Part shown: positions 1 to 64,000 of the stretch, in pieces
Position numbering within the stretch: position 1 is the first letter of the stretch
How the letters are laid out: every line of letters begins with the position of its first letter
NCBI GenBank assembly: GCA_963718615.1
Contig: OY970368.1
Coordinates: forward strand, 1,888,001 to 1,952,000
Reading direction: 5' to 3'
Origin: an uncultured cyanobacterium
Lineage (GTDB): Bacteria; Cyanobacteriota; Cyanobacteriia; PCC-9006; JAAUQQ01
DNA: 64,000 bases
Translations under genes and position numbers: made by a program
Notes under the pieces: model-generated
Databases searched by the model: none
Told to the model about the DNA's origin: nothing
What the model saw: only the letters and a program-made list of their open reading frames with translations

Positions 1-1308
1 GATGGCAGCCGGGTGCAACATGAATTGAAAACGCTGCTCGGGCAACGGCTTTATGGATTGGTGCAAGGCTACGAGGACGTGAATGACCATGACGACCTTC
101 GGCATGAGCGATTATTTGGGGTAGTTCTGGGTCAGTTAGAAAGCCAGCATCCGCGCTGTGCACCGTTAGCGGGCAAGAGCACCCTCAACCGATTGGAGCA
201 AGCGATGCATGTCCCCCGCGACTTGTCAGATTCGCGCTACGTGAAACTGAGCCTGGACCCGGCTGCCATCGAGGCGCTCTTGGTGGAGCTATTCATCGAA
301 CAACTCGAAGGTGAACCGAAACAAATCATCCTGGACATGGATGTCACCGATGACCCCACCCATGGCACCCAGGAAGGTTCAGCGTTCAATGGGTATTACC
401 GCCATGACTGCTACACCCCGTTGCTCATCTTCAGTGGTCGCCATTTGTTGAGTGCAAAACTGCGACCGGCCAATGTGGACCCCGCAGCGGGAGCGTTAGA
501 AGAACTCCAACGCATCGTGGCTCAGATTCGAGGTCATTGGCCGAAGGTGAAGATTCTGGTGCGCGGCGATAGTGCTTACAGCCGAGATGACATCATGCTG
601 TGGTGTGAAGGTGAAGCCCAGGTGGACTTTGTTTTTGCCCACAGCAGCAATGAGCGCTTGCGCCAATTGACTTGGGGGTTAGAACAGCGAGCCAAAGCCG
701 TTTATGAGGCCCAGCGCCAAACGGTTGCTGCCACCTTAGAACCTCTGTTAGAGCAGAGTGCAAGTGAACTAGAGGCTGAACTCAACCGCTTGGTTCCGCC
801 CCAGGTTTGGCATCAGTCCTTGAGCTATGCCACGCTTAAATCCTGGAGCTGTGAGCGTCGCGTCATTTGCAAGCTCACCTACGATGGCAATGGCCCACGT
901 CGCCATTTCGTTGTCACCTCTTTGACAGCACAGCAGGCCCATCCCGCTCACCTTCACCGCGATTATTACTGTCCGCGAGGAGAGATGGAAAATCGCATCA
1001 AGGAGCATCAGCTTGACCTCTTCAGCGACCGCACCTCCACCCATGACTTTGAAAGCAATCAGCTCAGACTCTGGTTTTCATCCTTCGCCTATGTCTTGAT
1101 GCAGGCCCTGCGCCTCAAGGCACTCGCCAAAACTGAACTCGCTGATGCGACTCTGGGCACCATTCGACGCAAGCTGCTCAAGCTTGGCGCACAGGTTCGC
1201 ATCTCTGTCAGGCGCATTCTCGTCGCATTCACTTTCGCTTCGCCCATACAAACCCTCTTTGAAGCGGCAGCACAACAGTTGCGCAGACGACTCCCTAGGC
1301 CAGGATAG
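1..1308 (+). CDS. IS1380-family DDE transposase (5' partial)
   Basis: Motifs GYEDVNDHD, LDMDVTDDPTHG-QEG, VRGDSAY and Y..RGEMENRIKE. Frame is open from position 1. Confidence 0.92.
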   Translation, partial: DGSRVQHELKTLLGQRLYGLVQGYEDVNDHDDLRHERLFGVVLGQLESQHPRCAPLAGKSTLNRLEQAMHVPRDLSDSRYVKLSLDPAAIEALLVELFIEQLEGEPKQIILDMDVTDDPTHGTQEGSAFNGYYRHDCYTPLLIFSGRHLLSAKLRPANVDPAAGALEELQRIVAQIRGHWPKVKILVRGDSAYSRDDIMLWCEGEAQVDFVFAHSSNERLRQLTWGLEQRAKAVYEAQRQTVAATLEPLLEQSASELEAELNRLVPPQVWHQSLSYATLKSWSCERRVICKLTYDGNGPRRHFVVTSLTAQQAHPAHLHRDYYCPRGEMENRIKEHQLDLFSDRTSTHDFESNQLRLWFSSFAYVLMQALRLKALAKTELADATLGTIRRKLLKLGAQVRISVRRILVAFTFASPIQTLFEAAAQQLRRRLPRPG

Positions 1309-1559
1309 ACCGATGAGTAGAACTCTAGCCTTTCGCTCCGACTTTAATTCAACGACTCTCCAAGGGTGAGATTACACACCCTTGCTTTGACCTGCTCAAA
1401 ATCTGCCTGAAGCCCCATATCTAGAGCACAATGACTACCTTTACAGCATAGACAGCCTGAAAGATGCCTCAGGCATCCTCTATTGCTCGAGTCAACAGAC
1501 TGCTCATCTCATTTCGGGCAAGCCTGATACTCTCTATCCGCCCTGGTGAGAAATCCGGG
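1..1559 (+). mobile_element. IS1380-family insertion sequence (left end outside window)
   Basis: Contains an IS1380-type transposase. Ends in ...GGTGAGAAATCCGGG (~1559), resembling IS1380 right ends. Confidence 0.8.
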
Positions 1560-1660
1560 CTAAACCAGCCACAAAGAATTGAAGCTAATAAAAAGAAAAC
1601 AATTAAAATAATCGAGATTTTAGCATGGTAGCGCTCTTGCTCTGGCCAGACACTAAACAT
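1560..1660 (-). pseudogene. 5' stub of a membrane-protein gene probably interrupted by IS1380
   Basis: ORF 1469..1660 has a hydrophobic N-terminus (IILIVFFLLASILCGWF) and then reads into the IS end. It lies directly downstream of the GT4 gene. Confidence 0.4.
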
Positions 1661-1704
1661 TGGTCACCTCAAGCCCAAACGGATTAGTTAATGCGATGGC
1701 AAAT

Positions 1705-4239
1705 CTAGCAAGCTAGGGGAGGCAGAAGGCGACGTAAGCGTTGGCGAAGCACTGGCCAATTAATCGGTTTAGTAATGTAGTCGTCAGCACCGGCAGAAAA
1801 GGCACGATTCACCGATTCTTCATCCTCTAAGGACGTGATGAGCAAAACCAGTAGCTTCGAGTGACTAGAGGGTTGAGATTGGGCGCGATCGCACTGTTTC
1901 AACGCGGCACAGCAATCAAATCCATTCATTCCCGGCATCATGGCATCTAGCAAAACAATCTGAGGACGGAGTTGTGCGTAGAGTTGAAGGGCCGTTTCTG
2001 CATCTGCCGCTTCTGCCGTTCGATAGCCTTCATGTTCTAGAAAACGTCTAAAGATCTTCCGAATCAGCTTTTCATCATCCACAATCAACACTAGGGGCTG
2101 ATTGTCTAAATTCTGGCGTTCCGCCTCTGATTCCCATACGGGCGTATCTAAGAGCGATTGACGATTCTCCGTTAACAGTTGCGTGGCGATCGCCCGGTCA
2201 ACAGGTGGGGATAAAAGCTCACCTTGACCAATTTGAAATCCTAAGGATTTTAGCGTTTTTAGCTGTTCTGGCGTTTCAATGCCCTCTGCATGGAGCGGCA
2301 ATGATAGGTCCGCCGCAAGAGAGATCAGAGATTCGATGAGCGAACGATAGCCACGTCTGGTGCCAATGGTTCGAATTAAATTGCGATCAAGGGCGAGACC
2401 ATCCAGGGGAAACTGATGGAGAGATTGTAATGATGCAACCCCTGAGCCAAAGCTGTCGAGATAGATCTGAATTCCCCGTTCTCGAAGCTGGAAAAGAATC
2501 GCGATCGCCGCTGCTGGATCTTGCTGTAGGACGGTTTCGGTGATGTCAAACCCCAAACTAGAACCGGGCAAACCTTGGGCAAACCAGCAGGTTTCCAAAT
2601 CATGCATGAGCCGAGCATCAAAGAATTGTTGAGGTGATAAATTGATGCGTAGGTATTGGGGTGCAAGGGGAAAGGTTTCTTGCCAGAGCTTGAGTTGGAT
2701 TGCCGATTCTTCCAAAATCCAAGCCGTTAGATCCCGAATCCATCCGGTCTCTTCCAGGCGAGGCAAAAAATCACGGGGTAGCAAGAGCTGATCAAAGCTT
2801 TGTTGCCATCGTAAGAGTACTTCAAACCCTTGAATTTGTGAAGTTTTAAACGAGAAAATCGGTTGAAAATAGAGGCGAAACTCCTTTTGTAAAATGGCTT
2901 GATGCAAATCTGCATTTTTAAGAACGGCTTGTTGTAAAACCCGTTGATACTGTTTGCTAATGGCCTGAGGTGTAAAGTTCTTAGCCACATAAAAGTGGCC
3001 TGCTTCACCCAATTGCTCTTTCATTGCACTCTCGTTAGAGAGATAGCGAATAAAAGCCGCTAAACCCGAGCCATCACCATTCGAGAAGGCTGCGCCACAG
3101 CGAGCATCTGCCACCATTTGCCGGAGATAGGAATGGGCTTCACAAATGACAGCAATAGGACGTCCAGAAGCCAGTGCCGAATAGAACTTGCTAGGTGCGA
3201 CTAATCCTTCCATGCCAGGTGCAATACTCACGAGGGCCAAATCACAGGCGGTGAGAGATTGGGGTAGGCGCGATCGCTCCTGATAGGGCAAAAACTTACA
3301 GTTTTCTAGTCCTAACGCTGCAACTCTTTCCATGCATTCTTCTCGCTTAGGTCCCCCACCAATGAAAACGAATTGGATATTTTCTGCCTTTAACTCCTGG
3401 GCAGCATCTAAAATGGTATCCATGTCATGGCAACGACCCATATTGCCTGAATAGAGAACCGTAAAGGTATCGACTAAGTGATGTTCCTGGGCAAAGGCAT
3501 TCTCTTGTTTGGGCAATGGCTTAATCCAGGTGGAGTCAGCCCAGTTATGAATAATAACAATTTTTCTGGCAACGCTAGGCGCACGATTGACAATGCGCTC
3601 CTGCATAGTTTCGCTAGGAACAATGATCACGCTAGCACGTTGCCAAACTGCTTTATTGACCGCATTCCAAAACCGAACAATCCAATGATTTTCTGAAACG
3701 ACACCCAGCTCGATCGCGACTTCGGGATAAAGATCGTAGACCAGACAAGCATAGGGAATTTTGAACAAAACATGCATTAAATAGCCGAGGGTTTGCAGAT
3801 AGGGGGGCTCACTGACAAACAGCAGCAGATCCCCTCGGTTGCTCGGTAGGCAAAGATAGAGAGCTGCCCGTAGGCAAAACAGAAGGCCACGCAGCATTCG
3901 GCCTAGAAAATGGCGATCGCCCCAGCGGGAAACCCGAGAGCGTTGCACTTTGACGCCTGATCGAATTTCCTGACGAGCCGCATTGGCTTCGGTGTAGGCG
4001 TAGCCCGGCATGCCTGTAAATACCGTGACATCCATTGCTTGATTGCTCAAGTTCTGTGCCAATTCTTCAACAAATTGACCTGTCGCGGCAAAATCCGGCG
4101 GATAGAATTGAGTTAAAATCGTTAGACGAACGGCAGAAGATGTCGCTGAGGCTGAGAATTTTTCAAGGTCTGCTACGTGTTGATCGCTGAGGGGGCGCTG
4201 GAACTTGAGGGCAGGCGGAAACGGTTGGGTGACAGTCAT
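1705..4239 (-). CDS. GT4 (WcaI-like) glycosyltransferase fused to an EAL domain and a C-terminal receiver domain
   Basis: GT4 motifs QFYPPD, LYSGNMGR and PSKFY. EAL motifs FQPI..EVLLRW, DSFGSG and AEGIET. REC motifs LIVDDE, LLDAMMP and DYITKP. Start placed at the ATG at 4239. Confidence 0.85.
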   Translation of the reverse strand: MTVTQPFPPALKFQRPLSDQHVADLEKFSASATSSAVRLTILTQFYPPDFAATGQFVEELAQNLSNQAMDVTVFTGMPGYAYTEANAARQEIRSGVKVQRSRVSRWGDRHFLGRMLRGLLFCLRAALYLCLPSNRGDLLLFVSEPPYLQTLGYLMHVLFKIPYACLVYDLYPEVAIELGVVSENHWIVRFWNAVNKAVWQRASVIIVPSETMQERIVNRAPSVARKIVIIHNWADSTWIKPLPKQENAFAQEHHLVDTFTVLYSGNMGRCHDMDTILDAAQELKAENIQFVFIGGGPKREECMERVAALGLENCKFLPYQERSRLPQSLTACDLALVSIAPGMEGLVAPSKFYSALASGRPIAVICEAHSYLRQMVADARCGAAFSNGDGSGLAAFIRYLSNESAMKEQLGEAGHFYVAKNFTPQAISKQYQRVLQQAVLKNADLHQAILQKEFRLYFQPIFSFKTSQIQGFEVLLRWQQSFDQLLLPRDFLPRLEETGWIRDLTAWILEESAIQLKLWQETFPLAPQYLRINLSPQQFFDARLMHDLETCWFAQGLPGSSLGFDITETVLQQDPAAAIAILFQLRERGIQIYLDSFGSGVASLQSLHQFPLDGLALDRNLIRTIGTRRGYRSLIESLISLAADLSLPLHAEGIETPEQLKTLKSLGFQIGQGELLSPPVDRAIATQLLTENRQSLLDTPVWESEAERQNLDNQPLVLIVDDEKLIRKIFRRFLEHEGYRTAEAADAETALQLYAQLRPQIVLLDAMMPGMNGFDCCAALKQCDRAQSQPSSHSKLLVLLITSLEDEESVNRAFSAGADDYITKPINWPVLRQRLRRLLPPLAC

Positions 4240-4307
4240 GGTAGAGCACAGAAACGATGGTAGTATCAGGCTAGACAGCAGCAAGCTAAATAGTTAAGCG
4301 GATCAGT

Positions 4308-5105
4308 TTAGGCATCTGAGATAGAAGGAGCAGGCTTAAATGGAGAGATATTAAATCGCCATTTGATATATATGGAACGAGCGATCGCCAGCCCAATTAA
4401 CAACAAGCCTAAAAGGGGCTGAACTTCAAAAGGAATGGGTTTTGCCGAAGCCAGATTGACGGTTGCGTCTTGCCCTAAATTTGCGCTTTGAAAAATAGAC
4501 CAAAAGTTCTTCTCGCCAACATCAACGATGAGAAGGCCATCATTGAAATCATTGTCACTCCCAGAACCGGCAATATCCTCATAGCCCAAAATCAATAACG
4601 GAATGGTTTGATTAGGATCCGCATAGGCAACCCAAAAAACGGGTGAATTGGGATTGAAAGGACTCGTCGGATTAAGGGTTGAGTCTGTACTCAAAGCTGT
4701 TCTATTAGGTTGGAATACACCATTCGGCGTAACTGAGAAGTTGAGCTGAGTCCCCCCTTGAAGTTCGGAAAGCTGGACCCAATCTCCAACGGAAAGGGGA
4801 GCGCCTTTGCTCGGCAAGATACTGTTGTATCCTGAAAAATTAGAGAAAACGGTCGCTTCTCCTGTGGTGCTTCCGGTGGCAGAAACATTAATAGGAGATT
4901 GATAGCCTGCCCCCTCATTTAGAAAGGCAACCCGTGGTGCGTAGTCATCCGTAAGATACAGAGCACTACTATCAATAAGCCACAAATTGCTTGATTCTAG
5001 ATCAACGGCAACACGCTCTGAGATTCCCAGTTGACTATAATTGCTTAAATCAAACCAGCTATTCTCAGCCGTATAGCTTTGGATATTACCGACAGTAATC
5101 CCCAT
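4308..5105 (-). CDS. DUF4114-like surface protein with a PFE-CTERM-type sorting signal
   Basis: GYEDIAGSGSDNDFND motif. C-terminal PIPFE followed by a TM helix and basic residues. Confidence 0.7.
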   Translation of the reverse strand: MGITVGNIQSYTAENSWFDLSNYSQLGISERVAVDLESSNLWLIDSSALYLTDDYAPRVAFLNEGAGYQSPINVSATGSTTGEATVFSNFSGYNSILPSKGAPLSVGDWVQLSELQGGTQLNFSVTPNGVFQPNRTALSTDSTLNPTSPFNPNSPVFWVAYADPNQTIPLLILGYEDIAGSGSDNDFNDGLLIVDVGEKNFWSIFQSANLGQDATVNLASAKPIPFEVQPLLGLLLIGLAIARSIYIKWRFNISPFKPAPSISDA

Positions 5106-5147
5106 CTTTAGACTCCTGACTACTAAGCTTTAATGCATGAATGAGAC

Positions 5148-5921
5148 TCAAAAATCTGCAAACTTTACGCCTAGGATTGATTGATAACGTAAAAGCTTGC
5201 GACCCATCACTAACGCCACTAAAAGAAGCAGGCCAAGGGTGGGAGAAACCTCTAAGGGAACTGCCTTTGACGTTCCTCCTGGGTCAGCGATCGCCGTACT
5301 ACCTTCTGTAATGGCTACATCTGTTGTGGCGGTTGGAGTCTCACTAGGGGGCAAGAGATCTGATGCAGAGCTTGTCTCGTTACCAGAGTTTGTTGTTGTA
5401 CTTCCAGAAGAAGTGGTGCTAGAAGAACCTGAAGAACTTGTTGTTGTGCTTGTTGCCGTGAGCAGAGGAGAATTCGTATTGATGCTGCTATCCGTAGTGC
5501 CAGAACCCGAAGAGGCACTGCTGACGTTTAACGTTTCAGCTCCGCTTTGGGTTCCGCCACTGACATCTAGAGAAAAAGTTAGTCCATCCGTGAGGGGTTG
5601 AGTCGTATCGCTCAGAAGACCGCTTCCACTTCCACTTGTACCTGTTCCGCCTCCGGCTAGTGCAGTAACATTAATGTTATTCACTTGAGTTTCATCAATC
5701 AGATTTGGCGTCTGATCTAGCGAGCTATCGGTAAACAGAAGGGGATCACTGGATTGAGTGGTTAGACCTAAGGCGTTTGTATCTGCCAGCCAAACGGTAC
5801 TGGGTGACAAACTCAATCCTGTGCCATTAGACTCTCCAACAGGAGTAGGCTCAGTTGCCAGTTTGATATCTGACCAATCAGTTGCGTATTGTTCAATGGG
5901 TGCAATCGTAACGTCAGCCAT
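5148..5921 (-). CDS. Ser/Thr-rich surface protein with a PEP/PFE-CTERM-like tail
   Basis: Low-complexity S/T/G body. C-terminus is VPLEVSPTLGLLLL...GRKLLR. Confidence 0.7.
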   Translation of the reverse strand: MADVTIAPIEQYATDWSDIKLATEPTPVGESNGTGLSLSPSTVWLADTNALGLTTQSSDPLLFTDSSLDQTPNLIDETQVNNINVTALAGGGTGTSGSGSGLLSDTTQPLTDGLTFSLDVSGGTQSGAETLNVSSASSGSGTTDSSINTNSPLLTATSTTTSSSGSSSTTSSGSTTTNSGNETSSASDLLPPSETPTATTDVAITEGSTAIADPGGTSKAVPLEVSPTLGLLLLVALVMGRKLLRYQSILGVKFADF

Positions 5922-5951
5922 GATGGGTATATCTCAAAAAAAGTTAAACAG

Positions 5952-6596
5952 CTAAGGCGTGCGGTTCAGTTGATATTTGTAGCTATATAAACTAGATCCG
6001 GTACGCTTGATGAAAATCCACACCAAAGAACGTCCCACATCCCGCAGGGTTCTCCACCGAGATTCTGGAGGATGGTTTGAAGGGATCGTTACCGCTGTGT
6101 ATGCTATACCCTGACTCCCCAAAACTAGATTGGCGATCGCCTTTGCTCGGGGCATATGATAATCCGAGGTGACTAGATAGAGGTGATGCAATTGCTGTTG
6201 TCGAAACGTCATCACTAACGATGTAAAGTTAGTAACCGTATCAACAGCATTTCGATCAAAATACAAGTTTTCGGATGGAATTCCGGCCTCCAAAAATAGG
6301 GGGAGAGCTTGCTCTTCCGTCAATCCTGAAGAGATCCAAATGGGTAACTCAGGATGAGCACGGGCAAAATAGGCCGTAAATGCTTCTCGAACAGGACTTC
6401 CTCCTAAGACCAGGATGGCTTGTGGTTGAGGGGCTTGGGAGAGGGCGATCGCCATTCGCAAAGGGATGCAACCCAAAACGCTCAGAAGAATAGCCAAGAG
6501 CATCAAACTGAACAGATGTACACCGCGACGTAGCAGGTTGCCGGCAATGCCCCTCCTTGGTGCAGATGCAGTAAACGAGAAAAAGGGAAAAGCCAC
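5952..6596 (-). CDS. YdcF/DUF218 family protein
   Basis: Motifs ILVLGG, DTVTNF and LVTSDYHMPRA. Confidence 0.88.
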   Translation of the reverse strand: MAFPFFSFTASAPRRGIAGNLLRRGVHLFSLMLLAILLSVLGCIPLRMAIALSQAPQPQAILVLGGSPVREAFTAYFARAHPELPIWISSGLTEEQALPLFLEAGIPSENLYFDRNAVDTVTNFTSLVMTFRQQQLHHLYLVTSDYHMPRAKAIANLVLGSQGIAYTAVTIPSNHPPESRWRTLRDVGRSLVWIFIKRTGSSLYSYKYQLNRTP

Positions 6597-6801
6597 AATT
6601 GCTCAGAAGTCGTGGAGAAAACAACTCTATTCTTGAATGTGAAGGATTGCGATGAAGTTGTTCCAGTGGTTGTTTTTAAAGACAAACATCGAGAACCTTA
6701 AAATCAACATTTTGATTTTAAAATTGGCTAAACGAACCGAGGCAATTGAAAGGGATTCAGCCCTGTATCGATTGTCTTTTGTCCATCTCCCGAACTTATT
6801 T

Positions 6802-7812
6802 ATGAATACTTTGAATCCTGAATCCGGAGCGCTAACTGAGGATTCACGTCAAAATGAGTCCTTGGAGGCTGAGAGTGCAATCCTTGAGGTCCAGGCCATG
6901 GAACCGTCTTCGTCTACAGTATTGAATGCTAGCCTACCCCCTCAGAATACGGGAAATAATTTCGCTAATGCCTCTCAAGGGGCTGCTAAATCCTTTTATT
7001 TAGAGGGATTACAACAAGTCACTGTCTTAGGGATCTGTCGCAGTATTGGCTATACACTTGTCTTTTTTGCCACTGTTGATTTGCTTTATGCCCTTATTCC
7101 ACCTAAGTTTACAGACCCTGTTTGGGAATTTCAGACCATTGGGGATTGGTTTGAACGGGTTCCCGTTTTAGTCTTGGGCCTCATGCTCGTTTTCTATGGT
7201 GAGCGCCATTTCCGAACCCGACTAGAACACCATTTGCTGCGTCTTCTCTCTTGGTTGAGTTTGGTTTTAGGGCTCAGCTTTTTGCTAATATTGCCGCTTT
7301 GTGTCAACGATGCGGTCCAAATCAATCGACTTAATAATCAACAGATTAATACTCAGCTTAATGAACAAAATGACCAGTTAGATAAAGCGCGATCGCGCAT
7401 CCTCTCCGCTTCTGAAGCTGAGCTCGAAACCCTATTATTAGCGCCAGAGCAAGCTGCGAAAGTTCCTAATGCACCCCGTACAACCAAAGTGGCCAAAAAT
7501 GTCGCACTAGACAATTTAGAAAAGGTAGCAGATCAGACTACAGAAAAAGCTAACCAGGCACGTAAAAACCTTAAGCGGAATCTACTAAAAAATACGGCTC
7601 GTTTGATAGCAGGATTCTTTGTTTCCTCGGGTCTTCTCTTCTATCTATGGAAAAAGACAGATTGGGCTCGTAATCTCAGCAGCTATAAGCGTGCGATGGT
7701 TGTCCCTAAAACTAAGCAACAAAAATCCTTTAACCCAGGTCAAGATCTTGCTCGAATGACGGCTAAAAAAACAACCTTAAAGGTCAAGGGCCGTAAGCAC
7801 AAGGCTAAGTAA
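6802..7812 (+). CDS. HpsJ-like membrane protein (cyano-exosortase associated)
   Basis: P.WEFQTIG..ERVPVL.LG motif, four TM segments with a coiled region, adjacent to the exosortase. Start uncertain (6652 or 6802). Confidence 0.7.
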   Translation: MNTLNPESGALTEDSRQNESLEAESAILEVQAMEPSSSTVLNASLPPQNTGNNFANASQGAAKSFYLEGLQQVTVLGICRSIGYTLVFFATVDLLYALIPPKFTDPVWEFQTIGDWFERVPVLVLGLMLVFYGERHFRTRLEHHLLRLLSWLSLVLGLSFLLILPLCVNDAVQINRLNNQQINTQLNEQNDQLDKARSRILSASEAELETLLLAPEQAAKVPNAPRTTKVAKNVALDNLEKVADQTTEKANQARKNLKRNLLKNTARLIAGFFVSSGLLFYLWKKTDWARNLSSYKRAMVVPKTKQQKSFNPGQDLARMTAKKTTLKVKGRKHKAK

Positions 7813-7890
7813 AATCAAGCCTAGACTATCTAATGAAATTCAGCTCAACTCAAGCTATACAACATTGTACAATCGACAGAAACTCAGTTT

Positions 7891-8748
7891 TTGATGGAAG
7901 CAAAGCGAGTTCCAATTCTAGCCACGAACTTAAAAGAAGCAAGACGACTTGGCCTTTGTTTAATTGGTTTTCACCTCTGCTTAACCTTACAACTGACAGG
8001 ACGTCAGGATCAACTGATTCTCAATGGTTTGTTTTGGGCCGCCATTGCTTCCGGTCTATGGCAACGTCGCGATCGCCTCCCACTTCAGAGTTCTCGGGCC
8101 AATCAACGGTGGGGATTTGTCTTACTGGCTACGATGGTTTTACTGGCAGGTGGTATTTTACCAACCTTGCCCATCACCGCGTTTTGGGTTCGCCTGATTC
8201 CTGCTATAGCCTTTGGGGGCTGGATGCTCATAGTCTCGGGATTAGGCTGGCGTCAATATGCGTCTGAATGGATTTTAGTTATCATATTAATGGTGCCCCA
8301 AGGGGGTTTGAGTCATAGTCTCAAGCCCTTGATTGCTTATCCGTTACAAACGCTGTTGGCCCAGCTTTCCCACTTTTTCTTACATTACTTTGGGGTTGAA
8401 GTAACGCGTAGGGGTATACAGTTATTGCTTCCCCAGGGAAGTGTCATTGTCGAGTATGGTTGTGTCGGACTACCCCTCTTGATTCTGTTACTTCAGTTGG
8501 TGCTTTTATTGAGCTATCGAGAACCCCTTTCTAAGGGGCAGTGGTTCCAGCTTATCATTAGTGCGATCGCGATCTTTTTGGGAGTGAATACCTTACGTAT
8601 CTCATTGATGGCTTGGTTGGTTAATCAACCGGAATGGTTTGATTATTGGCATAGCCCAACTGGTGCAGAATGGTTTTCTACGGGGGCGATCGCCTTGCTT
8701 TTTGGAGTTTACAGTCAGATGACTTCCAAAAAAGCTAAATTGGTTTGA
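7891..8748 (+). CDS. Exosortase/archaeosortase family protein (cyanoexosortase-like)
   Basis: Polytopic membrane protein with the catalytic triad motifs VEYGCVG (Cys), NTLRI (Arg) and YWHSPTG (His). Confidence 0.82.
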   Translation: MMEAKRVPILATNLKEARRLGLCLIGFHLCLTLQLTGRQDQLILNGLFWAAIASGLWQRRDRLPLQSSRANQRWGFVLLATMVLLAGGILPTLPITAFWVRLIPAIAFGGWMLIVSGLGWRQYASEWILVIILMVPQGGLSHSLKPLIAYPLQTLLAQLSHFFLHYFGVEVTRRGIQLLLPQGSVIVEYGCVGLPLLILLLQLVLLLSYREPLSKGQWFQLIISAIAIFLGVNTLRISLMAWLVNQPEWFDYWHSPTGAEWFSTGAIALLFGVYSQMTSKKAKLV

Positions 8749-8799
8749 CTTGCCTAAAGCAAGGGTGAACGATAGAAGAGAAAACTTACCATTGCTATT

Positions 8800-9726
8800 T
8801 TAGGGCTGAGCAACATACTGCAACGCTTGGGCATTAGAATCTAGGGGGGCTAGCCGATTTTGATAGACCAAGGCTTGGTGTATAAATGCTGCCGCATTAC
8901 CTCGTTCCAATGGTGCATTGGGTTGGAGCTGTTTGGGGTTAGGATGGTTGACCACGAGCCCCGCTGTTGCCGCTTCGGCAACGGGATTTCGCAAGGCCGG
9001 TGAGAGCTGATCTGCATCCGTAAAATAGGCCAAGGGATTGGCTGGAGAGGAGACGGGCGCGGAAGCGTCCTGTGTCGAAGCACTTGGTGCAGCAGATTTG
9101 GCAGGAGGTGCAAACAGTCCCATTAAACTTGTAGAGGCGAGGGGGAAAAGAAGCTGAGCTTTGGGCTGGCGTTTTTTGAGATTTCGGGATTGGTTTTGGG
9201 ATGTAACGGTAGGCGTAGTTGATGCTTTTGCAACGGGGACTGCGGTTGAGGCATCCAGATCTAAAGCCCGTGCGATCGCTGCTAAACCTTCTGCCCGAGT
9301 CATTGCGGTGCGAGGTTTGAATTGATCCTGATTTACCTCATTCATTAACCCAGTTTCATAGACTTCTTCAATCGCTGAAGCTGCCCAATATTGTTTTGGC
9401 ACGTCGTTGAAACGGCTAGCCGTTGGAATTTGACGCACATTGGTTTTTTCAAACGCATCCCGCAGAATGGCTGCATATTCATCCCGGTCAATCGCCTGAT
9501 CGGGGCGAAAGGTTCCATCAGGATAGCCTTCGACAATATTGGCGGTCTTCAGCGACTCGACAAACGGTCGTGACCAGTGATTGGTGGTATCAGGGAAAGT
9601 GCCGTTTTGGGCGATCGCCTGGGGACCAAACCAAGCCAGATAGCCTGAGGCGGCAACAACACCTACGCCCAAGATCATTGCCCATTTCCCAGCATTTAAT
9701 CCTATAAAATCTCTGTTTAATCCCAT
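8800..9726 (-). CDS. S-layer homology (SLH) domain protein
   Basis: Signal peptide followed by FPDT..HW..GYPDGTFRPD and FNDVP..YWA SLH repeats. Confidence 0.9.
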   Translation of the reverse strand: MGLNRDFIGLNAGKWAMILGVGVVAASGYLAWFGPQAIAQNGTFPDTTNHWSRPFVESLKTANIVEGYPDGTFRPDQAIDRDEYAAILRDAFEKTNVRQIPTASRFNDVPKQYWAASAIEEVYETGLMNEVNQDQFKPRTAMTRAEGLAAIARALDLDASTAVPVAKASTTPTVTSQNQSRNLKKRQPKAQLLFPLASTSLMGLFAPPAKSAAPSASTQDASAPVSSPANPLAYFTDADQLSPALRNPVAEAATAGLVVNHPNPKQLQPNAPLERGNAAAFIHQALVYQNRLAPLDSNAQALQYVAQP

Positions 9727-9830
9727 GAGTTACTTCTCCCTATTTCAGTACGATTTTAGGATTCAGACCTGTGTTTGAATTCGTCAAATTCCAAGTTAAA
9801 ACTTAAGCCACATACCAAATTTGATCCGAT

Positions 9831-10574
9831 CTATTCAACTCGATTCTCTAGAGTCTGAGTCGAAGATTCAACAGGTGTAACCTCAATCGTAATCGTCTCC
9901 TTTTGCACCGGAACTTCAATCGTTTCCATCGAAGTTTCTACCCGTTTTCGAACTGTAACTTCGCCCACTTTTTCGCGATGTTTCTGAGCAACCAAACGCT
10001 CTTCATAGAGTTTGAGCTGAGTGTCTTCCGTCGGAACGCTATAAAGTTCAGGTGTTCGATTGTAGCGAGAAACAGGAACAGAAGTAGGAGCGATCGCTGT
10101 TTGAGCGCTAGGTGTTCGTGCACCAACCGCGCCTGTCATTTCAACACCTGTCATTTCAACGGGGCTCGTCGTTTCCACCGCAGCGGATTGTTCTACGCTA
10201 GCCATAGAATATACCTGACTCACCTGCTCTTCGTAGGGGTCATCAATGACTGAATCAGGATCATAGGTGGGTAAATGCTCCACCTCTTCTCGGGTTAAAT
10301 TAATGGCATACAGGCGATCGCGTTCTGCCCCTAAACGGGCTCGCCCCACGGGAAGTAAAACAGTTTTTCCAAAAACCCAAAAGCCGGTATCGACAACAAA
10401 GTAACGGAAGTATCCCTGTTCATCCAGCAATAAATTCTTGACCGTACCCACTTTGTCTGACTCACGGCTGCTCTGTAAATCGTAGGTATAGACGTCTCGC
10501 CCTTTGATGTCGATACCATTGAAATACCGTTCAGCGTAATCCTGATACAGGTCGCTAATTTTGTACAATCCCAT
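9831..10574 (-). CDS. PRC-barrel plus DUF2382 domain protein
   Basis: RYFVVDTGFWVFGKTVLLPVG (PRC barrel) and LYEERLVA.K.REKVGEV (DUF2382). Confidence 0.85.
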   Translation of the reverse strand: MGLYKISDLYQDYAERYFNGIDIKGRDVYTYDLQSSRESDKVGTVKNLLLDEQGYFRYFVVDTGFWVFGKTVLLPVGRARLGAERDRLYAINLTREEVEHLPTYDPDSVIDDPYEEQVSQVYSMASVEQSAAVETTSPVEMTGVEMTGAVGARTPSAQTAIAPTSVPVSRYNRTPELYSVPTEDTQLKLYEERLVAQKHREKVGEVTVRKRVETSMETIEVPVQKETITIEVTPVESSTQTLENRVE

Positions 10575-10688
10575 GATGCGTTGCTTCCCCCCATAGTTCT
10601 ATAGAGTGAGCCTAACAAGATGGGTTTTGATTCCGATCTATCCTTCGAAGTAAGAAATTCGCTCCACCGGCTCAGAAAGTTGAAATTT

Positions 10689-12059
10689 CTAGGATTGAGT
10701 TAAGGGATGAGCGAGCACTGCCGGTTCAATGCCCAGGTCTTGGCCACGGGTTTGAAGCTGGTTCAAGATTGCCTGCTCCGCTGCTGTCGTCAGATTATCT
10801 AGCTGAACAATGCGATCGCATTGGGCCAACAATGGCACAACAAAATCTGCTTGAAGCTTTTCCAGTAAAGGTTCTAGCGGTTCTGGGGTTTCGATATGTT
10901 GGGCAATGATCTGCGCCGATGCCTCACTTAGGCTGAGGGTATTGAGCTCGGGGGCAATTTCGTCCCACCGCTTTTCGGGATAGGCGGCAACGATAACATG
11001 GGCCAAGATCTGGTCCATAATGCGCTGCTGGGCGATCGCCCCGGCTAAATACTGCTCTGCCGCGTCCTCTGCTGCGGTCAGGGCTGATTCCGATTCTAGG
11101 GGACTAACCTGGGCTTCATAAAACCGACAGGCGGCATACCCCAAGGCGTAGGTCATCAAGGCATTACTGCTGGTACCGATTAATGCACCGGCCACTGGGA
11201 TATTTTCGAGGAAGCTCAAGCCTGCCCGCGACGCTAAACTGAGCCCAGACTGAAGGGCTTTGTGGCCCCCGACGGAGAGTCCGAAAATCGCCAACACTTC
11301 ACCCTTACGAGCGGGATCTTCAAGATCCAAGCCGTAGATCGCCGCGATTTGATAAACCATTTCCGCCTGGAGCACAATGGTTGCGGTCAGATCGACAGCA
11401 AATAGCGCCGCTGCCGCCCCCGGCACCAAACTACTCGCCAGTCCTGTTCCCCCCGCTAAAAGTGTCTTTTTAACCATGAGGCGATGGGCGATCTGGGCTG
11501 AGGTTTCGTTGGGATGATCCGTTTGAAGTTTTTGCGCTTCCGTTGCCGCTTTTTGTATATCCACTTGGCCAATCAACGGTAGCAGCCAGTCTGCTTTGAT
11601 CACAGCCGTTGCGCGAGCTAGCAGGGGATTATCGCTCAGGAAATTCAAGGCATGACCAACGCTGCGGGTGGTTTGATGGGTGGCATAGTTGAGGGCTTGA
11701 CCGACCGTTCCAGCAGTTTCGAGGAGAGCTTTGCCGGTTTTAGCGACGCTTTGACCGGTTTTGGCAACGGTTTGGCCGGTTTGCTCGCCTACTTGGGCTA
11801 AGGCTTGACCTGTTTTAGCCGCGACCTGTCCGAAATTTTCGCCTAGGTCCCCTGCTTTTTTCCCTACTTGGTGAGTGACAGCCTGCCAGCGATTAACCGC
11901 CTTTGCTTCCTTTGCTTTCCCTGGCTGCGCCGGAACTAAATCAGATTCTATGGGAGTTTCAGTGCTTTCAGCAGTCGTGGCCTCAGCAGATGGATCCGGA
12001 GACACACCGGCATCGGCGACAGGCGTTTGGTCAGACCAGGAGGCTTCGTTTGGCATCAC
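10689..12059 (-). CDS. EcsC-family protein
   Basis: LQAEMVYQIAAIYGLDL..PARKGE motif. Confidence 0.75.
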   Translation of the reverse strand: MMPNEASWSDQTPVADAGVSPDPSAEATTAESTETPIESDLVPAQPGKAKEAKAVNRWQAVTHQVGKKAGDLGENFGQVAAKTGQALAQVGEQTGQTVAKTGQSVAKTGKALLETAGTVGQALNYATHQTTRSVGHALNFLSDNPLLARATAVIKADWLLPLIGQVDIQKAATEAQKLQTDHPNETSAQIAHRLMVKKTLLAGGTGLASSLVPGAAAALFAVDLTATIVLQAEMVYQIAAIYGLDLEDPARKGEVLAIFGLSVGGHKALQSGLSLASRAGLSFLENIPVAGALIGTSSNALMTYALGYAACRFYEAQVSPLESESALTAAEDAAEQYLAGAIAQQRIMDQILAHVIVAAYPEKRWDEIAPELNTLSLSEASAQIIAQHIETPEPLEPLLEKLQADFVVPLLAQCDRIVQLDNLTTAAEQAILNQLQTRGQDLGIEPAVLAHPLTQS

Positions 12060-12111
12060 TCACCCAAGGGGAAAAGGCTAAAAAGGTTGAAGGTTTGTCG
12101 TATTTTAGGCT

Positions 12112-12360
12112 TTAGGCTTGAGGTTTGGATTCATCTAAAGCCGTGGATTGTAGCCGAGGAATGGCATTGTCGAGGTGCTCTTGCTCCGCTGCATTCTCAA
12201 CAAATTTACCGATGGCAAACAGCAGCTTAGAAATTGCGGCGCGGGTTTCTGGTTGGATTTGGTCGGGCTCTAGCGTTGGGAGAATAGCCGCGATCGCCTC
12301 CGAAAGCTGCCGGACTAGTTTTTCTGCCAAATCTGAGTTCATCGTTTGCATTCTCCCCAA
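12112..12360 (-). CDS. Hypothetical small protein
   Basis: Plausible helical ORF containing a HIP1 site, co-oriented with the EcsC gene. Confidence 0.45.
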   Translation of the reverse strand: MGRMQTMNSDLAEKLVRQLSEAIAAILPTLEPDQIQPETRAAISKLLFAIGKFVENAAEQEHLDNAIPRLQSTALDESKPQA

Positions 12361-12568
12361 GGTTTTGCGCTCCCATCATCCACAACCAGCATTCCCCAAC
12401 GCAAGGCGAGATCTCCCGAGGAGACTGCCGGTTTTCTGCCCAAAGCCCACCAGAAAAGCAAAATCCTTTGACCTTCTGTCTTGGTGCAACGGGAACTCTC
12501 TCTACAGATAGGGGTGATTTGAATTTTAAGCCCCATCTTGATGGTTTATTCTGTCTTGCCCTTCGCCC

Positions 12569-13960
12569 TTGCTTTTCGCTTTGAATGTGACTGCTTCCCT
12601 TGCGCAACCCTTACCGACTGATTTGGCCCAGCTGCCGCTGCGGGTAGTGGTTTGTGCGCGATCGCAACCTCGTCCTGCCATCGGCGGAGCCCCCCTGCGC
12701 AATCTGCAAAATCTAGAAGCCCTCAGCCGCCTGGGTGAAACCCACCTGTTTTCCCTTTTCAAAGGGACTTGCAAAGACGCGCAGTCCACCCAAGCCCCGG
12801 CCTTGGCCAGTTGGAGCCACGCTGATTTGGCCCAACCCCGTTCTTTAGGGGATAAGCTGCGCAATCGCCTGCGCTGGCTGCGGCCCCAGGGTCATTATTA
12901 TTTTGACTGGATCTATACGGCTGCCGCTGCGCGCCAGTTTGAGCAGGTTTTGACCCAGGTCCAGCCCCATTGGATTGTCTTTGAAGAACTCTGGGTCGCT
13001 CCCTATCTCGCCGTTGCGGTGCGCCATCGCCAGCGCCATCCCGGCTGCAAAATTGTTCTCGATAACCACAATGTGGAGGGCCTGCTGGCGGCTGAGCGCT
13101 ATCCCTTGAGCCAAGCGAAAACCCGAGCCGAGTGGATCGATTTTGCGTTGCGGCCTCGTCGGGTCAAGCATTGGGAGCGGTGGGCGATCGCCCAAGCCGA
13201 TCAAGTCTGGGTCTGTAGCTCCACCGACGCCGAGCAGTTACAGCACCTCTATGGCGTTTGGCCTGGGAATCAGCCTGAGAATCAGCCTGGGAATCAGTAC
13301 GGCCAGAAGGCTTCAGCTTTAGCAGCAGCGTCAGGAAAATTCTGGGTCGTCCCCAACGGCGTCGATGTCCCCAGCTATACAACTTCGCCTCCAGTGTTGC
13401 CCTCAGCCTCGCCAGCCTTACCCCATCCAACCCCGTCGATTCTCTTCCTCGGTAGCTTTGCTTATGGTCCCAATGCTGACGCCGCGCAACTGCTGATCGA
13501 AGCCATCTATCCCCGACTCCAAGCCCACTGGCCTCACCTCAGGCTTCTGCTCGTTGGCCATGAACCCACGCCGCTGATGCAGCAAGCCGCCCAGGTTAAT
13601 CCTCACATTATCGTCACCGGCCAAGTGGAATCGGTTTTGCCCTATCTCCACCAGGCCGATGTTTTAGTCGTTCCCCTCCGCCAAGGCAGCGGCACTCGAC
13701 TCAAGATTCTGGAAGCCTTTGCGGCACGGCTCCCCGTCGTCAGCACGACCAAAGGCGCAGAGGGGTTGGCCGTGGAAGATGGCCAGCAGATTTTGCTGCG
13801 CGATGACCTGGATGACTTGGCCGATGCTGTCGGTCAGCTTTTGGCGGATCCGGTCCAGCGTCAGGCGATCGCCACCCAAGCCCATCAAACGGTGGAGCAG
13901 CTTTATTCCTGGGCAACCGCGACTCAAACGATCCAAGCCGCCCTCGGCCAATGCCTATGA
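12569..13960 (+). CDS. Glycosyltransferase family 4
   Basis: Motifs DNHNVE, VVPNGVD and GSGTRLKILEAFA..PVVST..GAEGL. Confidence 0.92.
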   Translation: MLFALNVTASLAQPLPTDLAQLPLRVVVCARSQPRPAIGGAPLRNLQNLEALSRLGETHLFSLFKGTCKDAQSTQAPALASWSHADLAQPRSLGDKLRNRLRWLRPQGHYYFDWIYTAAAARQFEQVLTQVQPHWIVFEELWVAPYLAVAVRHRQRHPGCKIVLDNHNVEGLLAAERYPLSQAKTRAEWIDFALRPRRVKHWERWAIAQADQVWVCSSTDAEQLQHLYGVWPGNQPENQPGNQYGQKASALAAASGKFWVVPNGVDVPSYTTSPPVLPSASPALPHPTPSILFLGSFAYGPNADAAQLLIEAIYPRLQAHWPHLRLLLVGHEPTPLMQQAAQVNPHIIVTGQVESVLPYLHQADVLVVPLRQGSGTRLKILEAFAARLPVVSTTKGAEGLAVEDGQQILLRDDLDDLADAVGQLLADPVQRQAIATQAHQTVEQLYSWATATQTIQAALGQCL

Positions 13961-15045
13961 AGCCATTCCCCAGCCGCTTTTCCGGGTGCCTCCCCGCGAT
14001 GAATCCAGAGGCTGGATTGACCGCCCTAACGCCGGACAGAGGGCGATCGCCATCCCGCTCCAAACCCCGTTCGACCGTTGCCGCCATTATTCCGCTCTAC
14101 AACAAAGCCCAATATCTGCCTCGGGCACTCAACTCAATCTTGGCTCAAACCCACCTGCCAACCGAAATTATTGTGGTGGATGATGGCTCAACGGATGACA
14201 GCATTAGTGTCTTGCAAATCTGGATGGCTGAGCATTTTGATCGCCTGCGGGAGGCTGAGATTGATCTACAACTTTTGCAACAAACCAATACTGGCCCAGG
14301 GGCTGCGCGCAATCGAGGGGGGCAAACCAGCTCTGCATCCCTACTGGCCTTTTTGGATGCTGACGATGAGTGGGAACCGGATTTCTTGGCAGGGGCGATC
14401 GCAGCCCTAGAGACCCATCCCCACTGTATGCTGGCTGCCTTTGGCCAGTTTCAAGGTTCTGACCGCACCGATCTCCAGCCCCGCTTTAATGCCTTGGGGA
14501 TTCGGCCCGGTCCTTGGCGCTTGCCCCCGGATTTGCCGCCCCCGGTCATGAAGCCGACGATTGATTTTATTTTTTCCGGGGCAACTGTGGTTCGGCGGGA
14601 GGTCTTTGAAACCTTGGGCGGATTTTATGCCCAGGCGGGTTGTACCTATGGAGAGGACACTTATTTTTGGCTTCAGGTGGCGTTGCAGCATGAGATTTAC
14701 CGGGACCCAACCCCAATGATGTGGTACCACACGGAATGTTCCGATTTAGCCATTTGGCACCGGCAGGTTCCCCTGAGCCCGCTGCTGCTCCATCCCCAGC
14801 TCCTTCGCGATCGCTGCCCTGTGGACTATCAAGTGTTTTTGGAACGTTATTTGGCTCAGGTGGCGATCGTTACGGCGCGGCGGTTTGCTTATCGGGGCGA
14901 TCGTGACACGGTAAAGGCGTTGCTGAGGCGCTTTCCACTGACCAGACTTTTTCGAGCGGACCAAGCCAAAATCAATTTAGAATTGCTGCTGGCCAATTTT
15001 CCACAATTGCGGAGCTGGATTTTGAACGCTCGGTTTTCGGCGTGA
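13951..15045 (+). CDS. Glycosyltransferase family 2
   Basis: Motifs IIPLYNK, IVVDDGSTD, ARNRG and AFLDADD. Confidence 0.92.
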   Translation: MPMKPFPSRFSGCLPAMNPEAGLTALTPDRGRSPSRSKPRSTVAAIIPLYNKAQYLPRALNSILAQTHLPTEIIVVDDGSTDDSISVLQIWMAEHFDRLREAEIDLQLLQQTNTGPGAARNRGGQTSSASLLAFLDADDEWEPDFLAGAIAALETHPHCMLAAFGQFQGSDRTDLQPRFNALGIRPGPWRLPPDLPPPVMKPTIDFIFSGATVVRREVFETLGGFYAQAGCTYGEDTYFWLQVALQHEIYRDPTPMMWYHTECSDLAIWHRQVPLSPLLLHPQLLRDRCPVDYQVFLERYLAQVAIVTARRFAYRGDRDTVKALLRRFPLTRLFRADQAKINLELLLANFPQLRSWILNARFSA

Positions 15046-15050
15046 AGGAC

Positions 15051-15084
15051 TGTGGGTGTTACGGTGTGGGTGTTACGGTGTGGG
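15051..15084. repeat. Short tandem repeat (TGTGGGTGTTACGG, ~2.4 copies)
   Basis: Direct 14-bp repeat between convergent genes, resembling cyanobacterial STRR repeats. Confidence 0.7.
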
Positions 15085-15086
15085 CG

Positions 15087-15482
15087 TTATGGAATGAAAA
15101 TACGACCCACGCCCATCCAGGCTTCAAGGTCCAGCAAGATTTCGAGGATACGGTCAACACAACGATTTCGATAGAGTCGGTCTACTAAGAATCGATTTGC
15201 GTCTCCAATGGTAATCACCGGAAAGGAATTTATTGTATTCTCCTCCCGAAGAACTTGTTCTAGAGAATCTTCACCCTTCATGCTTCGATTAGCGGTTAGC
15301 AAAATCATCTGATGAGTCTGAGCTAGCCGCCAAACGACTCGATCGTTACTATCAATCGATAAATTTATTTCTTTAAAGGTAACGAAAAGAATCGGGAGAA
15401 GTTCTAACCAGCCTTGACTCGCAAGATTCCCCAACAAAATTTCCGCGTGACCGCCTAAGTTGTGATCAATCAAAAATTTCAT
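15087..15482 (-). CDS. DUF5615 PIN-like protein (putative toxin)
   Basis: MKFLIDHN..D..VW..A....ILLTAN pattern. Overlaps the DUF433 gene. Confidence 0.8.
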   Translation of the reverse strand: MKFLIDHNLGGHAEILLGNLASQGWLELLPILFVTFKEINLSIDSNDRVVWRLAQTHQMILLTANRSMKGEDSLEQVLREENTINSFPVITIGDANRFLVDRLYRNRCVDRILEILLDLEAWMGVGRIFIP

Positions 15483-15853
15483 ACCCCAAGCTCATGGCTA
15501 GCCTTTTGCGCCTGAAGTTTTTCCCAAAGCGCTTCTTGGCCAGGTTTAGGGGGCATGGCGACAATTTGGGCAAAATGCTCACGATTGCGTTCTTCCCAAT
15601 ACTGACGATTTTCCTCTGCCTGTTGGAGAACCAGTTGGTACTCTGCTTCAACGACTGTGCGATTTGCTTCAATATAAGATAGAGCTGCATTCATCTGCGC
15701 TTCTGTGAGATCAAGCAGAGAACAGATAAACTTGGGAGGATACTGAGCAATCACATAGTCCAAAATATCATAGAGCGTAATACGGGTTCCTGAAATTGCT
15801 AGGCCCCGTTCTGTGCGGATGATGGATGGCGAGTTATGAGATCCTGAAGTCAT
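15479..15853 (-). CDS. DUF433 protein (putative antitoxin)
   Basis: I.GTRITLYDILDY...LTEAQM.AALSY motif. Confidence 0.85.
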   Translation of the reverse strand: MTSGSHNSPSIIRTERGLAISGTRITLYDILDYVIAQYPPKFICSLLDLTEAQMNAALSYIEANRTVVEAEYQLVLQQAEENRQYWEERNREHFAQIVAMPPKPGQEALWEKLQAQKASHELGV

Positions 15854-15969
15854 CCCCGTTGCCTCTGAATCTGTCTTGAATCTGTCTGTAGCCGTTTATG
15901 AAACAATGATATCGCATCCCTCCCAGCCAATCTCCACGCCTCCCCTTTCCCCTTATTCTGCATTCTGCT

Positions 15970-17061
15970 ATGCGCTCTACGCCTGCTTCATTCGCTTTAA
16001 CCCCCTCGGCTGCTTCAACCGCCTCCTCGGTGGACTTAACGGCGACTAATCCACTCCTGGGTCGATCTTTGGCAGATTTAACCACTTGGGTCCAGGAGCA
16101 GGGGCAACCGGCCTATCGTGGCAAGCAGTTGCACCAGTGGATTTATCAGCGCTATGCGCGATCGCTCGACGACATCACAGTGTTTCCCAAGGCTTGGCGG
16201 GCGGCGATGGCGGGGGTGTCGATGGGGCGATCGCAAATCCATTACCGTTCGGTGGCTCCAGATGAGACGGTGAAGTATTTGTTGCGACTTCAGGATGGTC
16301 ATATCATTGAAACTGTGGGGATGCCGACGGAGAAGCGGCTGACGGTTTGCGTCTCGTCCCAGGTGGGTTGTCCCATGGCCTGCGATTTTTGTGCAACGGG
16401 GAAAGGCGGTTTTCAGCGCAATCTGAAGGCCCATGAGATTGTTGATCAGGTCTTAACCGTCCAGGAAGATTTCGACCGGCGAGTCAGCAATATTGTGTTT
16501 ATGGGCATGGGCGAGCCGCTGATTAATCTGGATGAAGTGTTGGATTCCATCCGCTGTTTGAATCAGGATGTGGGGATTGGACAGCGTAACATTACGGTTT
16601 CGACGGTGGGGATTGCGGGGAAGATTCGGCGGTTGGCCCAGGCGAAATTGCAACTGACGCTAGCCGTTAGCCTCCATGCTTCCAATCAAGCCCTGCGGGA
16701 ACAGTTAATTCCCAGTGCCGACCACTATTCCCTAGAGGCGCTGTTGCAGGACTGTCGAGATTATGTCAATCAGACCGGTCGACGGGTCACCTTTGAATAT
16801 ATTTTATTAGCCGGTCTGAACGATCGCCCCGAACATGCCGACGAGTTGTCTCAGCATCTGCGTGGATTTCAAAATCATGTCAATCTCATTCCCTACAATC
16901 CGATTGTGGAAGTGGATTATAAACGACCCCAGCGGCAAGATGTAGAAGCCTTTGCCGAACGACTGAAACAACGCAAGATTGCCACTAGCATTCGTTATTC
17001 CCGTGGCTTAGAGGCAGATGCTGCCTGTGGACAACTGCGAGCACAAAAGCTAGAACAATAG
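15970..17061 (+). CDS. rlmN: 23S rRNA (A2503-C2)-methyltransferase RlmN
   Basis: Radical-SAM motif [15 protein letters not shown], plus FMGMGEP and AACGQL. Confidence 0.97.
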
Positions 17062-17064
17062 CCA

Positions 17065-18432
17065 TCAGTTTGGCTTCAAGAGAATCGCCCGCGCTTGCTC
17101 TGGCGAAGGTAACTGAACCCCTTGCCAAGCTTCCGTTGGATTCCACAGCCAGCGATCGCCCCCGGTCAACACCACTTGAGCGGCAATTTGCCGATAGTTC
17201 GGCAACTGTAATCCTCCTGCTCTGGCCCGCTCCCAAAGCTGACGATAGGTCTGACAACTATTCATTTGCAGAATTAACTTCAAGCTGCCTGCCCCGGCTG
17301 CACCAAAGTTGTGGGCATCAAAGCCTGAGAATAAACCATCAACATGGAGAAAAACTGCGTCTGCCCCGGCTCCATCCGGTGCATCCACGTGAACCCCGTT
17401 GGCTTGGGTGAGGGGATCGGTGCCGCCTTCTGGGCGATCGCTCCGAGCCGAATAGTGAATATAGGCGGGACCATTGGGCCATTGGCGATCGGCATTGCCC
17501 ACGGTCACCACAGTTAACCATTGTCGCAGATGGGCTTCAGCCTGTTGTCGAGCCATCTCTGGTGAGAGGTCAGGATTGTTTACCAAACGACGACTGATGG
17601 CTGCTTCGGTATAGGTCCGGAGCGCGCCGCTGAGTTCGGAGGTGGAGCGGCTGTAGGCCATCCAAACTAAGGGTCGGGGGTCGGTTTCGTTGGCTTCTAA
17701 AATCCGAATCAGATTGTTCTGAAACAGAGGACGGGCAAAGCCATGTTGGGAGAGAACGGTTTCGATGCGATCGCGTTGCCGAGGATGCAAAATCGCCTGC
17801 TCCCCCTGAATTGTCGGCATGAGGCCATTGGCTTCTAGGACCGGACGGTGGGTCATGAGGAAAATTTGCAGATCCGGGGTTAGGGGGACAACTGCAAAGC
17901 CTTGGTCCATATCGGTACCCAAGTGGAGCTGAGCCATGGGGATGCCTAGGACTTGGACATAGTGTTCTAGCCGTTGGGGCGTTGTGGTTTCGCCTTCCCA
18001 GCCAGGTTTGAGGTCGTGGAGGGTGTTGAGGCCGGGGCTGAAAATCACTAATTCTGAGGGATGCTCGGACGCTTGGGTCAAGGTATTGGCCTTGAATTTG
18101 AGGTGTTGCTCAATCCATTGAAACGGCTGATCCTGAGCGAAAACAGCATCGAAGTCCGCTGCTGCTCCATCTCCCCCTGGAATGGAAAAATGCCCGCAAT
18201 AGCCTTCGTCATAGCTGGTGCGGAAGGCCATAGATTGTAGGGCTGCGTCAGTAACCGCAGCCGCTTGATACTCGATATCATCGGGCAAATCGGCCCCAAA
18301 ATATTCCATCATAGCCATGAGGCTTGGCATGGCGCTGGGATGGATATCAGTCTCGAGTAAGGCTTCAATTTCGTTGATGTCAGAAGCGGAGGGATTGAGA
18401 ACTTGGGTGTCAAGCATTTTGATGGTTGCCAT
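17065..18432 (-). CDS. Hypothetical protein, possibly alpha/beta-hydrolase-like
   Basis: Long ORF with HIP1 sites. AYSRS, TDPL and AHNF could form a Ser-Asp-His triad (inference). Confidence 0.6.
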   Translation of the reverse strand: MATIKMLDTQVLNPSASDINEIEALLETDIHPSAMPSLMAMMEYFGADLPDDIEYQAAAVTDAALQSMAFRTSYDEGYCGHFSIPGGDGAAADFDAVFAQDQPFQWIEQHLKFKANTLTQASEHPSELVIFSPGLNTLHDLKPGWEGETTTPQRLEHYVQVLGIPMAQLHLGTDMDQGFAVVPLTPDLQIFLMTHRPVLEANGLMPTIQGEQAILHPRQRDRIETVLSQHGFARPLFQNNLIRILEANETDPRPLVWMAYSRSTSELSGALRTYTEAAISRRLVNNPDLSPEMARQQAEAHLRQWLTVVTVGNADRQWPNGPAYIHYSARSDRPEGGTDPLTQANGVHVDAPDGAGADAVFLHVDGLFSGFDAHNFGAAGAGSLKLILQMNSCQTYRQLWERARAGGLQLPNYRQIAAQVVLTGGDRWLWNPTEAWQGVQLPSPEQARAILLKPN

Positions 18433-18507
18433 GGTTTTAAGCCTGATTTGAAATCGGAATGAATAAGGTGAATGGAGAGGGTTGGGGTCGCTGGGCTCAA
18501 CGCTAAT

Positions 18508-19053
18508 CTAGGGTTGAAAAACCTGTAGGAGGGCCAATTTTTCCAAGGCTTGCCAGGTTGCTTGGTCAACAACGCCTTTAACGGTGATGGCTGAACTGGT
18601 TGGGGGGGTCTGTCGAGCCTGAAAATCTCTGATCGATGCTTCGGTGAGGGGGCCAAAGCGATAGTCGATCGCCCCTTCATAAAACCCTGCATGCTTCAGT
18701 AAATGCTGGACCACTGCAACGGATTTTCCGAGGGTGTTGCGGTGCAAAATGGGGAATTCTTCGATGAGGGCGCGATCGCCTTCCAAGGATCGCCAGGTCT
18801 CTTCAGTGGCAATCCCATCTTGAAATAAAAGATAGCGAAACTGAGCTACTTTCAGCCGCCGCTTGGTTCGAGGGCCAAATTGACCATCTTCGACCAGCGG
18901 TACTAGCGTTTGTGCATCGGCAAGTCGCTGGTTGAGTAGGGCCTGGAGACGCTGAACCTGAAGATTAGAATCACCCAGTTTGAGTATGGGGGCTTGGGTT
19001 GATGACGAGGTAACTATTTGCATGGTGAGCGAAGAAGAAAGCGAGAACGGCAT
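18508..19053 (-). CDS. Peptidoglycan-binding domain protein (two PG_binding_1 repeats)
   Basis: LKLGD....VQRLQ..L, DGQFGPRT and FGPLTEASIRDFQ motifs. Confidence 0.85.
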   Translation of the reverse strand: MPFSLSSSLTMQIVTSSSTQAPILKLGDSNLQVQRLQALLNQRLADAQTLVPLVEDGQFGPRTKRRLKVAQFRYLLFQDGIATEETWRSLEGDRALIEEFPILHRNTLGKSVAVVQHLLKHAGFYEGAIDYRFGPLTEASIRDFQARQTPPTSSAITVKGVVDQATWQALEKLALLQVFQP

Positions 19054-19305
19054 GGGTTCACTCTGGTTGTACCAAGTTCATCGCTCAGAAGCAGGTACCC
19101 CTAGGGGGCATTTTGCGAGTAGCAGGTCAAGAAACGATCACTCGCAGGGATGATTATGTCCGATGGGTGACGTTTGTTATGAGACAAAATGTAACAGCGT
19201 ATCTACTGAATATAGGTTTCCTCGGTATGATAAGAGTCGTGTTTGAGGCGAATCTGCTCGCTGACCTGTTCTAGAAGCTTTTTAGGCCGGTTTTCCATGA
19301 TGGAC

Positions 19306-19453
19306 GATATAAAGAATGTTTCTGCTTATCACCCCTATATGCGGGTTATACGGAAAGTTTCGGGATATCGTCTAGGGGGTATGTAGAAAGTTTCTGGCTA
19401 TCATGCTCTATGAGGATGATATACAGAAAATTTCTGCCTATTAAGAGTTATGC
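19306..19453 (+). repeat. Four ~25-bp imperfect palindromes ending at a G|TTATGC core (attI-like array head)
   Basis: Units start at 19306, 19345, 19378 and 19418 (approximately GWTATRCRGAAA-N-TTTCYGNNTATC). GTTATGC at 19447 is the complement of the R'' box of attC1. Confidence 0.55.
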
Positions 19454-19559
19454 TGCTTCTCCCTCTAGTAGGACGTAATCAAACGTTTCTCCCTACAACT
19501 TTAAATTTTCTAAGCTATAAAAGATAAAAGATTGCTAGAACACGGGTATTTCTCACTAA

Positions 19560-20609
19560 ATGAGTTTATTGCGACGAATCCAGGATGCCACAGTTGACCC
19601 CAAGTTTCAGTTGGCGGATATTTTGCGAATGTGTAAAATACTAGCTGCTCGTTTGGAGCACCCACTCTTTAAGGAATGGATTAAGCAAGAGCTGAATGGT
19701 TATGACGAAAATAAAGAACAACTGCCAGACTATAGAGTTTTAAAGAACTTAGGCTGTCGGGGTGATTTTTTTGGACCTTTTGGCAGTGGCTTAAAGAACG
19801 CGCCGATTCCTCCAATATGCCTACCTGAAGAATTCAGAGAAGTTGTATCAACGAAATATGTTTTTCAAAGTGTTAGTGCCTTGGAGAGCAATGTTGGTCA
19901 AGCCAATCAGTCAAACCAGAGCATTCTTAGGATGTTGTGGGCAGCAGATGCTGTTGTTCTGTTAGGTTCCGATATCTATGAAAGTATGGTTTGTGGGCAG
20001 GCTTGGACTGATATTCCTACCGCTGCATTGGTGGCAATTCTTGATACTATAAAGAGCAGAATTTTGGACTTTGTAATTGAGATTGAAGCTGAAGCACCAA
20101 ATGCGGGGGATGCTGAACCTGGGGAAAAGCCAATTCCTGACAAAGAAATTAACTACATCTTCAATAGATGCATTTTACATCAGCATAGTCAAACTGCTTC
20201 ATCTGGATCAGTCATTCAAACACATAACCAGCAGGATTCGTATATGCCAGACAACTATGTGAACAATCTTCAAGGAGCCAATGTAGGCAACATGGCTAAC
20301 ACAGTTAAGGATGATGCACGACAACAAGCTAATCAACATATCCATCTATCTGAGTCGAAGAAGACTCTTGCTGAAGCAGCCGCAGAGATTCAGCAACTCT
20401 TGAAGCAGTTAGAGCAAACTAGTCCTGCTGCTACTGAAGCTGAAAAGGTTGCGTATATTAATGATGAAACCACTCCTAGCTTTAAACGTCGTGTAAGCGG
20501 TGCTTTGCAGGCAAGTGGAGAAGCAGCAATCGATGAGTTTATCTTGGAGAATAAGTACCTTAAAGTTGCGAAAGCAGCAGTCAAAGGATGGTTTCAACCA
20601 GGCGGGTAA
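19560..20609 (+). CDS. AbiTii-domain protein with a cyanobacterial C-terminal helical domain (cassette 1)
   Basis: N-terminal L.DILR.CKILAARL......WI..ELNGY......PDYR pattern typical of AbiTii. C-terminal TLAEAAAEIQQLL.QL motif. Confidence 0.75.
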   Translation: MSLLRRIQDATVDPKFQLADILRMCKILAARLEHPLFKEWIKQELNGYDENKEQLPDYRVLKNLGCRGDFFGPFGSGLKNAPIPPICLPEEFREVVSTKYVFQSVSALESNVGQANQSNQSILRMLWAADAVVLLGSDIYESMVCGQAWTDIPTAALVAILDTIKSRILDFVIEIEAEAPNAGDAEPGEKPIPDKEINYIFNRCILHQHSQTASSGSVIQTHNQQDSYMPDNYVNNLQGANVGNMANTVKDDARQQANQHIHLSESKKTLAEAAAEIQQLLKQLEQTSPAATEAEKVAYINDETTPSFKRRVSGALQASGEAAIDEFILENKYLKVAKAAVKGWFQPGG

Positions 20610-20629
20610 GGTTATTAATATTGCCAGCA

Positions 20630-20715
20630 GCATAACAACCCTGCTGCACCGGAACGAACTTAAGTTATCGATAGGAGTCAGAGTTTTTTGCGTCCGGTGA
20701 GCAGGAACGTTAGCT
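20630..20715 (+). other. attC site 1
   Basis: GCATAAC-aaccct-GCTGCACCGGA...TCCGGTGAGC-aggaac-GTTAGCT, an imperfect inverted repeat with an extrahelical base. Confidence 0.9.
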
Positions 20716-20774
20716 GGCTTCGTTTTAGGGCTACGGGCATACCCTACTTGGCGGACTCAGTTAAATAAAAAGAA

Positions 20775-20807
20775 CAACCGAGCCTCAGTAATCAAGAAGC
20801 TCGGTTG
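20775..20807 (-). terminator. Rho-independent terminator of the small minus-strand gene
   Basis: 12-bp stem CAACCGAGCCTC/GAAGCTCGGTTG (one G-U pair on the minus strand), followed by a U-rich tract on the minus strand. Confidence 0.7.
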
Positions 20808-20818
20808 CCAGTCAAGTT

Positions 20819-21028
20819 TTACCTCACAGTAGACTTTGAGTGTTGAGTAATGCCCCGAATCATGACTTGAACAAGGTTGGTCACGGAACCCATAAGGGTC
20901 GTAATAAGAATTGTGACAGCTAAAATGATTGCAGTGGGTGACTCACCATGTTCCATAACTGTTTCAGGATTGATTGGTGCAATAGGAGGTGTAGCTTGGC
21001 TCACGGTAGTTGTTTGTTGAGGTTGCAT
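20819..21028 (-). CDS. Small single-TM protein divergent from the NB-ARC gene
   Basis: 69 aa with a hydrophobic segment (PTAIILAVTILITTLMG), followed by a terminator. Confidence 0.65.
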   Translation of the reverse strand: MQPQQTTTVSQATPPIAPINPETVMEHGESPTAIILAVTILITTLMGSVTNLVQVMIRGITQHSKSTVR

Positions 21029-21176
21029 GATTTCTGTTTGATCTCGACAATTTCATCATCAACCTCCCAAAACCCTTACAAGGCTTAGGATTAGCCCAAT
21101 AAAGAGAGCAGATGACATCTAACCTGGAACTGAGCCAAAATTGAACCTGAAAACACTAAAAATGTGATACATCGCA

Positions 21177-22580
21177 ATGGCAACGACGATTAGGGCAACT
21201 CAAGCAGGGCTAACTTATGTGGATCAAATTCGACGAAGAAAAGGCTGGAAGAAAACAGAAGAAGCTTGGTATGGTTTGGCTTACACGTCAGAATCAACTC
21301 TAAAAAGGTTTTGGGCAGGGCAACCAATACAGCAGGACACATTCATTAACATCTGTAAAGCGATCGGTATTGAGGATTGGCAAAAACTTATTGATACGAA
21401 CCCTATCCAGACAAAGACTTCTTACATTAATTTCTCCGTCTACGATGAGGATTGGGTTGGTCGAGAGCCTATCATCGATGAGCTAAGTCAAAAAATTCAC
21501 AGTTCTCATCGAGTACTTTTACTTGTTGGTCTTACAGGTATCGGAAAAACAGCCTTGGCTGAAAAGCTTGTCGAGAAATTACGAGGAGTATGGATAGAGG
21601 ATCGGGAAAACTTTGAAAATCAGGAAAAATCTTCAGACTTTGTTAGCGTTTCTTTCCAGTGGCTTCAGCGTTGGGGAGAGTTCGTTGCTCCAGATCAACG
21701 CCACCCTCAACAGCTACGCCGTAGACTTATAAAGAGGCTATGCGAGAATAAACATCTTATTTTAATGGATTCTTTAGAGTGTCTGCTAACAGGTAATGTA
21801 GATGAGGGATGGGGTGGTTTTGCTGATCCGGAGTGGGCAAACTTTTTCATTCAGTTACTTGCTGAACCCAATTTCTCTAGCCGCTTTATCCTCACATCTC
21901 AGGATCTGCCGACTCAATTTGATACGGCAGAGTTTGATCGATATAAGAATTATTGGCTCTGTAAGCTTTTAAAGGGATTAGACGCTGAAGAACAGATTAA
22001 GTTATTCAAAAAAGTTGATTTAGATGATCGACTAGAAGTAGCTGACAGTCCATTAAGGGTAATTGGACAAGTTTATGATGGTCATCCTCTTGCTTTAAGG
22101 GTTATTGCAGGAGAAATCAAACAGAAATATAACAGCAGGGTTGAAGCATATTGGAAAGATAATGGACTTTACATTGAAAATGTTAAAAGAGATTTAGATT
22201 TAGCCCGTCAATCAGATGCTACAACTGGTGTTGATGATCGATGGAATCTTGATTCCTACACAAGAACTTTGCGGAACTTGGTTAGAGAACGAGTTGAGAG
22301 AACACTTGAGCGCCTTAAGCGTGATGTTCCGGATGCTTATTTATTGCTTTGTGCATCATCAATTTATCGCTGTGAAGTGCAGGAAAACTGGTGGTTGACC
22401 CACCTTGAGTACAGGGGTTACGACAGGCAAAGGCAAAGGAACTCTATGCAGGCTTTGCGAGATCGTTACCTTGTTGAAGATGGAGGCATTGATGAAGAGG
22501 ATGAACGGCTAGTAGGTCAACATAATCTAATCCGAAGTGTTGCAATTTCTCATCGACTGGAATTATTCAGCACAATATAA
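21177..22580 (+). CDS. HTH plus NB-ARC/STAND P-loop ATPase (cassette 2)
   Basis: N-terminal XRE-like HTH (SESTLKRFW.G..I....FI.IC.AIG). WVGRE, Walker A GLTGIGKT, Walker B LILMDSLE and GHPLAL motifs. Confidence 0.85.
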   Translation: MATTIRATQAGLTYVDQIRRRKGWKKTEEAWYGLAYTSESTLKRFWAGQPIQQDTFINICKAIGIEDWQKLIDTNPIQTKTSYINFSVYDEDWVGREPIIDELSQKIHSSHRVLLLVGLTGIGKTALAEKLVEKLRGVWIEDRENFENQEKSSDFVSVSFQWLQRWGEFVAPDQRHPQQLRRRLIKRLCENKHLILMDSLECLLTGNVDEGWGGFADPEWANFFIQLLAEPNFSSRFILTSQDLPTQFDTAEFDRYKNYWLCKLLKGLDAEEQIKLFKKVDLDDRLEVADSPLRVIGQVYDGHPLALRVIAGEIKQKYNSRVEAYWKDNGLYIENVKRDLDLARQSDATTGVDDRWNLDSYTRTLRNLVRERVERTLERLKRDVPDAYLLLCASSIYRCEVQENWWLTHLEYRGYDRQRQRNSMQALRDRYLVEDGGIDEEDERLVGQHNLIRSVAISHRLELFSTI

Positions 22581-22878
22581 TCATCATTTGACAATATGGT
22601 TTCCATCTCATCATCAGATAATGAACTATTGCTCAAGGATCTAGGAATCTGTCCGCAAACCTTGGCTGACAATTGTTCTAGCCAGGAACTTGACAACTAC
22701 ATTGGAATTGTCAATTGGCTTACACGTCGAAAACTCAAACCTGGAAGTTCTGCGCTTGAGAAGACAAAAGGATATAAGGAAGCATTACATCTTTTGTGCG
22801 AACTTCAAGAATGGGAAAAGATACAAATTATTCTTCACAAATCTCTTCCAATCAATTCAAATATTTCACTACCTTTGT

Positions 22879-24262
22879 CAACACTCCGGACAGTTTTTTG
22901 GGGTTAGGTTGGAGAAAAGCTATCCACCGCATAGAGTGCAAGTGTACGAAAAACACGGAGCACCGATGGATAGCCTCAAAAGCATCTTAACCGGTCTGCT
23001 GGGGACAGCAGGCCCTTTAGCAAACCGCAGCGGCAGTTTCTGATGACGCTGATGACCACGATATTCGTGGTCTGTGGCAAGGTCAACTACACGAACCTGA
23101 GTCGGTACAGCGACCGCAGTGAGCGCACCTACCGGCGACATTTTGAGTCGGGACTGGGCCTGGAAGGCTTGAACCAAGCCTTAATTGAGCAGGTCACGGC
23201 GGACGGCAGCCCCCAGATTGCGGTGGTGGATTGCACCTTTACCGAGAAAAGTGGACGCCACACCTATGGGCTGGACGGGTTCTACAACGGGAAAACGCAG
23301 CGGGCCGAGCGAGGGTTGGAATGGTCGGTGGTAGCGATAGTCGATCTAGTTCAGAAGACGGGCTATGCCCTCTCGGCGCAACAAACCGAAGCGGGACTCG
23401 GATCCCAGGAACCGCCTACGGATGAGGAAACGACACCCCCCAAGAGCCGAGTCGACTTTTATCTGGGGCATTTGGCTTATTGCGTCGCCTTCTTTCCCGC
23501 CGCGATCCGCTATGTGGTTGCCGATGGCTTCTACAGCAAGTACAAATGGGTGAGCGGGGTGGTGCAGTTGGGCTTCCACGCCATTGGGCGGCTCCGCAGC
23601 GATGCCAACCTCAAATTTCTCTATGATGGCCCCCAGAAGCGGCGGGGCAACCGTCGTCGCTATGACGGCAAGGTAGATCTGAGCGACCCCAGTCGCTTCA
23701 CCTTCGTCGAGACCCTAGAGGACGGGGTGTCCCTCTACACCGCCGTCGTCTGGTCGGTCAGCCTCAAACGCCGCATTCGCCTCGCTTATCTACGGAAAGC
23801 CCAGGACGGGGCGTCGCGCTATGTCGTCCTCTTTTCCTCGGATACGGATATCGACCCGTTGCACCTCTATCGAGGCTACGCCGCCCGCTTTCAAATTGAA
23901 TTCATCTTCCGGGATGCCCGCCAATTTACGGGGTTAGCCGATTGCCAAGCCCGTTCCCCTGAAGCCCTTGACTCCCATGTCAATGCCAGTCTGATGGCCC
24001 TGTCGTTGGCCAAAGCCGCACTGCTCTCCACTCAAGCTAAGACTGAGGCTGAGGCTGAGGCTGAGGCTGAATCCCCCAGTTTCTCTATCGCTTCCTTCAA
24101 ACGACAGGCCCTCAATCAGCATCTTCTCGACCTATTTACCACCATGTTCGACCTGGAGCCAACTTTGATTCAATCCCACCCCAACTACCAGACCCTCCTG
24201 AATTACGGGACTATAGCCGCCTAAGCTGGGGCCACAGCCGCCTAAATCTGTCCGGAGTGTTG
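22879..24262 (+). mobile_element. IS701-like insertion sequence, copy 1
   Basis: 15-bp terminal inverted repeats CAACACTCCGGACAG / CTGTCCGGAGTGTTG around a DDE transposase. Confidence 0.9.
22966..24224 (+). CDS. IS701-like DDE transposase, copy 1 (main ORF 23043-24224; N-terminus needs a -1 frameshift)
   Basis: Motifs VVDCTF..KSG, VVADGFY and Y.ARFQIEFIFRDARQ..GL.DCQAR. Upstream ATG at 22966 and slippery heptamer CCCTTTA at 23013. Confidence 0.85.
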
Positions 24263-24330
24263 AATTTAGTTGGATGAGGTTTAAAACATTGCCGCGATCG
24301 CCCAGCGATTCAGATAGAAATAGGGCAGAA

Positions 24331-24714
24331 TTAATAGCCCACATCTTTGATGAAACCAGCTACTCTTTCCACTATCGCAGCTGCCTGATTTGGTTGTAAT
24401 CCCTCAGTATGGTAACCGATCACTATCGCTGTTCCTGTTTTATAGGCAATGATACCAGCATTCTGCTTTATGCCCACGAGACATTTCTCATCACATTGCT
24501 TCCTTAAGAATTTAATGCCATTCATAGTGAAGTTATAACCACCGATGGTGGCATTTGTAAAAAAATTGGCTAAAAGCTGTGATTCTGACGAAGAAATGGT
24601 GAACCCAGGACTAGCCGCCCAAACCGTTCCATCAGCTCCAGTAATAGCTGCTCCTGAAAGTCCTGCCCCTACAAGATCATTCACATATAGTTGCCAACCT
24701 GTCATATTTGACAT
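24331..24714 (-). CDS. Profilin (eukaryote-like actin/poly-proline-binding protein)
   Basis: Collinear with the profilin signature: WQ.YV..LVG.G...AAI.G.DG.VWA.S.GF ... G.I..KT..AIVIG...E..QP..AA..VE.....I...GY. A Shine-Dalgarno-like AGGTG lies 6 nt before the ATG at 24714. Confidence 0.9.
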   Translation of the reverse strand: MSNMTGWQLYVNDLVGAGLSGAAITGADGTVWAASPGFTISSSESQLLANFFTNATIGGYNFTMNGIKFLRKQCDEKCLVGIKQNAGIIAYKTGTAIVIGYHTEGLQPNQAAAIVERVAGFIKDVGY

Positions 24715-24780
24715 ATGGTTCACCTACCTATTCAAATGTAAATTAAGCTGTTAGTCATCTAAATCGCATATAATACATTA

Positions 24781-26164
24781 CAACACTCCGGACAGTTTTT
24801 TGGGGTTAGGTTGGAGAAAAGCTATCCACCGCATAGAGTGCAAGTGTACGAAAAACACGGAGCACCGATGGATAGCCTCAAAAGCATCTTAACCGGTCTG
24901 CTGGGGACAGCAGGCCCTTTAGCAAACCGCAGCGGCAGTTTCTGATGACGCTGATGACCACGATATTCGTGGTCTGTGGCAAGGTCAACTACACGAACCT
25001 GAGTCGGTACAGCGACCGCAGTGAGCGCACCTACCGGCGACATTTTGAGTCGGGACTGGGCCTGGAAGGCTTGAACCAAGCCTTAATTGAGCAGGTCACG
25101 GCGGACGGCAGCCCCCAGATTGCGGTGGTGGATTGCACCTTTACCGAGAAAAGTGGACGCCACACCTATGGGCTGGACGGGTTCTACAACGGGAAAACGC
25201 AGCGGGCCGAGCGAGGGTTGGAATGGTCGGTGGTAGCGATAGTCGATCTAGTTCAGAAGACGGGCTATGCCCTCTCGGCGCAACAAACCGAAGCGGGACT
25301 CGGATCCCAGGAACCGCCTACGGATGAGGAAACGACACCCCCCAAGAGCCGAGTCGACTTTTATCTGGGGCATTTGGCTTATTGCGTCGCCTTCTTTCCC
25401 GCCGCGATCCGCTATGTGGTTGCCGATGGCTTCTACAGCAAGTACAAATGGGTGAGCGGGGTGGTGCAGTTGGGCTTCCACGCCATTGGGCGGCTCCGCA
25501 GCGATGCCAACCTCAAATTTCTCTATGATGGCCCCCAGAAGCGGCGGGGCAACCGTCGTCGCTATGACGGCAAGGTAGATCTGAGCGACCCCAGTCGCTT
25601 CACCTTCGTCGAGACCCTAGAGGACGGGGTGTCCCTCTACACCGCCGTCGTCTGGTCGGTCAGCCTCAAACGCCGCATTCGCCTCGCTTATCTACGGAAA
25701 GCCCAGGACGGGGCGTCGCGCTATGTCGTCCTCTTTTCCTCGGATACGGATATCGACCCGTTGCACCTCTATCGAGGCTACGCCGCCCGCTTTCAAATTG
25801 AATTCATCTTCCGGGATGCCCGCCAATTTACGGGGTTAGCCGATTGCCAAGCCCGTTCCCCTGAAGCCCTTGACTCCCATGTCAATGCCAGTCTGATGGC
25901 CCTGTCGTTGGCCAAAGCCGCACTGCTCTCCACTCAAGCTAAGACTGAGGCTGAGGCTGAGGCTGAGGCTGAATCCCCCAGTTTCTCTATCGCTTCCTTC
26001 AAACGACAGGCCCTCAATCAGCATCTTCTCGACCTATTTACCACCATGTTCGACCTGGAGCCAACTTTGATTCAATCCCACCCCAACTACCAGACCCTCC
26101 TGAATTACGGGACTATAGCCGCCTAAGCTGGGGCCACAGCCGCCTAAATCTGTCCGGAGTGTTG
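24781..26164 (+). mobile_element. IS701-like insertion sequence, copy 2
   Basis: Same terminal inverted repeats and identical translated ORFs as copy 1 (offset 1902 bp). Confidence 0.9.
24868..26126 (+). CDS. IS701-like DDE transposase, copy 2 (main ORF 24945-26126)
   Basis: Protein identical to copy 1. Confidence 0.85.
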
Positions 26165-27603
26165 TTTGTATGAGTATCTTTTATTTAATGAGCTTTCGAG
26201 GGAATTACTAGCAATTTCACAGGAAATTCTCACTTCATTAGAAGGTTATGAACATGACTTGACATTTGTTGAGTTGTTGAAAGCAAGAGCCATGTCAGCG
26301 ACGAATAATCAACTAGAAGAAGCAAGAGTGCTACTAGAAGAGCTATTCAATAAATCGCTATCAGGTACAGAGATACATATTGAGTCTTTGGCATACCTTG
26401 GAATGCGGCAAGTTAACTCAGGCTCATATAAAGAAGGGATAGAAAATTTAAATTCTGCTCTGCTTAAAGCTGACAAAAGCGATTTTGTAGATACCGCAAA
26501 AATCAAGGAGCTAAAAACAGATATCTTAGAGAATTTAGCTTTTTTTGAAATGAATGCTAGTCATTTTCAAGATGCAATGAGATTATATAGTGAGGTCATT
26601 TCTTTAAGAGAGGAGCTAGGACTTTTTCATAAGATTGTAGGTCCTCTTGCTCATCAAGGAATCATCGCAAGAAAAATTGGGGACTATGAACAGGCAAGAA
26701 CTTTTTTAGAAAAAGCAAAAAAGCAAGCAACTGAAATTGAAAGTGAAAGTCAAGTAGTTTGGGTTAGCCATCACTTAGCATATGTTCTTCTGAATCAAGG
26801 TAATCCAGATCTGGCAGAAGATCTGTGCAAGTTCTCAATTAATGGATATCAGAAATTTGATAATCAGTGGGGACTGTCAGACTGTTATGAACAAATGGGA
26901 CTTATTTGCTTAGCTCAAAGAAATTTTGATCAAGCCGAAAACCATTTTCAACGTTCACTGAATACTAGAAAGATGATAGGTAATCGTCACGGAACTGCAA
27001 GCTCGACATTAGATTTGGCATTAGCATTCTGGAATAAACGTAATTTCTTGAAGGCTATTTTTTATTTGCTAAAAGGGTTTTATCTTTACTACAACCTTGG
27101 CATTCTAAATCGAACAAGATTCCGCAGAATGTTAAAATTAGCCTTGGTCTGGACTTTTGGTAATAAAAAGTGGACTATGTGAGATAGTAATCATGAATGT
27201 AGGAATTATATGTGGTTATGGGGTTTCATTAGAAAATGACCTAGAAATTTATGCAGATTCTATCTCACTCTTTTTGTCTTCTAGTGATATAGATAAGCTA
27301 ATTCTTTGTGGAGGATATACTGTAGAAAATTCGCCCCATTCAGAAGCAGGTCTAATGCGGAAGCTTCTCCAGCAGAGGGAAGTTGATCAGGAGTTTATCC
27401 TTGAAGAGGCTTCTGTTACTTCCCTGCATAATCTTTTATTTGCAAAGGAAATTTTAGAAAATCTTGCTTATCCTTTTCAAAGAATCTATATATTTTGTGA
27501 CTCAGTGAGAAGCTTTAAAGTCTTCTGTTTGTCAAGAATTATTTTTAGTAATTACTCCGTGACAATCATATCTTTTGGTCGCAAAGAATTTGCTTTAATG
27601 TAT

Positions 27604-28690
27604 CGCCGATTCTAGAATGAAGTGCATCACCTAGAAGCGTCCCGTAGAGGGGCTCATAGGATAGTCTGATGTTTACCACAACAAAAAGACACCCTATGAG
27701 CTATACCCAGCTTAGCGCTTCTGAACGGCATCAAGTTTATGAATTGAGAACGACAACAGCATTGTCTATGCGGGCTATTGCCCGTCAACTCGGACGAGCT
27801 CAGAGCACAGTATCGCGAGAGCTCGCCCGCAATAGAAGCGAGGGAGGCCATTACTTACCCGACAGCGCCCAGCAAAAAATGCAGGTTCGGCGACAGCAAT
27901 CCAAGACAGCGTTTAATTGTGTATCAGAGATCTGTGTTTTCGAGATCAAAGAGCGTTTGAAGCAGTACCACAGTCCAGAGCAAATCGCTGGGCGACTGAA
28001 GCGAGAAGGACGGGCGCAAATCAGTCATGAAACGATTTATCAGATGATCTATGCCGACCATGAAGGCTTAAAGGACTACCAGAAGGTATTTACGGCAGGG
28101 ACGAGGCAAGCGTCGTAGGCGAGGGGGCTGTAACTCAAAGCGAGGGAAGATTCCAGGGCGCGTAGGGATAGAGCATCGACCCGCGATAGCGGATGCCAAG
28201 ACTGAAATCGGTCATTGGGAAAGTGACACGATGATTGGGGGAAATCATCACGGCGTAATTGTGACCCACGTGGACAAAGCATCGAAGTTTCTAGTAGCCA
28301 ATCTAGGTGAAAACAAAACGTCTTCTGAAGTCAACAAGGTGACCATTAGGCTCTTTAGCCAGATTCCAAAGGCTCAACGAAAAACGATGACATTTGACAA
28401 TGGCAAAGAGTTTAGTGGCCATGAAGAATTGAGTAAGGAGTTAGGACTACAGTGTTACTTTGCCAACCCTTATCATTCCTGGGAGCGAGGACTAAATGAA
28501 CATACGAATGGATTGTTGAGGCAGTTTTTTCCAAAGCAGACAAATTTCAAAATTGTGAAGCCAGAGGCATTAGAAGAAGCAGTCATGCTGATTAACAAAA
28601 GACCTAGGAAATCGCTTGACTACAAAACGCCATTTGAAGTATTCTATTCAGATAAATCAGGCACTGATGCACTTCAAATTTGAATTGGCG
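27604..28690 (+). mobile_element. IS30-family insertion sequence
   Basis: 26-bp imperfect terminal inverted repeats (CGCCGATTCTAGAATGAAGTGCATCA / TGATGCACTTCAAATTTGAATTGGCG). 3-bp TSD TAT. Confidence 0.92.
27696..28683 (+). pseudogene. IS30 transposase, frameshifted near 28085
   Basis: The HTH and SPEQIAGRL..SHETIY motifs are in one frame. GHWESDT, TFDNGKEF and SWERGLNEHTNGLLRQFFPK are in another, after an extra G in AAGGTATTT. Confidence 0.85.
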
Positions 28691-28857
28691 TATTTAGTAC
28701 AAATTCCATCTACAGTAATTCAAGCATTAGGTGCCATTTTTCCTGGGCTAAGTGATACGCTTTCTAGTACTAGAAGTAGATGGAATAGAGTTATGGATAA
28801 AGTCTTGGGACGCTCAAGTAGATAATCAAATTTGAGATTGGTTGTGTTGCGCCAGCC

Positions 28858-28944
28858 AGCTAACAAGTCGCTGCACCGGAACGCCGAAAGCTAGTCGGTT
28901 GAGTTGCCAAGGTTATCTGCGTCCGGTGAGCTTGGTCGTTAGAC
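28858..28944 (+). other. attC site 2
   Basis: AGCTAAC-aagtc-GCTGCACCGGA...TCCGGTGAGC-ttggtc-GTTAGAC with canonical 5/6-bp spacers. Confidence 0.93.
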
Positions 28945-29023
28945 AGACTGAAACTTGAAATATTGTCAGATTGAATGCACGATTGAGTGCTAGGCTGAGT
29001 TGCTTTAGTTTAGAGAGGTTCTA

Positions 29024-30073
29024 ATGAATAAAAGTTACGTTATATGGAACAACAAAGGAGGTGTTGGTAAGAGCACCATTACTTTCCATATTGCATCTAT
29101 GTACGCCGAGAAACATAGCGATCGGAATGTAGTGGTTATAGATATGTGTCCACAAGCAAACTCGTCAATGATGCTGATGGGGGGCGGGACTGGCGCGGAA
29201 TCTCGTCTACAAGAGCTAATTGTTGGGGATGTCCCTAAAACTGTTGTGGGTTACTTGACAGACAGCGTACTGAAAAATGACACCACAGATGTGAATAAAT
29301 ATCTGCTTCAATTGCAGGAAAATAATCCAAGGCTGCCGCCAAATCTCTTTCTTATGTCTGGTGACGGAAATCTGGAGCTAATTGCTCCCTTGTTGGCAGA
29401 AAGAGCTGATGCAACACCATTATCCAGCACGGATTCGCCTTGGGTTGAGATACACTCAATCATTAAAAGATTTACAGAGCGTACTATATTCGATAAGCCG
29501 ACAACATTTTTTATCGATACCAACCCCAGCTTCTCAATCTACACGCAAATTGCAATTTTGTCAGGGCAAAAGTTATTGGTTCCTATCAATGCTGATGACT
29601 CGTCAATTTACGCGATATCAGGATTGTTCAATTTAATATGGGGCACAGAGAAAACGCATCCAGTCTACGGAAAGTATACTTTTGCCGCTAAAGTTGATAC
29701 TTTCGGAATGGAAAGACCGAAAATTGCACTTTTACTAGGCAATAGGTTTACTCAGAAGATAGGCGCAGCGCAGGCTTTCAAGGCACTGTCAAATGAAGCA
29801 GTGCGGAAAATGTTTGAGGAGTATGAAAATAACAAATCTCGTTTTGTTGATGGAGAGCAACATAGCTACTCTCGAAGTGAATTTGAAGATGTCTACAGTT
29901 GTGAATTGAGAGATTTTAATAGTGCTGGCGTTGTAGCAGCAAATCAAGGGTTGCCACTGAGCCAAATGCTGGAACAGCGCCGTTACATGGTGTATGGTGA
30001 GGAAATTCAGGTTTCTCAAGAGCAAAGGAATAAGTGTCATGAAGTAATTGAGACGCTTGTTGGAAGGCTATGA
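29024..30073 (+). CDS. Orphan ParA/Soj-family ATPase (cassette 3)
   Basis: Deviant Walker A NNKGGVGKST, plus IDMCPQAN and FIDTNPS. Confidence 0.9.
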   Translation: MNKSYVIWNNKGGVGKSTITFHIASMYAEKHSDRNVVVIDMCPQANSSMMLMGGGTGAESRLQELIVGDVPKTVVGYLTDSVLKNDTTDVNKYLLQLQENNPRLPPNLFLMSGDGNLELIAPLLAERADATPLSSTDSPWVEIHSIIKRFTERTIFDKPTTFFIDTNPSFSIYTQIAILSGQKLLVPINADDSSIYAISGLFNLIWGTEKTHPVYGKYTFAAKVDTFGMERPKIALLLGNRFTQKIGAAQAFKALSNEAVRKMFEEYENNKSRFVDGEQHSYSRSEFEDVYSCELRDFNSAGVVAANQGLPLSQMLEQRRYMVYGEEIQVSQEQRNKCHEVIETLVGRL

Positions 30074-30340
30074 GCATCTGCAAAGGTTGCCCCAGAAGAT
30101 AATTCTGGACATCTACTGAGGCTAAGTCTGTCTAACATAGGCCCTGAGGCGGACGGAGTCAATGGCGAACACTAAATATTCTGCTCTGATTGAAAAAGGA
30201 CGGTTATTTAATCAGGACAAATCGACCTGATATTGAGCTTTGAATTGCTCAGATAATCTCATTATCAGATTATTTGTATTTGATGATGTGTTGCTAATTG
30301 ATGTGCTTGAAATCAACTAAAAAACTGCAATCAAGAGATG

Positions 30341-31606
30341 CTATTCCGCCAGAAGTGCAATCAACGGTGACTTCTTCCGTCTCAGGGCAGCTAAATACTT
30401 TTCCTCATCATAGGGTTTACCATCTTGCCAACAACGCCAGAGAATCCGACCCCATTTATAGGCCAAAGCCCGAATTGCTTTCGGATGACTTTTGCCTACA
30501 GCCCGTTGTTGTTTGTAAAAGGCTTGCGACCAGGCGGAATGCCGTCGCGCTTGATCCACCCATTCGACAAAGGTTTGTCGCAAGAAAATCGGACAAGACC
30601 AACGCCAATGAACCCAACGTTTCTTGCCACTTTCCTCTTTCACGGGCGCAATGCCGATATAACTCATGAAGGCTTGGGCCGAATCAAACCTTGTGCGGTC
30701 TTCACCAAAAGCCGCGAGGAGTCGAGGAGCGAGATGTGGGCCTGCTCCTGGCAAGGTTCGAAATAATACCGCATCAGGCAGGGATTCAAACAATTGTTCG
30801 ATACTCTGCTCAAATGCAGCCAGTTGTTGCACAATGACTTTGAGTAATGCAATCAAGGCAACCGTCAGAGCTTGGGCGGGTCGGATGATCGCCTCATCTT
30901 GGGTCAAGGGTGGGCCAGCTTCATGGATTTGCTGAATCCGTCGCTGGATGGCCGATTTACGAACCACTTTATGGTTGCGAAAGAACTGTGTCAGTTGGAT
31001 ATCAGTCGTGGCTTGTGCCGCTTGTACATCGGGGTATTGTTCCAGGAATTCACAGAAGACGAGAGTGTCCTTATCCTCAAACCAATCAAGCACTTGTGGA
31101 AAGTAGGATTTAAGTGAGGCTATAATGCGATTGGTCAGCCGCACTTTCTCCCCCACCAGCATCCGCCGCGACTCAACCCATTGCCGTAATTGACGATGTT
31201 TTGGACAGCCCGCCGTCCAAATGTCGAGTTTGTCACCATGCTTTTGTAGCAGTTCCACAATCAACTTGGCGTCAATGGGATCAGACTTTGCCCGTGACGG
31301 TTGAAAGGCTTTGCGGTAGTTGGCTACGGTGCGGGGATTGATCGGCACTAGAACCAAGTTGTCGTATTGGCAGAGGGCATAGAGCAACGGTCCACGTTTT
31401 TGTTCTAGGCCAACGAGGATTTTTCTCTGGCCATAGCGCTGTCGCAGTTGATTCACCCAATCGGCGATCGCCTGTGGGGTTGCTTGAATGATGCTATGTT
31501 CCCAAACCTGAGAGGTGGGTTCATGCAGGGCAATGTCATGTTTTCGGTCAGCCCAGTCGATGCCAATGTAGGCAGCGTAAGGGGTATTGGCAAGGTTAAG
31601 TTTCAT
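30341..31606 (-). CDS. IS110-family DEDD transposase/bridge recombinase
   Basis: YIGIDWAD, GLE, AKSDPID and GIAPVKEESG (catalytic Ser) motifs. Start placed at the ATG at 31606. Confidence 0.92.
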   Translation of the reverse strand: MKLNLANTPYAAYIGIDWADRKHDIALHEPTSQVWEHSIIQATPQAIADWVNQLRQRYGQRKILVGLEQKRGPLLYALCQYDNLVLVPINPRTVANYRKAFQPSRAKSDPIDAKLIVELLQKHGDKLDIWTAGCPKHRQLRQWVESRRMLVGEKVRLTNRIIASLKSYFPQVLDWFEDKDTLVFCEFLEQYPDVQAAQATTDIQLTQFFRNHKVVRKSAIQRRIQQIHEAGPPLTQDEAIIRPAQALTVALIALLKVIVQQLAAFEQSIEQLFESLPDAVLFRTLPGAGPHLAPRLLAAFGEDRTRFDSAQAFMSYIGIAPVKEESGKKRWVHWRWSCPIFLRQTFVEWVDQARRHSAWSQAFYKQQRAVGKSHPKAIRALAYKWGRILWRCWQDGKPYDEEKYLAALRRKKSPLIALLAE

Positions 31607-31656
31607 CGTGCTAGATTGAGGATAGTTTTTGCTTGGGGGAAAAGCTAACGCCAAGT

Positions 31657-31938
31657 TCAGGGGCGAAAAGATTATGGAAGAGATGACACTCATCAATCCC
31701 TGAGAGTTCGTTACTAGTGAAGTTGGACGAGGTGGGGCGGCGATGCCATATGTTAGTAGTCATCGACTGACTCTCGTTGGATAGTCGTCCGCTCCACCTG
31801 GTAGAATTTCCCCACTTTCTTACTTTAAGTATTTCTTCAAGAGCAAGCGAACCCAGGAGGAGGAGGAGCGATGCGATATGTTAGTAGACATGCTTGCTGT
31901 CGCGCGATGCATGGTCGTCTCCTCGTCTTTTCAGGTTC
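31657..31938 (-). ncRNA. Putative IS110 bridge RNA (three hairpins)
   Basis: Three similar stem/bulge/stem units upstream of the transposase. Bulges are complementary to the target junction (twice) and to the donor junction (once). Folded by eye. Confidence 0.6.
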
Positions 31939-32107
31939 TCGTCTCCCCATAAACCCGGCTGGAGCGGACTGAAGGGAGATCTCGGTGGGGATGCAAAGGT
32001 TACTTGCAGCTGCTCAACCGGAACGTTAGCGATAGTTGCTGTAGACTTTAACGGACTCAGAACAAGAAACTAAATAGATATTCCGATAATTAGGAGACAA
32101 AATAATT

Positions 32108-32851
32108 ATGGAATTTAACCCAAACAACAATGTTGTTAAACTTTGCCTTCAAGGTATGGGCATGGAAGAAAAAGGCAAACCTGAAGAAGCAAGTAAACTC
32201 TTTCTTCAAGCCTGGAACGAAGCGACATACGATTTTGAAAAATTTATTTCAGCTCATTATGTAGCCCGACATCAAAAAACTGTTTCTGACAAATTAAAAT
32301 GGCTCGAAACGGCTTTGCAGTTTGCATTAAAAATAAATGACGACACTGTCAAGAGTGCTTTCCCTTCTCTATATTCAAACATTGCCAAATGCTATGAGAA
32401 ATTAAGCGACCCTGATAAGGCAAAAAAGAATTATGAATTAGCAACTTCGTTTAAGGATAAACCTTCTGACAAAGGTCCTTTTTATCATGGAACGAAAGCA
32501 GATTTGCAGGTTAGCGATTTGCTGACAGCAGGGAGTAATTCTAACTATAAATCTGAACTCAAAATGAATCACATTTACTTTACAGCCCTTGTTAATGGAG
32601 CGGGACTAGCTGCTGCCTTAGCAAAAGGCAATGGACGTGAACGTGTTTATATCGTTGAACCGACAGGGGGATTTGAAAATGACCCGAATGTTACAGACAA
32701 AAAATTTCCGGGCAATCCGGCACGCTCATATCGCTCCCAAGCACCATTAAAGATCGTTGGCGAAGTAACAGATTGGGTGAGACAAACACCTGAGGAACTC
32801 CAAAAATGGCGTGAAAAATTGGCCAACAATAAAGGAGAAATTATTAATTAA
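32108..32851 (+). CDS. arr: Rifampin ADP-ribosyltransferase (Arr) with an N-terminal TPR-like domain (cassette 4)
   Basis: PFYHGTKADL, HIYFTA, VYIVEPTG.FENDPNVTDKKFPGNP.RSYRS motifs. Confidence 0.9.
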   Translation: MEFNPNNNVVKLCLQGMGMEEKGKPEEASKLFLQAWNEATYDFEKFISAHYVARHQKTVSDKLKWLETALQFALKINDDTVKSAFPSLYSNIAKCYEKLSDPDKAKKNYELATSFKDKPSDKGPFYHGTKADLQVSDLLTAGSNSNYKSELKMNHIYFTALVNGAGLAAALAKGNGRERVYIVEPTGGFENDPNVTDKKFPGNPARSYRSQAPLKIVGEVTDWVRQTPEELQKWREKLANNKGEIIN

Positions 32852-32890
32852 TTTCTCAGATGCCCATACCATCCTCATAAACCAACGAAC

Positions 32891-33052
32891 CGCTAACATA
32901 TGTTAGTAGACATGCTTGCTGTCGCGCGATGCATGGTCGTCTCCTCGTCTTTTCAGGTTCTCGTCTCCCCATAAAGCGCGATGCACCGGAACTTTGAAGG
33001 CTGCTATGTTGCCGAGTGAGTGGTCTGCGTCCGGCGATCGCAAACGTTAGAC
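32891..33052 (+). other. attC site 4, interrupted by a 76-bp IS110 remnant
   Basis: CGCTAAC, then the insert, then AAGCGCGATGCACCGGA...TCCGGCGATCGCAAAC-GTTAGAC. Confidence 0.85.
32898..32973 (-). mobile_element. 76-bp remnant of the IS110 end
   Basis: Identical to 31876-31951 and inserted at the same position (after TAAC) in attC4. Confidence 0.88.
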
Positions 33053-33109
33053 AGATTCCTTTTCATAAGGATACGATTCTAGTAACACACTTTTTATGGC
33101 ACAAAGCTT

Positions 33110-33262
33110 ATGAACAAGATGAATCTTGGTCTCGGTATTGGCTTAGGCGTAGGTATCGGGACTGCCATAGGTGTAGCAACGGACAACATCGGTATTGGAC
33201 TTGGTATAGGGATTGCAATCGGTGTTGCGATTGGTCTTCAAGGCAGTAACGGTGACCAATAA
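33110..33262 (+). CDS. 50-aa glycine-zipper membrane peptide (cassette 5; not in the ORF track)
   Basis: MNKMNLGLGIGLGVGIGTAIGVATDNIGIGLGIGIAIGVAIGLQGSNGDQ*, located right after attC4. Confidence 0.75.
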   Translation: MNKMNLGLGIGLGVGIGTAIGVATDNIGIGLGIGIAIGVAIGLQGSNGDQ

Positions 33263-33327
33263 AGTTTGTTGCTAACCCGTCAAACTTGGGTAGATATGAT
33301 TCTGTTAGCTTGTTGTGGATTTTGTTT

Positions 33328-36300
33328 TTAGTCCGCCCTCCCCCGCTGCCCACAAACCTGCGCCGGCTCAAACCACTGCGCCAGCCCCCGCTGAACCTGA
33401 TCCGCAGCCTGCTTCGGTGTTAGTTTACCCTGCAAGACCCCTAGGGCACTATCCCCCATCAGCTCCAGTCCATTCGGCAACCCCTCCTGCAACGCCTCAG
33501 CCGTCCAGCGAATATCGGTTTGATCGCTTTGGGTGAATTTTAGAAACGCTTGCGCTGCTGGATCCTGAGGCAAATCGGTCATTCGTCGCAACGGGAAAAA
33601 ACCAGGGATAGCCGACGCAAGTTGCTGAACCACCGATTCCTGACTTAGCCATTGCAGCAGGGCCTGGGCTGCTTCTGGGTGTTCCGAGGCCGCGTTGACG
33701 CCGATGGCAAAATCTGGCTGAAACGTCACCACTGTGGGCTGTCCCTGGGGCGGCGGCACGGCAAACACGCTCCAAGCAAAGTCGGGTTTAGCCTCTTCAA
33801 TCTGGGGAATTTGCCAGGAACCGCTGATCATCATCGCGGCTTTGCCGTCATACAACAACTGACGGCTGTCCTGTTCGGTGACGATGGTGTTGTCGTCCGG
33901 CAAGAAGGGGCGTAAATCCCCAAGGGCTTTGAACGTGGCGATCGCCCTCGGGTCATTAAAACAGCGATCGCCCGACAAATAGGCCAACCGCCCTGCCCGT
34001 CCGCCGATAAAATTGGGCGCTAGGTTAAACAACAGGGTTTCTGCCACCGAGAGACTGTTTTGGGTGCTGTTGGCTAGGGGAATATAGCCCGCAGCTTTGA
34101 GGGTTTGCGCTGTTGCTAGAAATTCCTCCCAGGTTTGAGGCAGGGCCAAGTTCAGGGATTTGAACAAATTGGCGTTGTAATAAACCCCGTGGGACACCGC
34201 CATCATGGGCAGGGCGTAGAGTTCGCCTGCATCATTTTGCCAGGGTTTGAGGGCCTCCGGGTCGTAGGCTGGGGTGATTTCCTCAATTTTGGGAAAATCG
34301 TTGAGCGATCGCAGCGCCCCCTGCTGGATGAGCGTCTGCCCCGCCGAAAAGGGTGGCACAAAGAACAAATCCGGGGCCTTGCCCTCCGCCAGTTGATCTG
34401 CCAAGACCGTTTGATAATCCATTCCCCGCGTCGGCGCGAACTGGACCTCTAGCTTGGGATTCTCGGCCATAAATTTTGCCAAAAGCTGGTCAAACTCGGC
34501 TTGATCTTCGGTTCGCCAGGAGCCCAACGTTATCGTAGTCCGGCTTGCATCCATGGCCGCGAGATCCCGCGCTTGGAGCGTGGGGGTTTGGGTGGGTTGA
34601 GGGGCGGCGTTGAGTTGGCGATCGCTCCACAGCGGATAGACCCCATAGATCACCGTAAAAATCGCCACAAACACGCCCAACGCCACAGGATAAAACCGTT
34701 TTCCCAGGCGATCGATCTGCAATAAAAGCTGATCATTCTGGCGCTTGGCGGCGACGTTGGTGCCAATGGAAACAAACAGGGCAAAGAGGCAAAGGACATA
34801 CATGGCGTAAAACATGTATTCGATCGCAACCAAATACCCCACCACGGGCAAATCATTGGACAGCCGCACATGGAAAAATGATGTCGCCAGCAAAATGCTC
34901 AGCCCGCCCCCGGCCTTGGGCGCAATGCCGTCCGCCGGAATAAACAAAATCATGTAGGCGGCAACCAGGAGCAAAAACACCGGTAGCAGATTTTTCAGGA
35001 CAAAACCAACGGCGTCTCGCTGGAGATAGACCGCCACGTTGAACCGAGAATATTGAATTCGGTCATCAAATTTGGCATCCAGAAACTGGGGATCGCCCAG
35101 GGTCGAATCGTCCCGCAGCACGTCCTGGAAAAACTTGGCGCTTTTGATCCGCCAGGTGGGCAAGCCATCGAGGACCTTGGACTGTTCCAGTTTGCTGAGG
35201 ATGCTGCGGGTGCTGTTGCTGCGCATCCCGACGACATCATCGACGTAGAGCAAATCCTCGGCCTTCAGGCTTTTGTGGCGAAAGCTGACAATCAGCGTCT
35301 GTTGGTCAAAGGGATAATCCCGAAAATCAAACTCTCCCCGGAACCGACCCTTCACCCGATAGGCTCGGTAATGCATCGGTCCCAGCTCATCGGGTGTGTC
35401 GCTGGCATTCATCAGCTCTTGGGTTTCCAGCGGTTCGGCAAGATTCGTAAACTCAATGTCGTCGGCCTTAAACTCGCCGCGATAGCGAAACCAAAGATAA
35501 AAATCCACCAGGTACGAGGAATCCTTCGGGTCTAGGGCATCGATCGCATTGATATCAATCCCCGTATAAACCACCTGGACAGGCTTCATGTAGCGACTAT
35601 TCACCGGCAGCAGTTCACCCTTGACCAGGGCTGTTTTCAAATCGGCCACCTGTCGCAAATCCGTCACCGCTTGCAGTTGGAGTGCCGCCGGAATGAGCTG
35701 TCGGTCCTGGAAAATTCCCATGGGAACCGCCCGTAAGCTTTCGCCCTGGCCATCAAAATACAGATCCCCCTGGAGTCCTTTGACCGCGTTGCTGAGATTG
35801 TTGATTTGGGCGATCGCCTCCCGCAGTTTTTCCCGCCGCTGCTGCACCGATCCCCGGTTCTGCGCCAATTGAGCCCGAGCCATGGCTTCCGTCACCACAT
35901 GGGCCGCGTCGTAATAGGTGGCCGCCGCCCAAGTGGGCTGTTGACCATAGCGATCGACAAAATCCACCTGAAAATCCTGGGCCTCGCCACTGGCCACATC
36001 AAAAATGATGGGAGCCACCGCATAGAGCCCATCGGAGAAATAGCCCGGTTCCGCCTGCTCTTCTGGATAACTGGCAAAGAGCTCACTTAGGCTCTCTTTC
36101 CCCAGGGAATCTGGCCCCAAAAGCAGCGGCGTCAGCTCATTCCGTTTGAGGTCCACCACCAACGGCACCGCCACCTGATCCGGCGTTGCGATTAACAAGG
36201 CCCCCAAATCTTTGCCCTGGAGCTTATCCTGTAGCAATTCCTCAATCATCTGGGCCTGGACCTGGGCTTGGGCCTCCGGATTCTCCGCAGGCAGCACCCA

Positions 36301-36957
36301 GCGATGCTTGAGCGTGCCGCCAATCCCCTGGAATGTTGCTTCAAAGCTCTGGGCCAAGGACTGACCATAGCTGTCGTCCACATACACCAGACTGGCCTGC
36401 TGGGTCTTGAGAATGCGACTGAGGTAATGGGCCAAAAAGCTCGCCTGGGCCTGGTTGCTAAAGAGCGATCGAAAATACCACTCGTTGTCCTGGGTGACGG
36501 CCTCCGCCGTGGCCGAGCCGGTGATGGCTGGGATTTTTGCCTGTTTATAAATTTCCCCGGCGGCGATCGCCGTCGAGCTATAGTAATTGCCTAAAACCGC
36601 TAGGACCCGGCGATCGCGACTCAACACCTCCGCCTGCCGCTTCGCCACTGCCGGATCTCCCTGGTCATCAAAACTCAAGAGCCGCACCGGATGTCCCTGG
36701 ATCCCCCCCTGCTGATTTAACCGTTGGAGGTATAATTCAATGCCCCGTAGCATTTGCTCCCCATTGGCCTGCTTGGCCCCCGAAAAAGGACCGACAGCGG
36801 CAAGGTAGAGCGGCGTAGGGCGGGCAAATAAGCTGCCCAGAAGCAGAACAACTAATAGAGCGGCAATAAAGAGGCTGGCGAGACCGCGTTTTTGACGGAG
36901 CGATCGCGGCAGTGAGGCCGCCCCCTGTCCCCATAGCTTATGTATAAAATTAATCAT
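33328..36957 (-). CDS. Pentameric ligand-gated ion channel fused to an N-terminal LivK-type and a C-terminal sugar-type solute-binding domain
   Basis: Type I PBP motifs (FDDQGDP, AVLGNYYS). pLGIC extracellular domain with DFYLWF and Pro-loop DYPFD, then four TM helices (LLPVFL...LP.VGYL). Type II SBP motifs (APDLF, YYNANLF, AAMMISGSW). Start placed at the ATG at 36957. Confidence 0.82.
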   Translation of the reverse strand: MINFIHKLWGQGAASLPRSLRQKRGLASLFIAALLVVLLLGSLFARPTPLYLAAVGPFSGAKQANGEQMLRGIELYLQRLNQQGGIQGHPVRLLSFDDQGDPAVAKRQAEVLSRDRRVLAVLGNYYSSTAIAAGEIYKQAKIPAITGSATAEAVTQDNEWYFRSLFSNQAQASFLAHYLSRILKTQQASLVYVDDSYGQSLAQSFEATFQGIGGTLKHRWVLPAENPEAQAQVQAQMIEELLQDKLQGKDLGALLIATPDQVAVPLVVDLKRNELTPLLLGPDSLGKESLSELFASYPEEQAEPGYFSDGLYAVAPIIFDVASGEAQDFQVDFVDRYGQQPTWAAATYYDAAHVVTEAMARAQLAQNRGSVQQRREKLREAIAQINNLSNAVKGLQGDLYFDGQGESLRAVPMGIFQDRQLIPAALQLQAVTDLRQVADLKTALVKGELLPVNSRYMKPVQVVYTGIDINAIDALDPKDSSYLVDFYLWFRYRGEFKADDIEFTNLAEPLETQELMNASDTPDELGPMHYRAYRVKGRFRGEFDFRDYPFDQQTLIVSFRHKSLKAEDLLYVDDVVGMRSNSTRSILSKLEQSKVLDGLPTWRIKSAKFFQDVLRDDSTLGDPQFLDAKFDDRIQYSRFNVAVYLQRDAVGFVLKNLLPVFLLLVAAYMILFIPADGIAPKAGGGLSILLATSFFHVRLSNDLPVVGYLVAIEYMFYAMYVLCLFALFVSIGTNVAAKRQNDQLLLQIDRLGKRFYPVALGVFVAIFTVIYGVYPLWSDRQLNAAPQPTQTPTLQARDLAAMDASRTTITLGSWRTEDQAEFDQLLAKFMAENPKLEVQFAPTRGMDYQTVLADQLAEGKAPDLFFVPPFSAGQTLIQQGALRSLNDFPKIEEITPAYDPEALKPWQNDAGELYALPMMAVSHGVYYNANLFKSLNLALPQTWEEFLATAQTLKAAGYIPLANSTQNSLSVAETLLFNLAPNFIGGRAGRLAYLSGDRCFNDPRAIATFKALGDLRPFLPDDNTIVTEQDSRQLLYDGKAAMMISGSWQIPQIEEAKPDFAWSVFAVPPPQGQPTVVTFQPDFAIGVNAASEHPEAAQALLQWLSQESVVQQLASAIPGFFPLRRMTDLPQDPAAQAFLKFTQSDQTDIRWTAEALQEGLPNGLELMGDSALGVLQGKLTPKQAADQVQRGLAQWFEPAQVCGQRGRAD

Positions 36958-37180
36958 GAAACTATTAATAGCGTAGAAACCTGGCTCTTTCTCTCCTTTC
37001 CAACCCTTTGCTCGCCCATCCGTATCCCTGGACAAATTTCCAGGACTGAAAGGTGAGTCTGGAAAGGTAATGACTGAAAAGGGATGACTGAAAGGCGATC
37101 GCCCCCCTGCGGGCACTCTGGAACTAGAGGCTTACTGTGCATTTCTCCCGTCGCGTATTTTCCGTTGATTCCCCGTCACC

Positions 37181-38986
37181 ATGCAGAATGCCGGACCTAT
37201 GAACCGCAAAGCAGGCCAAAAGGCAAGCAAAAAGGCAGGCCAAAAAACTGCTGAGCCGAAGAATCCAGTGCTCTCCGCCCAGGAAGCCGCCCTGCACAAA
37301 CGGGAATCCGCTAGAGCCCGTCAGGCGTTGATTAGTTTTGCGGCCCCCCTTGCCTTTGTTTCAGCCCTGATTGGCCTAGGGCTCTACTTCGTCGCTGGGC
37401 CAAAACTAGCCGTGGCCTTACCCGGTGCCATCCTCTCCCTCTCCCTGTCCTATCGTTACCCTCGGCAGGCCCTCTGGTTTTTCTTCCTTTACATGCCCTT
37501 TTCCGGTACGGTCACCTACTGGTTGGCTGGGGGAAATGCGCTGTTTCAGTTGGCCAAGGATGCTTTTTTCTTTCCGGCCTTAGTGGCGCTGATCCTGCTC
37601 TCTAAAAAAAATAAGGACGAAGAATTTTGGCAACCCAAAGGGCTCATGCCCTGGCTGATGCTGCTGATGGTCATGTGTATCCTGACGCTGCTGTTTGTCA
37701 ACTTGCCACGGGAGTTTTTGGCCGACTGTACGGAAACCACCAAACTCTTGAAGAAAGCCTGCAAAGAAGGTCAGCCCTTTGCCCAAGGTTTACTGGGGCT
37801 GAAGGTTTTTATGGGCTATGTGCCACTGGTTTTTGCCATGCAGGTGTTGATTAAGGGGCGCAAGGAGTTTTTGTTTTTTACGCGCACCCATGTGGTCCTG
37901 GCGATTAGCTGCTGTGTGCTGTGTCTGGTGCAGTATGGCATGCTCAAAACGGGCCGCTGTGCTGGAACGGATAATCTCAGCGGTGATGACCTGTTTAAGG
38001 CAACCCTAGATGCCAAATGTTTTGTCGGCGGTTCTCTGGTTTACAGTCCATCGCAAAATATGATTCGGTTGCCGGGAACCTTTGTGGCTCCCTGGCAGTG
38101 GGGCTGGTTTTTAATTGGCAATGCCTATCTCACCAGTGCTTCGGCCTTTAGCGATCCCTCAGCACTATGGCGGCTACTGGGATTTGTGGGGATGGGCACG
38201 ACCTTTGCCGGGGCGGTGATCTCGGGGCAACGAATTGCGCTGGCCTTGGTGCCAATATCGGTGATATTGCTTGTGATTTTGACGGGACAGCTCAAAAATA
38301 TTAAGCGGTTTATCCCCGTGGCCATTGGGCTTGGTGCCTTGGTGGTGGTTGGGATGACCGTTTATGCGGACTTGGTGCAAGAGCGAATTGATAGCTTTGT
38401 CAGTCGTTGGCAAGCCTCTCCGGCGACCGATATGATTGCCCATCAAATTGCTTTTGTCTGGCCCTATATCAACGATAAACCCATTGGCAATGGCTTGGGG
38501 AGTGCGATTAACTCGACCCGGATGTTTGGACCTACGATTCTGATTGAAACCTGGTTTCCTCGGGTGGCCTATGAGGTTGGGGTGATTGGGCTCATCATCT
38601 TTTTGCTGTTTGTCACGGTAATCAGCATTTTGACATTCAAAGCCTATCGATCTCTGAAGGAGAAGAACCTCCGTAGTTTTGCCGCCTGTTTTTGGGTATT
38701 TATTGTCTTTATTAGCTACCAGACCTATTATTACCCGCTGGATGTGGATCCCATTGCGGTCTATTACTGGGCTTTAATTGGAGCAGTATTCAGACTACCC
38801 GCCATTGAAAAACAAATGTTTTTAGCCGCTCAACACCCCGCCTCCGGGAACCAGAGCACTGCACCAGAGCGGCCTCGTTTTGCACCCGTCAAAGCCCGTG
38901 AGGCCGTAGAGATGAATCCAGAAATGAGCCCCAAGGCTAGCCCCAAGACCGGCCCAGAAATCAACGCAGATAAATCAACAAATTGA
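37181..38986 (+). CDS. hpsL: HpsL-like polysaccharide biosynthesis membrane protein (O-antigen ligase/Wzy-like)
   Basis: Motifs YMPFSGTVTY, IRLPGTFVAPWQWGWFL and YYPLDVDP. Confidence 0.72.
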   Translation: MQNAGPMNRKAGQKASKKAGQKTAEPKNPVLSAQEAALHKRESARARQALISFAAPLAFVSALIGLGLYFVAGPKLAVALPGAILSLSLSYRYPRQALWFFFLYMPFSGTVTYWLAGGNALFQLAKDAFFFPALVALILLSKKNKDEEFWQPKGLMPWLMLLMVMCILTLLFVNLPREFLADCTETTKLLKKACKEGQPFAQGLLGLKVFMGYVPLVFAMQVLIKGRKEFLFFTRTHVVLAISCCVLCLVQYGMLKTGRCAGTDNLSGDDLFKATLDAKCFVGGSLVYSPSQNMIRLPGTFVAPWQWGWFLIGNAYLTSASAFSDPSALWRLLGFVGMGTTFAGAVISGQRIALALVPISVILLVILTGQLKNIKRFIPVAIGLGALVVVGMTVYADLVQERIDSFVSRWQASPATDMIAHQIAFVWPYINDKPIGNGLGSAINSTRMFGPTILIETWFPRVAYEVGVIGLIIFLLFVTVISILTFKAYRSLKEKNLRSFAACFWVFIVFISYQTYYYPLDVDPIAVYYWALIGAVFRLPAIEKQMFLAAQHPASGNQSTAPERPRFAPVKAREAVEMNPEMSPKASPKTGPEINADKSTN

Positions 38987-41300
38987 GTCCTGGAATCGTT
39001 CGCGACAGTGTCCAAAACACCAGGGCAATATAGAGCAAGCCAACGGACCATTGGTACCAGGCTAAGGCTGCAATAAAGCTGGGCAACTGATAGTCGCGCA
39101 GCCGCACATCGTTGAATCCAAAACGAAACCAGTTGTTCAAGCTGAAATCATAGTAATTTAACCAACCCCAGCGCCGTTCCCAGAGGATGGGGAGATAGCG
39201 ATCGCGAAAAAACGAAAACCTCGGCACCGTCGGTAGCCGTGCAATCAGCACCCGCAACTGGCGCATCGAGCCATCTTCCACCCAGTAGCTTTCTCGGGGT
39301 CCCTCGGATCGCTGTTCTTCCCAAAATAACAATAGCAGGAGCGCCAGCGGAATTGGTCCAATCACCAGCCCTAAACTGGCCAACGTCAGTCCCGGCTGGG
39401 CGGTACCATTCCAAATCGCCCCTAGCCCAATCCCCATCATGCTCGTGAACATACTGCCCATGGCAATCAGTTCCGGCAGTTGGGGCCAAAGGTGCGGGGG
39501 ACGAATGCGATCGGCGGCCCAAAAGAGTAGGCCAAAATGGGCGATCGCCACCAATCCCACTCCCAAAACCAGTCCCACATTGCTGCCGTAGTCACTGAGG
39601 ACCAACAAGAGACTTAAAATTAAAGCTTGAAATGCTTTGCCTAGCCAGCCCTGGATCGAGCTAGAACGGGCAACGACGATGCGATCGCGCACCCGCACAT
39701 AGGTTGCCAGATCAACCGACTCTAAGCTCAGCAGTTCCGAACGGCTGTTAAAGGGATGCTCTGCGCGAAAGCGGATGATTTCTGTCCTTTGGGTCGATGA
39801 AAATCCCACTTGCCCCAGTTGTGCTGCCAAAGCCGTATTGATATTGACTCCCAGGAGTGCTTGATGCAACGCCCGTAACCGCAACCGCTGGGCTAAAAAC
39901 TCAACGGCGTTGGCATCAGCAATTTGCTGACGCTGGCGAAAGCCGGTGATCAACTCGCGCAAAACGGCCTGGTTTTCTTGCAAATTGGGCACCGATAGAA
40001 ACGGCCCAATCTGTCCTGGGCTGCCGACAATGGAAGCCTGGGGACTATCCAGGCGCAGCCCCGCTAAATTGAGGTGAGCCAGAGGATGACGACAAGCAAG
40101 ATCGGCGCAGGCAAAACTCGCCTCGCTAAAGTCCACCGTGCTCCCTAGGCTAGCTCCCCGCAGATTTACCGACTGCGAAAACTGGGCCTGCCGAAACAAG
40201 ACATTGTCCCGAAAAACCGCATTGGTGAGAAACAGCGCCGCAGAAAACCGACTGCGGAGCCAGTCTGCCGAGTCCTGCCAAAGGGTTTCCGAAAAATCTG
40301 CGTTTTTCTGAAACTGAATTCGCGAGAGGTTGGCTTTTCCCAAAAACTGCGCTTGGCTAAACCCGGCGGTTTGGCTAAATTCGCTGCCCTGAAACTGCAC
40401 GTCTGCATGAAATTGGACCTGGGAAAAACTGGCTCGATTGAGAAACAGGGCATTGCGAAAACTGACCCCTTGGCCAAAACTGGCTCCATTAAAACTCGCC
40501 GCCTTTTCAAACCGAGCCTCAGCGGCATCAAGCGATCGCTCAAATACCACCCCCCTGGCCTGCACTAAGCCCAAAAAATAGGTGTTGGCCCAGGTTACAG
40601 ATCCTGAAAATTGAGTTTGAATCAATTGCAACGATGCGGGAAAGAGCGTAATTTGACTAGGTCGCTGAAAATTTCCTAGGAGCGATCGCGATAACTGTTG
40701 AAGCTGCATCAATCGACGGCGATCGCGTCGCAACTGCTCAGACCCCGCCTCACTGAGACTGATGGCGCTCGCCAATTCTCCACTTCCCCCATCAAAGGTA
40801 ATCCGTTGACCGAGCTGCCGCAAATCAAAGTCTCCTTCAATGTGAGAGTAACTTAAATCTAGATTGACGGGTGCATTTTGTTCCTGAAGCTGAGCTCGAA
40901 TTCGGCGATAGAATGCATCTCGAAACTCGACTTGAGCAGGGCTATCTGTCCTCAGATCGATGGTAAATTGTCGTAAATTTATCGTTCGTAAGGGTGCGCT
41001 TGCAACGGTAGATTTAAGCCGTTGATTCAGAATGTCAAGAGTTAATGGTGGAGGAGAATTAGATTGATCAGGCTGAACTGATGCGGAATTTGCCACGGCA
41101 TGGGGTTGGTAGAGCGGTGCGGCGATCGCCCCAGCTCCAGGCTCACCAAGCCCGACAGACCCTGGTAATAAACATCCTAATCCTAATCCTAACCCTAACC
41201 CTAATCCCAAGCCCAAACCCCAAAACAGCAATCGTTTAAAGGGAAGAAGACCAATAGGACTTAATCTAGACTGATCGGGGGCGATCGCATTCTGATTCAT
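38961..41300 (-). CDS. Pentapeptide-repeat membrane protein with a helix-hairpin-helix segment
   Basis: A(S/D)F...QF repeats, VNINTA HhH-like motif and C-terminal TM helices. Confidence 0.8.
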   Translation of the reverse strand: MNQNAIAPDQSRLSPIGLLPFKRLLFWGLGLGLGLGLGLGLGCLLPGSVGLGEPGAGAIAAPLYQPHAVANSASVQPDQSNSPPPLTLDILNQRLKSTVASAPLRTINLRQFTIDLRTDSPAQVEFRDAFYRRIRAQLQEQNAPVNLDLSYSHIEGDFDLRQLGQRITFDGGSGELASAISLSEAGSEQLRRDRRRLMQLQQLSRSLLGNFQRPSQITLFPASLQLIQTQFSGSVTWANTYFLGLVQARGVVFERSLDAAEARFEKAASFNGASFGQGVSFRNALFLNRASFSQVQFHADVQFQGSEFSQTAGFSQAQFLGKANLSRIQFQKNADFSETLWQDSADWLRSRFSAALFLTNAVFRDNVLFRQAQFSQSVNLRGASLGSTVDFSEASFACADLACRHPLAHLNLAGLRLDSPQASIVGSPGQIGPFLSVPNLQENQAVLRELITGFRQRQQIADANAVEFLAQRLRLRALHQALLGVNINTALAAQLGQVGFSSTQRTEIIRFRAEHPFNSRSELLSLESVDLATYVRVRDRIVVARSSSIQGWLGKAFQALILSLLLVLSDYGSNVGLVLGVGLVAIAHFGLLFWAADRIRPPHLWPQLPELIAMGSMFTSMMGIGLGAIWNGTAQPGLTLASLGLVIGPIPLALLLLLFWEEQRSEGPRESYWVEDGSMRQLRVLIARLPTVPRFSFFRDRYLPILWERRWGWLNYYDFSLNNWFRFGFNDVRLRDYQLPSFIAALAWYQWSVGLLYIALVFWTLSRTIPGLNLLIYLR

Positions 41301-43030
41301 GATTCTACCCTTTGACCTAGCCGTTGAATGACTTCCATAATGGTGTGTCGGTTGATGGGCTTTGCTAAGTAGTCATCCATGCCTGCGGCTAAGGCTGCCC
41401 TTCGATCGGTTTCAAAGGCACTGGCACTCACTCCCACAATTCGAGGTTGGATGAAATTGGATGGGCCTAAATCGGCCTGAATAGGTTGCGAGCGAATCCA
41501 TTGGGTCACTTCCAGTCCATCCATCTCTGGCATTTGAATATCCATCAAAATCAAATCATAGAACCCCTTAGCCAACGCTCGTAAGACCTCTCTACCATTG
41601 TCGACAATCACCGGTTCGTATCCCAGTTGCTCTAGCACACGATCCATAACAATTTGATTCAGCCTATTATCTTCTGCTACTAAAATTCGCAGCGGATAGG
41701 TTTGAGCCCAGGTTTTTGAACAGAAGGGTGAGCCGGATCGCAGCGCTGGAGGTGGAGCGAAGGTCTGAGCATCAGGGCCGGTTGTCGGATTGCCCAGGCT
41801 TGATGGATTGACTAGGCTCGCTGGCAACTGCACCTCAAAGGTCGAGCCCTCACCCAAGATACTGCTAACACGAATTTCTCCACCCATGCAGTCACACAAG
41901 CGACGACAAATGGCAAGACCTAGACCTGTGCCGTCATATCTCCGCTGGCTAAACCGATCGACCTGGCGAAAGGGTTGAAAGATTGAATTGAGTTGTTCGC
42001 TTGGAATTCCAATTCCGGTATCTTGGACTGAAAATTGAAGCTGAATCTTGTCGCCATCGCCCTGTAAAATAGTCTGTACAGAAACTAAGATTGTACCGAT
42101 TTCCGTAAACTTGATTGCATTGCTAATTAGATTTAATAAAATTTGTTGAATTCGTGGTTCATCGACCATGACTAAGTCAGGGATATCGGTTTCCCAATCA
42201 ATTGTCAAGCCTAGATTTTTATCGAGCGCGCGCGGGGCGAGGATATTGGCGATCGCTTCCACACAATCTTTTAAATTACAGGGCTTTAAATTAAGTTCTA
42301 ACCGACCCGATTCAATATGAGATAAGTCGAGCAAATCACTAATAATCGCCAGCAATAGTTCTCCGCCATCACGAATGGTCTCTGCCCACTGTCGCTGGGT
42401 TTGGCTCAGGTCACTGTTCAGCAATAAACTATTCATCCCCAGAACGGCATTCAGAGGAGTTCGCAGTTCATGGCTCATCATTGCAAGAAATTCACTCTTA
42501 CTTCGGGCCGAAGCTTCAGCTGCTTCTTTGGCACGATAGAGTGCCATTTCTGTTTCTTTGCGTTCGGTAATATCATGGGTAATGCCATGCCAAGCAATGA
42601 GACCATCCCGCCAGGGAGTAGGTTGTGAGCCCACTTGCAGCCATTTGACTTGTCCAGAAGGTGTAATAATCCGCCATTCGTGGCGAAAGGGTTTGAGCTC
42701 TCCTCGTTCGAGATAGGCCACACAATCCGCTACTGCCATTTCGTAAGCCGCTCGATCCTCCGGATGAATGGCTTTATCCAACACTAGGGAGGCGTCAGCT
42801 AAGATTTGTTCTAGCGGAATTTCATAAATCTCCTCTGCGGTCTGACTCAAATATTCAAACCAAACCCGGCCATCTAGGCCATGAATCACCGTATGTAATG
42901 CCGCAGGAACTTGCTGTCCAAAGGTTTGTAGCCATTGCTTCTGCCGAATGATCTCAGCTTCTAGCGCTTCGCATGCTTGACAAGATTGGGAAGAAGAGGC
43001 TGTCAATGATTCTGATGGCTGATCATACAT
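41297..43030 (-). CDS. PAS-domain hybrid histidine kinase
   Basis: PAS motif IHPED, H-box MSHELRTPLN, NLISNAIKFT, GTGLGL and REC motif ILMDIQMP. Confidence 0.94.
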   Translation of the reverse strand: MYDQPSESLTASSSQSCQACEALEAEIIRQKQWLQTFGQQVPAALHTVIHGLDGRVWFEYLSQTAEEIYEIPLEQILADASLVLDKAIHPEDRAAYEMAVADCVAYLERGELKPFRHEWRIITPSGQVKWLQVGSQPTPWRDGLIAWHGITHDITERKETEMALYRAKEAAEASARSKSEFLAMMSHELRTPLNAVLGMNSLLLNSDLSQTQRQWAETIRDGGELLLAIISDLLDLSHIESGRLELNLKPCNLKDCVEAIANILAPRALDKNLGLTIDWETDIPDLVMVDEPRIQQILLNLISNAIKFTEIGTILVSVQTILQGDGDKIQLQFSVQDTGIGIPSEQLNSIFQPFRQVDRFSQRRYDGTGLGLAICRRLCDCMGGEIRVSSILGEGSTFEVQLPASLVNPSSLGNPTTGPDAQTFAPPPALRSGSPFCSKTWAQTYPLRILVAEDNRLNQIVMDRVLEQLGYEPVIVDNGREVLRALAKGFYDLILMDIQMPEMDGLEVTQWIRSQPIQADLGPSNFIQPRIVGVSASAFETDRRAALAAGMDDYLAKPINRHTIMEVIQRLGQRVES

Positions 43031-43102
43031 GGTATTCGTTAGGGGGTATCAATCAGGGATACATGAGCAAAAGCAAGTCTTCAAACATCGAGCAGTTATT
43101 GA

Positions 43103-44665
43103 TCAGGAACAAATCGGAGGCTCTACCCATACCGGCGCTAACGCAGGTCTAGAGGGTTGCTCTCGTCGACTGGGCGCAAGTGTCATAACGGACATCAGCG
43201 TCAGCTCCATGAGCTCTATATAGGCTTGAATATCCACTTGGCTTGAGAGGAGCATTTCTCGATATTGCTGCTTAATTTGCCCTAATTTTTGCAAGGCAGC
43301 TTCGGGGTCCGTTTGCAGTGTTTCCTGCCAATCATCCAGGAGCAATAGGGTATCAAGTACCAGTTGACGCCGTTGAGTTTCTAAAACCGATCGGCACTGA
43401 TCGCTAAAAGTTTGAGTTTTATGTTGGACCTGGGCGTAGATTTCGTCGGGAACATTGCCTGCAATAAACTGGAGCCGATTGTCTTGGCTGAGTTCTTCAA
43501 TTTCCCGGAGTGCTTCCTGGGGATCTTGTTTGAGGGCTTGGGCGAGTTCGGTAATGCGGGTTAGAGTGCGGTTGATGATGGTTTGCGATCGCCGACGCCG
43601 CCATTGTTGTAGGGCCAAACCAAATATGCTGCTGGCCAGCAGTAAGACAACCCCCGCTTGCAAATCACTGTTGCTATCCCAATAGCGCACCCAGGCTTGA
43701 CGCGGATCCCCCGTTTCATAGACTTGCATCGCCGCCGGATGGGTATAGAAGAGTCCTTGCCGGAGCAGAATCTCCGGTGAGCCGGTTTGCAGTTCTGGAT
43801 AGAAACTCGCATAGCGACGTGCGGTGGCGAGTATTGACCAAGTCAATAAACGAATCGTTTTGGGCTTAACGTCCGGTCGAGTCACCAAAACCGTTGGTGT
43901 CGCTAGGGTGGTGATGGGCTGACTGGGAATGGGGGGATTGACTCGATAAATGCCGATGGGAATGGTTGAGGCTTGGTACGTACCGGGTTGCTGAATCGTC
44001 AAAAAATTGATCAAACTAGGCGGCAGCGACAGCAAATCCAGATTGGCTGTATCCGCAAACCCCTGGCGAAGCTGGGCACTTGCCCCGAGTCGTCCGACGT
44101 AAAAGACCGCATCGAGCTGTTGCTGAGCCAATTGCTGAATGGCTTGCTCAAGACCTGCATCGCTGGCTCGAACCGGCAACTGCGCAGCCTTAAGAATTTG
44201 CTCAGCGGTAAATCGAATGCCGCTACCCGGTGTCCCAATGGCGATCGCCTTCCCCCCCAACTGTTCCAAACTTTGAGTCTGGCCTCGACGCACTAACAAA
44301 TGGCAATGCTCTTGGGCCAGAACGGCGATCGCCTGCACGTCTCCCGCTTCCATGGCCTTGGCCGCGACATCGAGCTGAACCAGGGCAAAGTCGGCCTGAC
44401 GGTTGCGCAACCGCTCCAGGTTATCCAAGGAGCCTTTCGAGGGTTCCACCGTCAGGTCTAGCTTGACCACACTACTTGCAGAGTCTTCGAGCTGCTGACC
44501 CAAGCGGTAGTAATAACCGGTTTCGGAGCCTGTGGACAGCCGCAGCCTTGGAGCCGCTGCATTGCAACTGGAAAGTCCGACGCCTAAGAGCAGGCAGATG
44601 ATGGACACTGCACGAGAAGAGAGCCAAGAACGGGGCCGACGGGGAACGGGCAGGATAGAGACCAT
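43103..44665 (-). CDS. TAXI-family TRAP solute-binding lipoprotein with a C-terminal TM and helical extension
   Basis: Lipobox LSSC. Motifs STGS.TGYYY, SKGSLDNL, G.PGSG and HPAA. Confidence 0.8.
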   Translation of the reverse strand: MVSILPVPRRPRSWLSSRAVSIICLLLGVGLSSCNAAAPRLRLSTGSETGYYYRLGQQLEDSASSVVKLDLTVEPSKGSLDNLERLRNRQADFALVQLDVAAKAMEAGDVQAIAVLAQEHCHLLVRRGQTQSLEQLGGKAIAIGTPGSGIRFTAEQILKAAQLPVRASDAGLEQAIQQLAQQQLDAVFYVGRLGASAQLRQGFADTANLDLLSLPPSLINFLTIQQPGTYQASTIPIGIYRVNPPIPSQPITTLATPTVLVTRPDVKPKTIRLLTWSILATARRYASFYPELQTGSPEILLRQGLFYTHPAAMQVYETGDPRQAWVRYWDSNSDLQAGVVLLLASSIFGLALQQWRRRRSQTIINRTLTRITELAQALKQDPQEALREIEELSQDNRLQFIAGNVPDEIYAQVQHKTQTFSDQCRSVLETQRRQLVLDTLLLLDDWQETLQTDPEAALQKLGQIKQQYREMLLSSQVDIQAYIELMELTLMSVMTLAPSRREQPSRPALAPVWVEPPICS

Positions 44666-44790
44666 GAGCTCACATTAGATCAAGAGATCAAGGGGGCGAT
44701 CGTCCCATCAATATATCAGCCCAGCCTGTTTGTTCTAGGGTGATGGAGTGATGCAGTCGATTCAACCTCGGGCTGATGGGACGTTTAGGT

Positions 44791-46170
44791 TTACTGAAAT
44801 ACCTGCATCCCCCGAATCGAGTAGTCGAGTAGCTGCATCGGATGCAGCACAGGTAACTGCCGTCCCTGCTTAGCCAGATGCTGAGAAATTTGTACAAAAC
44901 AACCGATATTTGCAGATGCAATGACCGTTGCTCCTGTATTTAACAAATTCCTCACCTTTTGCTCACCCAACTCCGCTGCAATGTCCGGCTGCAAAATGTT
45001 ATAAATTCCCGCACTGCCACAGCAAAGTGCTGCATCTATAGGTTCGCGTAATTGTACCCCTGGAATTTGGCGCAGCAACTGTCGAGGCTGTAGGCTAATG
45101 CGTTGACCATGGAGCATGTGGCAGGCATCTTGATAGACCAGGGTTAGCGGTTCTGATTGCAAGGGCGACAGGGGTGCCGTTAAACCCACTTCCGCTAAAA
45201 ACTCTTGAACATCCTTGACCTTGGCGGCAAAGGCTTTGGCTCGTTCGGCGTAGATCGGATCATCCGCCAAAATATGACCATACTCCTTCAGCGTATGACC
45301 GCAGCCGGAGGCATTGATCAAAATCGCATCCAGATCGGGATCAAAGGCATCAATGAGCTGTCGGGCCAATGTCTGGGTTTGTTCGACCTGCCCTTGGTGA
45401 TGGGTCAAGGCACCGCAGCAGCCTTGAGTTGAGGGAACAACAATTTCACAGCCATTGGCAGAGAGGACCCGCGCCGTCGCTTCATTCACCGCTGGATTAA
45501 ACAGTCGCTGCACACAGCCCAACAGCATGCCGACGCGGTATCGCCGTTCACCCTGGGCTGGAATGACGGGAGGCAAGGAATCCGTAAAGGCTGCCGGAGG
45601 AAGCTCTGGCAACATGGCTTCCATGGCCGCGAGTTGGGGAGAGATTTTGTCGAAGATTTGGAGCGATCGCAACCCCCGCTGCAATCCCGTTTTCTGGTAC
45701 AGCCTCACCGGACGCAATAGCAACCGTAAGCGATTGGGATAGGGAAAAAGGCTAAAAATGAGCTTGCGTAACAGCCTTTCGGGGAGACTCCGGGATGAGT
45801 GGCGATCGACCTGAGCCCTTGTCGATTCAATCAACTGGTCGTAGCGGACGCCAGAGGGGCAGGTGGTCACACAGGCAAGACAGCCTAGACAAGTATCAAA
45901 ATGTCCGCTGGTGGTGTCGTTGAGCGGAATTTCCCCTTGGTTAATACTATCCATCAAATAAATCCGACCTCGGGGGGAATCCATCTCGGTACCCAAGACG
46001 CGATAGCTGGGACAGGTCGCTAGGCAAAAACCGCAGTGCACACAGGCATCGATCAGCTTTGGATCAGGGGGCGATTGTTCATCAAAACCAGAGGCTAAAC
46101 CGACGGTTGGGTCAGGAATCGCGAACTGGTTCCGCAGGGTTGCACGGTTGGACGAGTCGGTAGTTTGCAT
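44791..46170 (-). CDS. glcF: Glycolate oxidase Fe-S subunit
   Basis: CVHCGFCLATCP and CLGCLACVTTCP ferredoxin motifs plus two CCG domains. Confidence 0.9.
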   Translation of the reverse strand: MQTTDSSNRATLRNQFAIPDPTVGLASGFDEQSPPDPKLIDACVHCGFCLATCPSYRVLGTEMDSPRGRIYLMDSINQGEIPLNDTTSGHFDTCLGCLACVTTCPSGVRYDQLIESTRAQVDRHSSRSLPERLLRKLIFSLFPYPNRLRLLLRPVRLYQKTGLQRGLRSLQIFDKISPQLAAMEAMLPELPPAAFTDSLPPVIPAQGERRYRVGMLLGCVQRLFNPAVNEATARVLSANGCEIVVPSTQGCCGALTHHQGQVEQTQTLARQLIDAFDPDLDAILINASGCGHTLKEYGHILADDPIYAERAKAFAAKVKDVQEFLAEVGLTAPLSPLQSEPLTLVYQDACHMLHGQRISLQPRQLLRQIPGVQLREPIDAALCCGSAGIYNILQPDIAAELGEQKVRNLLNTGATVIASANIGCFVQISQHLAKQGRQLPVLHPMQLLDYSIRGMQVFQ

Positions 46171-46269
46171 CGCGATATTGGACCAAGGGGTGGAGAAAGG
46201 TTGTGGATTTAATCCCTAGGATAAGGCGATTGGGGTCTTTGGGGGTGGGGATGGGGATGAAGAAGGGAG

Positions 46270-46298
46270 AGTTGGGAATAGGGAATTGGGAATAGGAA
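46270..46298. repeat. STRR-type heptamer tandem repeat (GGGAATA/GGGAATT)
   Basis: Intergenic ...TTGGGAATAGGGAATTGGGAATAGGAA... Confidence 0.65.
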
Positions 46299-46311
46299 AT
46301 CGGCAAGGAGA

Positions 46312-47013
46312 TTAGGGTTTCTGGCGGTCGAGGGTGTTGAGGTAGTCGATGCCGCCGAGTTGGGCCATTTGCGCCAGGATCCAGGCTTGGCGATCGAGAA
46401 CTTCCCAGGAGGGATCCAGAACGCTGTAGAGTTCGGGGCCGGGCAGGACGGCGGCGAGGAGGGCCGCTTCGTCGGGGGTGAGGTCGCGGGGGCGAAGGTC
46501 AAAGAAGTCGCGGCTGGCGGCTCCAACGCCGAAGGTGCGATCGCCAAACTGTGCCACATTCAGATAAACGGTGAGAATCCGCTCTTTACTCCAGAACAAC
46601 TCAATCAAGATCGTAAACCAAGCCTCCAGCACTTTACGAAAAGCACTGCGACCGGACCAAAGAAAGAGATTTCTGGCAACCTGTTGGCTGATGGTGCTGG
46701 CCCCGCGCAGGCTGGAGCCTTGGTTGTAGTCTTTGAGGGCGGCTTCGATGGCCTCTAGGTCAAAGCCGTTATGGTCGGGAAAGCGTTGGTCTTCGGCGGC
46801 GATCGCCGCTAGCCCTATGACCGGATTCATGTTTTTGTAAGCGGTCCAGCGATAGTGATAGGGTCGCCCATGGCTGAGGGCGTTTTGGACCATGAAGCTG
46901 GTGGTAGGCAAGGGCAAAAAGCCCCAGGGAATGACGAGGAAAATCGACATCCAGAAGATGCTGAAAAGCGTTAAAAGCAAGCGACGCAGCAGGCGCTGGA
47001 AGGGGCGTTTCAC
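46312..47013 (-). CDS. mtgA: Monofunctional peptidoglycan transglycosylase
   Basis: GT51 motifs AEDQRF..H.GFD, RGASTISQQVARNLFL and RK..E. Confidence 0.93.
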   Translation of the reverse strand: MKRPFQRLLRRLLLTLFSIFWMSIFLVIPWGFLPLPTTSFMVQNALSHGRPYHYRWTAYKNMNPVIGLAAIAAEDQRFPDHNGFDLEAIEAALKDYNQGSSLRGASTISQQVARNLFLWSGRSAFRKVLEAWFTILIELFWSKERILTVYLNVAQFGDRTFGVGAASRDFFDLRPRDLTPDEAALLAAVLPGPELYSVLDPSWEVLDRQAWILAQMAQLGGIDYLNTLDRQKP

Positions 47014-47048
47014 AGGCGCTCCAAAACTTTAATCAACAAACCAACAAA

Positions 47049-48128
47049 TCAACAAATTCGCGGTAACTGCCCCCCATTGCGATAGTCAATCAGACGATTT
47101 CCCCCAATGCCAGTGTATTGGTTAACCTGTCCCAGGCGTAAAGGAGTCTCCACCCCACCTTGCTCGACCCATCCAATCTTCGCTGCCTCTGGTTCAATCC
47201 CCATGGACCTGGCTTCTTCCTGGAGCAAGTGCAGCGCTGCATCCCCCTGAGCCGCTGGTACGAACGCAATAAATCGGCCTTCATTGGCCAGATACAGGGG
47301 GTCTAGTCCCAAGATTTCACAGGCTCCCTGGACTGCTGCTGAGGTTGGAATTTGTTCTTCTAATTGTAGGGTGAGTTGTCTGCTGAGGGCAATTTCATTT
47401 AACGCGGTTGCTAACCCGCCCCGCGTCAAATCCCGGAGACAATGGATCTCAATTCTCCCCTCGATCAAAGCCTGTACCTGGCTAGAAACCGGAGCTAGAT
47501 CACTGGTCAACGTCGTTTCAAATTCTAAGCTTTCGCGCTGGGCCATAATCGCGATTTCGTGGCGACCAATGTCGCCACTGAGTAGAATCACGTCGCCGGG
47601 CTGGATCGATTGGGGGGTAATCATCCAGGGATGGTCAACCAGGCCAATGCCAGCCGTATTGATATACAACCCATCTCCTTTACCTCGCTCGACAACCTTG
47701 GTGTCGCCGGTGACGATTTGGATTTGGGCGCGATCGCTCGCGGCCTTAATCGACTGCACCACTTGCCACAGTGTTGCCAAGGCCAAGCCCTCTTCTAAAA
47801 TGAAGCTCAAGCTTAGATACAGGGGTTTAGCACCCGCCATGGCCAAATCATTGACCGTCCCATAGACAGCTAGGGAACCAATATCCCCCCCTGGGAAAAA
47901 GAGAGGTGAAACAACATAGGAATCCGTGGTAAAAGCAATTTTTCCATGGGCCAATTCTAGCCGTGCTGCATCATGTTGCCAATCCCTTTGGGAGCCAAAC
48001 GTTGCCAAAAACATTTGGTCAATTAACTGTTTCATCATCCGTCCACCTCCCCCGTGGGCCATCAACACATGGGGATATTGTTGCAACGGAATCGGACAGG
48101 TTAGGTCAAAATCAACCGGTGAAGACAT
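47049..48128 (-). CDS. hypE: Hydrogenase maturation protein HypE
   Basis: AHGGGG, FTTDSYVV.PLFFPGGDIG and C-terminal LPRIC. Confidence 0.96.
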   Translation of the reverse strand: MSSPVDFDLTCPIPLQQYPHVLMAHGGGGRMMKQLIDQMFLATFGSQRDWQHDAARLELAHGKIAFTTDSYVVSPLFFPGGDIGSLAVYGTVNDLAMAGAKPLYLSLSFILEEGLALATLWQVVQSIKAASDRAQIQIVTGDTKVVERGKGDGLYINTAGIGLVDHPWMITPQSIQPGDVILLSGDIGRHEIAIMAQRESLEFETTLTSDLAPVSSQVQALIEGRIEIHCLRDLTRGGLATALNEIALSRQLTLQLEEQIPTSAAVQGACEILGLDPLYLANEGRFIAFVPAAQGDAALHLLQEEARSMGIEPEAAKIGWVEQGGVETPLRLGQVNQYTGIGGNRLIDYRNGGQLPRIC

Positions 48129-48145
48129 CGATTAAGTATCCAAGA

Positions 48146-49354
48146 TTAAGTATCCAAAACAAAATCCGTAGGGGCTGCTGTTGACGGCAAATTGAGCTTT
48201 AGATTGGGTTGACGATAACGATAGTAGGCCGCGCAGGCTCCTTCCGATGAAACCATCGGGGCACCTAGGGGTTGATCCGGCGTACAGCGGCTGCCAAAGG
48301 CTGGACAGGTGTGGGGTTTGCGAATGCCCTGCAAAATCTGGCCACTGATGCAGTCGGAACGTTCAGTACGTTCAGCCTTTGCAAAATGTTCAGCGTTGGC
48401 CGGGATCGGGCTTAAAGGCTTACCTTGCTGCAAGAATTGCAGCAATCCTGCTTTTTGATGCACATCATAGGCCGCAAATTTTCCCCGCAGTCCCAAACCA
48501 CTGGCCGGAATTTCACCCATGCCTCGCCAAATTTGCGGCACTACTTCAAACACCTGTTGCATGAGTTGCTGAGCCGACTCATTGCCTTGCGGTCGTACCG
48601 ATCGCCCATACTGATTTTCCACCTTTGCCTCACCCGCTTCCAGTTGCCGCAGACAATGGTAAATGCCCTGTAAAATATCCACGGGCTCAAACCCCGTCAC
48701 CACAATCGGAACCTGGTAGCGCTGGGCGATCGCCCCATATTCCCCATAGCCCATCACCGTACAGACATGCCCCGCTGCCAAAAAGCCCTGGACTTGACAT
48801 TCGGAAGCTGACAAAATCGCCTCCATCGCCGGAGGTACCCGTACATGGGAAACCAAAAACGAAACATTGGTCAGTTGCAACTGTGCGGCTTGGTACACCG
48901 TCATGGCCGTAGCCGGTGCGGTTGTTTCAAAGCCAACTGCGAAGAAGATAACCTCTTTCCCAGGATTTGCCTGAGCAATTTTGAGGACATCCAGCGGTGA
49001 ATAGAGCACTCGTACATCGCCTCCAAGTGCTTTGACGCTGAGCAGATCCCCTTGGCCAGGGCTACCGGGGACCCGCAGCATATCGCCGTAGGAGCAAAGG
49101 ATAACGTTGGGCTGTTGGGCGAGGGCGATCGCTTGATCGATTGTTTCCGCAGCGGTGACACAAACCGGACAACCAGGGCCGTGAATCAGGGTGATTTCAG
49201 TCGGTAACAACTGGTCGATACCGTATTTGATAATGCTGTGGGTTTGGCCTCCACAAATTTCCATCAGCGTCCAAGGGCGAGTGGGGAGTTGGGCGATCGC
49301 TTCAACCCGTTGCTTTACCCTTGCACCGTTGCGATATTCATCCACATATTTCAT
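48146..49354 (-). CDS. hypD: Hydrogenase maturation protein HypD
   Basis: [21 protein letters not shown] and [10 protein letters not shown]. Confidence 0.97.
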
Positions 49355-50400
49355 TCCAGCCCTCCCGCCACTGACTCCAATCGATTACCCTCTCTCACCG
49401 TCCAGCTTGGATGATAGCTTTGCAGCGTTTTCATATATTGCACCCGCTCAAACTGACTAGGGTTGGGACAATTTCGCTGGCTCATGGTGCCCCGCAGTTG
49501 TGTCACGGACTCATATTCATGCTCCGTCAACCAATCTATCAGCTCCGTCTCAATACTCCGTAGATGACCGATGTTATGGCGAAGTAAAACACTCACGATT
49601 TGAACCGCACTGGCTCCTGCCATCATCAGCCGCACGACGTCTTGAGCATTATGAATCCCGCTGGTGGCGGCAAGGTCTGCTGCAATTTGACCATAGAGAA
49701 TGCCAATCCAATGCATTGGCAACCGTAGATCCTGGGGGGTGCTTAATAGCAGGCTGGGGCGAACGTCAAGTGTCTCAATGTCAATGTCGGGTTGATAAAA
49801 GCGGTTAAAAAGCACTAGCCCATTAGCTCCGGCTTCAGTCAATCGCTTAGCCATGTTGGCAGTGCTACTAAAAAAGGGACTGATTTTAACCGCTAACGGC
49901 AGTGTAACTTGGGCTTTAACCCGCCGGACGACTTCGAGATACTGTTCTTCTACCTCTGCCCCCGAACAATTCAGATCGGTGGGAATCCAGTAGAGATTAA
50001 GCTCAAGAGCATCGGCTCCTGCCGCTTGAATTTGATGGGCATAGCTGACCCATCCCCCAAGGGAAGAGCCATTGAGACTGGCAATCACCGGGATTTCTAA
50101 ACTGGCCTTAGCTTGGCGAATATGTTCAAGATAGAGCTCAGCATCAACATGAAAGTAATCAGGTTCAGGGAAATAGGTCAGGGCTTCAGCAAAGCTGTGG
50201 GTGCCATATTCTAAATGGTGATGGAGTTCCAGGGCATCCTGGTGAATTTGTTCCTCAAAAACCGAATGGAGAACAATCGCAGCGGCTCCTGCATCTTCTA
50301 GCGCTTTGAGGGTGTCGAGGTCTTCGCTTAGGGGGGCGGCGGCTCCGATGATGAGGGGCGATCGCAAATTTAAGCCGAGGTAGGTGGTGGTGATATCCAT
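49351..50400 (-). CDS. Dihydroorotate dehydrogenase-like protein (nifJ-associated)
   Basis: [26 protein letters not shown] and [10 protein letters not shown]. Confidence 0.9.
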
Positions 50401-50426
50401 ACAAATGCTCTGGGATTAAGGATCGA

Positions 50427-53400
50427 TCAGGACAACGATTGGGCCGGTCGAGCCGCTAGATATTGATACAATTGCCAACGGGTATTGACGTCTGTTTGAG
50501 CCTCTTTGAGGAGTTGTTTTGCGGCATTGGGATTGCTGCGAACGAGCATCTTAAAGCGGTTTTCGCTGTACATGGCTGCTTCGATGGGGAGTTTGGGCGA
50601 TCGCGAATCTAACAGCAGTGGATTTTGCCCAGCATCAGTCCGGCGTGGATCATAGCGATACAATAACCAACGCCCAGATTCAACTGCCATCTTTTGATGT
50701 TCCATCCCCTTTTGCATATCTATTCCATGGGCAATGCAGTGGGAATAAGCAATAATCAGCGAGGGTCCATTGTAGGATTCTGCTTCCAAAAAGGCTCGCA
50801 ATGTATGTTCATCTCTGGCCCCCATGGCAACACTGGCAACGTAAACATTGCCGTAGGTCATCGCCATTAAACCCAGGTCTTTTTTGGGTGCAGGCTTACC
50901 ACCCGCCGCAAATTTGGCCACAGCTCCCCGTGGCGTAGACTTGGACATCTGGCCACCGGTATTGGAGTAAACTTCCGTATCGAGAACCAGAACATTGACA
51001 TTGCGACCACTCGCAAGAACCTGGTCAAGCCCGCCATAGCCAATGTCATAGGCCCAGCCATCTCCGCCAATGATCCAGACGCTTTTCTTGACGAAGTAAT
51101 CGGCCAGGGACTGAAGATTTTGGATTTGATTGCTCAACTGAGGCAGCAGATTAGGACTTTCTAACCATTGCGCTAAAAGATGTTTGAGCTGAATGACGCG
51201 ATCGCGCTGTTCAACAATTTCGGCCTCATCCGTTTGTTCCGCATTAATCAGACCCGCAACTAATCCTGGATCCAGGGGTGACTCTACAGCCTCAGCCAGT
51301 TCGAGCAAGAGAGCGATCGCCTGATGAATATGCTGATCCAAAGCAATCCGAAAACCGAAGCCAAATTCAGCGTTGTCTTCAAAGAGGGAGTTAGACCAAG
51401 CAGGGCCGCGTCCTTCGGCATTTTGGCTCCAGGGCGTTGTGGGTAGGTTGCCGCCGTAGATGGAGGAGCAGCCGGTGGCATTGGCGACGAGCATGCGATC
51501 GCCAAACAGTTGCGTCGCTAATTTAAGATAGGGCGTTTCCCCACAACCCGCACAGGCTCCCGAAAACTCAAACAGGGGTTCCTGCATTTGCTGCTGGCCA
51601 ATCTTGTGCAGATTAAGCTGGGTGCGATCGGGGGTGGGCAGTTGTAGGAAGAAGTCCCAGTTATCTCGTTCTTGCTCTCGCAGGGGGATCTGCGGTTCCA
51701 TGTTGATGGCTTTACGACGGGGTTCTAGCTTATTTTTGGCAGGACAAACTTCAACACAAATCCCACAGCCAGTGCAGTCTTCTGCTGCCACCTGAAGCGT
51801 AAATTTGAGCTCAGACCAAGCATGATCACGGGATTGAGTACTCTTAAAGGTTGCTGGCGCATCCACAAGTTGATCTGCGGTGTAGACTTTCGCGCGAATA
51901 ACGCTATGAGGACAGACCATCACGCATTTTCCACACTGCACACAAACCTCTGGGTCCCAGGCAGGAATTTCGCTAGCGATGTTGCGTTTTTCCCATTGGG
52001 CCGTACCCGTGGGATAGGTGCCATCACAGGGTAGAGCACTGACCGGCAACTGATCGCCATGGCGCGCCATCATCGTCCCTAGCACCTCCCGAACAAAGGC
52101 AGGCGCTTTCTCGCTGACTGGATGTTGGGCCATCCCCTGGGAATGGCTGGTGGCGATCGCTTCTGCAATTTCTAAGTCTTGGATTGGAACTTTGTAGAGA
52201 TGATCGAGGGTTTGATCAACGGCGTTGAGGTTCATCTGGACGATCGCCTCGCCCTTTTTACCGTAGGTTTTGCGGATGGATTGTTTGATTTGGGCGATCG
52301 CGTCCTCCCGAGGCAGCACCCCTGCCAAGGCAAAGAAACAGACTTGCATGACCGTGTTAATTCGACCTTTCATGCCTGCATCTGCTGCAACTCTCGATCC
52401 ATCGATCACATAAACTTGCAACTGTTTAGACTGGATGATTGATCGCAGATGAACAGGAAGTTGCTGCCAGGTTTCCTCTGGACTAAAAGGACTGTTTAAA
52501 AGGAAGATCGCACCGGATTTAGCCAATTCTAAAACTTCATAGTGATCGATAAACTCCCACTGATGACAAGCCACAAAGTTGGCCTGTTGAACGAGATAGG
52601 TAGAACGAATCGGTTCTGGCCCAAAACGCAAGTGGGAAACCGTGACCGATCCAGATTTTTTCGAATCATAAACAAAGTAACCCTGGGCGTAATTTTCAGT
52701 TTCTTCCCCAATAATCTTAATCGAATTTTTGTTTGCACCCACGGTTCCGTCCGATCCCAAACCATAGAAAATGGCTCTAACGACGGAGTCTGGCTCAATG
52801 GTAAACTCAGGATTAAAGGCTAGGGATGTGTGAGAAACATCATCGACAATGCCAATGGTAAAGTGATTCTTGGGTTTAGTCTGAGTCAGATGATCAAAGA
52901 CAGCCTTGACCATAGCAGGGGTAAATTCCTTGGAAGACAGACCATAGCGACCCCCGACAACGCGAATCTCTCGGCGATCGCTTTCCATCAGCGAATTCAC
53001 CACATCTTGATAAAGGGGTTCTCCTAAACTGCCGGGTTCCTTCGTGCGATCGAGCACGGCGATTGCTTGAACGGATGTGGGTAAAGACTCCATAAAAGCC
53101 TGCAAACTCCAAGGCCGATAGAGCCGTACTTTGACCACTCCAATCTTCTCCCCTTGGGTCAAGAGATAATCAACGGTTTCATGCACGGTTTCACAACCGG
53201 AGCCCATCAACACAATGACCCGTTCTGCCTCAGGATGCCCGTGGTAATCGAATAAATGATAGGCTCGACCGGTTAATGCTAAAAACGCATCCATCGCCGT
53301 TTGTACCCGATCTGGGCAATCGGCATAGAAGGGGTTGACCGTTTCTCGGGCTTGAAAATAGACATCGGGATTTTGGGCTGTGCCGCGCAGCACCGGACGA

Positions 53401-54035
53401 TCCGGAGTTAGCGCACGATGACGATGGGCAAAAATCGCGGCAGGATTGATCAGCGATCGCAAATCCTCATCTTCCACCAGTTCAATTTTTTGAACTTCAT
53501 GGGAAGTGCGAAATCCATCAAAGAAATGGAGGAACGGAATGCGAGTCTCGAAGGTGGCACGGGTGGCGATCGCCGCCAAATCTTGGGCCTCTTGCACTGA
53601 CGCCGAGCAGAGCAACGCACAGCCTGTACTGCGAGTTGCCATAACATCACTGTGATCCCCAAAAATCGAAAGGGCTTGGGCGGCTAGCGATCGCGCAGCA
53701 ATGTGAATGGCCATCGGCGTTAACTCTCCCGCAATCTTGTAGAGATTGGGAAGCATCAGCAACAATCCTTGAGATGCTGTAAAGGTTGTCGTTACAGCAC
53801 CCGCCTGTAGGGAACCATGCAGGGCTCCCGCGACCCCACCCTCGCTTTGAAGCTGCACGATTTGAGGCACTGTTCCCCAAAGATTGTGCTGTTGAGCTGT
53901 GGACCAAGCATCGGCCCATTCGGCCATAGGCGAGGAGGGCGTAATCGGATAAATGGCAACCACTTCGTTGAGGCGATAGGCCACCCGAGCCACGGCCTCA
54001 TTGCCATCTAGAGTTGCAAATTTTCGGTCTTTCAT
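50427..54035 (-). CDS. nifJ: Pyruvate:ferredoxin/flavodoxin oxidoreductase
   Basis: IYPITPSS, two CxxCxxC motifs, GGDGWAYDIG and EVYSNTGGQ. Confidence 0.97.
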   Translation of the reverse strand: MKDRKFATLDGNEAVARVAYRLNEVVAIYPITPSSPMAEWADAWSTAQQHNLWGTVPQIVQLQSEGGVAGALHGSLQAGAVTTTFTASQGLLLMLPNLYKIAGELTPMAIHIAARSLAAQALSIFGDHSDVMATRSTGCALLCSASVQEAQDLAAIATRATFETRIPFLHFFDGFRTSHEVQKIELVEDEDLRSLINPAAIFAHRHRALTPDRPVLRGTAQNPDVYFQARETVNPFYADCPDRVQTAMDAFLALTGRAYHLFDYHGHPEAERVIVLMGSGCETVHETVDYLLTQGEKIGVVKVRLYRPWSLQAFMESLPTSVQAIAVLDRTKEPGSLGEPLYQDVVNSLMESDRREIRVVGGRYGLSSKEFTPAMVKAVFDHLTQTKPKNHFTIGIVDDVSHTSLAFNPEFTIEPDSVVRAIFYGLGSDGTVGANKNSIKIIGEETENYAQGYFVYDSKKSGSVTVSHLRFGPEPIRSTYLVQQANFVACHQWEFIDHYEVLELAKSGAIFLLNSPFSPEETWQQLPVHLRSIIQSKQLQVYVIDGSRVAADAGMKGRINTVMQVCFFALAGVLPREDAIAQIKQSIRKTYGKKGEAIVQMNLNAVDQTLDHLYKVPIQDLEIAEAIATSHSQGMAQHPVSEKAPAFVREVLGTMMARHGDQLPVSALPCDGTYPTGTAQWEKRNIASEIPAWDPEVCVQCGKCVMVCPHSVIRAKVYTADQLVDAPATFKSTQSRDHAWSELKFTLQVAAEDCTGCGICVEVCPAKNKLEPRRKAINMEPQIPLREQERDNWDFFLQLPTPDRTQLNLHKIGQQQMQEPLFEFSGACAGCGETPYLKLATQLFGDRMLVANATGCSSIYGGNLPTTPWSQNAEGRGPAWSNSLFEDNAEFGFGFRIALDQHIHQAIALLLELAEAVESPLDPGLVAGLINAEQTDEAEIVEQRDRVIQLKHLLAQWLESPNLLPQLSNQIQNLQSLADYFVKKSVWIIGGDGWAYDIGYGGLDQVLASGRNVNVLVLDTEVYSNTGGQMSKSTPRGAVAKFAAGGKPAPKKDLGLMAMTYGNVYVASVAMGARDEHTLRAFLEAESYNGPSLIIAYSHCIAHGIDMQKGMEHQKMAVESGRWLLYRYDPRRTDAGQNPLLLDSRSPKLPIEAAMYSENRFKMLVRSNPNAAKQLLKEAQTDVNTRWQLYQYLAARPAQSLS

Positions 54036-54286
54036 GATGACAACGCCTCCAGTTGATTGAGTTCTTGTAAGGTTTGTTGAGCTTCGGCCTCATCCAAAAT
54101 ACTGAGGGCAAACCCCACATGGACAATGACGTAGTCCCCCACAACGGCTTCAGGTACATAGGCAAGGCTAATTTCCTTAGCAATTCCCCCAAATTTAACT
54201 TTGCCTGTGCGATACAAAGCGCTGTCCGGCTGATGGGATGGAGGCTCGTTAATGCTAATAATTTGGCCAGGAACCGCTAAACACAT
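54032..54286 (-). CDS. hypC: Hydrogenase chaperone HypC
   Basis: MCLAVPG and GDYVIVHVGFA. Confidence 0.97.
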   Translation of the reverse strand: MCLAVPGQIISINEPPSHQPDSALYRTGKVKFGGIAKEISLAYVPEAVVGDYVIVHVGFALSILDEAEAQQTLQELNQLEALSS

Positions 54287-56643
54287 GCAACACCTCCACC
54301 ATCAAGTTTCCAGGCTGCCCCTAGGATCTGTCCTACAGCCAAACCCCCATCATTACTGGGAATTTGCTGATGCCAATGGGGTTGAAATCCGGCGCTGCGA
54401 AGACGTTTAATAGATCGCGCCAGTAAGTAGCGGTTTTGAAAACAACCTCCCGTTAAGACAATCTGAGAAATGTCAAGATGCTGGGCGATCGCTACGATCA
54501 TCTCCACCAAAGTGTTATGAAACTTCGCCGAAACGACCCCTAATGGCTGTCGATAATCAGCCAAAATTGCAGTTAGCATCGGTTCCCAATCCAGTACCAG
54601 AACGTTATTCTGATGCATTGCTTGGTAGGGATAAAATTCTGTTGTATTGATATCGGTCGCAATCTTCTCTAGTTGCATTGCAGCCTCTCCCTCAAAACTG
54701 GAATATTGGCAAAGATTCAGGAGCGCTGCGATCCCATCAAATAAACGGCCAACACTGGACGTTAACGGTGAATTTATCCCTTGCTTTAACATCATTTTAA
54801 TTAACTTTAGTTCTTGGAATTGAAATGCATTTTTTAGGACGGGAGCTGCTTGGTCTAAGTCATCAAACAAGGCTTCTCCCAGAACAGCGTAGAGCAATCC
54901 CAAGGCTACGCGACGGGGCTCACGGGCAGCGCGATCCCCCCCTGGCAATGGAAAGGGCCGGAAATGAGCAACGCGCTCAAAGTCGGGTTGGCGACTGTTA
55001 ATCACTAAAAACTCGCCTCCCCAGGAAGTCCTATCGGCTCCATGTCCCGTACCATCCCACGCAATGCCGAGAACGGGTGGGTCTAAGGCATGCTCCACCA
55101 TTCCAGCTAAGACGTGGGCATGGTGATGTTGGATTGGCAACAATGGTATCTGCATTCGTTGACTCAGCACCTGGGCGACTTGGGTTGAAGCATAGTCTGG
55201 ATGTTGGTCGCAGGCGATCGCAATAGGTTGTGCAGCGTACAGATTGAGGAGCTGAGCGATTGTGGTCTGAAAACGATTGGCGGTTTTCACGTCATTCAGA
55301 TCTCCTAGATACTGGCTTAGAACGATGCGCCCCTGTACCGACAGCGCTATGGTATTTTTCAACTGTCCGCCTAAAGCTAAAATGCAGGGCAACGGTGCTG
55401 CCTGCCCATCTGGAATTGGGAACGGTGCATAGCCCCGTGCCCGTCGGAGAAACATAGGGCGATGGTGAATCACCCGAACTACGGAATCATCAACGGGGCG
55501 AACGATGGGACGATTATGTAGGAGAAAAACATCGGCGATCGCCTCCAATTCCTGCATCGCTTCGGCATTATCAATACAAATGGGAGCCTGGGCTCGATTA
55601 CCGCTCGTGGCGACAATTGGGCAGTCTAGTTCGGCCAACAATAGATGATGGAGGGGAGTATAGGGAAGCATCACGCCAATTGTAGATTGATGCGGTGCAA
55701 CCGTCGATGCCCATGGAATTTTAGAATCTAAGCGGGGAGTCAATAAAACAATCGGAGCCGCAGCAGAAGTGAGCAACTCGGCTTCAAGGATGGAAACCTG
55801 ACAGTCTCGCTGAACAGCCTCCAAGCTAGGATACATGACGGCAAAGGGCTTCGTGGGGCGATGTTTGCGATCGCGTAGTCGTTGCACTGCCTCCGGATTA
55901 CGGGCATCCACCATCAGATGAAATCCACCTAAGCCTTTGAGGGCGACAATTTGGCCTTGGCGAATGCGATCACCAACCTGCTGCATTAAAGTAGCTGTAG
56001 AATCAGCCTGGAGATGATGCCCTTTGGCATCCCAAAGTTCTAGCTGGGGACCACAGGTCGGACAGGCATTGGGTTGGGCATGAAATCGTCGATTGATCGG
56101 TTCGTTGTACTCCTTCTGGCAGGTTGGACAGAGGTTGAATTTCCCCATGGTCGTGTTAGGACGATCGTAGGGCAAGGCAGTCAAAATGCTATAGCGAGGC
56201 CCACAGTGAGTACAGTTCGTAAAGGGGTATTGATAACGTCGATTTTGAGGATCAAAGAGATCAATTAAACAATCAGAGCAGGTCGCCAAGTCGGGGAGAA
56301 TCCAAGCGGATTTTGGGTGAAAATTTTGAGACTGATGAAATTGGGAATGATGAATTTCAAAGCACTTATAGCCATAGGGGGGCAGTGTCCGAGTTTGAAG
56401 CTGAATAAAGCTCGAATAGGGAGGGCGATCGCCCTCTAACCGTTCCATAAAGATCGCTAGTTTTACCGGATTACCTTCCACCTCGATCTCGACACCGCGA
56501 TCGCTGTTACAAACCCATCCACTCAACTCCAGCTCTGTCGCTAAACGATAGACAAAAGGCCGAAAGCCAACCCCCTGAACCATGCCTTGAATCATCAGGT
56601 GAAGCCGATGCTGGGACGTAAGCTGGGGAGGCGTCGAGATCAT
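54277..56643 (-). CDS. hypF: Carbamoyltransferase HypF
   Basis: VQGVGFRPFV, zinc fingers, QHHHAH and NDGGL. Confidence 0.97.
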   Translation of the reverse strand: MISTPPQLTSQHRLHLMIQGMVQGVGFRPFVYRLATELELSGWVCNSDRGVEIEVEGNPVKLAIFMERLEGDRPPYSSFIQLQTRTLPPYGYKCFEIHHSQFHQSQNFHPKSAWILPDLATCSDCLIDLFDPQNRRYQYPFTNCTHCGPRYSILTALPYDRPNTTMGKFNLCPTCQKEYNEPINRRFHAQPNACPTCGPQLELWDAKGHHLQADSTATLMQQVGDRIRQGQIVALKGLGGFHLMVDARNPEAVQRLRDRKHRPTKPFAVMYPSLEAVQRDCQVSILEAELLTSAAAPIVLLTPRLDSKIPWASTVAPHQSTIGVMLPYTPLHHLLLAELDCPIVATSGNRAQAPICIDNAEAMQELEAIADVFLLHNRPIVRPVDDSVVRVIHHRPMFLRRARGYAPFPIPDGQAAPLPCILALGGQLKNTIALSVQGRIVLSQYLGDLNDVKTANRFQTTIAQLLNLYAAQPIAIACDQHPDYASTQVAQVLSQRMQIPLLPIQHHHAHVLAGMVEHALDPPVLGIAWDGTGHGADRTSWGGEFLVINSRQPDFERVAHFRPFPLPGGDRAAREPRRVALGLLYAVLGEALFDDLDQAAPVLKNAFQFQELKLIKMMLKQGINSPLTSSVGRLFDGIAALLNLCQYSSFEGEAAMQLEKIATDINTTEFYPYQAMHQNNVLVLDWEPMLTAILADYRQPLGVVSAKFHNTLVEMIVAIAQHLDISQIVLTGGCFQNRYLLARSIKRLRSAGFQPHWHQQIPSNDGGLAVGQILGAAWKLDGGGVACV

Positions 56644-57497
56644 TGGAATGCTTCCTCCAGCGGGAGCGCTTGCGCCAATAAACTTTGGGCCTGCAAACTT
56701 TGGGCTTCTAACTGTCGAACCTGCGAAGGTCGAGCCTGCAAGCGTTGCGCTTGCAAAAATGCTAGCCAGGAGGCCATCCCCATGCCGGTTCGTGCAGAGA
56801 GTTCAAAGATCTGAGCCTTGGGTGCCATGTGTTGGATATTAGCGATCGCAGACGCCCGATCAAATCCAACCACTTCCGCAATATCCATTTTGGTCAGAAC
56901 AACAACATCGGCGGATTGAAATGCAGTTGGGTATTTGAGCGGTTTGTCTTCGCCTTCAGTGACAGATAGGAGGACAACTCGTAGAGCTTCACCGAGATCA
57001 TAGGCAGCAGGACAAACCAAGTTTCCTACATTTTCAATAATCAGGATTTCTAGTGACTCTAGAGCTAAATGAGCTAACCCATGGGCAATGGTATCAGCCT
57101 CTAGATGGCAAGTTGTTCCTGTCGTGATCTGTAGGGCCGTCGCACCTGCTAGTCGTAATCGCTGAGCATCATTTTCAGTCGCCAAGTCACCCACAATCAC
57201 ACCGATTTTTGGCGCTTGATTCCAGCTCTTTGCTGTTTGTTCAATGAGGCTTGTTTTCCCTGAACCGGGAGAGGAGAGAATATTTAAGGTCAATAACCCT
57301 AGGGCTTCGAGGCGATCGCGATTTTGTTGGGCAAAGCGATCGTTCTTGGCTAATAAGCTTGTATGAATATTCAGGGTCTGAGTTTGATGGGGTTCGGTTA
57401 GATGCTCGATAAAGAGGGGAGAGTGATGATGATCTGGCTCCGTAGAGACATGCAGCACAGCTGCATCGATTGGTCCACATCCGCAGTTACTACACAT
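56640..57497 (-). CDS. hypB: Hydrogenase nickel GTPase HypB
   Basis: MCSNCGC, SSPGSGKT, ENVGNLVCP and EGEDKPLKYP. Confidence 0.97.
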   Translation of the reverse strand: MCSNCGCGPIDAAVLHVSTEPDHHHSPLFIEHLTEPHQTQTLNIHTSLLAKNDRFAQQNRDRLEALGLLTLNILSSPGSGKTSLIEQTAKSWNQAPKIGVIVGDLATENDAQRLRLAGATALQITTGTTCHLEADTIAHGLAHLALESLEILIIENVGNLVCPAAYDLGEALRVVLLSVTEGEDKPLKYPTAFQSADVVVLTKMDIAEVVGFDRASAIANIQHMAPKAQIFELSARTGMGMASWLAFLQAQRLQARPSQVRQLEAQSLQAQSLLAQALPLEEAFQ

Positions 57498-57838
57498 TAG
57501 GACACCTCCAAAGCGGCGAGTTCGAGTTCACGACCTTGCAAAATCTCGCGGCTCCAAGTTTGACAATAGGGACATTCATAACCGAAATCAATGGGCTCAA
57601 ATTCCGTCCGGCAAGCGGTGCAGTAGCAGCGGGTTGGATAGGTTTCAATCTCTAATTGAGCGGTTTCAGCGATTGTATTTCGAGTAACCACATCAAAGGC
57701 AAATCGCAGGGCATTGGGTTCTACTCCAGAACAAGTTCCAACTCGCAACGTCATTTTATGGATACGATTAGCTTGATTTCGCTTAGCATAGTTGAGTGCG
57801 ATCGCCAAAGCATTTTCCATCAATCCCACTTCATGCAT
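57497..57838 (-). CDS. hypA: Nickel metallochaperone HypA
   Basis: MHE start and two CxxC motifs. Confidence 0.96.
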   Translation of the reverse strand: MHEVGLMENALAIALNYAKRNQANRIHKMTLRVGTCSGVEPNALRFAFDVVTRNTIAETAQLEIETYPTRCYCTACRTEFEPIDFGYECPYCQTWSREILQGRELELAALEVS

Positions 57839-58280
57839 GGCAATTTACCTCCGCATCCATTGAAAGGTGAATGGTTTGGACCGCCCAATCAATGGCCTCC
57901 TGAGCGATGGCGGAAGGAGCCTGTCCATATTCAAACTGAATTGCTGGAATTAACAAGTGATAGGCCCCAACGATTTGGGCATGATAGAGAGTCTTTGCCA
58001 AGGACAATAAAACACCAGGATGCCAATTATGATCTAGGGTGGGTCTTGTTGTTTCAAGATCTAATCTCTGCATCACAGGTTGCGTACCGCCAATCCAGGC
58101 ATCTACAAACCAAATAACTTCTGTGGTTGCAATTTCAGCGGCCAGTTCTGGTGTGAGCTGATGCACTGCGAGCGATCGCACATTCGCCAATTTCAACGTA
58201 GCAATTTGATCCGCTACCATGGGACCGACAGCATCATCTCCTCGTAAGGTATTACCATAGCCAATGACAAGCGTTTTCAT
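57831..58280 (-). CDS. hoxW: Hydrogenase maturation protease
   Basis: [12 protein letters not shown] and HQLTPE. Follows hoxH. Confidence 0.92.
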
Positions 58281-59701
58281 CGGTAAACCTCATCTAGGAG
58301 ATGACCATCTGCGGCAACAAGCTGAAGATGGAGCGGCATCTGCCCAGCCGCATGGGTTGAACAGGAGAGACAGGGATCAAAACAGCGGATTCCAGCTTCA
58401 ACTCGATTTAGAAATCCCTCTGGAATTTCATTACTATGAATATAATGCTTGGCAATTTGGGCTACGGTTTTGTTCATAGCCAAATTATTTTGGCCTGTGG
58501 CAATAATTAAATTTACTTTTTCAATTAGCCCATTTTCGTCAACTTGATAGTGGTGAAAGAGTGTTCCGCGTGGTGCCTCGCTGACTCCAACGGCATTCAG
58601 TTGATTAACTCCGCCATGGGATCGACAACGGGAAGATAAAACATCTGGATCATCGACCAGGGCTTGAATTTTTTCTAGACAAGCTAAAATTTCAATCAGT
58701 CGAGCATAATGGTACAAGAATGAGGAGTTAGCAACCCCGCCTGTGCGATCGCGAAGCTCCTGTAATTCTCGATCGGCTGCATCTGTTCCTATACGATTGC
58801 AGACGTTTAAGCGAGCCAGGGGACCCACACGATAGATCCCGTCAGGGTATCCTAGGGGTTGATAATAGGGAAATTTAAGATAGGACCAAGGTTCAACGGC
58901 TTCGCCTAAGAAACTCTGATAATCGTCTTCACTTAAGCCATCAGCGACGATATCGCCGTTGCTATCGGTAAAACGCAAGTGGCCATCGTAATGCTCCCAA
59001 TCTCCATTAGGCGTCACTAAGCCCATATAAAGGGAGGGAAATTGGCCAAAAATATTAATCTCGTCTTTGAGGGAATCATCGAGCATATCTTTGAAAAGAT
59101 CTAGGGCTAGCCGAATGGTCTCAAAAGCTTCTGGTAGCCGGTCAATAATCCATTGGCGACCCTCTTGGGAAAGGGGCGATCGCACTCCACCCGGAACAGT
59201 CCAAGCTGCATGAATTTTTCGAGCGCCCAGTAACTCAATGATCGTTTGTCCAAATTGTCGTAACCGGATTCCAGCCCTTGCTAAATCCGGATTAGCAGCG
59301 ATTAAACCAAACACATTGCGAGTGGCAGGATCACTATCCCAGCCCAGAAGAAAATCAGGGCTGCTAAGGTGAAAAAACGATAGCGCATGGGATTGAGTGA
59401 TCTGAGCTAAGTTCATCATCCGTCGCAGCTTATCTGCTGCGGGAGGGATTTGAACCGATAAAATTTTATCTCCAGTTTTAGCAGAAGCGATCAGATGGCT
59501 TACAGGGCAGATTCCACAAATTCGAGCCGTGATTCCAGCCATTTCTGTGAAGGGACGACCCTCACAAAATTTTTCAAAACCTCGATACTCTACGACATGA
59601 AATCGAGCATCTTGAACTGCCCCTGCTTCATCTAGAAAGATAGAGATCTTTGCATGTCCCTCAATTCGAGTCACCGGATCAATCACAATTGTTCTGGTCA
59701 T
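58277..59701 (-). CDS. hoxH: Bidirectional NiFe hydrogenase large subunit
   Basis: TRIEGH, RICGICP and DPCLSCSTH. Confidence 0.97.
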
Positions 59702-59777
59702 GGCCTCCTCTTCTCACCCCCTTAAATCAACTGAATTAATATCTCTTGATTGATCAAACTTGATTGATCAATCTTGA

Positions 59778-60326
59778 TTAGCCGAACTTAATCATGTCGC
59801 GACCTTCCATCACAGGCATTTCTCCCCGCAGTAACGGCTCCAGCGTCGCCCGTATCCGATCCGCAGGGGGTGGACATCCTGGCATGTAAATCTCTACGGT
59901 CACAACCTCATGAACTGGAAGAACCTGATCTAACAACTCAGGAACAATCCCCGGTTCATGGGGTAACTGGGGTGTATGTTCTGCGAGTTCTAGATAACCA
60001 CGCTTGAGCACAGAATCTGAGCCTCCCAACATATTACGCATAGCAGGTACATTGGCGGTCACCGCACAATCCCCAAAGGAAATCAATGTTTTTGTGTTTT
60101 TTCGAACCTGCTTGAGAAGCTCTAGATTGTCCTCATTGGCGACACCCCCTTCGACTAAACAAACATCGACATTTTCAGGATATGCTTTTATATCTGAGGC
60201 CACCGGACTATACACAACTTCGACCTGCTGTGCCAACTCAATCAGCCATTCATCTAAGTCTAGAAATGACATATGACAGCCAGAACATCCGGCCAACCAG
60301 ACCGTCGCAAATCTTATCTTGACCAT
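59778..60326 (-). CDS. hoxY: Bidirectional hydrogenase small subunit
   Basis: WLAGCSGCHMS, GDCA and PGCPP. Confidence 0.96.
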   Translation of the reverse strand: MVKIRFATVWLAGCSGCHMSFLDLDEWLIELAQQVEVVYSPVASDIKAYPENVDVCLVEGGVANEDNLELLKQVRKNTKTLISFGDCAVTANVPAMRNMLGGSDSVLKRGYLELAEHTPQLPHEPGIVPELLDQVLPVHEVVTVEIYMPGCPPPADRIRATLEPLLRGEMPVMEGRDMIKFG

Positions 60327-61030
60327 TGTTGCTTCTCCCGTGCGGTGACTAAAAAGGCTAACTTGTCGCGATCGCGTTCTTTCTCTCCGGTGGTTTCACT
60401 TTTCCGGAAGATCGCTCCAGTTGGGCAAGCATCAACACATTTCCCACAGGCCGTACAGGCTGAGACCTCTCCCCAGGGCTGATTTAATCCAGATACGATA
60501 TAGCAGTCTGGTCCTCGCTGGGCCACATCCCAAACATGAGCCCCTTCAATCTCATCACAGACTCGAACGCAGCGAGTACATAAAATACAACGGTTATGAT
60601 CGATCCCAAAGCGGGTATGGGAAACATCTACGGATCGGTCCGGAAATCGATAGGAAAAGCGAGAATGATCCATCCCAACGGCGATCGCCATATCCTGTAA
60701 TTCACAGTTACCGTTAGCAACGCAGACGGAACACACATGATTTCCTTCTGCAAACAGGAGTTCGACGGTCATGCGACGGTAGTCTTGTAACTTAGCCGTA
60801 TTGGTTTGAACTTCCATCCCTTCAGAAACTGCGGTTACACAGGCAGGCAGAAGTTTCTGGGTTCCTTTGACTTCCACTAAGCAAAGACGACAAGCTCCTA
60901 CATCTGAAACTCCATCGAGGTGACACAGGGTTGGAATGACAACTCCAGCTTCCTGCGCAGCCTGTAAAATGGTTGAGCCTTCTTCAATGGCAATATCAAT
61001 GTTGTTGATTTTAAGCGTTTTAACCGACAT
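60314..61030 (-). CDS. hoxU: Diaphorase subunit HoxU
   Basis: IPTLC, GACRLCLVE, CILCTRC and CTACGKC. Confidence 0.96.
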   Translation of the reverse strand: MSVKTLKINNIDIAIEEGSTILQAAQEAGVVIPTLCHLDGVSDVGACRLCLVEVKGTQKLLPACVTAVSEGMEVQTNTAKLQDYRRMTVELLFAEGNHVCSVCVANGNCELQDMAIAVGMDHSRFSYRFPDRSVDVSHTRFGIDHNRCILCTRCVRVCDEIEGAHVWDVAQRGPDCYIVSGLNQPWGEVSACTACGKCVDACPTGAIFRKSETTGEKERDRDKLAFLVTAREKQQWSR

Positions 61031-61124
61031 TTCAACTCCTTTTTCCCTGTAGACTCAATTCCCCATTAACCCGAGTGAGAAAACTGCTTGACTAAACTGT
61101 CTAACTAATTGCTAAACTCAATTG

Positions 61125-62762
61125 TTAAACTAATACATCTAATGGATTTGTGTGGGCTGACTGCTCGGTGGTGCTTGCCACTTTCAATAATTGGACATAC
61201 TCCTCTGGGAAATATTGCAATGTGCTGAGAACTGGATTAGGAGCGCTCATCCCTAAACCGCACAAACTGGTTTCTTTCACCATATGGGCCAAAGCCTTGA
61301 GCTTCTCCAAATCTAATTGAGTGGCTTGTCCATTAATGAGTTGAGTAAGAAGTTCATACAATTGAACCGTTCCGGTGCGACAGGGAACGCATTTCCCGCA
61401 GGTTTCTTCTCGGCAAAAGTCCATGTAAAATCGGGCAACTTCGACCATACTGGTGTTTTGATCCATCACCACCATGCCCCCCGATCCCATCATCGAACCG
61501 ATCGCGACCAGCGAATCATAATCGACCGGTGTATCGAGTAAATCGGCGGGAATACAGCCTCCGGAAGGCCCCCCTGTCTGCACAGCCTTCACCGTTCCCT
61601 CTGGAACACCGCCCCCCATCTCCTCTACAATTTCCCGTAGTGTGATCCCCATGGGAACTTCAATAAGACCGTTATTTCGAATTTTTCCAGTCAGTGCAAA
61701 AATCTTAGTCCCCTTGCTTTTCTCGGTGCCAATGGCAGCATACCATTCAGCCCCTTCTCGAATAATTGGCACAATGTTGGCAAAGGACTCAACGTTATTG
61801 ATTAACGTCGGACAATGCCATAGGCCAGACTGGGCAGGATAGGGCGGACGGGTTCGAGGGTTGCCGCGATTGCCCTCCACTGAAGCGATTAAGGCGGTTT
61901 CTTCTCCACAGACAAATGCTCCTGCTCCAATTCGAATATCAACCTTGAAATCAAAGTGAGATTCAAAAATTTGACTGCCTAAAATGCCATATTTTTTCGC
62001 TTGCTGAATGGCCTTTTGTAGCCGCTGAATGGCTAGGGGATACTCCGCTCGTACATAGATAAAACCATGATTTGCCCCGACTGCATATCCAGCGATCGCC
62101 ATTCCCTCCAAAACCAAATGAGGATCACTTTCCAGTACGCTACGATCCATAAATGCACCCGGATCGCCTTCATCTCCATTACAAATCACATACTTTTGAT
62201 TACCTGTCATTTTTGCCACTGTGGCCCACTTCAAGCCTGTGGGATAGCCGCCGCCACCTCTGCCTCGTAAACCGCTACGGGTAATTTCATCGACGACCTC
62301 TGCCGCTGACTTTTCGTAGAGTGCTTTATAGAGCGACTGGTAGCCTCCAACCGCAATATAGTCTTCAATACTTTCAGGATCTAATTTGCCACTATGTTCC
62401 CGAACCACTTTGAGCTGGTGACTAAAGAAAGGATGAGCCATATCGCCTTGTACTGCAGTCGCTATACCGCCATTACAAGCATGGACAATACTCACCGCAT
62501 CCTCAGGTTTGACCTCCTCATACAACGCATTGGATGGGTCGATCTGAACCAGCGGTCCTCGCCCACAAAACCCCATACAGCCGACCCCTTTAACGTCGAT
62601 GCGATCGCTTAGATTTTCAGCTTTGACAGTATCTTTGAGATTGCTAAAAACCTCCAGTGCACTTGCAGCTCGACACCCCGTCGAAGTACAGCAATGCACT
62701 TGAATAGGCTTCCGTTTTGCTTGGGTTTCTGCTGCAATATCTAATAATCCTTGTAAATCCAT
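61125..62762 (-). CDS. hoxF: Diaphorase flavoprotein HoxF
   Basis: [31 protein letters not shown] and CGKCVPCR. Confidence 0.96.
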
Positions 62763-62841
62763 ATCTCACACCTCTCAAGCATTAATGTCCCTGAATAACT
62801 CAACCCAAACCCTGCCTAGAATGACTCGAAACAGTGTAATT

Positions 62842-63366
62842 TTATGTACTTTTCCAAGCTTTAATTTGGGTGAGGACATCCGCAGGTTCCTGGCGACCCG
62901 CGACAACTCCATCACAGACCACCGCCGGTGCAATCCCACAGGCTCCAATACAGCGTGCGGTCAACAAAGAAATTTTGCCATCGGGGGTTGTTTTTCCCAG
63001 CTCAATCCCCAGCTCTTTGATCATAGCAGCAACAATTTTATCGCTACCTTTGACATAGCATGCGGTTCCTAGACAAACCACACAGGTGTGTTCCCCACTG
63101 GGTTTTAACGAAAACAAATGATAGAAGGTTGCAACTCCAAATACTTTACTAGGCGGAAGCTTTAAACCTCTGGCAATGTAAAGTAAAACATCGTCTTCCA
63201 GAAATCCGAAAGTTTCTTGAGCCTTATGCAAAACCTCGATCAATGCATCGGGCTTATACTGATTGCGCTTCATCGCTAAGTCGAGGGTCTTGAACCGACG
63301 ATCGGATTGTGCAGTAGATTTTTTCGATCCTGCGGTGTCCTTTGGCGTTGCATTTAGAGTTGGCAT
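62842..63366 (-). CDS. hoxE: Diaphorase subunit HoxE
   Basis: GVATFYHLF, CLGTAC and CIGAC. Start placed at the ATG at 63366. Confidence 0.95.
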   Translation of the reverse strand: MPTLNATPKDTAGSKKSTAQSDRRFKTLDLAMKRNQYKPDALIEVLHKAQETFGFLEDDVLLYIARGLKLPPSKVFGVATFYHLFSLKPSGEHTCVVCLGTACYVKGSDKIVAAMIKELGIELGKTTPDGKISLLTARCIGACGIAPAVVCDGVVAGRQEPADVLTQIKAWKST

Positions 63367-63661
63367 AGCTCTATTCCCATTCTCCCTAGGATTTCTCCTG
63401 CAATTTTCTGGCAATTTTCCCTGGTAATCGCCACTACCGATCTACCTTCATTGGTGGTTGCTTCAGATCAAGTAATCGACACAAACTTGAATTGATTTTT
63501 AAATTTGGGTGATTTGAGCTCAATAGATTTGCTAGGTTTATAGTACTCGACCTGACTTAAATAATCAACTTTAAATCGGCAAGCCAGTGATACAAAGATT
63601 GACATAAAATCTACAAACATTGCATTTTTTAAGTTTCACTAGAGTCAGCATTCAGAGGAAA

Positions 63662-63689
63662 GGGGTAGGGATGCAAAGTTCCCTACCCC
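63662..63689 (-). terminator. Hairpin downstream of ppsA
   Basis: Perfect 10-bp stem GGGGTAGGGA/TCCCTACCCC, followed by a short U tract on the minus strand. Confidence 0.65.
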
Positions 63690-63722
63690 GATTTTGCCTA
63701 GTACTTTTGCAGCGCTATTAAG

Positions 63723-64000
63723 CTAAGTCTCGACTTGGGCGATCGCCAGCCGAGTTTTCAAAACAGAATCGGGATTTAAACTCATGGAATCAATCCCCTG
63801 CTCGACCAAAAACTGAGCAAACTCGGGATAATCGCTGGGGGCCTGACCACAGATACCAATCTTGCGTCCCTTGGCTTTAGCGGTTGCAATGACCTGCCGG
63901 ATTAAACTTTTCACGGCTTCGTTACGTTCGTCGAAAATATGGGCAACGAGGGCGGAATCGCGATCGAGACCGAGCGTTAACTGAGTCAAGTCATTCGAGC
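63723..64000 (-). CDS. ppsA: Phosphoenolpyruvate synthase, C-terminal part (5' partial)
   Basis: [26 protein letters not shown] and [10 protein letters not shown]. Confidence 0.9.

What the first reader, a model, noticed from the sequence alone, without database searches (positions are those of the whole stretch)
31657..31938. Putative three-loop bridge RNA: two attC-targeting loops and one donor loop
Seen: the ~345-bp region upstream of the IS110 transposase contains three hairpins of the same design: outer stem, large one-sided bulge starting GC(C/G)A on the + strand, inner stem. They lie at 31849-31938, 31730-31799 and 31657-31703. The first two have different stems but share ATATGTTAGTAG in the bulge. 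As RNA this contains CUAACAUA, complementary to the IS-end/attC junction TATGTTAG. The third carries ATTATGG (31671-31677), which matches the circularised donor junction CCT-ATTATGG-GG. Established: IS110 bridge RNAs normally have one target-binding and one donor-binding loop, each with two guides. Inference: this is a duplicated target loop with apparently one-sided guides reading only the conserved R'' box (CTAAC). That would suit a target whose other side is variable or hairpin-structured. Folding was by eye, and I cannot tell whether this architecture is already catalogued.
Basis: partly seen in the sequence, partly recalled or inferred. Interest (0 to 1): 0.8.

Follow-up and report, generated by a model that had tools for sequence, protein, structure and literature searches.

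The report
Bridge RNA with two target loops
An IS110-type mobile element sitting in an integron recombination site appears to encode a guide ("bridge") RNA with two target-reading loops instead of one, each apparently aimed at a different class of site, which would be a natural way to widen an RNA-guided recombinase's target range.

Summary
An IS110-family element (30139-31950, minus strand) lies inside an attC-like site.

Relatives change the interpretation. The region folds as a bridge RNA. A covarying long-range helix encloses a canonical target-binding loop (31730-31799) and a donor-binding loop (31664-31710). An extra, second target-binding loop (31863-31924) lies 5' of it.

The loops are not one-sided. 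Each has a 10-nt 5' segment that is variable within an otherwise about 90% conserved module. This segment differs between the two loops in all 22 distinct elements. It matches the variable attC arm next to the insertion: mean best match 7.17/10 against 6.24 in permutations (0 of 5000 as high). The better match was loop 1 in 18 and loop 2 in 14 of 32 two-loop insertions.

The two-loop design marks one cyanobacterial clade; its sister clade has one loop.

No RNA data exist. I found no two-target-loop bridge RNA in the paper library. My verdict is a new variant of a known kind, with confidence about 0.65.

The parts
30139..31950 (-). IS110-family insertion sequence (about 1.81 kb, counting one copy of the shared TATG/AT core)
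   Evidence: The ends were fixed by aligning both ends with 5 diverged copies in the same genome (about 72% identity). All are flanked by ..TAAC-AT on one side and AT-AA.. on the other. The same termini occur in relatives from other genomes.
30344..31606 (-). Transposase (bridge recombinase) CDS, 421 aa
   Evidence: PF01548 plus PF02371. NF033542 'IS110 family RNA-guided transposase' at 192.9 bits, cut-off 140.
31636..31939 (-). Predicted bridge RNA. The 5' end is inferred from a junction promoter; the 3' end is the 3' strand of the closing helix.
   Evidence: Consensus fold of 24 left ends: 89% of cells paired against 83.7% in shuffles, and 24 pairs with double changes against 11.5 (0 of 500 shuffles as high); slid controls gave 40-52%. 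G-U pairs (for example 9 of 24 at one pair) fit the minus-strand RNA only. No RNA reads exist.
31863..31924 (-). Loop 1: the extra, 5' target-binding loop. Outer stem 31919-31924 with 31863-31868, and 31915-31917 with 31869-31871. Inner hairpin 31887-31901.
   Evidence: Module identity among 24 elements is 0.83, or 0.91 outside the variable 6-mer and hairpin loop.
31902..31911 (-). Left-target guide of loop 1 (TGCATCGCGC in the element's sense)
   Evidence: Matches 10/10 the attC arm beside the solo fragment (32976-32985, opposite strand). Also matches 10/10 the flank of the same IS in another strain's contig (run X2, loose end at 31953).
31876..31884 (-). Right-target guide, core complement and 2-nt handshake position of loop 1
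   Evidence: Invariant in 24 of 24 aligned elements. Complementary to T-AT-GTTAG of the targets.
31800..31813 (-). 5' strand of closing helix P1 (pairs with 31636-31652)
   Evidence: All 10 of 10 P1 pairs show changes on both sides across the 24 elements (helix 3).
31730..31799 (-). Loop 2: the canonical target-binding loop. Inner hairpin 31759-31771. Right-target guide, core and handshake at 31748-31756.
   Evidence: 9 of 12 outer-stem pairs covary (helix 4). Fold z -4.1.
31772..31781 (-). Left-target guide of loop 2 (TCCAACGAGA in the element's sense)
   Evidence: Matches 8/10 the attC arm flanking the second solo fragment of this IS type, at G000 about 4836440. Differs from the loop 1 guide.
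31664..31710 (-). Donor-binding loop. Base stem 31707-31710 with 31664-31667. Left-donor guide 31698-31704. Inner hairpin 31682-31694. Right-donor guide plus handshake 31672-31677.
   Evidence: The left-donor guide CTCAGGG has the same sense as the right end (30139-30149, opposite strand). CCATAA is the complement of the TT-AT-GG left-end junction. Both are invariant in 24 of 24 elements, so this is complementarity only, not covariation.
30132..30138 (+). attC R'' box (CTAAC) plus core AT: the right target half
31951..32031 (+). The rest of the interrupted attC (L'' arm, L' arm, and R' box GTTAG at 32025-32029)
   Evidence: Read. An integron integrase and its remnants are present in the genome.
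30157..30162 (-). Candidate -35 hexamer (TTGACT) in the right end. In the circle it lies 17 nt from T-AT-GGG at the left-end tip.
   Evidence: Read from the sequence; this is inference. No sigma-70-like site lies upstream of the loops on the minus strand in the integrated state.
32898..32972 (-). Solo left-end fragment, identical to 31876-31950, inside the next attC (R'' 32893-32897, R' 33046-33050)
   Evidence: D1 repeat, 100% over 78 nt. A second copy, 95% identical with the same inner edge, lies at G000 4836444-4836526 in a different attC.

Best explanation
The left end of this IS110-type element encodes a three-loop bridge RNA.

Architecture. A closing helix (31800-31813 with 31636-31652) encloses the usual pair of loops. 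These are a target-binding loop (loop 2, 31730-31799) and a donor-binding loop (31664-31710). The donor loop's 5' guide copies the element's right end. Its 3' guide is complementary to the left-end tip, the core and two target bases. A complete second target-binding loop (loop 1, 31863-31924) has been added 5' of this unit.

Guides. Both target loops carry the same 3' guide, complementary to T-AT-GTTAG, which is the attC R'' box plus the core. Their 10-nt 5' guides differ. Each has the same sense as, and so pairs with the bottom strand of, the variable L'' arm of an attC at positions about -4 to -13 from the core.

Inferred mechanism. In IS621 the target and donor loops of one synaptic complex can come from different RNA molecules. 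By analogy, either target loop here, loaded on a recombinase dimer, could synapse with the donor loop bound to the circular junction. The element could then insert into two attC classes that share R'' but differ in L''.

What is shown: the anatomy, conservation, covariation of the helices, and a statistical match between guide and flank for both loops. What is inferred: transcription of the RNA, binding by the recombinase, and use of both loops in recombination.
For: 1. Architecture. In the alignment of 24 two-loop left ends, my structure pairs 89% of cells against 83.7% in shuffles. It has 24 pairs with compensatory changes against 11.5 expected (0 of 500 shuffles as high). Slid controls gave 40-52%. 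P1 covaries at 10 of 10 pairs and the loop 2 stem at 9 of 12.

2. Guide signature. The six variable nt in each 5' segment have pairwise identity 0.52 and 0.56. They sit inside modules that are 0.91 and 0.89 identical. The 3' guide is invariant.

3. Guide-flank match. For 36 non-redundant insertions, the mean best match was 7.17/10 against 6.24 +/- 0.15 when guide sets were permuted among elements (0 of 5000 as high). For two-loop elements alone it was 7.31 against 6.42 (0 of 10000).

4. Both loops are used. The best-matching loop was loop 1 in 18 and loop 2 in 14 of 32 insertions. For flanks of the TGCAT class (n=12), the own loop 1 scored 7.67 and the own loop 2 scored 5.58. For the other flanks (n=20), loop 2 scored 6.3 and loop 1 scored 5.6. 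Within-class shuffles reached the observed value in 253 and 180 of 10000.

5. This IS type itself. The loop 1 guide matches 10/10 the attC arm at the solo fragment. It also matches 10/10 the flank of the full IS in run X2. The loop 2 guide matches 8/10 the attC arm at the second solo.

6. The two guides differ at 2-6 of 10 positions in 22 of 22 distinct elements.

7. Phylogeny. Two-loop elements form one clade (support 96/94) whose sister clade has one loop. There is one nested loss, in L017 (33 rows). Loop 1 and loop 2 keep distinct inner-stem signatures: A-U in 22 of 24 and U-A in 22 of 24. This points to an old duplication kept by selection.

8. The nearest named relative, ISEsa2 (42.5% aa identity), has a plain 5' hairpin, one target loop and a donor loop with the same stems upstream of its gene.

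9. Context. An integron integrase scoring 443.8 bits (cut-off 265) and four degraded copies lie next to IS copies in the genome.
Against: There is no RNA evidence. The only RNA run found had nothing laid on the stretch, and run X2 is contigs of unknown library type.

The window's own insertion fits poorly: its flank matches loop 2 at 6/10 and loop 1 at 5/10. In all, 8 of 32 two-loop insertions score 6/10 or less.

Scoring needed register shifts of -2 to +2. The matched block stops about 3 nt short of the core, unlike IS621, where the left guide runs into the core (PMC11208158, passages).

The elements are related, so the permutations overstate independence. The within-class tests are only about p 0.02.

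The loop 1 outer stem is conserved but shows no compensatory change (0 of 9 pairs). RNAalifold instead pairs its 3' strand with the left-end tip.

Donor ends and donor guides are invariant, so the donor loop rests on complementarity alone.

Empty sites matching either guide are not enriched in host genomes: 0 of 5 genomes and 2 of 5 genomes for two exact patterns, and 9 hits against 8 for the reversed control.

The two solos were scored with the loops of the window's IS, which is an assumption.
Confidence: 0.65

Rival explanations
1. The target loop is duplicated but its guides are one-sided. Only the conserved R'' box is read, and the variable or structured side of attC is ignored.
For: The 3' guide is identical in both loops and invariant in 24 of 24 elements. 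The window's own insertion flank matches neither 5' segment well, at 6/10 and 5/10. Half-match recombination is documented for IS621 (10.64898/2026.08.31.748434, abstract).
Against: The 5' sides carry 13-15 unpaired nt. Their six variable positions are the only fast-evolving part of the module. They match the flanks better than permuted guides do (0 of 5000), including two 10/10 matches. If only R'' were read, keeping two loops with the same guide would have no obvious use.
Confidence: 0.1
2. Loop 1 is not a second specificity module for insertion. It may be a structural or regulatory 5' domain, for example one that aids recombinase loading, RNA stability or titration. Alternatively it may be a neutral duplicate. 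On this view its resemblance to attC arms reflects the few attC classes available.
For: The loop 1 outer stem shows no covariation. Single-loop relatives, and ISEsa2, have a plain hairpin at that position. The within-class permutation support is modest (253 of 10000).
Against: Loop 1 keeps every invariant feature of a target loop across a clade with up to about a third protein divergence (module identity 0.91 outside the variable parts). This argues against neutrality. For TGCAT-class flanks it is loop 1, not loop 2, that matches (7.67 against 5.58, n=12). A rare 7-nt variant is shared by the loop 1 guide and the flank in L147.
Confidence: 0.12
3. Loop 1 works as a separate target-loop-only RNA (seekRNA-like). 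It would serve a target-loop x target-loop 'direct transfer' reaction from the resident junction to a new site, rather than simply widening the target range.
For: Abundant target-loop-only RNA, and transfer reactions driven by target loops alone, are reported for CazIS110-1 and IS621 (10.1101/2025.10.25.684509, section 8 read). Loop 1 lies outside the closing helix and could be released on its own. The solo fragments end exactly at the loop 1 guide.
Against: There are no RNA data here. This reading does not explain why the two 5' guides always differ (22 of 22) as well as dual specificity does. It is compatible with the best explanation rather than exclusive of it.
Confidence: 0.08
4. The hairpins act as DNA, for example as sub-terminal recombinase binding sites or as attC-like folded single strands, and not as RNA.
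For: The plus-strand versions fold at least as well (z -4.2 and -4.9).
Against: The covarying helices contain many G-U pairs in the element's sense: 9 of 24, 5 of 24 and 4 of 24 at single pairs. On the other strand these would be C-A mismatches. The layout copies that of experimentally established bridge RNAs.
Confidence: 0.03

Closest known systems
IS621 / IS110-group bridge RNA (Durrant 2024, PMC11208160; Hiraizumi 2024, PMC11208158; passages read)
   Same: It is encoded in the left end, upstream of a DEDD/RuvC-like plus Tnp recombinase. The loops are internal loops. Their 5' guide has the sense of the left half-site, and their 3' guide is complementary to the right half-site plus the core, followed by handshake positions. 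There is one donor loop. A promoter is probably rebuilt at the circle junction.
   Different: There are two target loops instead of one. The 5' guides stop about 3 nt before the core. The shared junction sequence is TATG, so the core may be palindromic, whereas in IS621 it is CT. A long-range helix encloses the target and donor loops. There is no Rfam match.
ISEsa2-family IS110 elements of enterobacterial plasmids (annotation in NZ_CP016526.1)
   Same: It is the nearest named transposase (42.5% identity over 97% of the protein). Its upstream non-coding region has the same CGAA/UUCG-type base stems and the same left-donor guide motif, which is matched near its right end.
   Different: By eye it has a plain 5' hairpin and a single target loop. 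It has a different target guide and is not in an attC. I did not map its ends.
IS1111-attC group (ISKpn4, ISPst6, ISPa25, ISPa21) and their seekRNA (Siddiquee 2024, PMC11187229; passages read)
   Same: These are DEDD-transposase elements that insert at one fixed position and orientation at one end of integron attC sites, guided by an element-encoded RNA.
   Different: Their guide RNA lies downstream of the gene, with the strand matches in the reverse order, and they have sub-terminal inverted repeats. Here the RNA is upstream (344 nt against about 200 nt downstream) and of the IS110 type. The two groups therefore appear to have arrived at attC targeting independently. Tetu & Holmes 2008 and Post & Hall 2009 were not available to me.
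Target-loop-only RNA of CazIS110-1 (Sun 2025 preprint, 10.1101/2025.10.25.684509; section 8 read)
   Same: A stand-alone target loop acting beside the full bridge RNA, and target-loop x target-loop reactions.
   Different: There it is a truncated product of the single loop and has the same specificity. Here there is a second, separately encoded loop with a different left guide.

Membership tests
IS110-family bridge RNA | Encoded in a non-coding end next to a DEDD_Tnp_IS110 plus Transposase_20 recombinase | tested here: met
   The left end is 344 nt, directly upstream of the ATG at 31606.
IS110-family bridge RNA | A target loop whose 5' guide has the sense of the left target and whose 3' guide is complementary to the core plus the right target | tested here: met
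   The 3' guide is complementary to T-AT-GTTAG at every mapped insertion. The 5' guide matches the flank above permutation level. The register is offset by about 3 nt from the core.
IS110-family bridge RNA | A donor loop whose guides match the right-end and left-end tips | tested here: met
   There is a 7-nt same-sense match to the right end and a 6-nt complement of the left-end junction. No covariation is possible because all of these positions are invariant.
IS110-family bridge RNA | Guides covary with target and donor across orthologues | tested here: inconclusive
   For the target side this is met statistically, but with only 36 insertions and related elements. The donor side cannot be tested because it is invariant.
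IS110-family bridge RNA | The same core in target and donor; no target-site duplication | tested here: met
   TATG is shared by both junctions. The flanks differ from copy to copy.
IS110-family bridge RNA | The RNA is made and is bound by the recombinase | not testable with these tools
   Only one RNA run was found and nothing from it was laid on the stretch.
IS110-family bridge RNA | Match to a curated RNA family model | tested here: not met
   There were 0 Rfam 15 matches at E <= 1 in 29500-34000. I do not know whether Rfam holds a bridge RNA model.
IS1111-attC group | The long non-coding region and the guide RNA lie downstream of the transposase gene | tested here: not met
   The guide modules lie upstream.
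IS1111-attC group | Insertion at a fixed position and orientation in attC | tested here: met
   All mapped copies sit between ..TAAC-AT and AA.. of attC-like sites. In this respect it works like that group but is not a member.
Integron attC site (the target) | R''/R' inverted core sites, an imperfect L''/L' palindrome, a position at cassette ends, and association with intI | tested here: inconclusive
   The core sites and arms were read by eye. intI scores over its cut-off, and four remnants lie near IS copies. No attC covariance model was run.

The most novel reading that the evidence does not exclude
This would be a natural tri-specific bridge RNA: two independently evolving target-binding loops and one donor loop on a single transcript. 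It would let one recombinase insert into two attC classes. Because the core is probably palindromic (TA/AT), two loop-bound right half-sites could also recombine head to head. One of those half-sites can be the DNA that encodes the guide itself. That reaction would explain the solo left-end fragments, which end exactly at the guide.
Probability: 0.5. Interest if true: 0.8.

Novelty: new variant of a known kind. Interest (0 to 1): 0.68.

Why it matters
Bridge RNAs are described as bispecific, with one target loop and one donor loop, and engineering follows that plan. A conserved natural design with two differently programmed target loops would show three things. The scaffold tolerates an extra loop. 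Target range can be widened without duplicating the element. Multi-target bridge RNAs are biologically workable.

It also adds an IS110-type lineage, with the RNA upstream of the gene, to the attC-targeting elements. Those known so far are IS1111-type. Because insertion splits the recombination site, this lineage may immobilise cassettes in cyanobacterial integrons.

The solo fragments point to a testable cost of RNA guidance: the DNA that encodes a guide is itself a half-site for that guide.

Tried and rejected
Rfam scan of 29500-34000 at E <= 1: no hit.

Sequencing runs: 2 were found. The RNA run X1 had nothing laid on the stretch. X2 is contigs only, so it says nothing about transcription.

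Earlier findings of this scan: none near the site.

Metagenome pattern scan: 114 stretches matched. I parsed only 8 loci as real elements (L106, L107, L124, L147, L159, L194, L195, L205). Two of these duplicated others, and the rest looked like chance matches.

More copies in 10 related genomes: only 4 new partial or diverged copies (L217, L219, L220, L227). I read these by eye and did not add them to the statistics.

Empty cognate targets in host genomes: 0 of 5 genomes for one exact pattern and 2 of 5 for the other. A looser pattern gave 9 hits against 8 for its reversed control. This is uninformative.

Empty sites in the window's own genome: 21 sites of the TT-AT-GTTA(G/T) type, of which only one was attC-like.

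Origin of the solo fragment by integron integrase: rejected, because the joint is not at the G/TT of an R' box.

Origin of the extra loop by an IS inserting next to a solo fragment: rejected, because no second left-end tip follows loop 1.

I read the coordinates from the ruler instead.

Papers: Tetu & Holmes 2008 is not held. The bridge RNA catalogues in the supplements of Durrant 2024 and of the 2026 language-model preprint may therefore already contain this subfamily.

Full report
WHAT IS THERE

The window belongs to a complete 6.1-Mb genome. Its relatives at this locus are all cyanobacterial.

A 421-aa IS110-family transposase is encoded on the minus strand at 30344-31606. It matches PF01548 and PF02371 and NF033542 'IS110 family RNA-guided transposase' at 192.9 bits, with a cut-off of 140.

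I fixed the ends of the element by comparison with five diverged copies (about 72% identity) elsewhere in the same genome. On the plus strand every copy is preceded by ..TAAC-AT. Every copy ends in ..CCCC-AT, followed by AA and then copy-specific sequence. The element is therefore 30139-31950.

The four bases TATG are shared by both junctions. The crossover dinucleotide (TA, AT or TG) cannot be resolved.

The flanks have the look of an integron attC site. They begin with an R'' box (CTAAC, 30132-30136), followed by an imperfect palindrome, and end in AAC-GTTAG (32025-29).

The genome has an integron integrase scoring above the curated cut-off (TIGR02249, 443.8 bits against 265). It also has four degraded copies. 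Most of these lie within a few kb of copies of this IS family. One fragment lies at window 19122-19277. I did not run an attC model, so 'attC' rests on reading the sequence plus this context.

CHECK OF THE OBSERVATION

They are paralogous.

The third hairpin as drawn (31657-31703) is no better than shuffled sequence (z -0.6). Its outer stem is not found in relatives.

The joined ends read ..GGGCCT-AT-GGGG.., so ATTATGG matches only 5 nt of them. It matches 6 of 7 nt of the junction between attC and the left end.

The third copy of the 12-mer belongs to a solo left-end fragment, described below.

RELATIVES AND ANATOMY

A scan of one genome per species found 192 relatives of the transposase, of which 80 loci were kept.

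Most cyanobacterial relatives carry two copies of one conserved module, about 267 and 145 nt upstream of the start codon. A few carry a single copy.

The module, read in the element's sense, has these parts:
- an outer stem with a bulged A;
- a 5' internal-loop strand made of GACGAC, then YAT, then a 10-nt segment;
- a short inner hairpin in which one pair differs between the two loops (A-U in loop 1, U-A in loop 2);
- a 3' strand holding the invariant complement of T-AT-GTTAG plus two more bases.

I aligned 24 two-loop left ends. RNAalifold and a hand-refined structure give three units:
- loop 1;
- a long-range helix, P1, that encloses loop 2 and a third internal-loop structure;
- that third structure, the donor loop.

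Overall, 89% of cells are paired against 83.7% in column shuffles. There are 24 pairs with changes on both sides against 11.5 expected (0 of 500 shuffles as high). Sliding the partners by 1-3 columns drops pairing to 40-52%.

P1 covaries at 10 of 10 pairs and the loop 2 stem at 9 of 12. The loop 1 stem is conserved without covariation. RNAalifold alternatively pairs its 3' strand with the very tip of the left end. That tip should lie upstream of the transcription start if the promoter is the one rebuilt at the circle junction. I read this promoter as a -35 TTGACT in the right end (30157-30162), 17 nt from T-AT-GGG. This is my reading, not a test.

Frequent G-U pairs fit the minus-strand RNA only.

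The third structure (31664-31710) has an invariant CGAA/UUCG base. Its 5' strand contains CTCAGGG, which has the same sense as the right end, 3 nt from the core. Its 3' strand contains CCATAA. That is the complement of two left-end bases, the core, and the two T's of the target. This is the arrangement expected of a right-donor guide followed by handshake bases, as described for IS621 (PMC11208158, passages).

All of these positions are invariant. The donor loop therefore rests on complementarity, not covariation.

ARE THE TARGET LOOPS ONE-SIDED?

No. Within modules that are about 0.9 identical between elements, the six variable bases of the 5' segment have pairwise identity 0.52 (loop 1) and 0.56 (loop 2). 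That is as low as in the linkers.

I parsed module groups in all sequences held and found 59 groups. I dropped 20 that lacked a recognisable left-end tip or 16 nt of flank; many of these were chance regex hits. I also dropped 3 duplicates. This left 36 insertions: 32 two-loop and 4 one-loop. The two solo fragments were scored with the loops of the window's IS.

I compared the 10-nt segment with flank positions -13 to -4, allowing shifts of up to 2. The mean best identity is 7.17/10. Permuting guide sets among elements gives 6.24 +/- 0.15 (0 of 5000 as high).

The better-matching loop is loop 1 in 18 and loop 2 in 14 of the 32 two-loop insertions.

I then split the flanks by a criterion independent of the element.
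- TGCAT-class flanks (n=12) match the element's own loop 1 at 7.67 and its loop 2 at 5.58.
- The other flanks (n=20) match loop 2 at 6.3 and loop 1 at 5.6.
- Within-class shuffles reach the observed values in 253 and 180 of 10000.
- Best-of-two over all two-loop insertions is 7.31 against 6.42 (0 of 10000).

The two guides of an element differ at 2-6 of 10 positions in all 22 distinct pairs.

For the window's own IS type:
- The loop 1 guide (31902-31911) is identical over 10 nt to the attC arm beside the solo fragment (32976-32985).
- It is also identical over 10 nt to the flank of the full-length IS in another strain's contig (run X2, loose end at 31953).
- The loop 2 guide (31772-31781) matches 8/10 the attC arm at a second solo fragment (G000 about 4836440).

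Against this, the window's own insertion matches only 6/10 and 5/10. Eight of the 32 two-loop insertions score 6 or less. The elements are not phylogenetically independent. The matched block ends about 3 nt from the core, unlike in IS621.

EVOLUTION

In a maximum-likelihood tree of 33 transposases, the two-loop elements form one clade (support 96/94). It contains one nested single-loop element (L017, a probable loss) and one row without upstream sequence (L030). The sister clade (L033-L035) has one loop preceded by a plain hairpin.

The nearest named relative, ISEsa2 on enterobacterial plasmids (42.5% identity), likewise shows a hairpin, one target loop and a donor loop with the same base stems.

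Loop 1 is therefore an added target loop that has been retained across a clade spanning several cyanobacterial families.

MECHANISM PROPOSED

Both loops read the conserved R'' box and core with the same 3' guide. Each reads a different L'' arm with its own 5' guide. Either loop, bound by a recombinase dimer, could synapse with the donor loop bound to the circle junction. In IS621 the two loops of a complex may come from different RNA molecules (PMC11208158, figure legend passage). This part is inference.

A related possibility is that loop 1, which lies outside P1, acts as a stand-alone target-loop RNA. Such a species is reported for CazIS110-1 (10.1101/2025.10.25.684509, section 8).

THE SOLO FRAGMENTS

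The stretch 32898-32972 is identical to 31876-31950. A 95% identical copy lies in another attC. Both begin exactly at the loop 1 guide, which makes a perfect 14-bp palindrome with the R'' box.

The joint is what a crossover would give between two TA dinucleotides. One is at the right-end junction. The other is inside the guide-coding DNA, which is by construction a perfect right half-site for the guide. With a palindromic core, two right half-sites could recombine head to head.

This is a hypothesis. Mobilisation of one 75-bp fragment in trans is not excluded.

NOVELTY

Full-text searches found no occurrence of 'two target-binding loops' or 'second target-binding loop'. They also found no relevant hit for six phrasings built on the abbreviation TBL.

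The sections I read of the 2026 language-model survey of bridge RNAs describe two-loop RNAs only.

The known attC-targeting elements (ISKpn4, ISPst6, ISPa25) are IS1111-type, with the RNA downstream of the gene (PMC11187229, passages).

Figures and supplements were not visible to me, so prior cataloguing of this subfamily cannot be excluded.

VERDICT

This is a real feature and a bridge RNA by anatomy. It has a conserved second target loop whose separate specificity is supported statistically and by two exact matches, but not yet by any RNA or recombination data.

Noticed in passing
window 32898-32972; G000:C1:4836444-4836526: Two solo left-end fragments of this IS type lie in two different attC sites. 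Both end exactly at the loop 1 guide and form a 14-bp palindrome with the R'' box. Possible origins are a head-to-head crossover at a palindromic TA core between the right-end junction and the guide-coding DNA, or a mobilised mini-element.
   Followed up: partly
window 19122-19277 (minus strand); G000 948656-949594, 3859666-3860405, 4712672-4713822, 4646232-4646402: There is one integron integrase gene above the curated cut-off and four degraded copies, one of them in this window. Copies of this IS family lie within a few kb of most of them. The window looks like a decayed integron or an attC cluster.
   Followed up: partly
window 32108-32851 (+): The cassette ORF between the two interrupted attC sites has an N-terminal TPR region fused to a rifampin ADP-ribosyltransferase domain (PF12120 1e-46; NF033144 at 157.9 bits against a cut-off of 130).
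   Followed up: no
window 33110-33262 (+): A 50-aa ORF made of glycine/isoleucine-rich repeats (direct repeat family D2) lies directly after the second attC. It has no Pfam match.
   Followed up: no
window 30157-30162 with 31946-31951: The right end carries TTGACT exactly 17 nt from T-AT-GGG of the left-end tip once the ends are joined. This is a candidate junction promoter of the kind known for IS621 and ISEc11. The same spacing is seen in the diverged in-genome copies.
   Followed up: partly
window 31787-31801 and 31955-31969: The 5' strand of the loop 2 outer stem is 87% complementary over 15 nt to the attC arm flanking this very insertion (inverted repeat I8). I did not see this in other elements, so it may be chance.
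   Followed up: no
L017:1286-1500: This element is nested in the two-loop clade (78% aa identity) but has a single hybrid-looking loop and a 214-nt left end. It sits in an attC arm of the class normally matched by the missing loop 1, which suggests that a loop was lost after insertion.
   Followed up: partly
L219 and L220 (G001:C56:138807-138989 and G001:C32:2752120-2752302): A further two-loop subfamily has a much shorter spacer between the left-end tip and loop 1. It was not included in the statistics.
   Followed up: no
G000 427149, 1908706 (window about 20620-20715), 3858293, 4517911: Unoccupied attC-like sites in this genome mostly read ..TAAC-AA.. and lack the AT that the guide requires. 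Cognate empty targets are therefore nearly absent from the host genome.
   Followed up: partly
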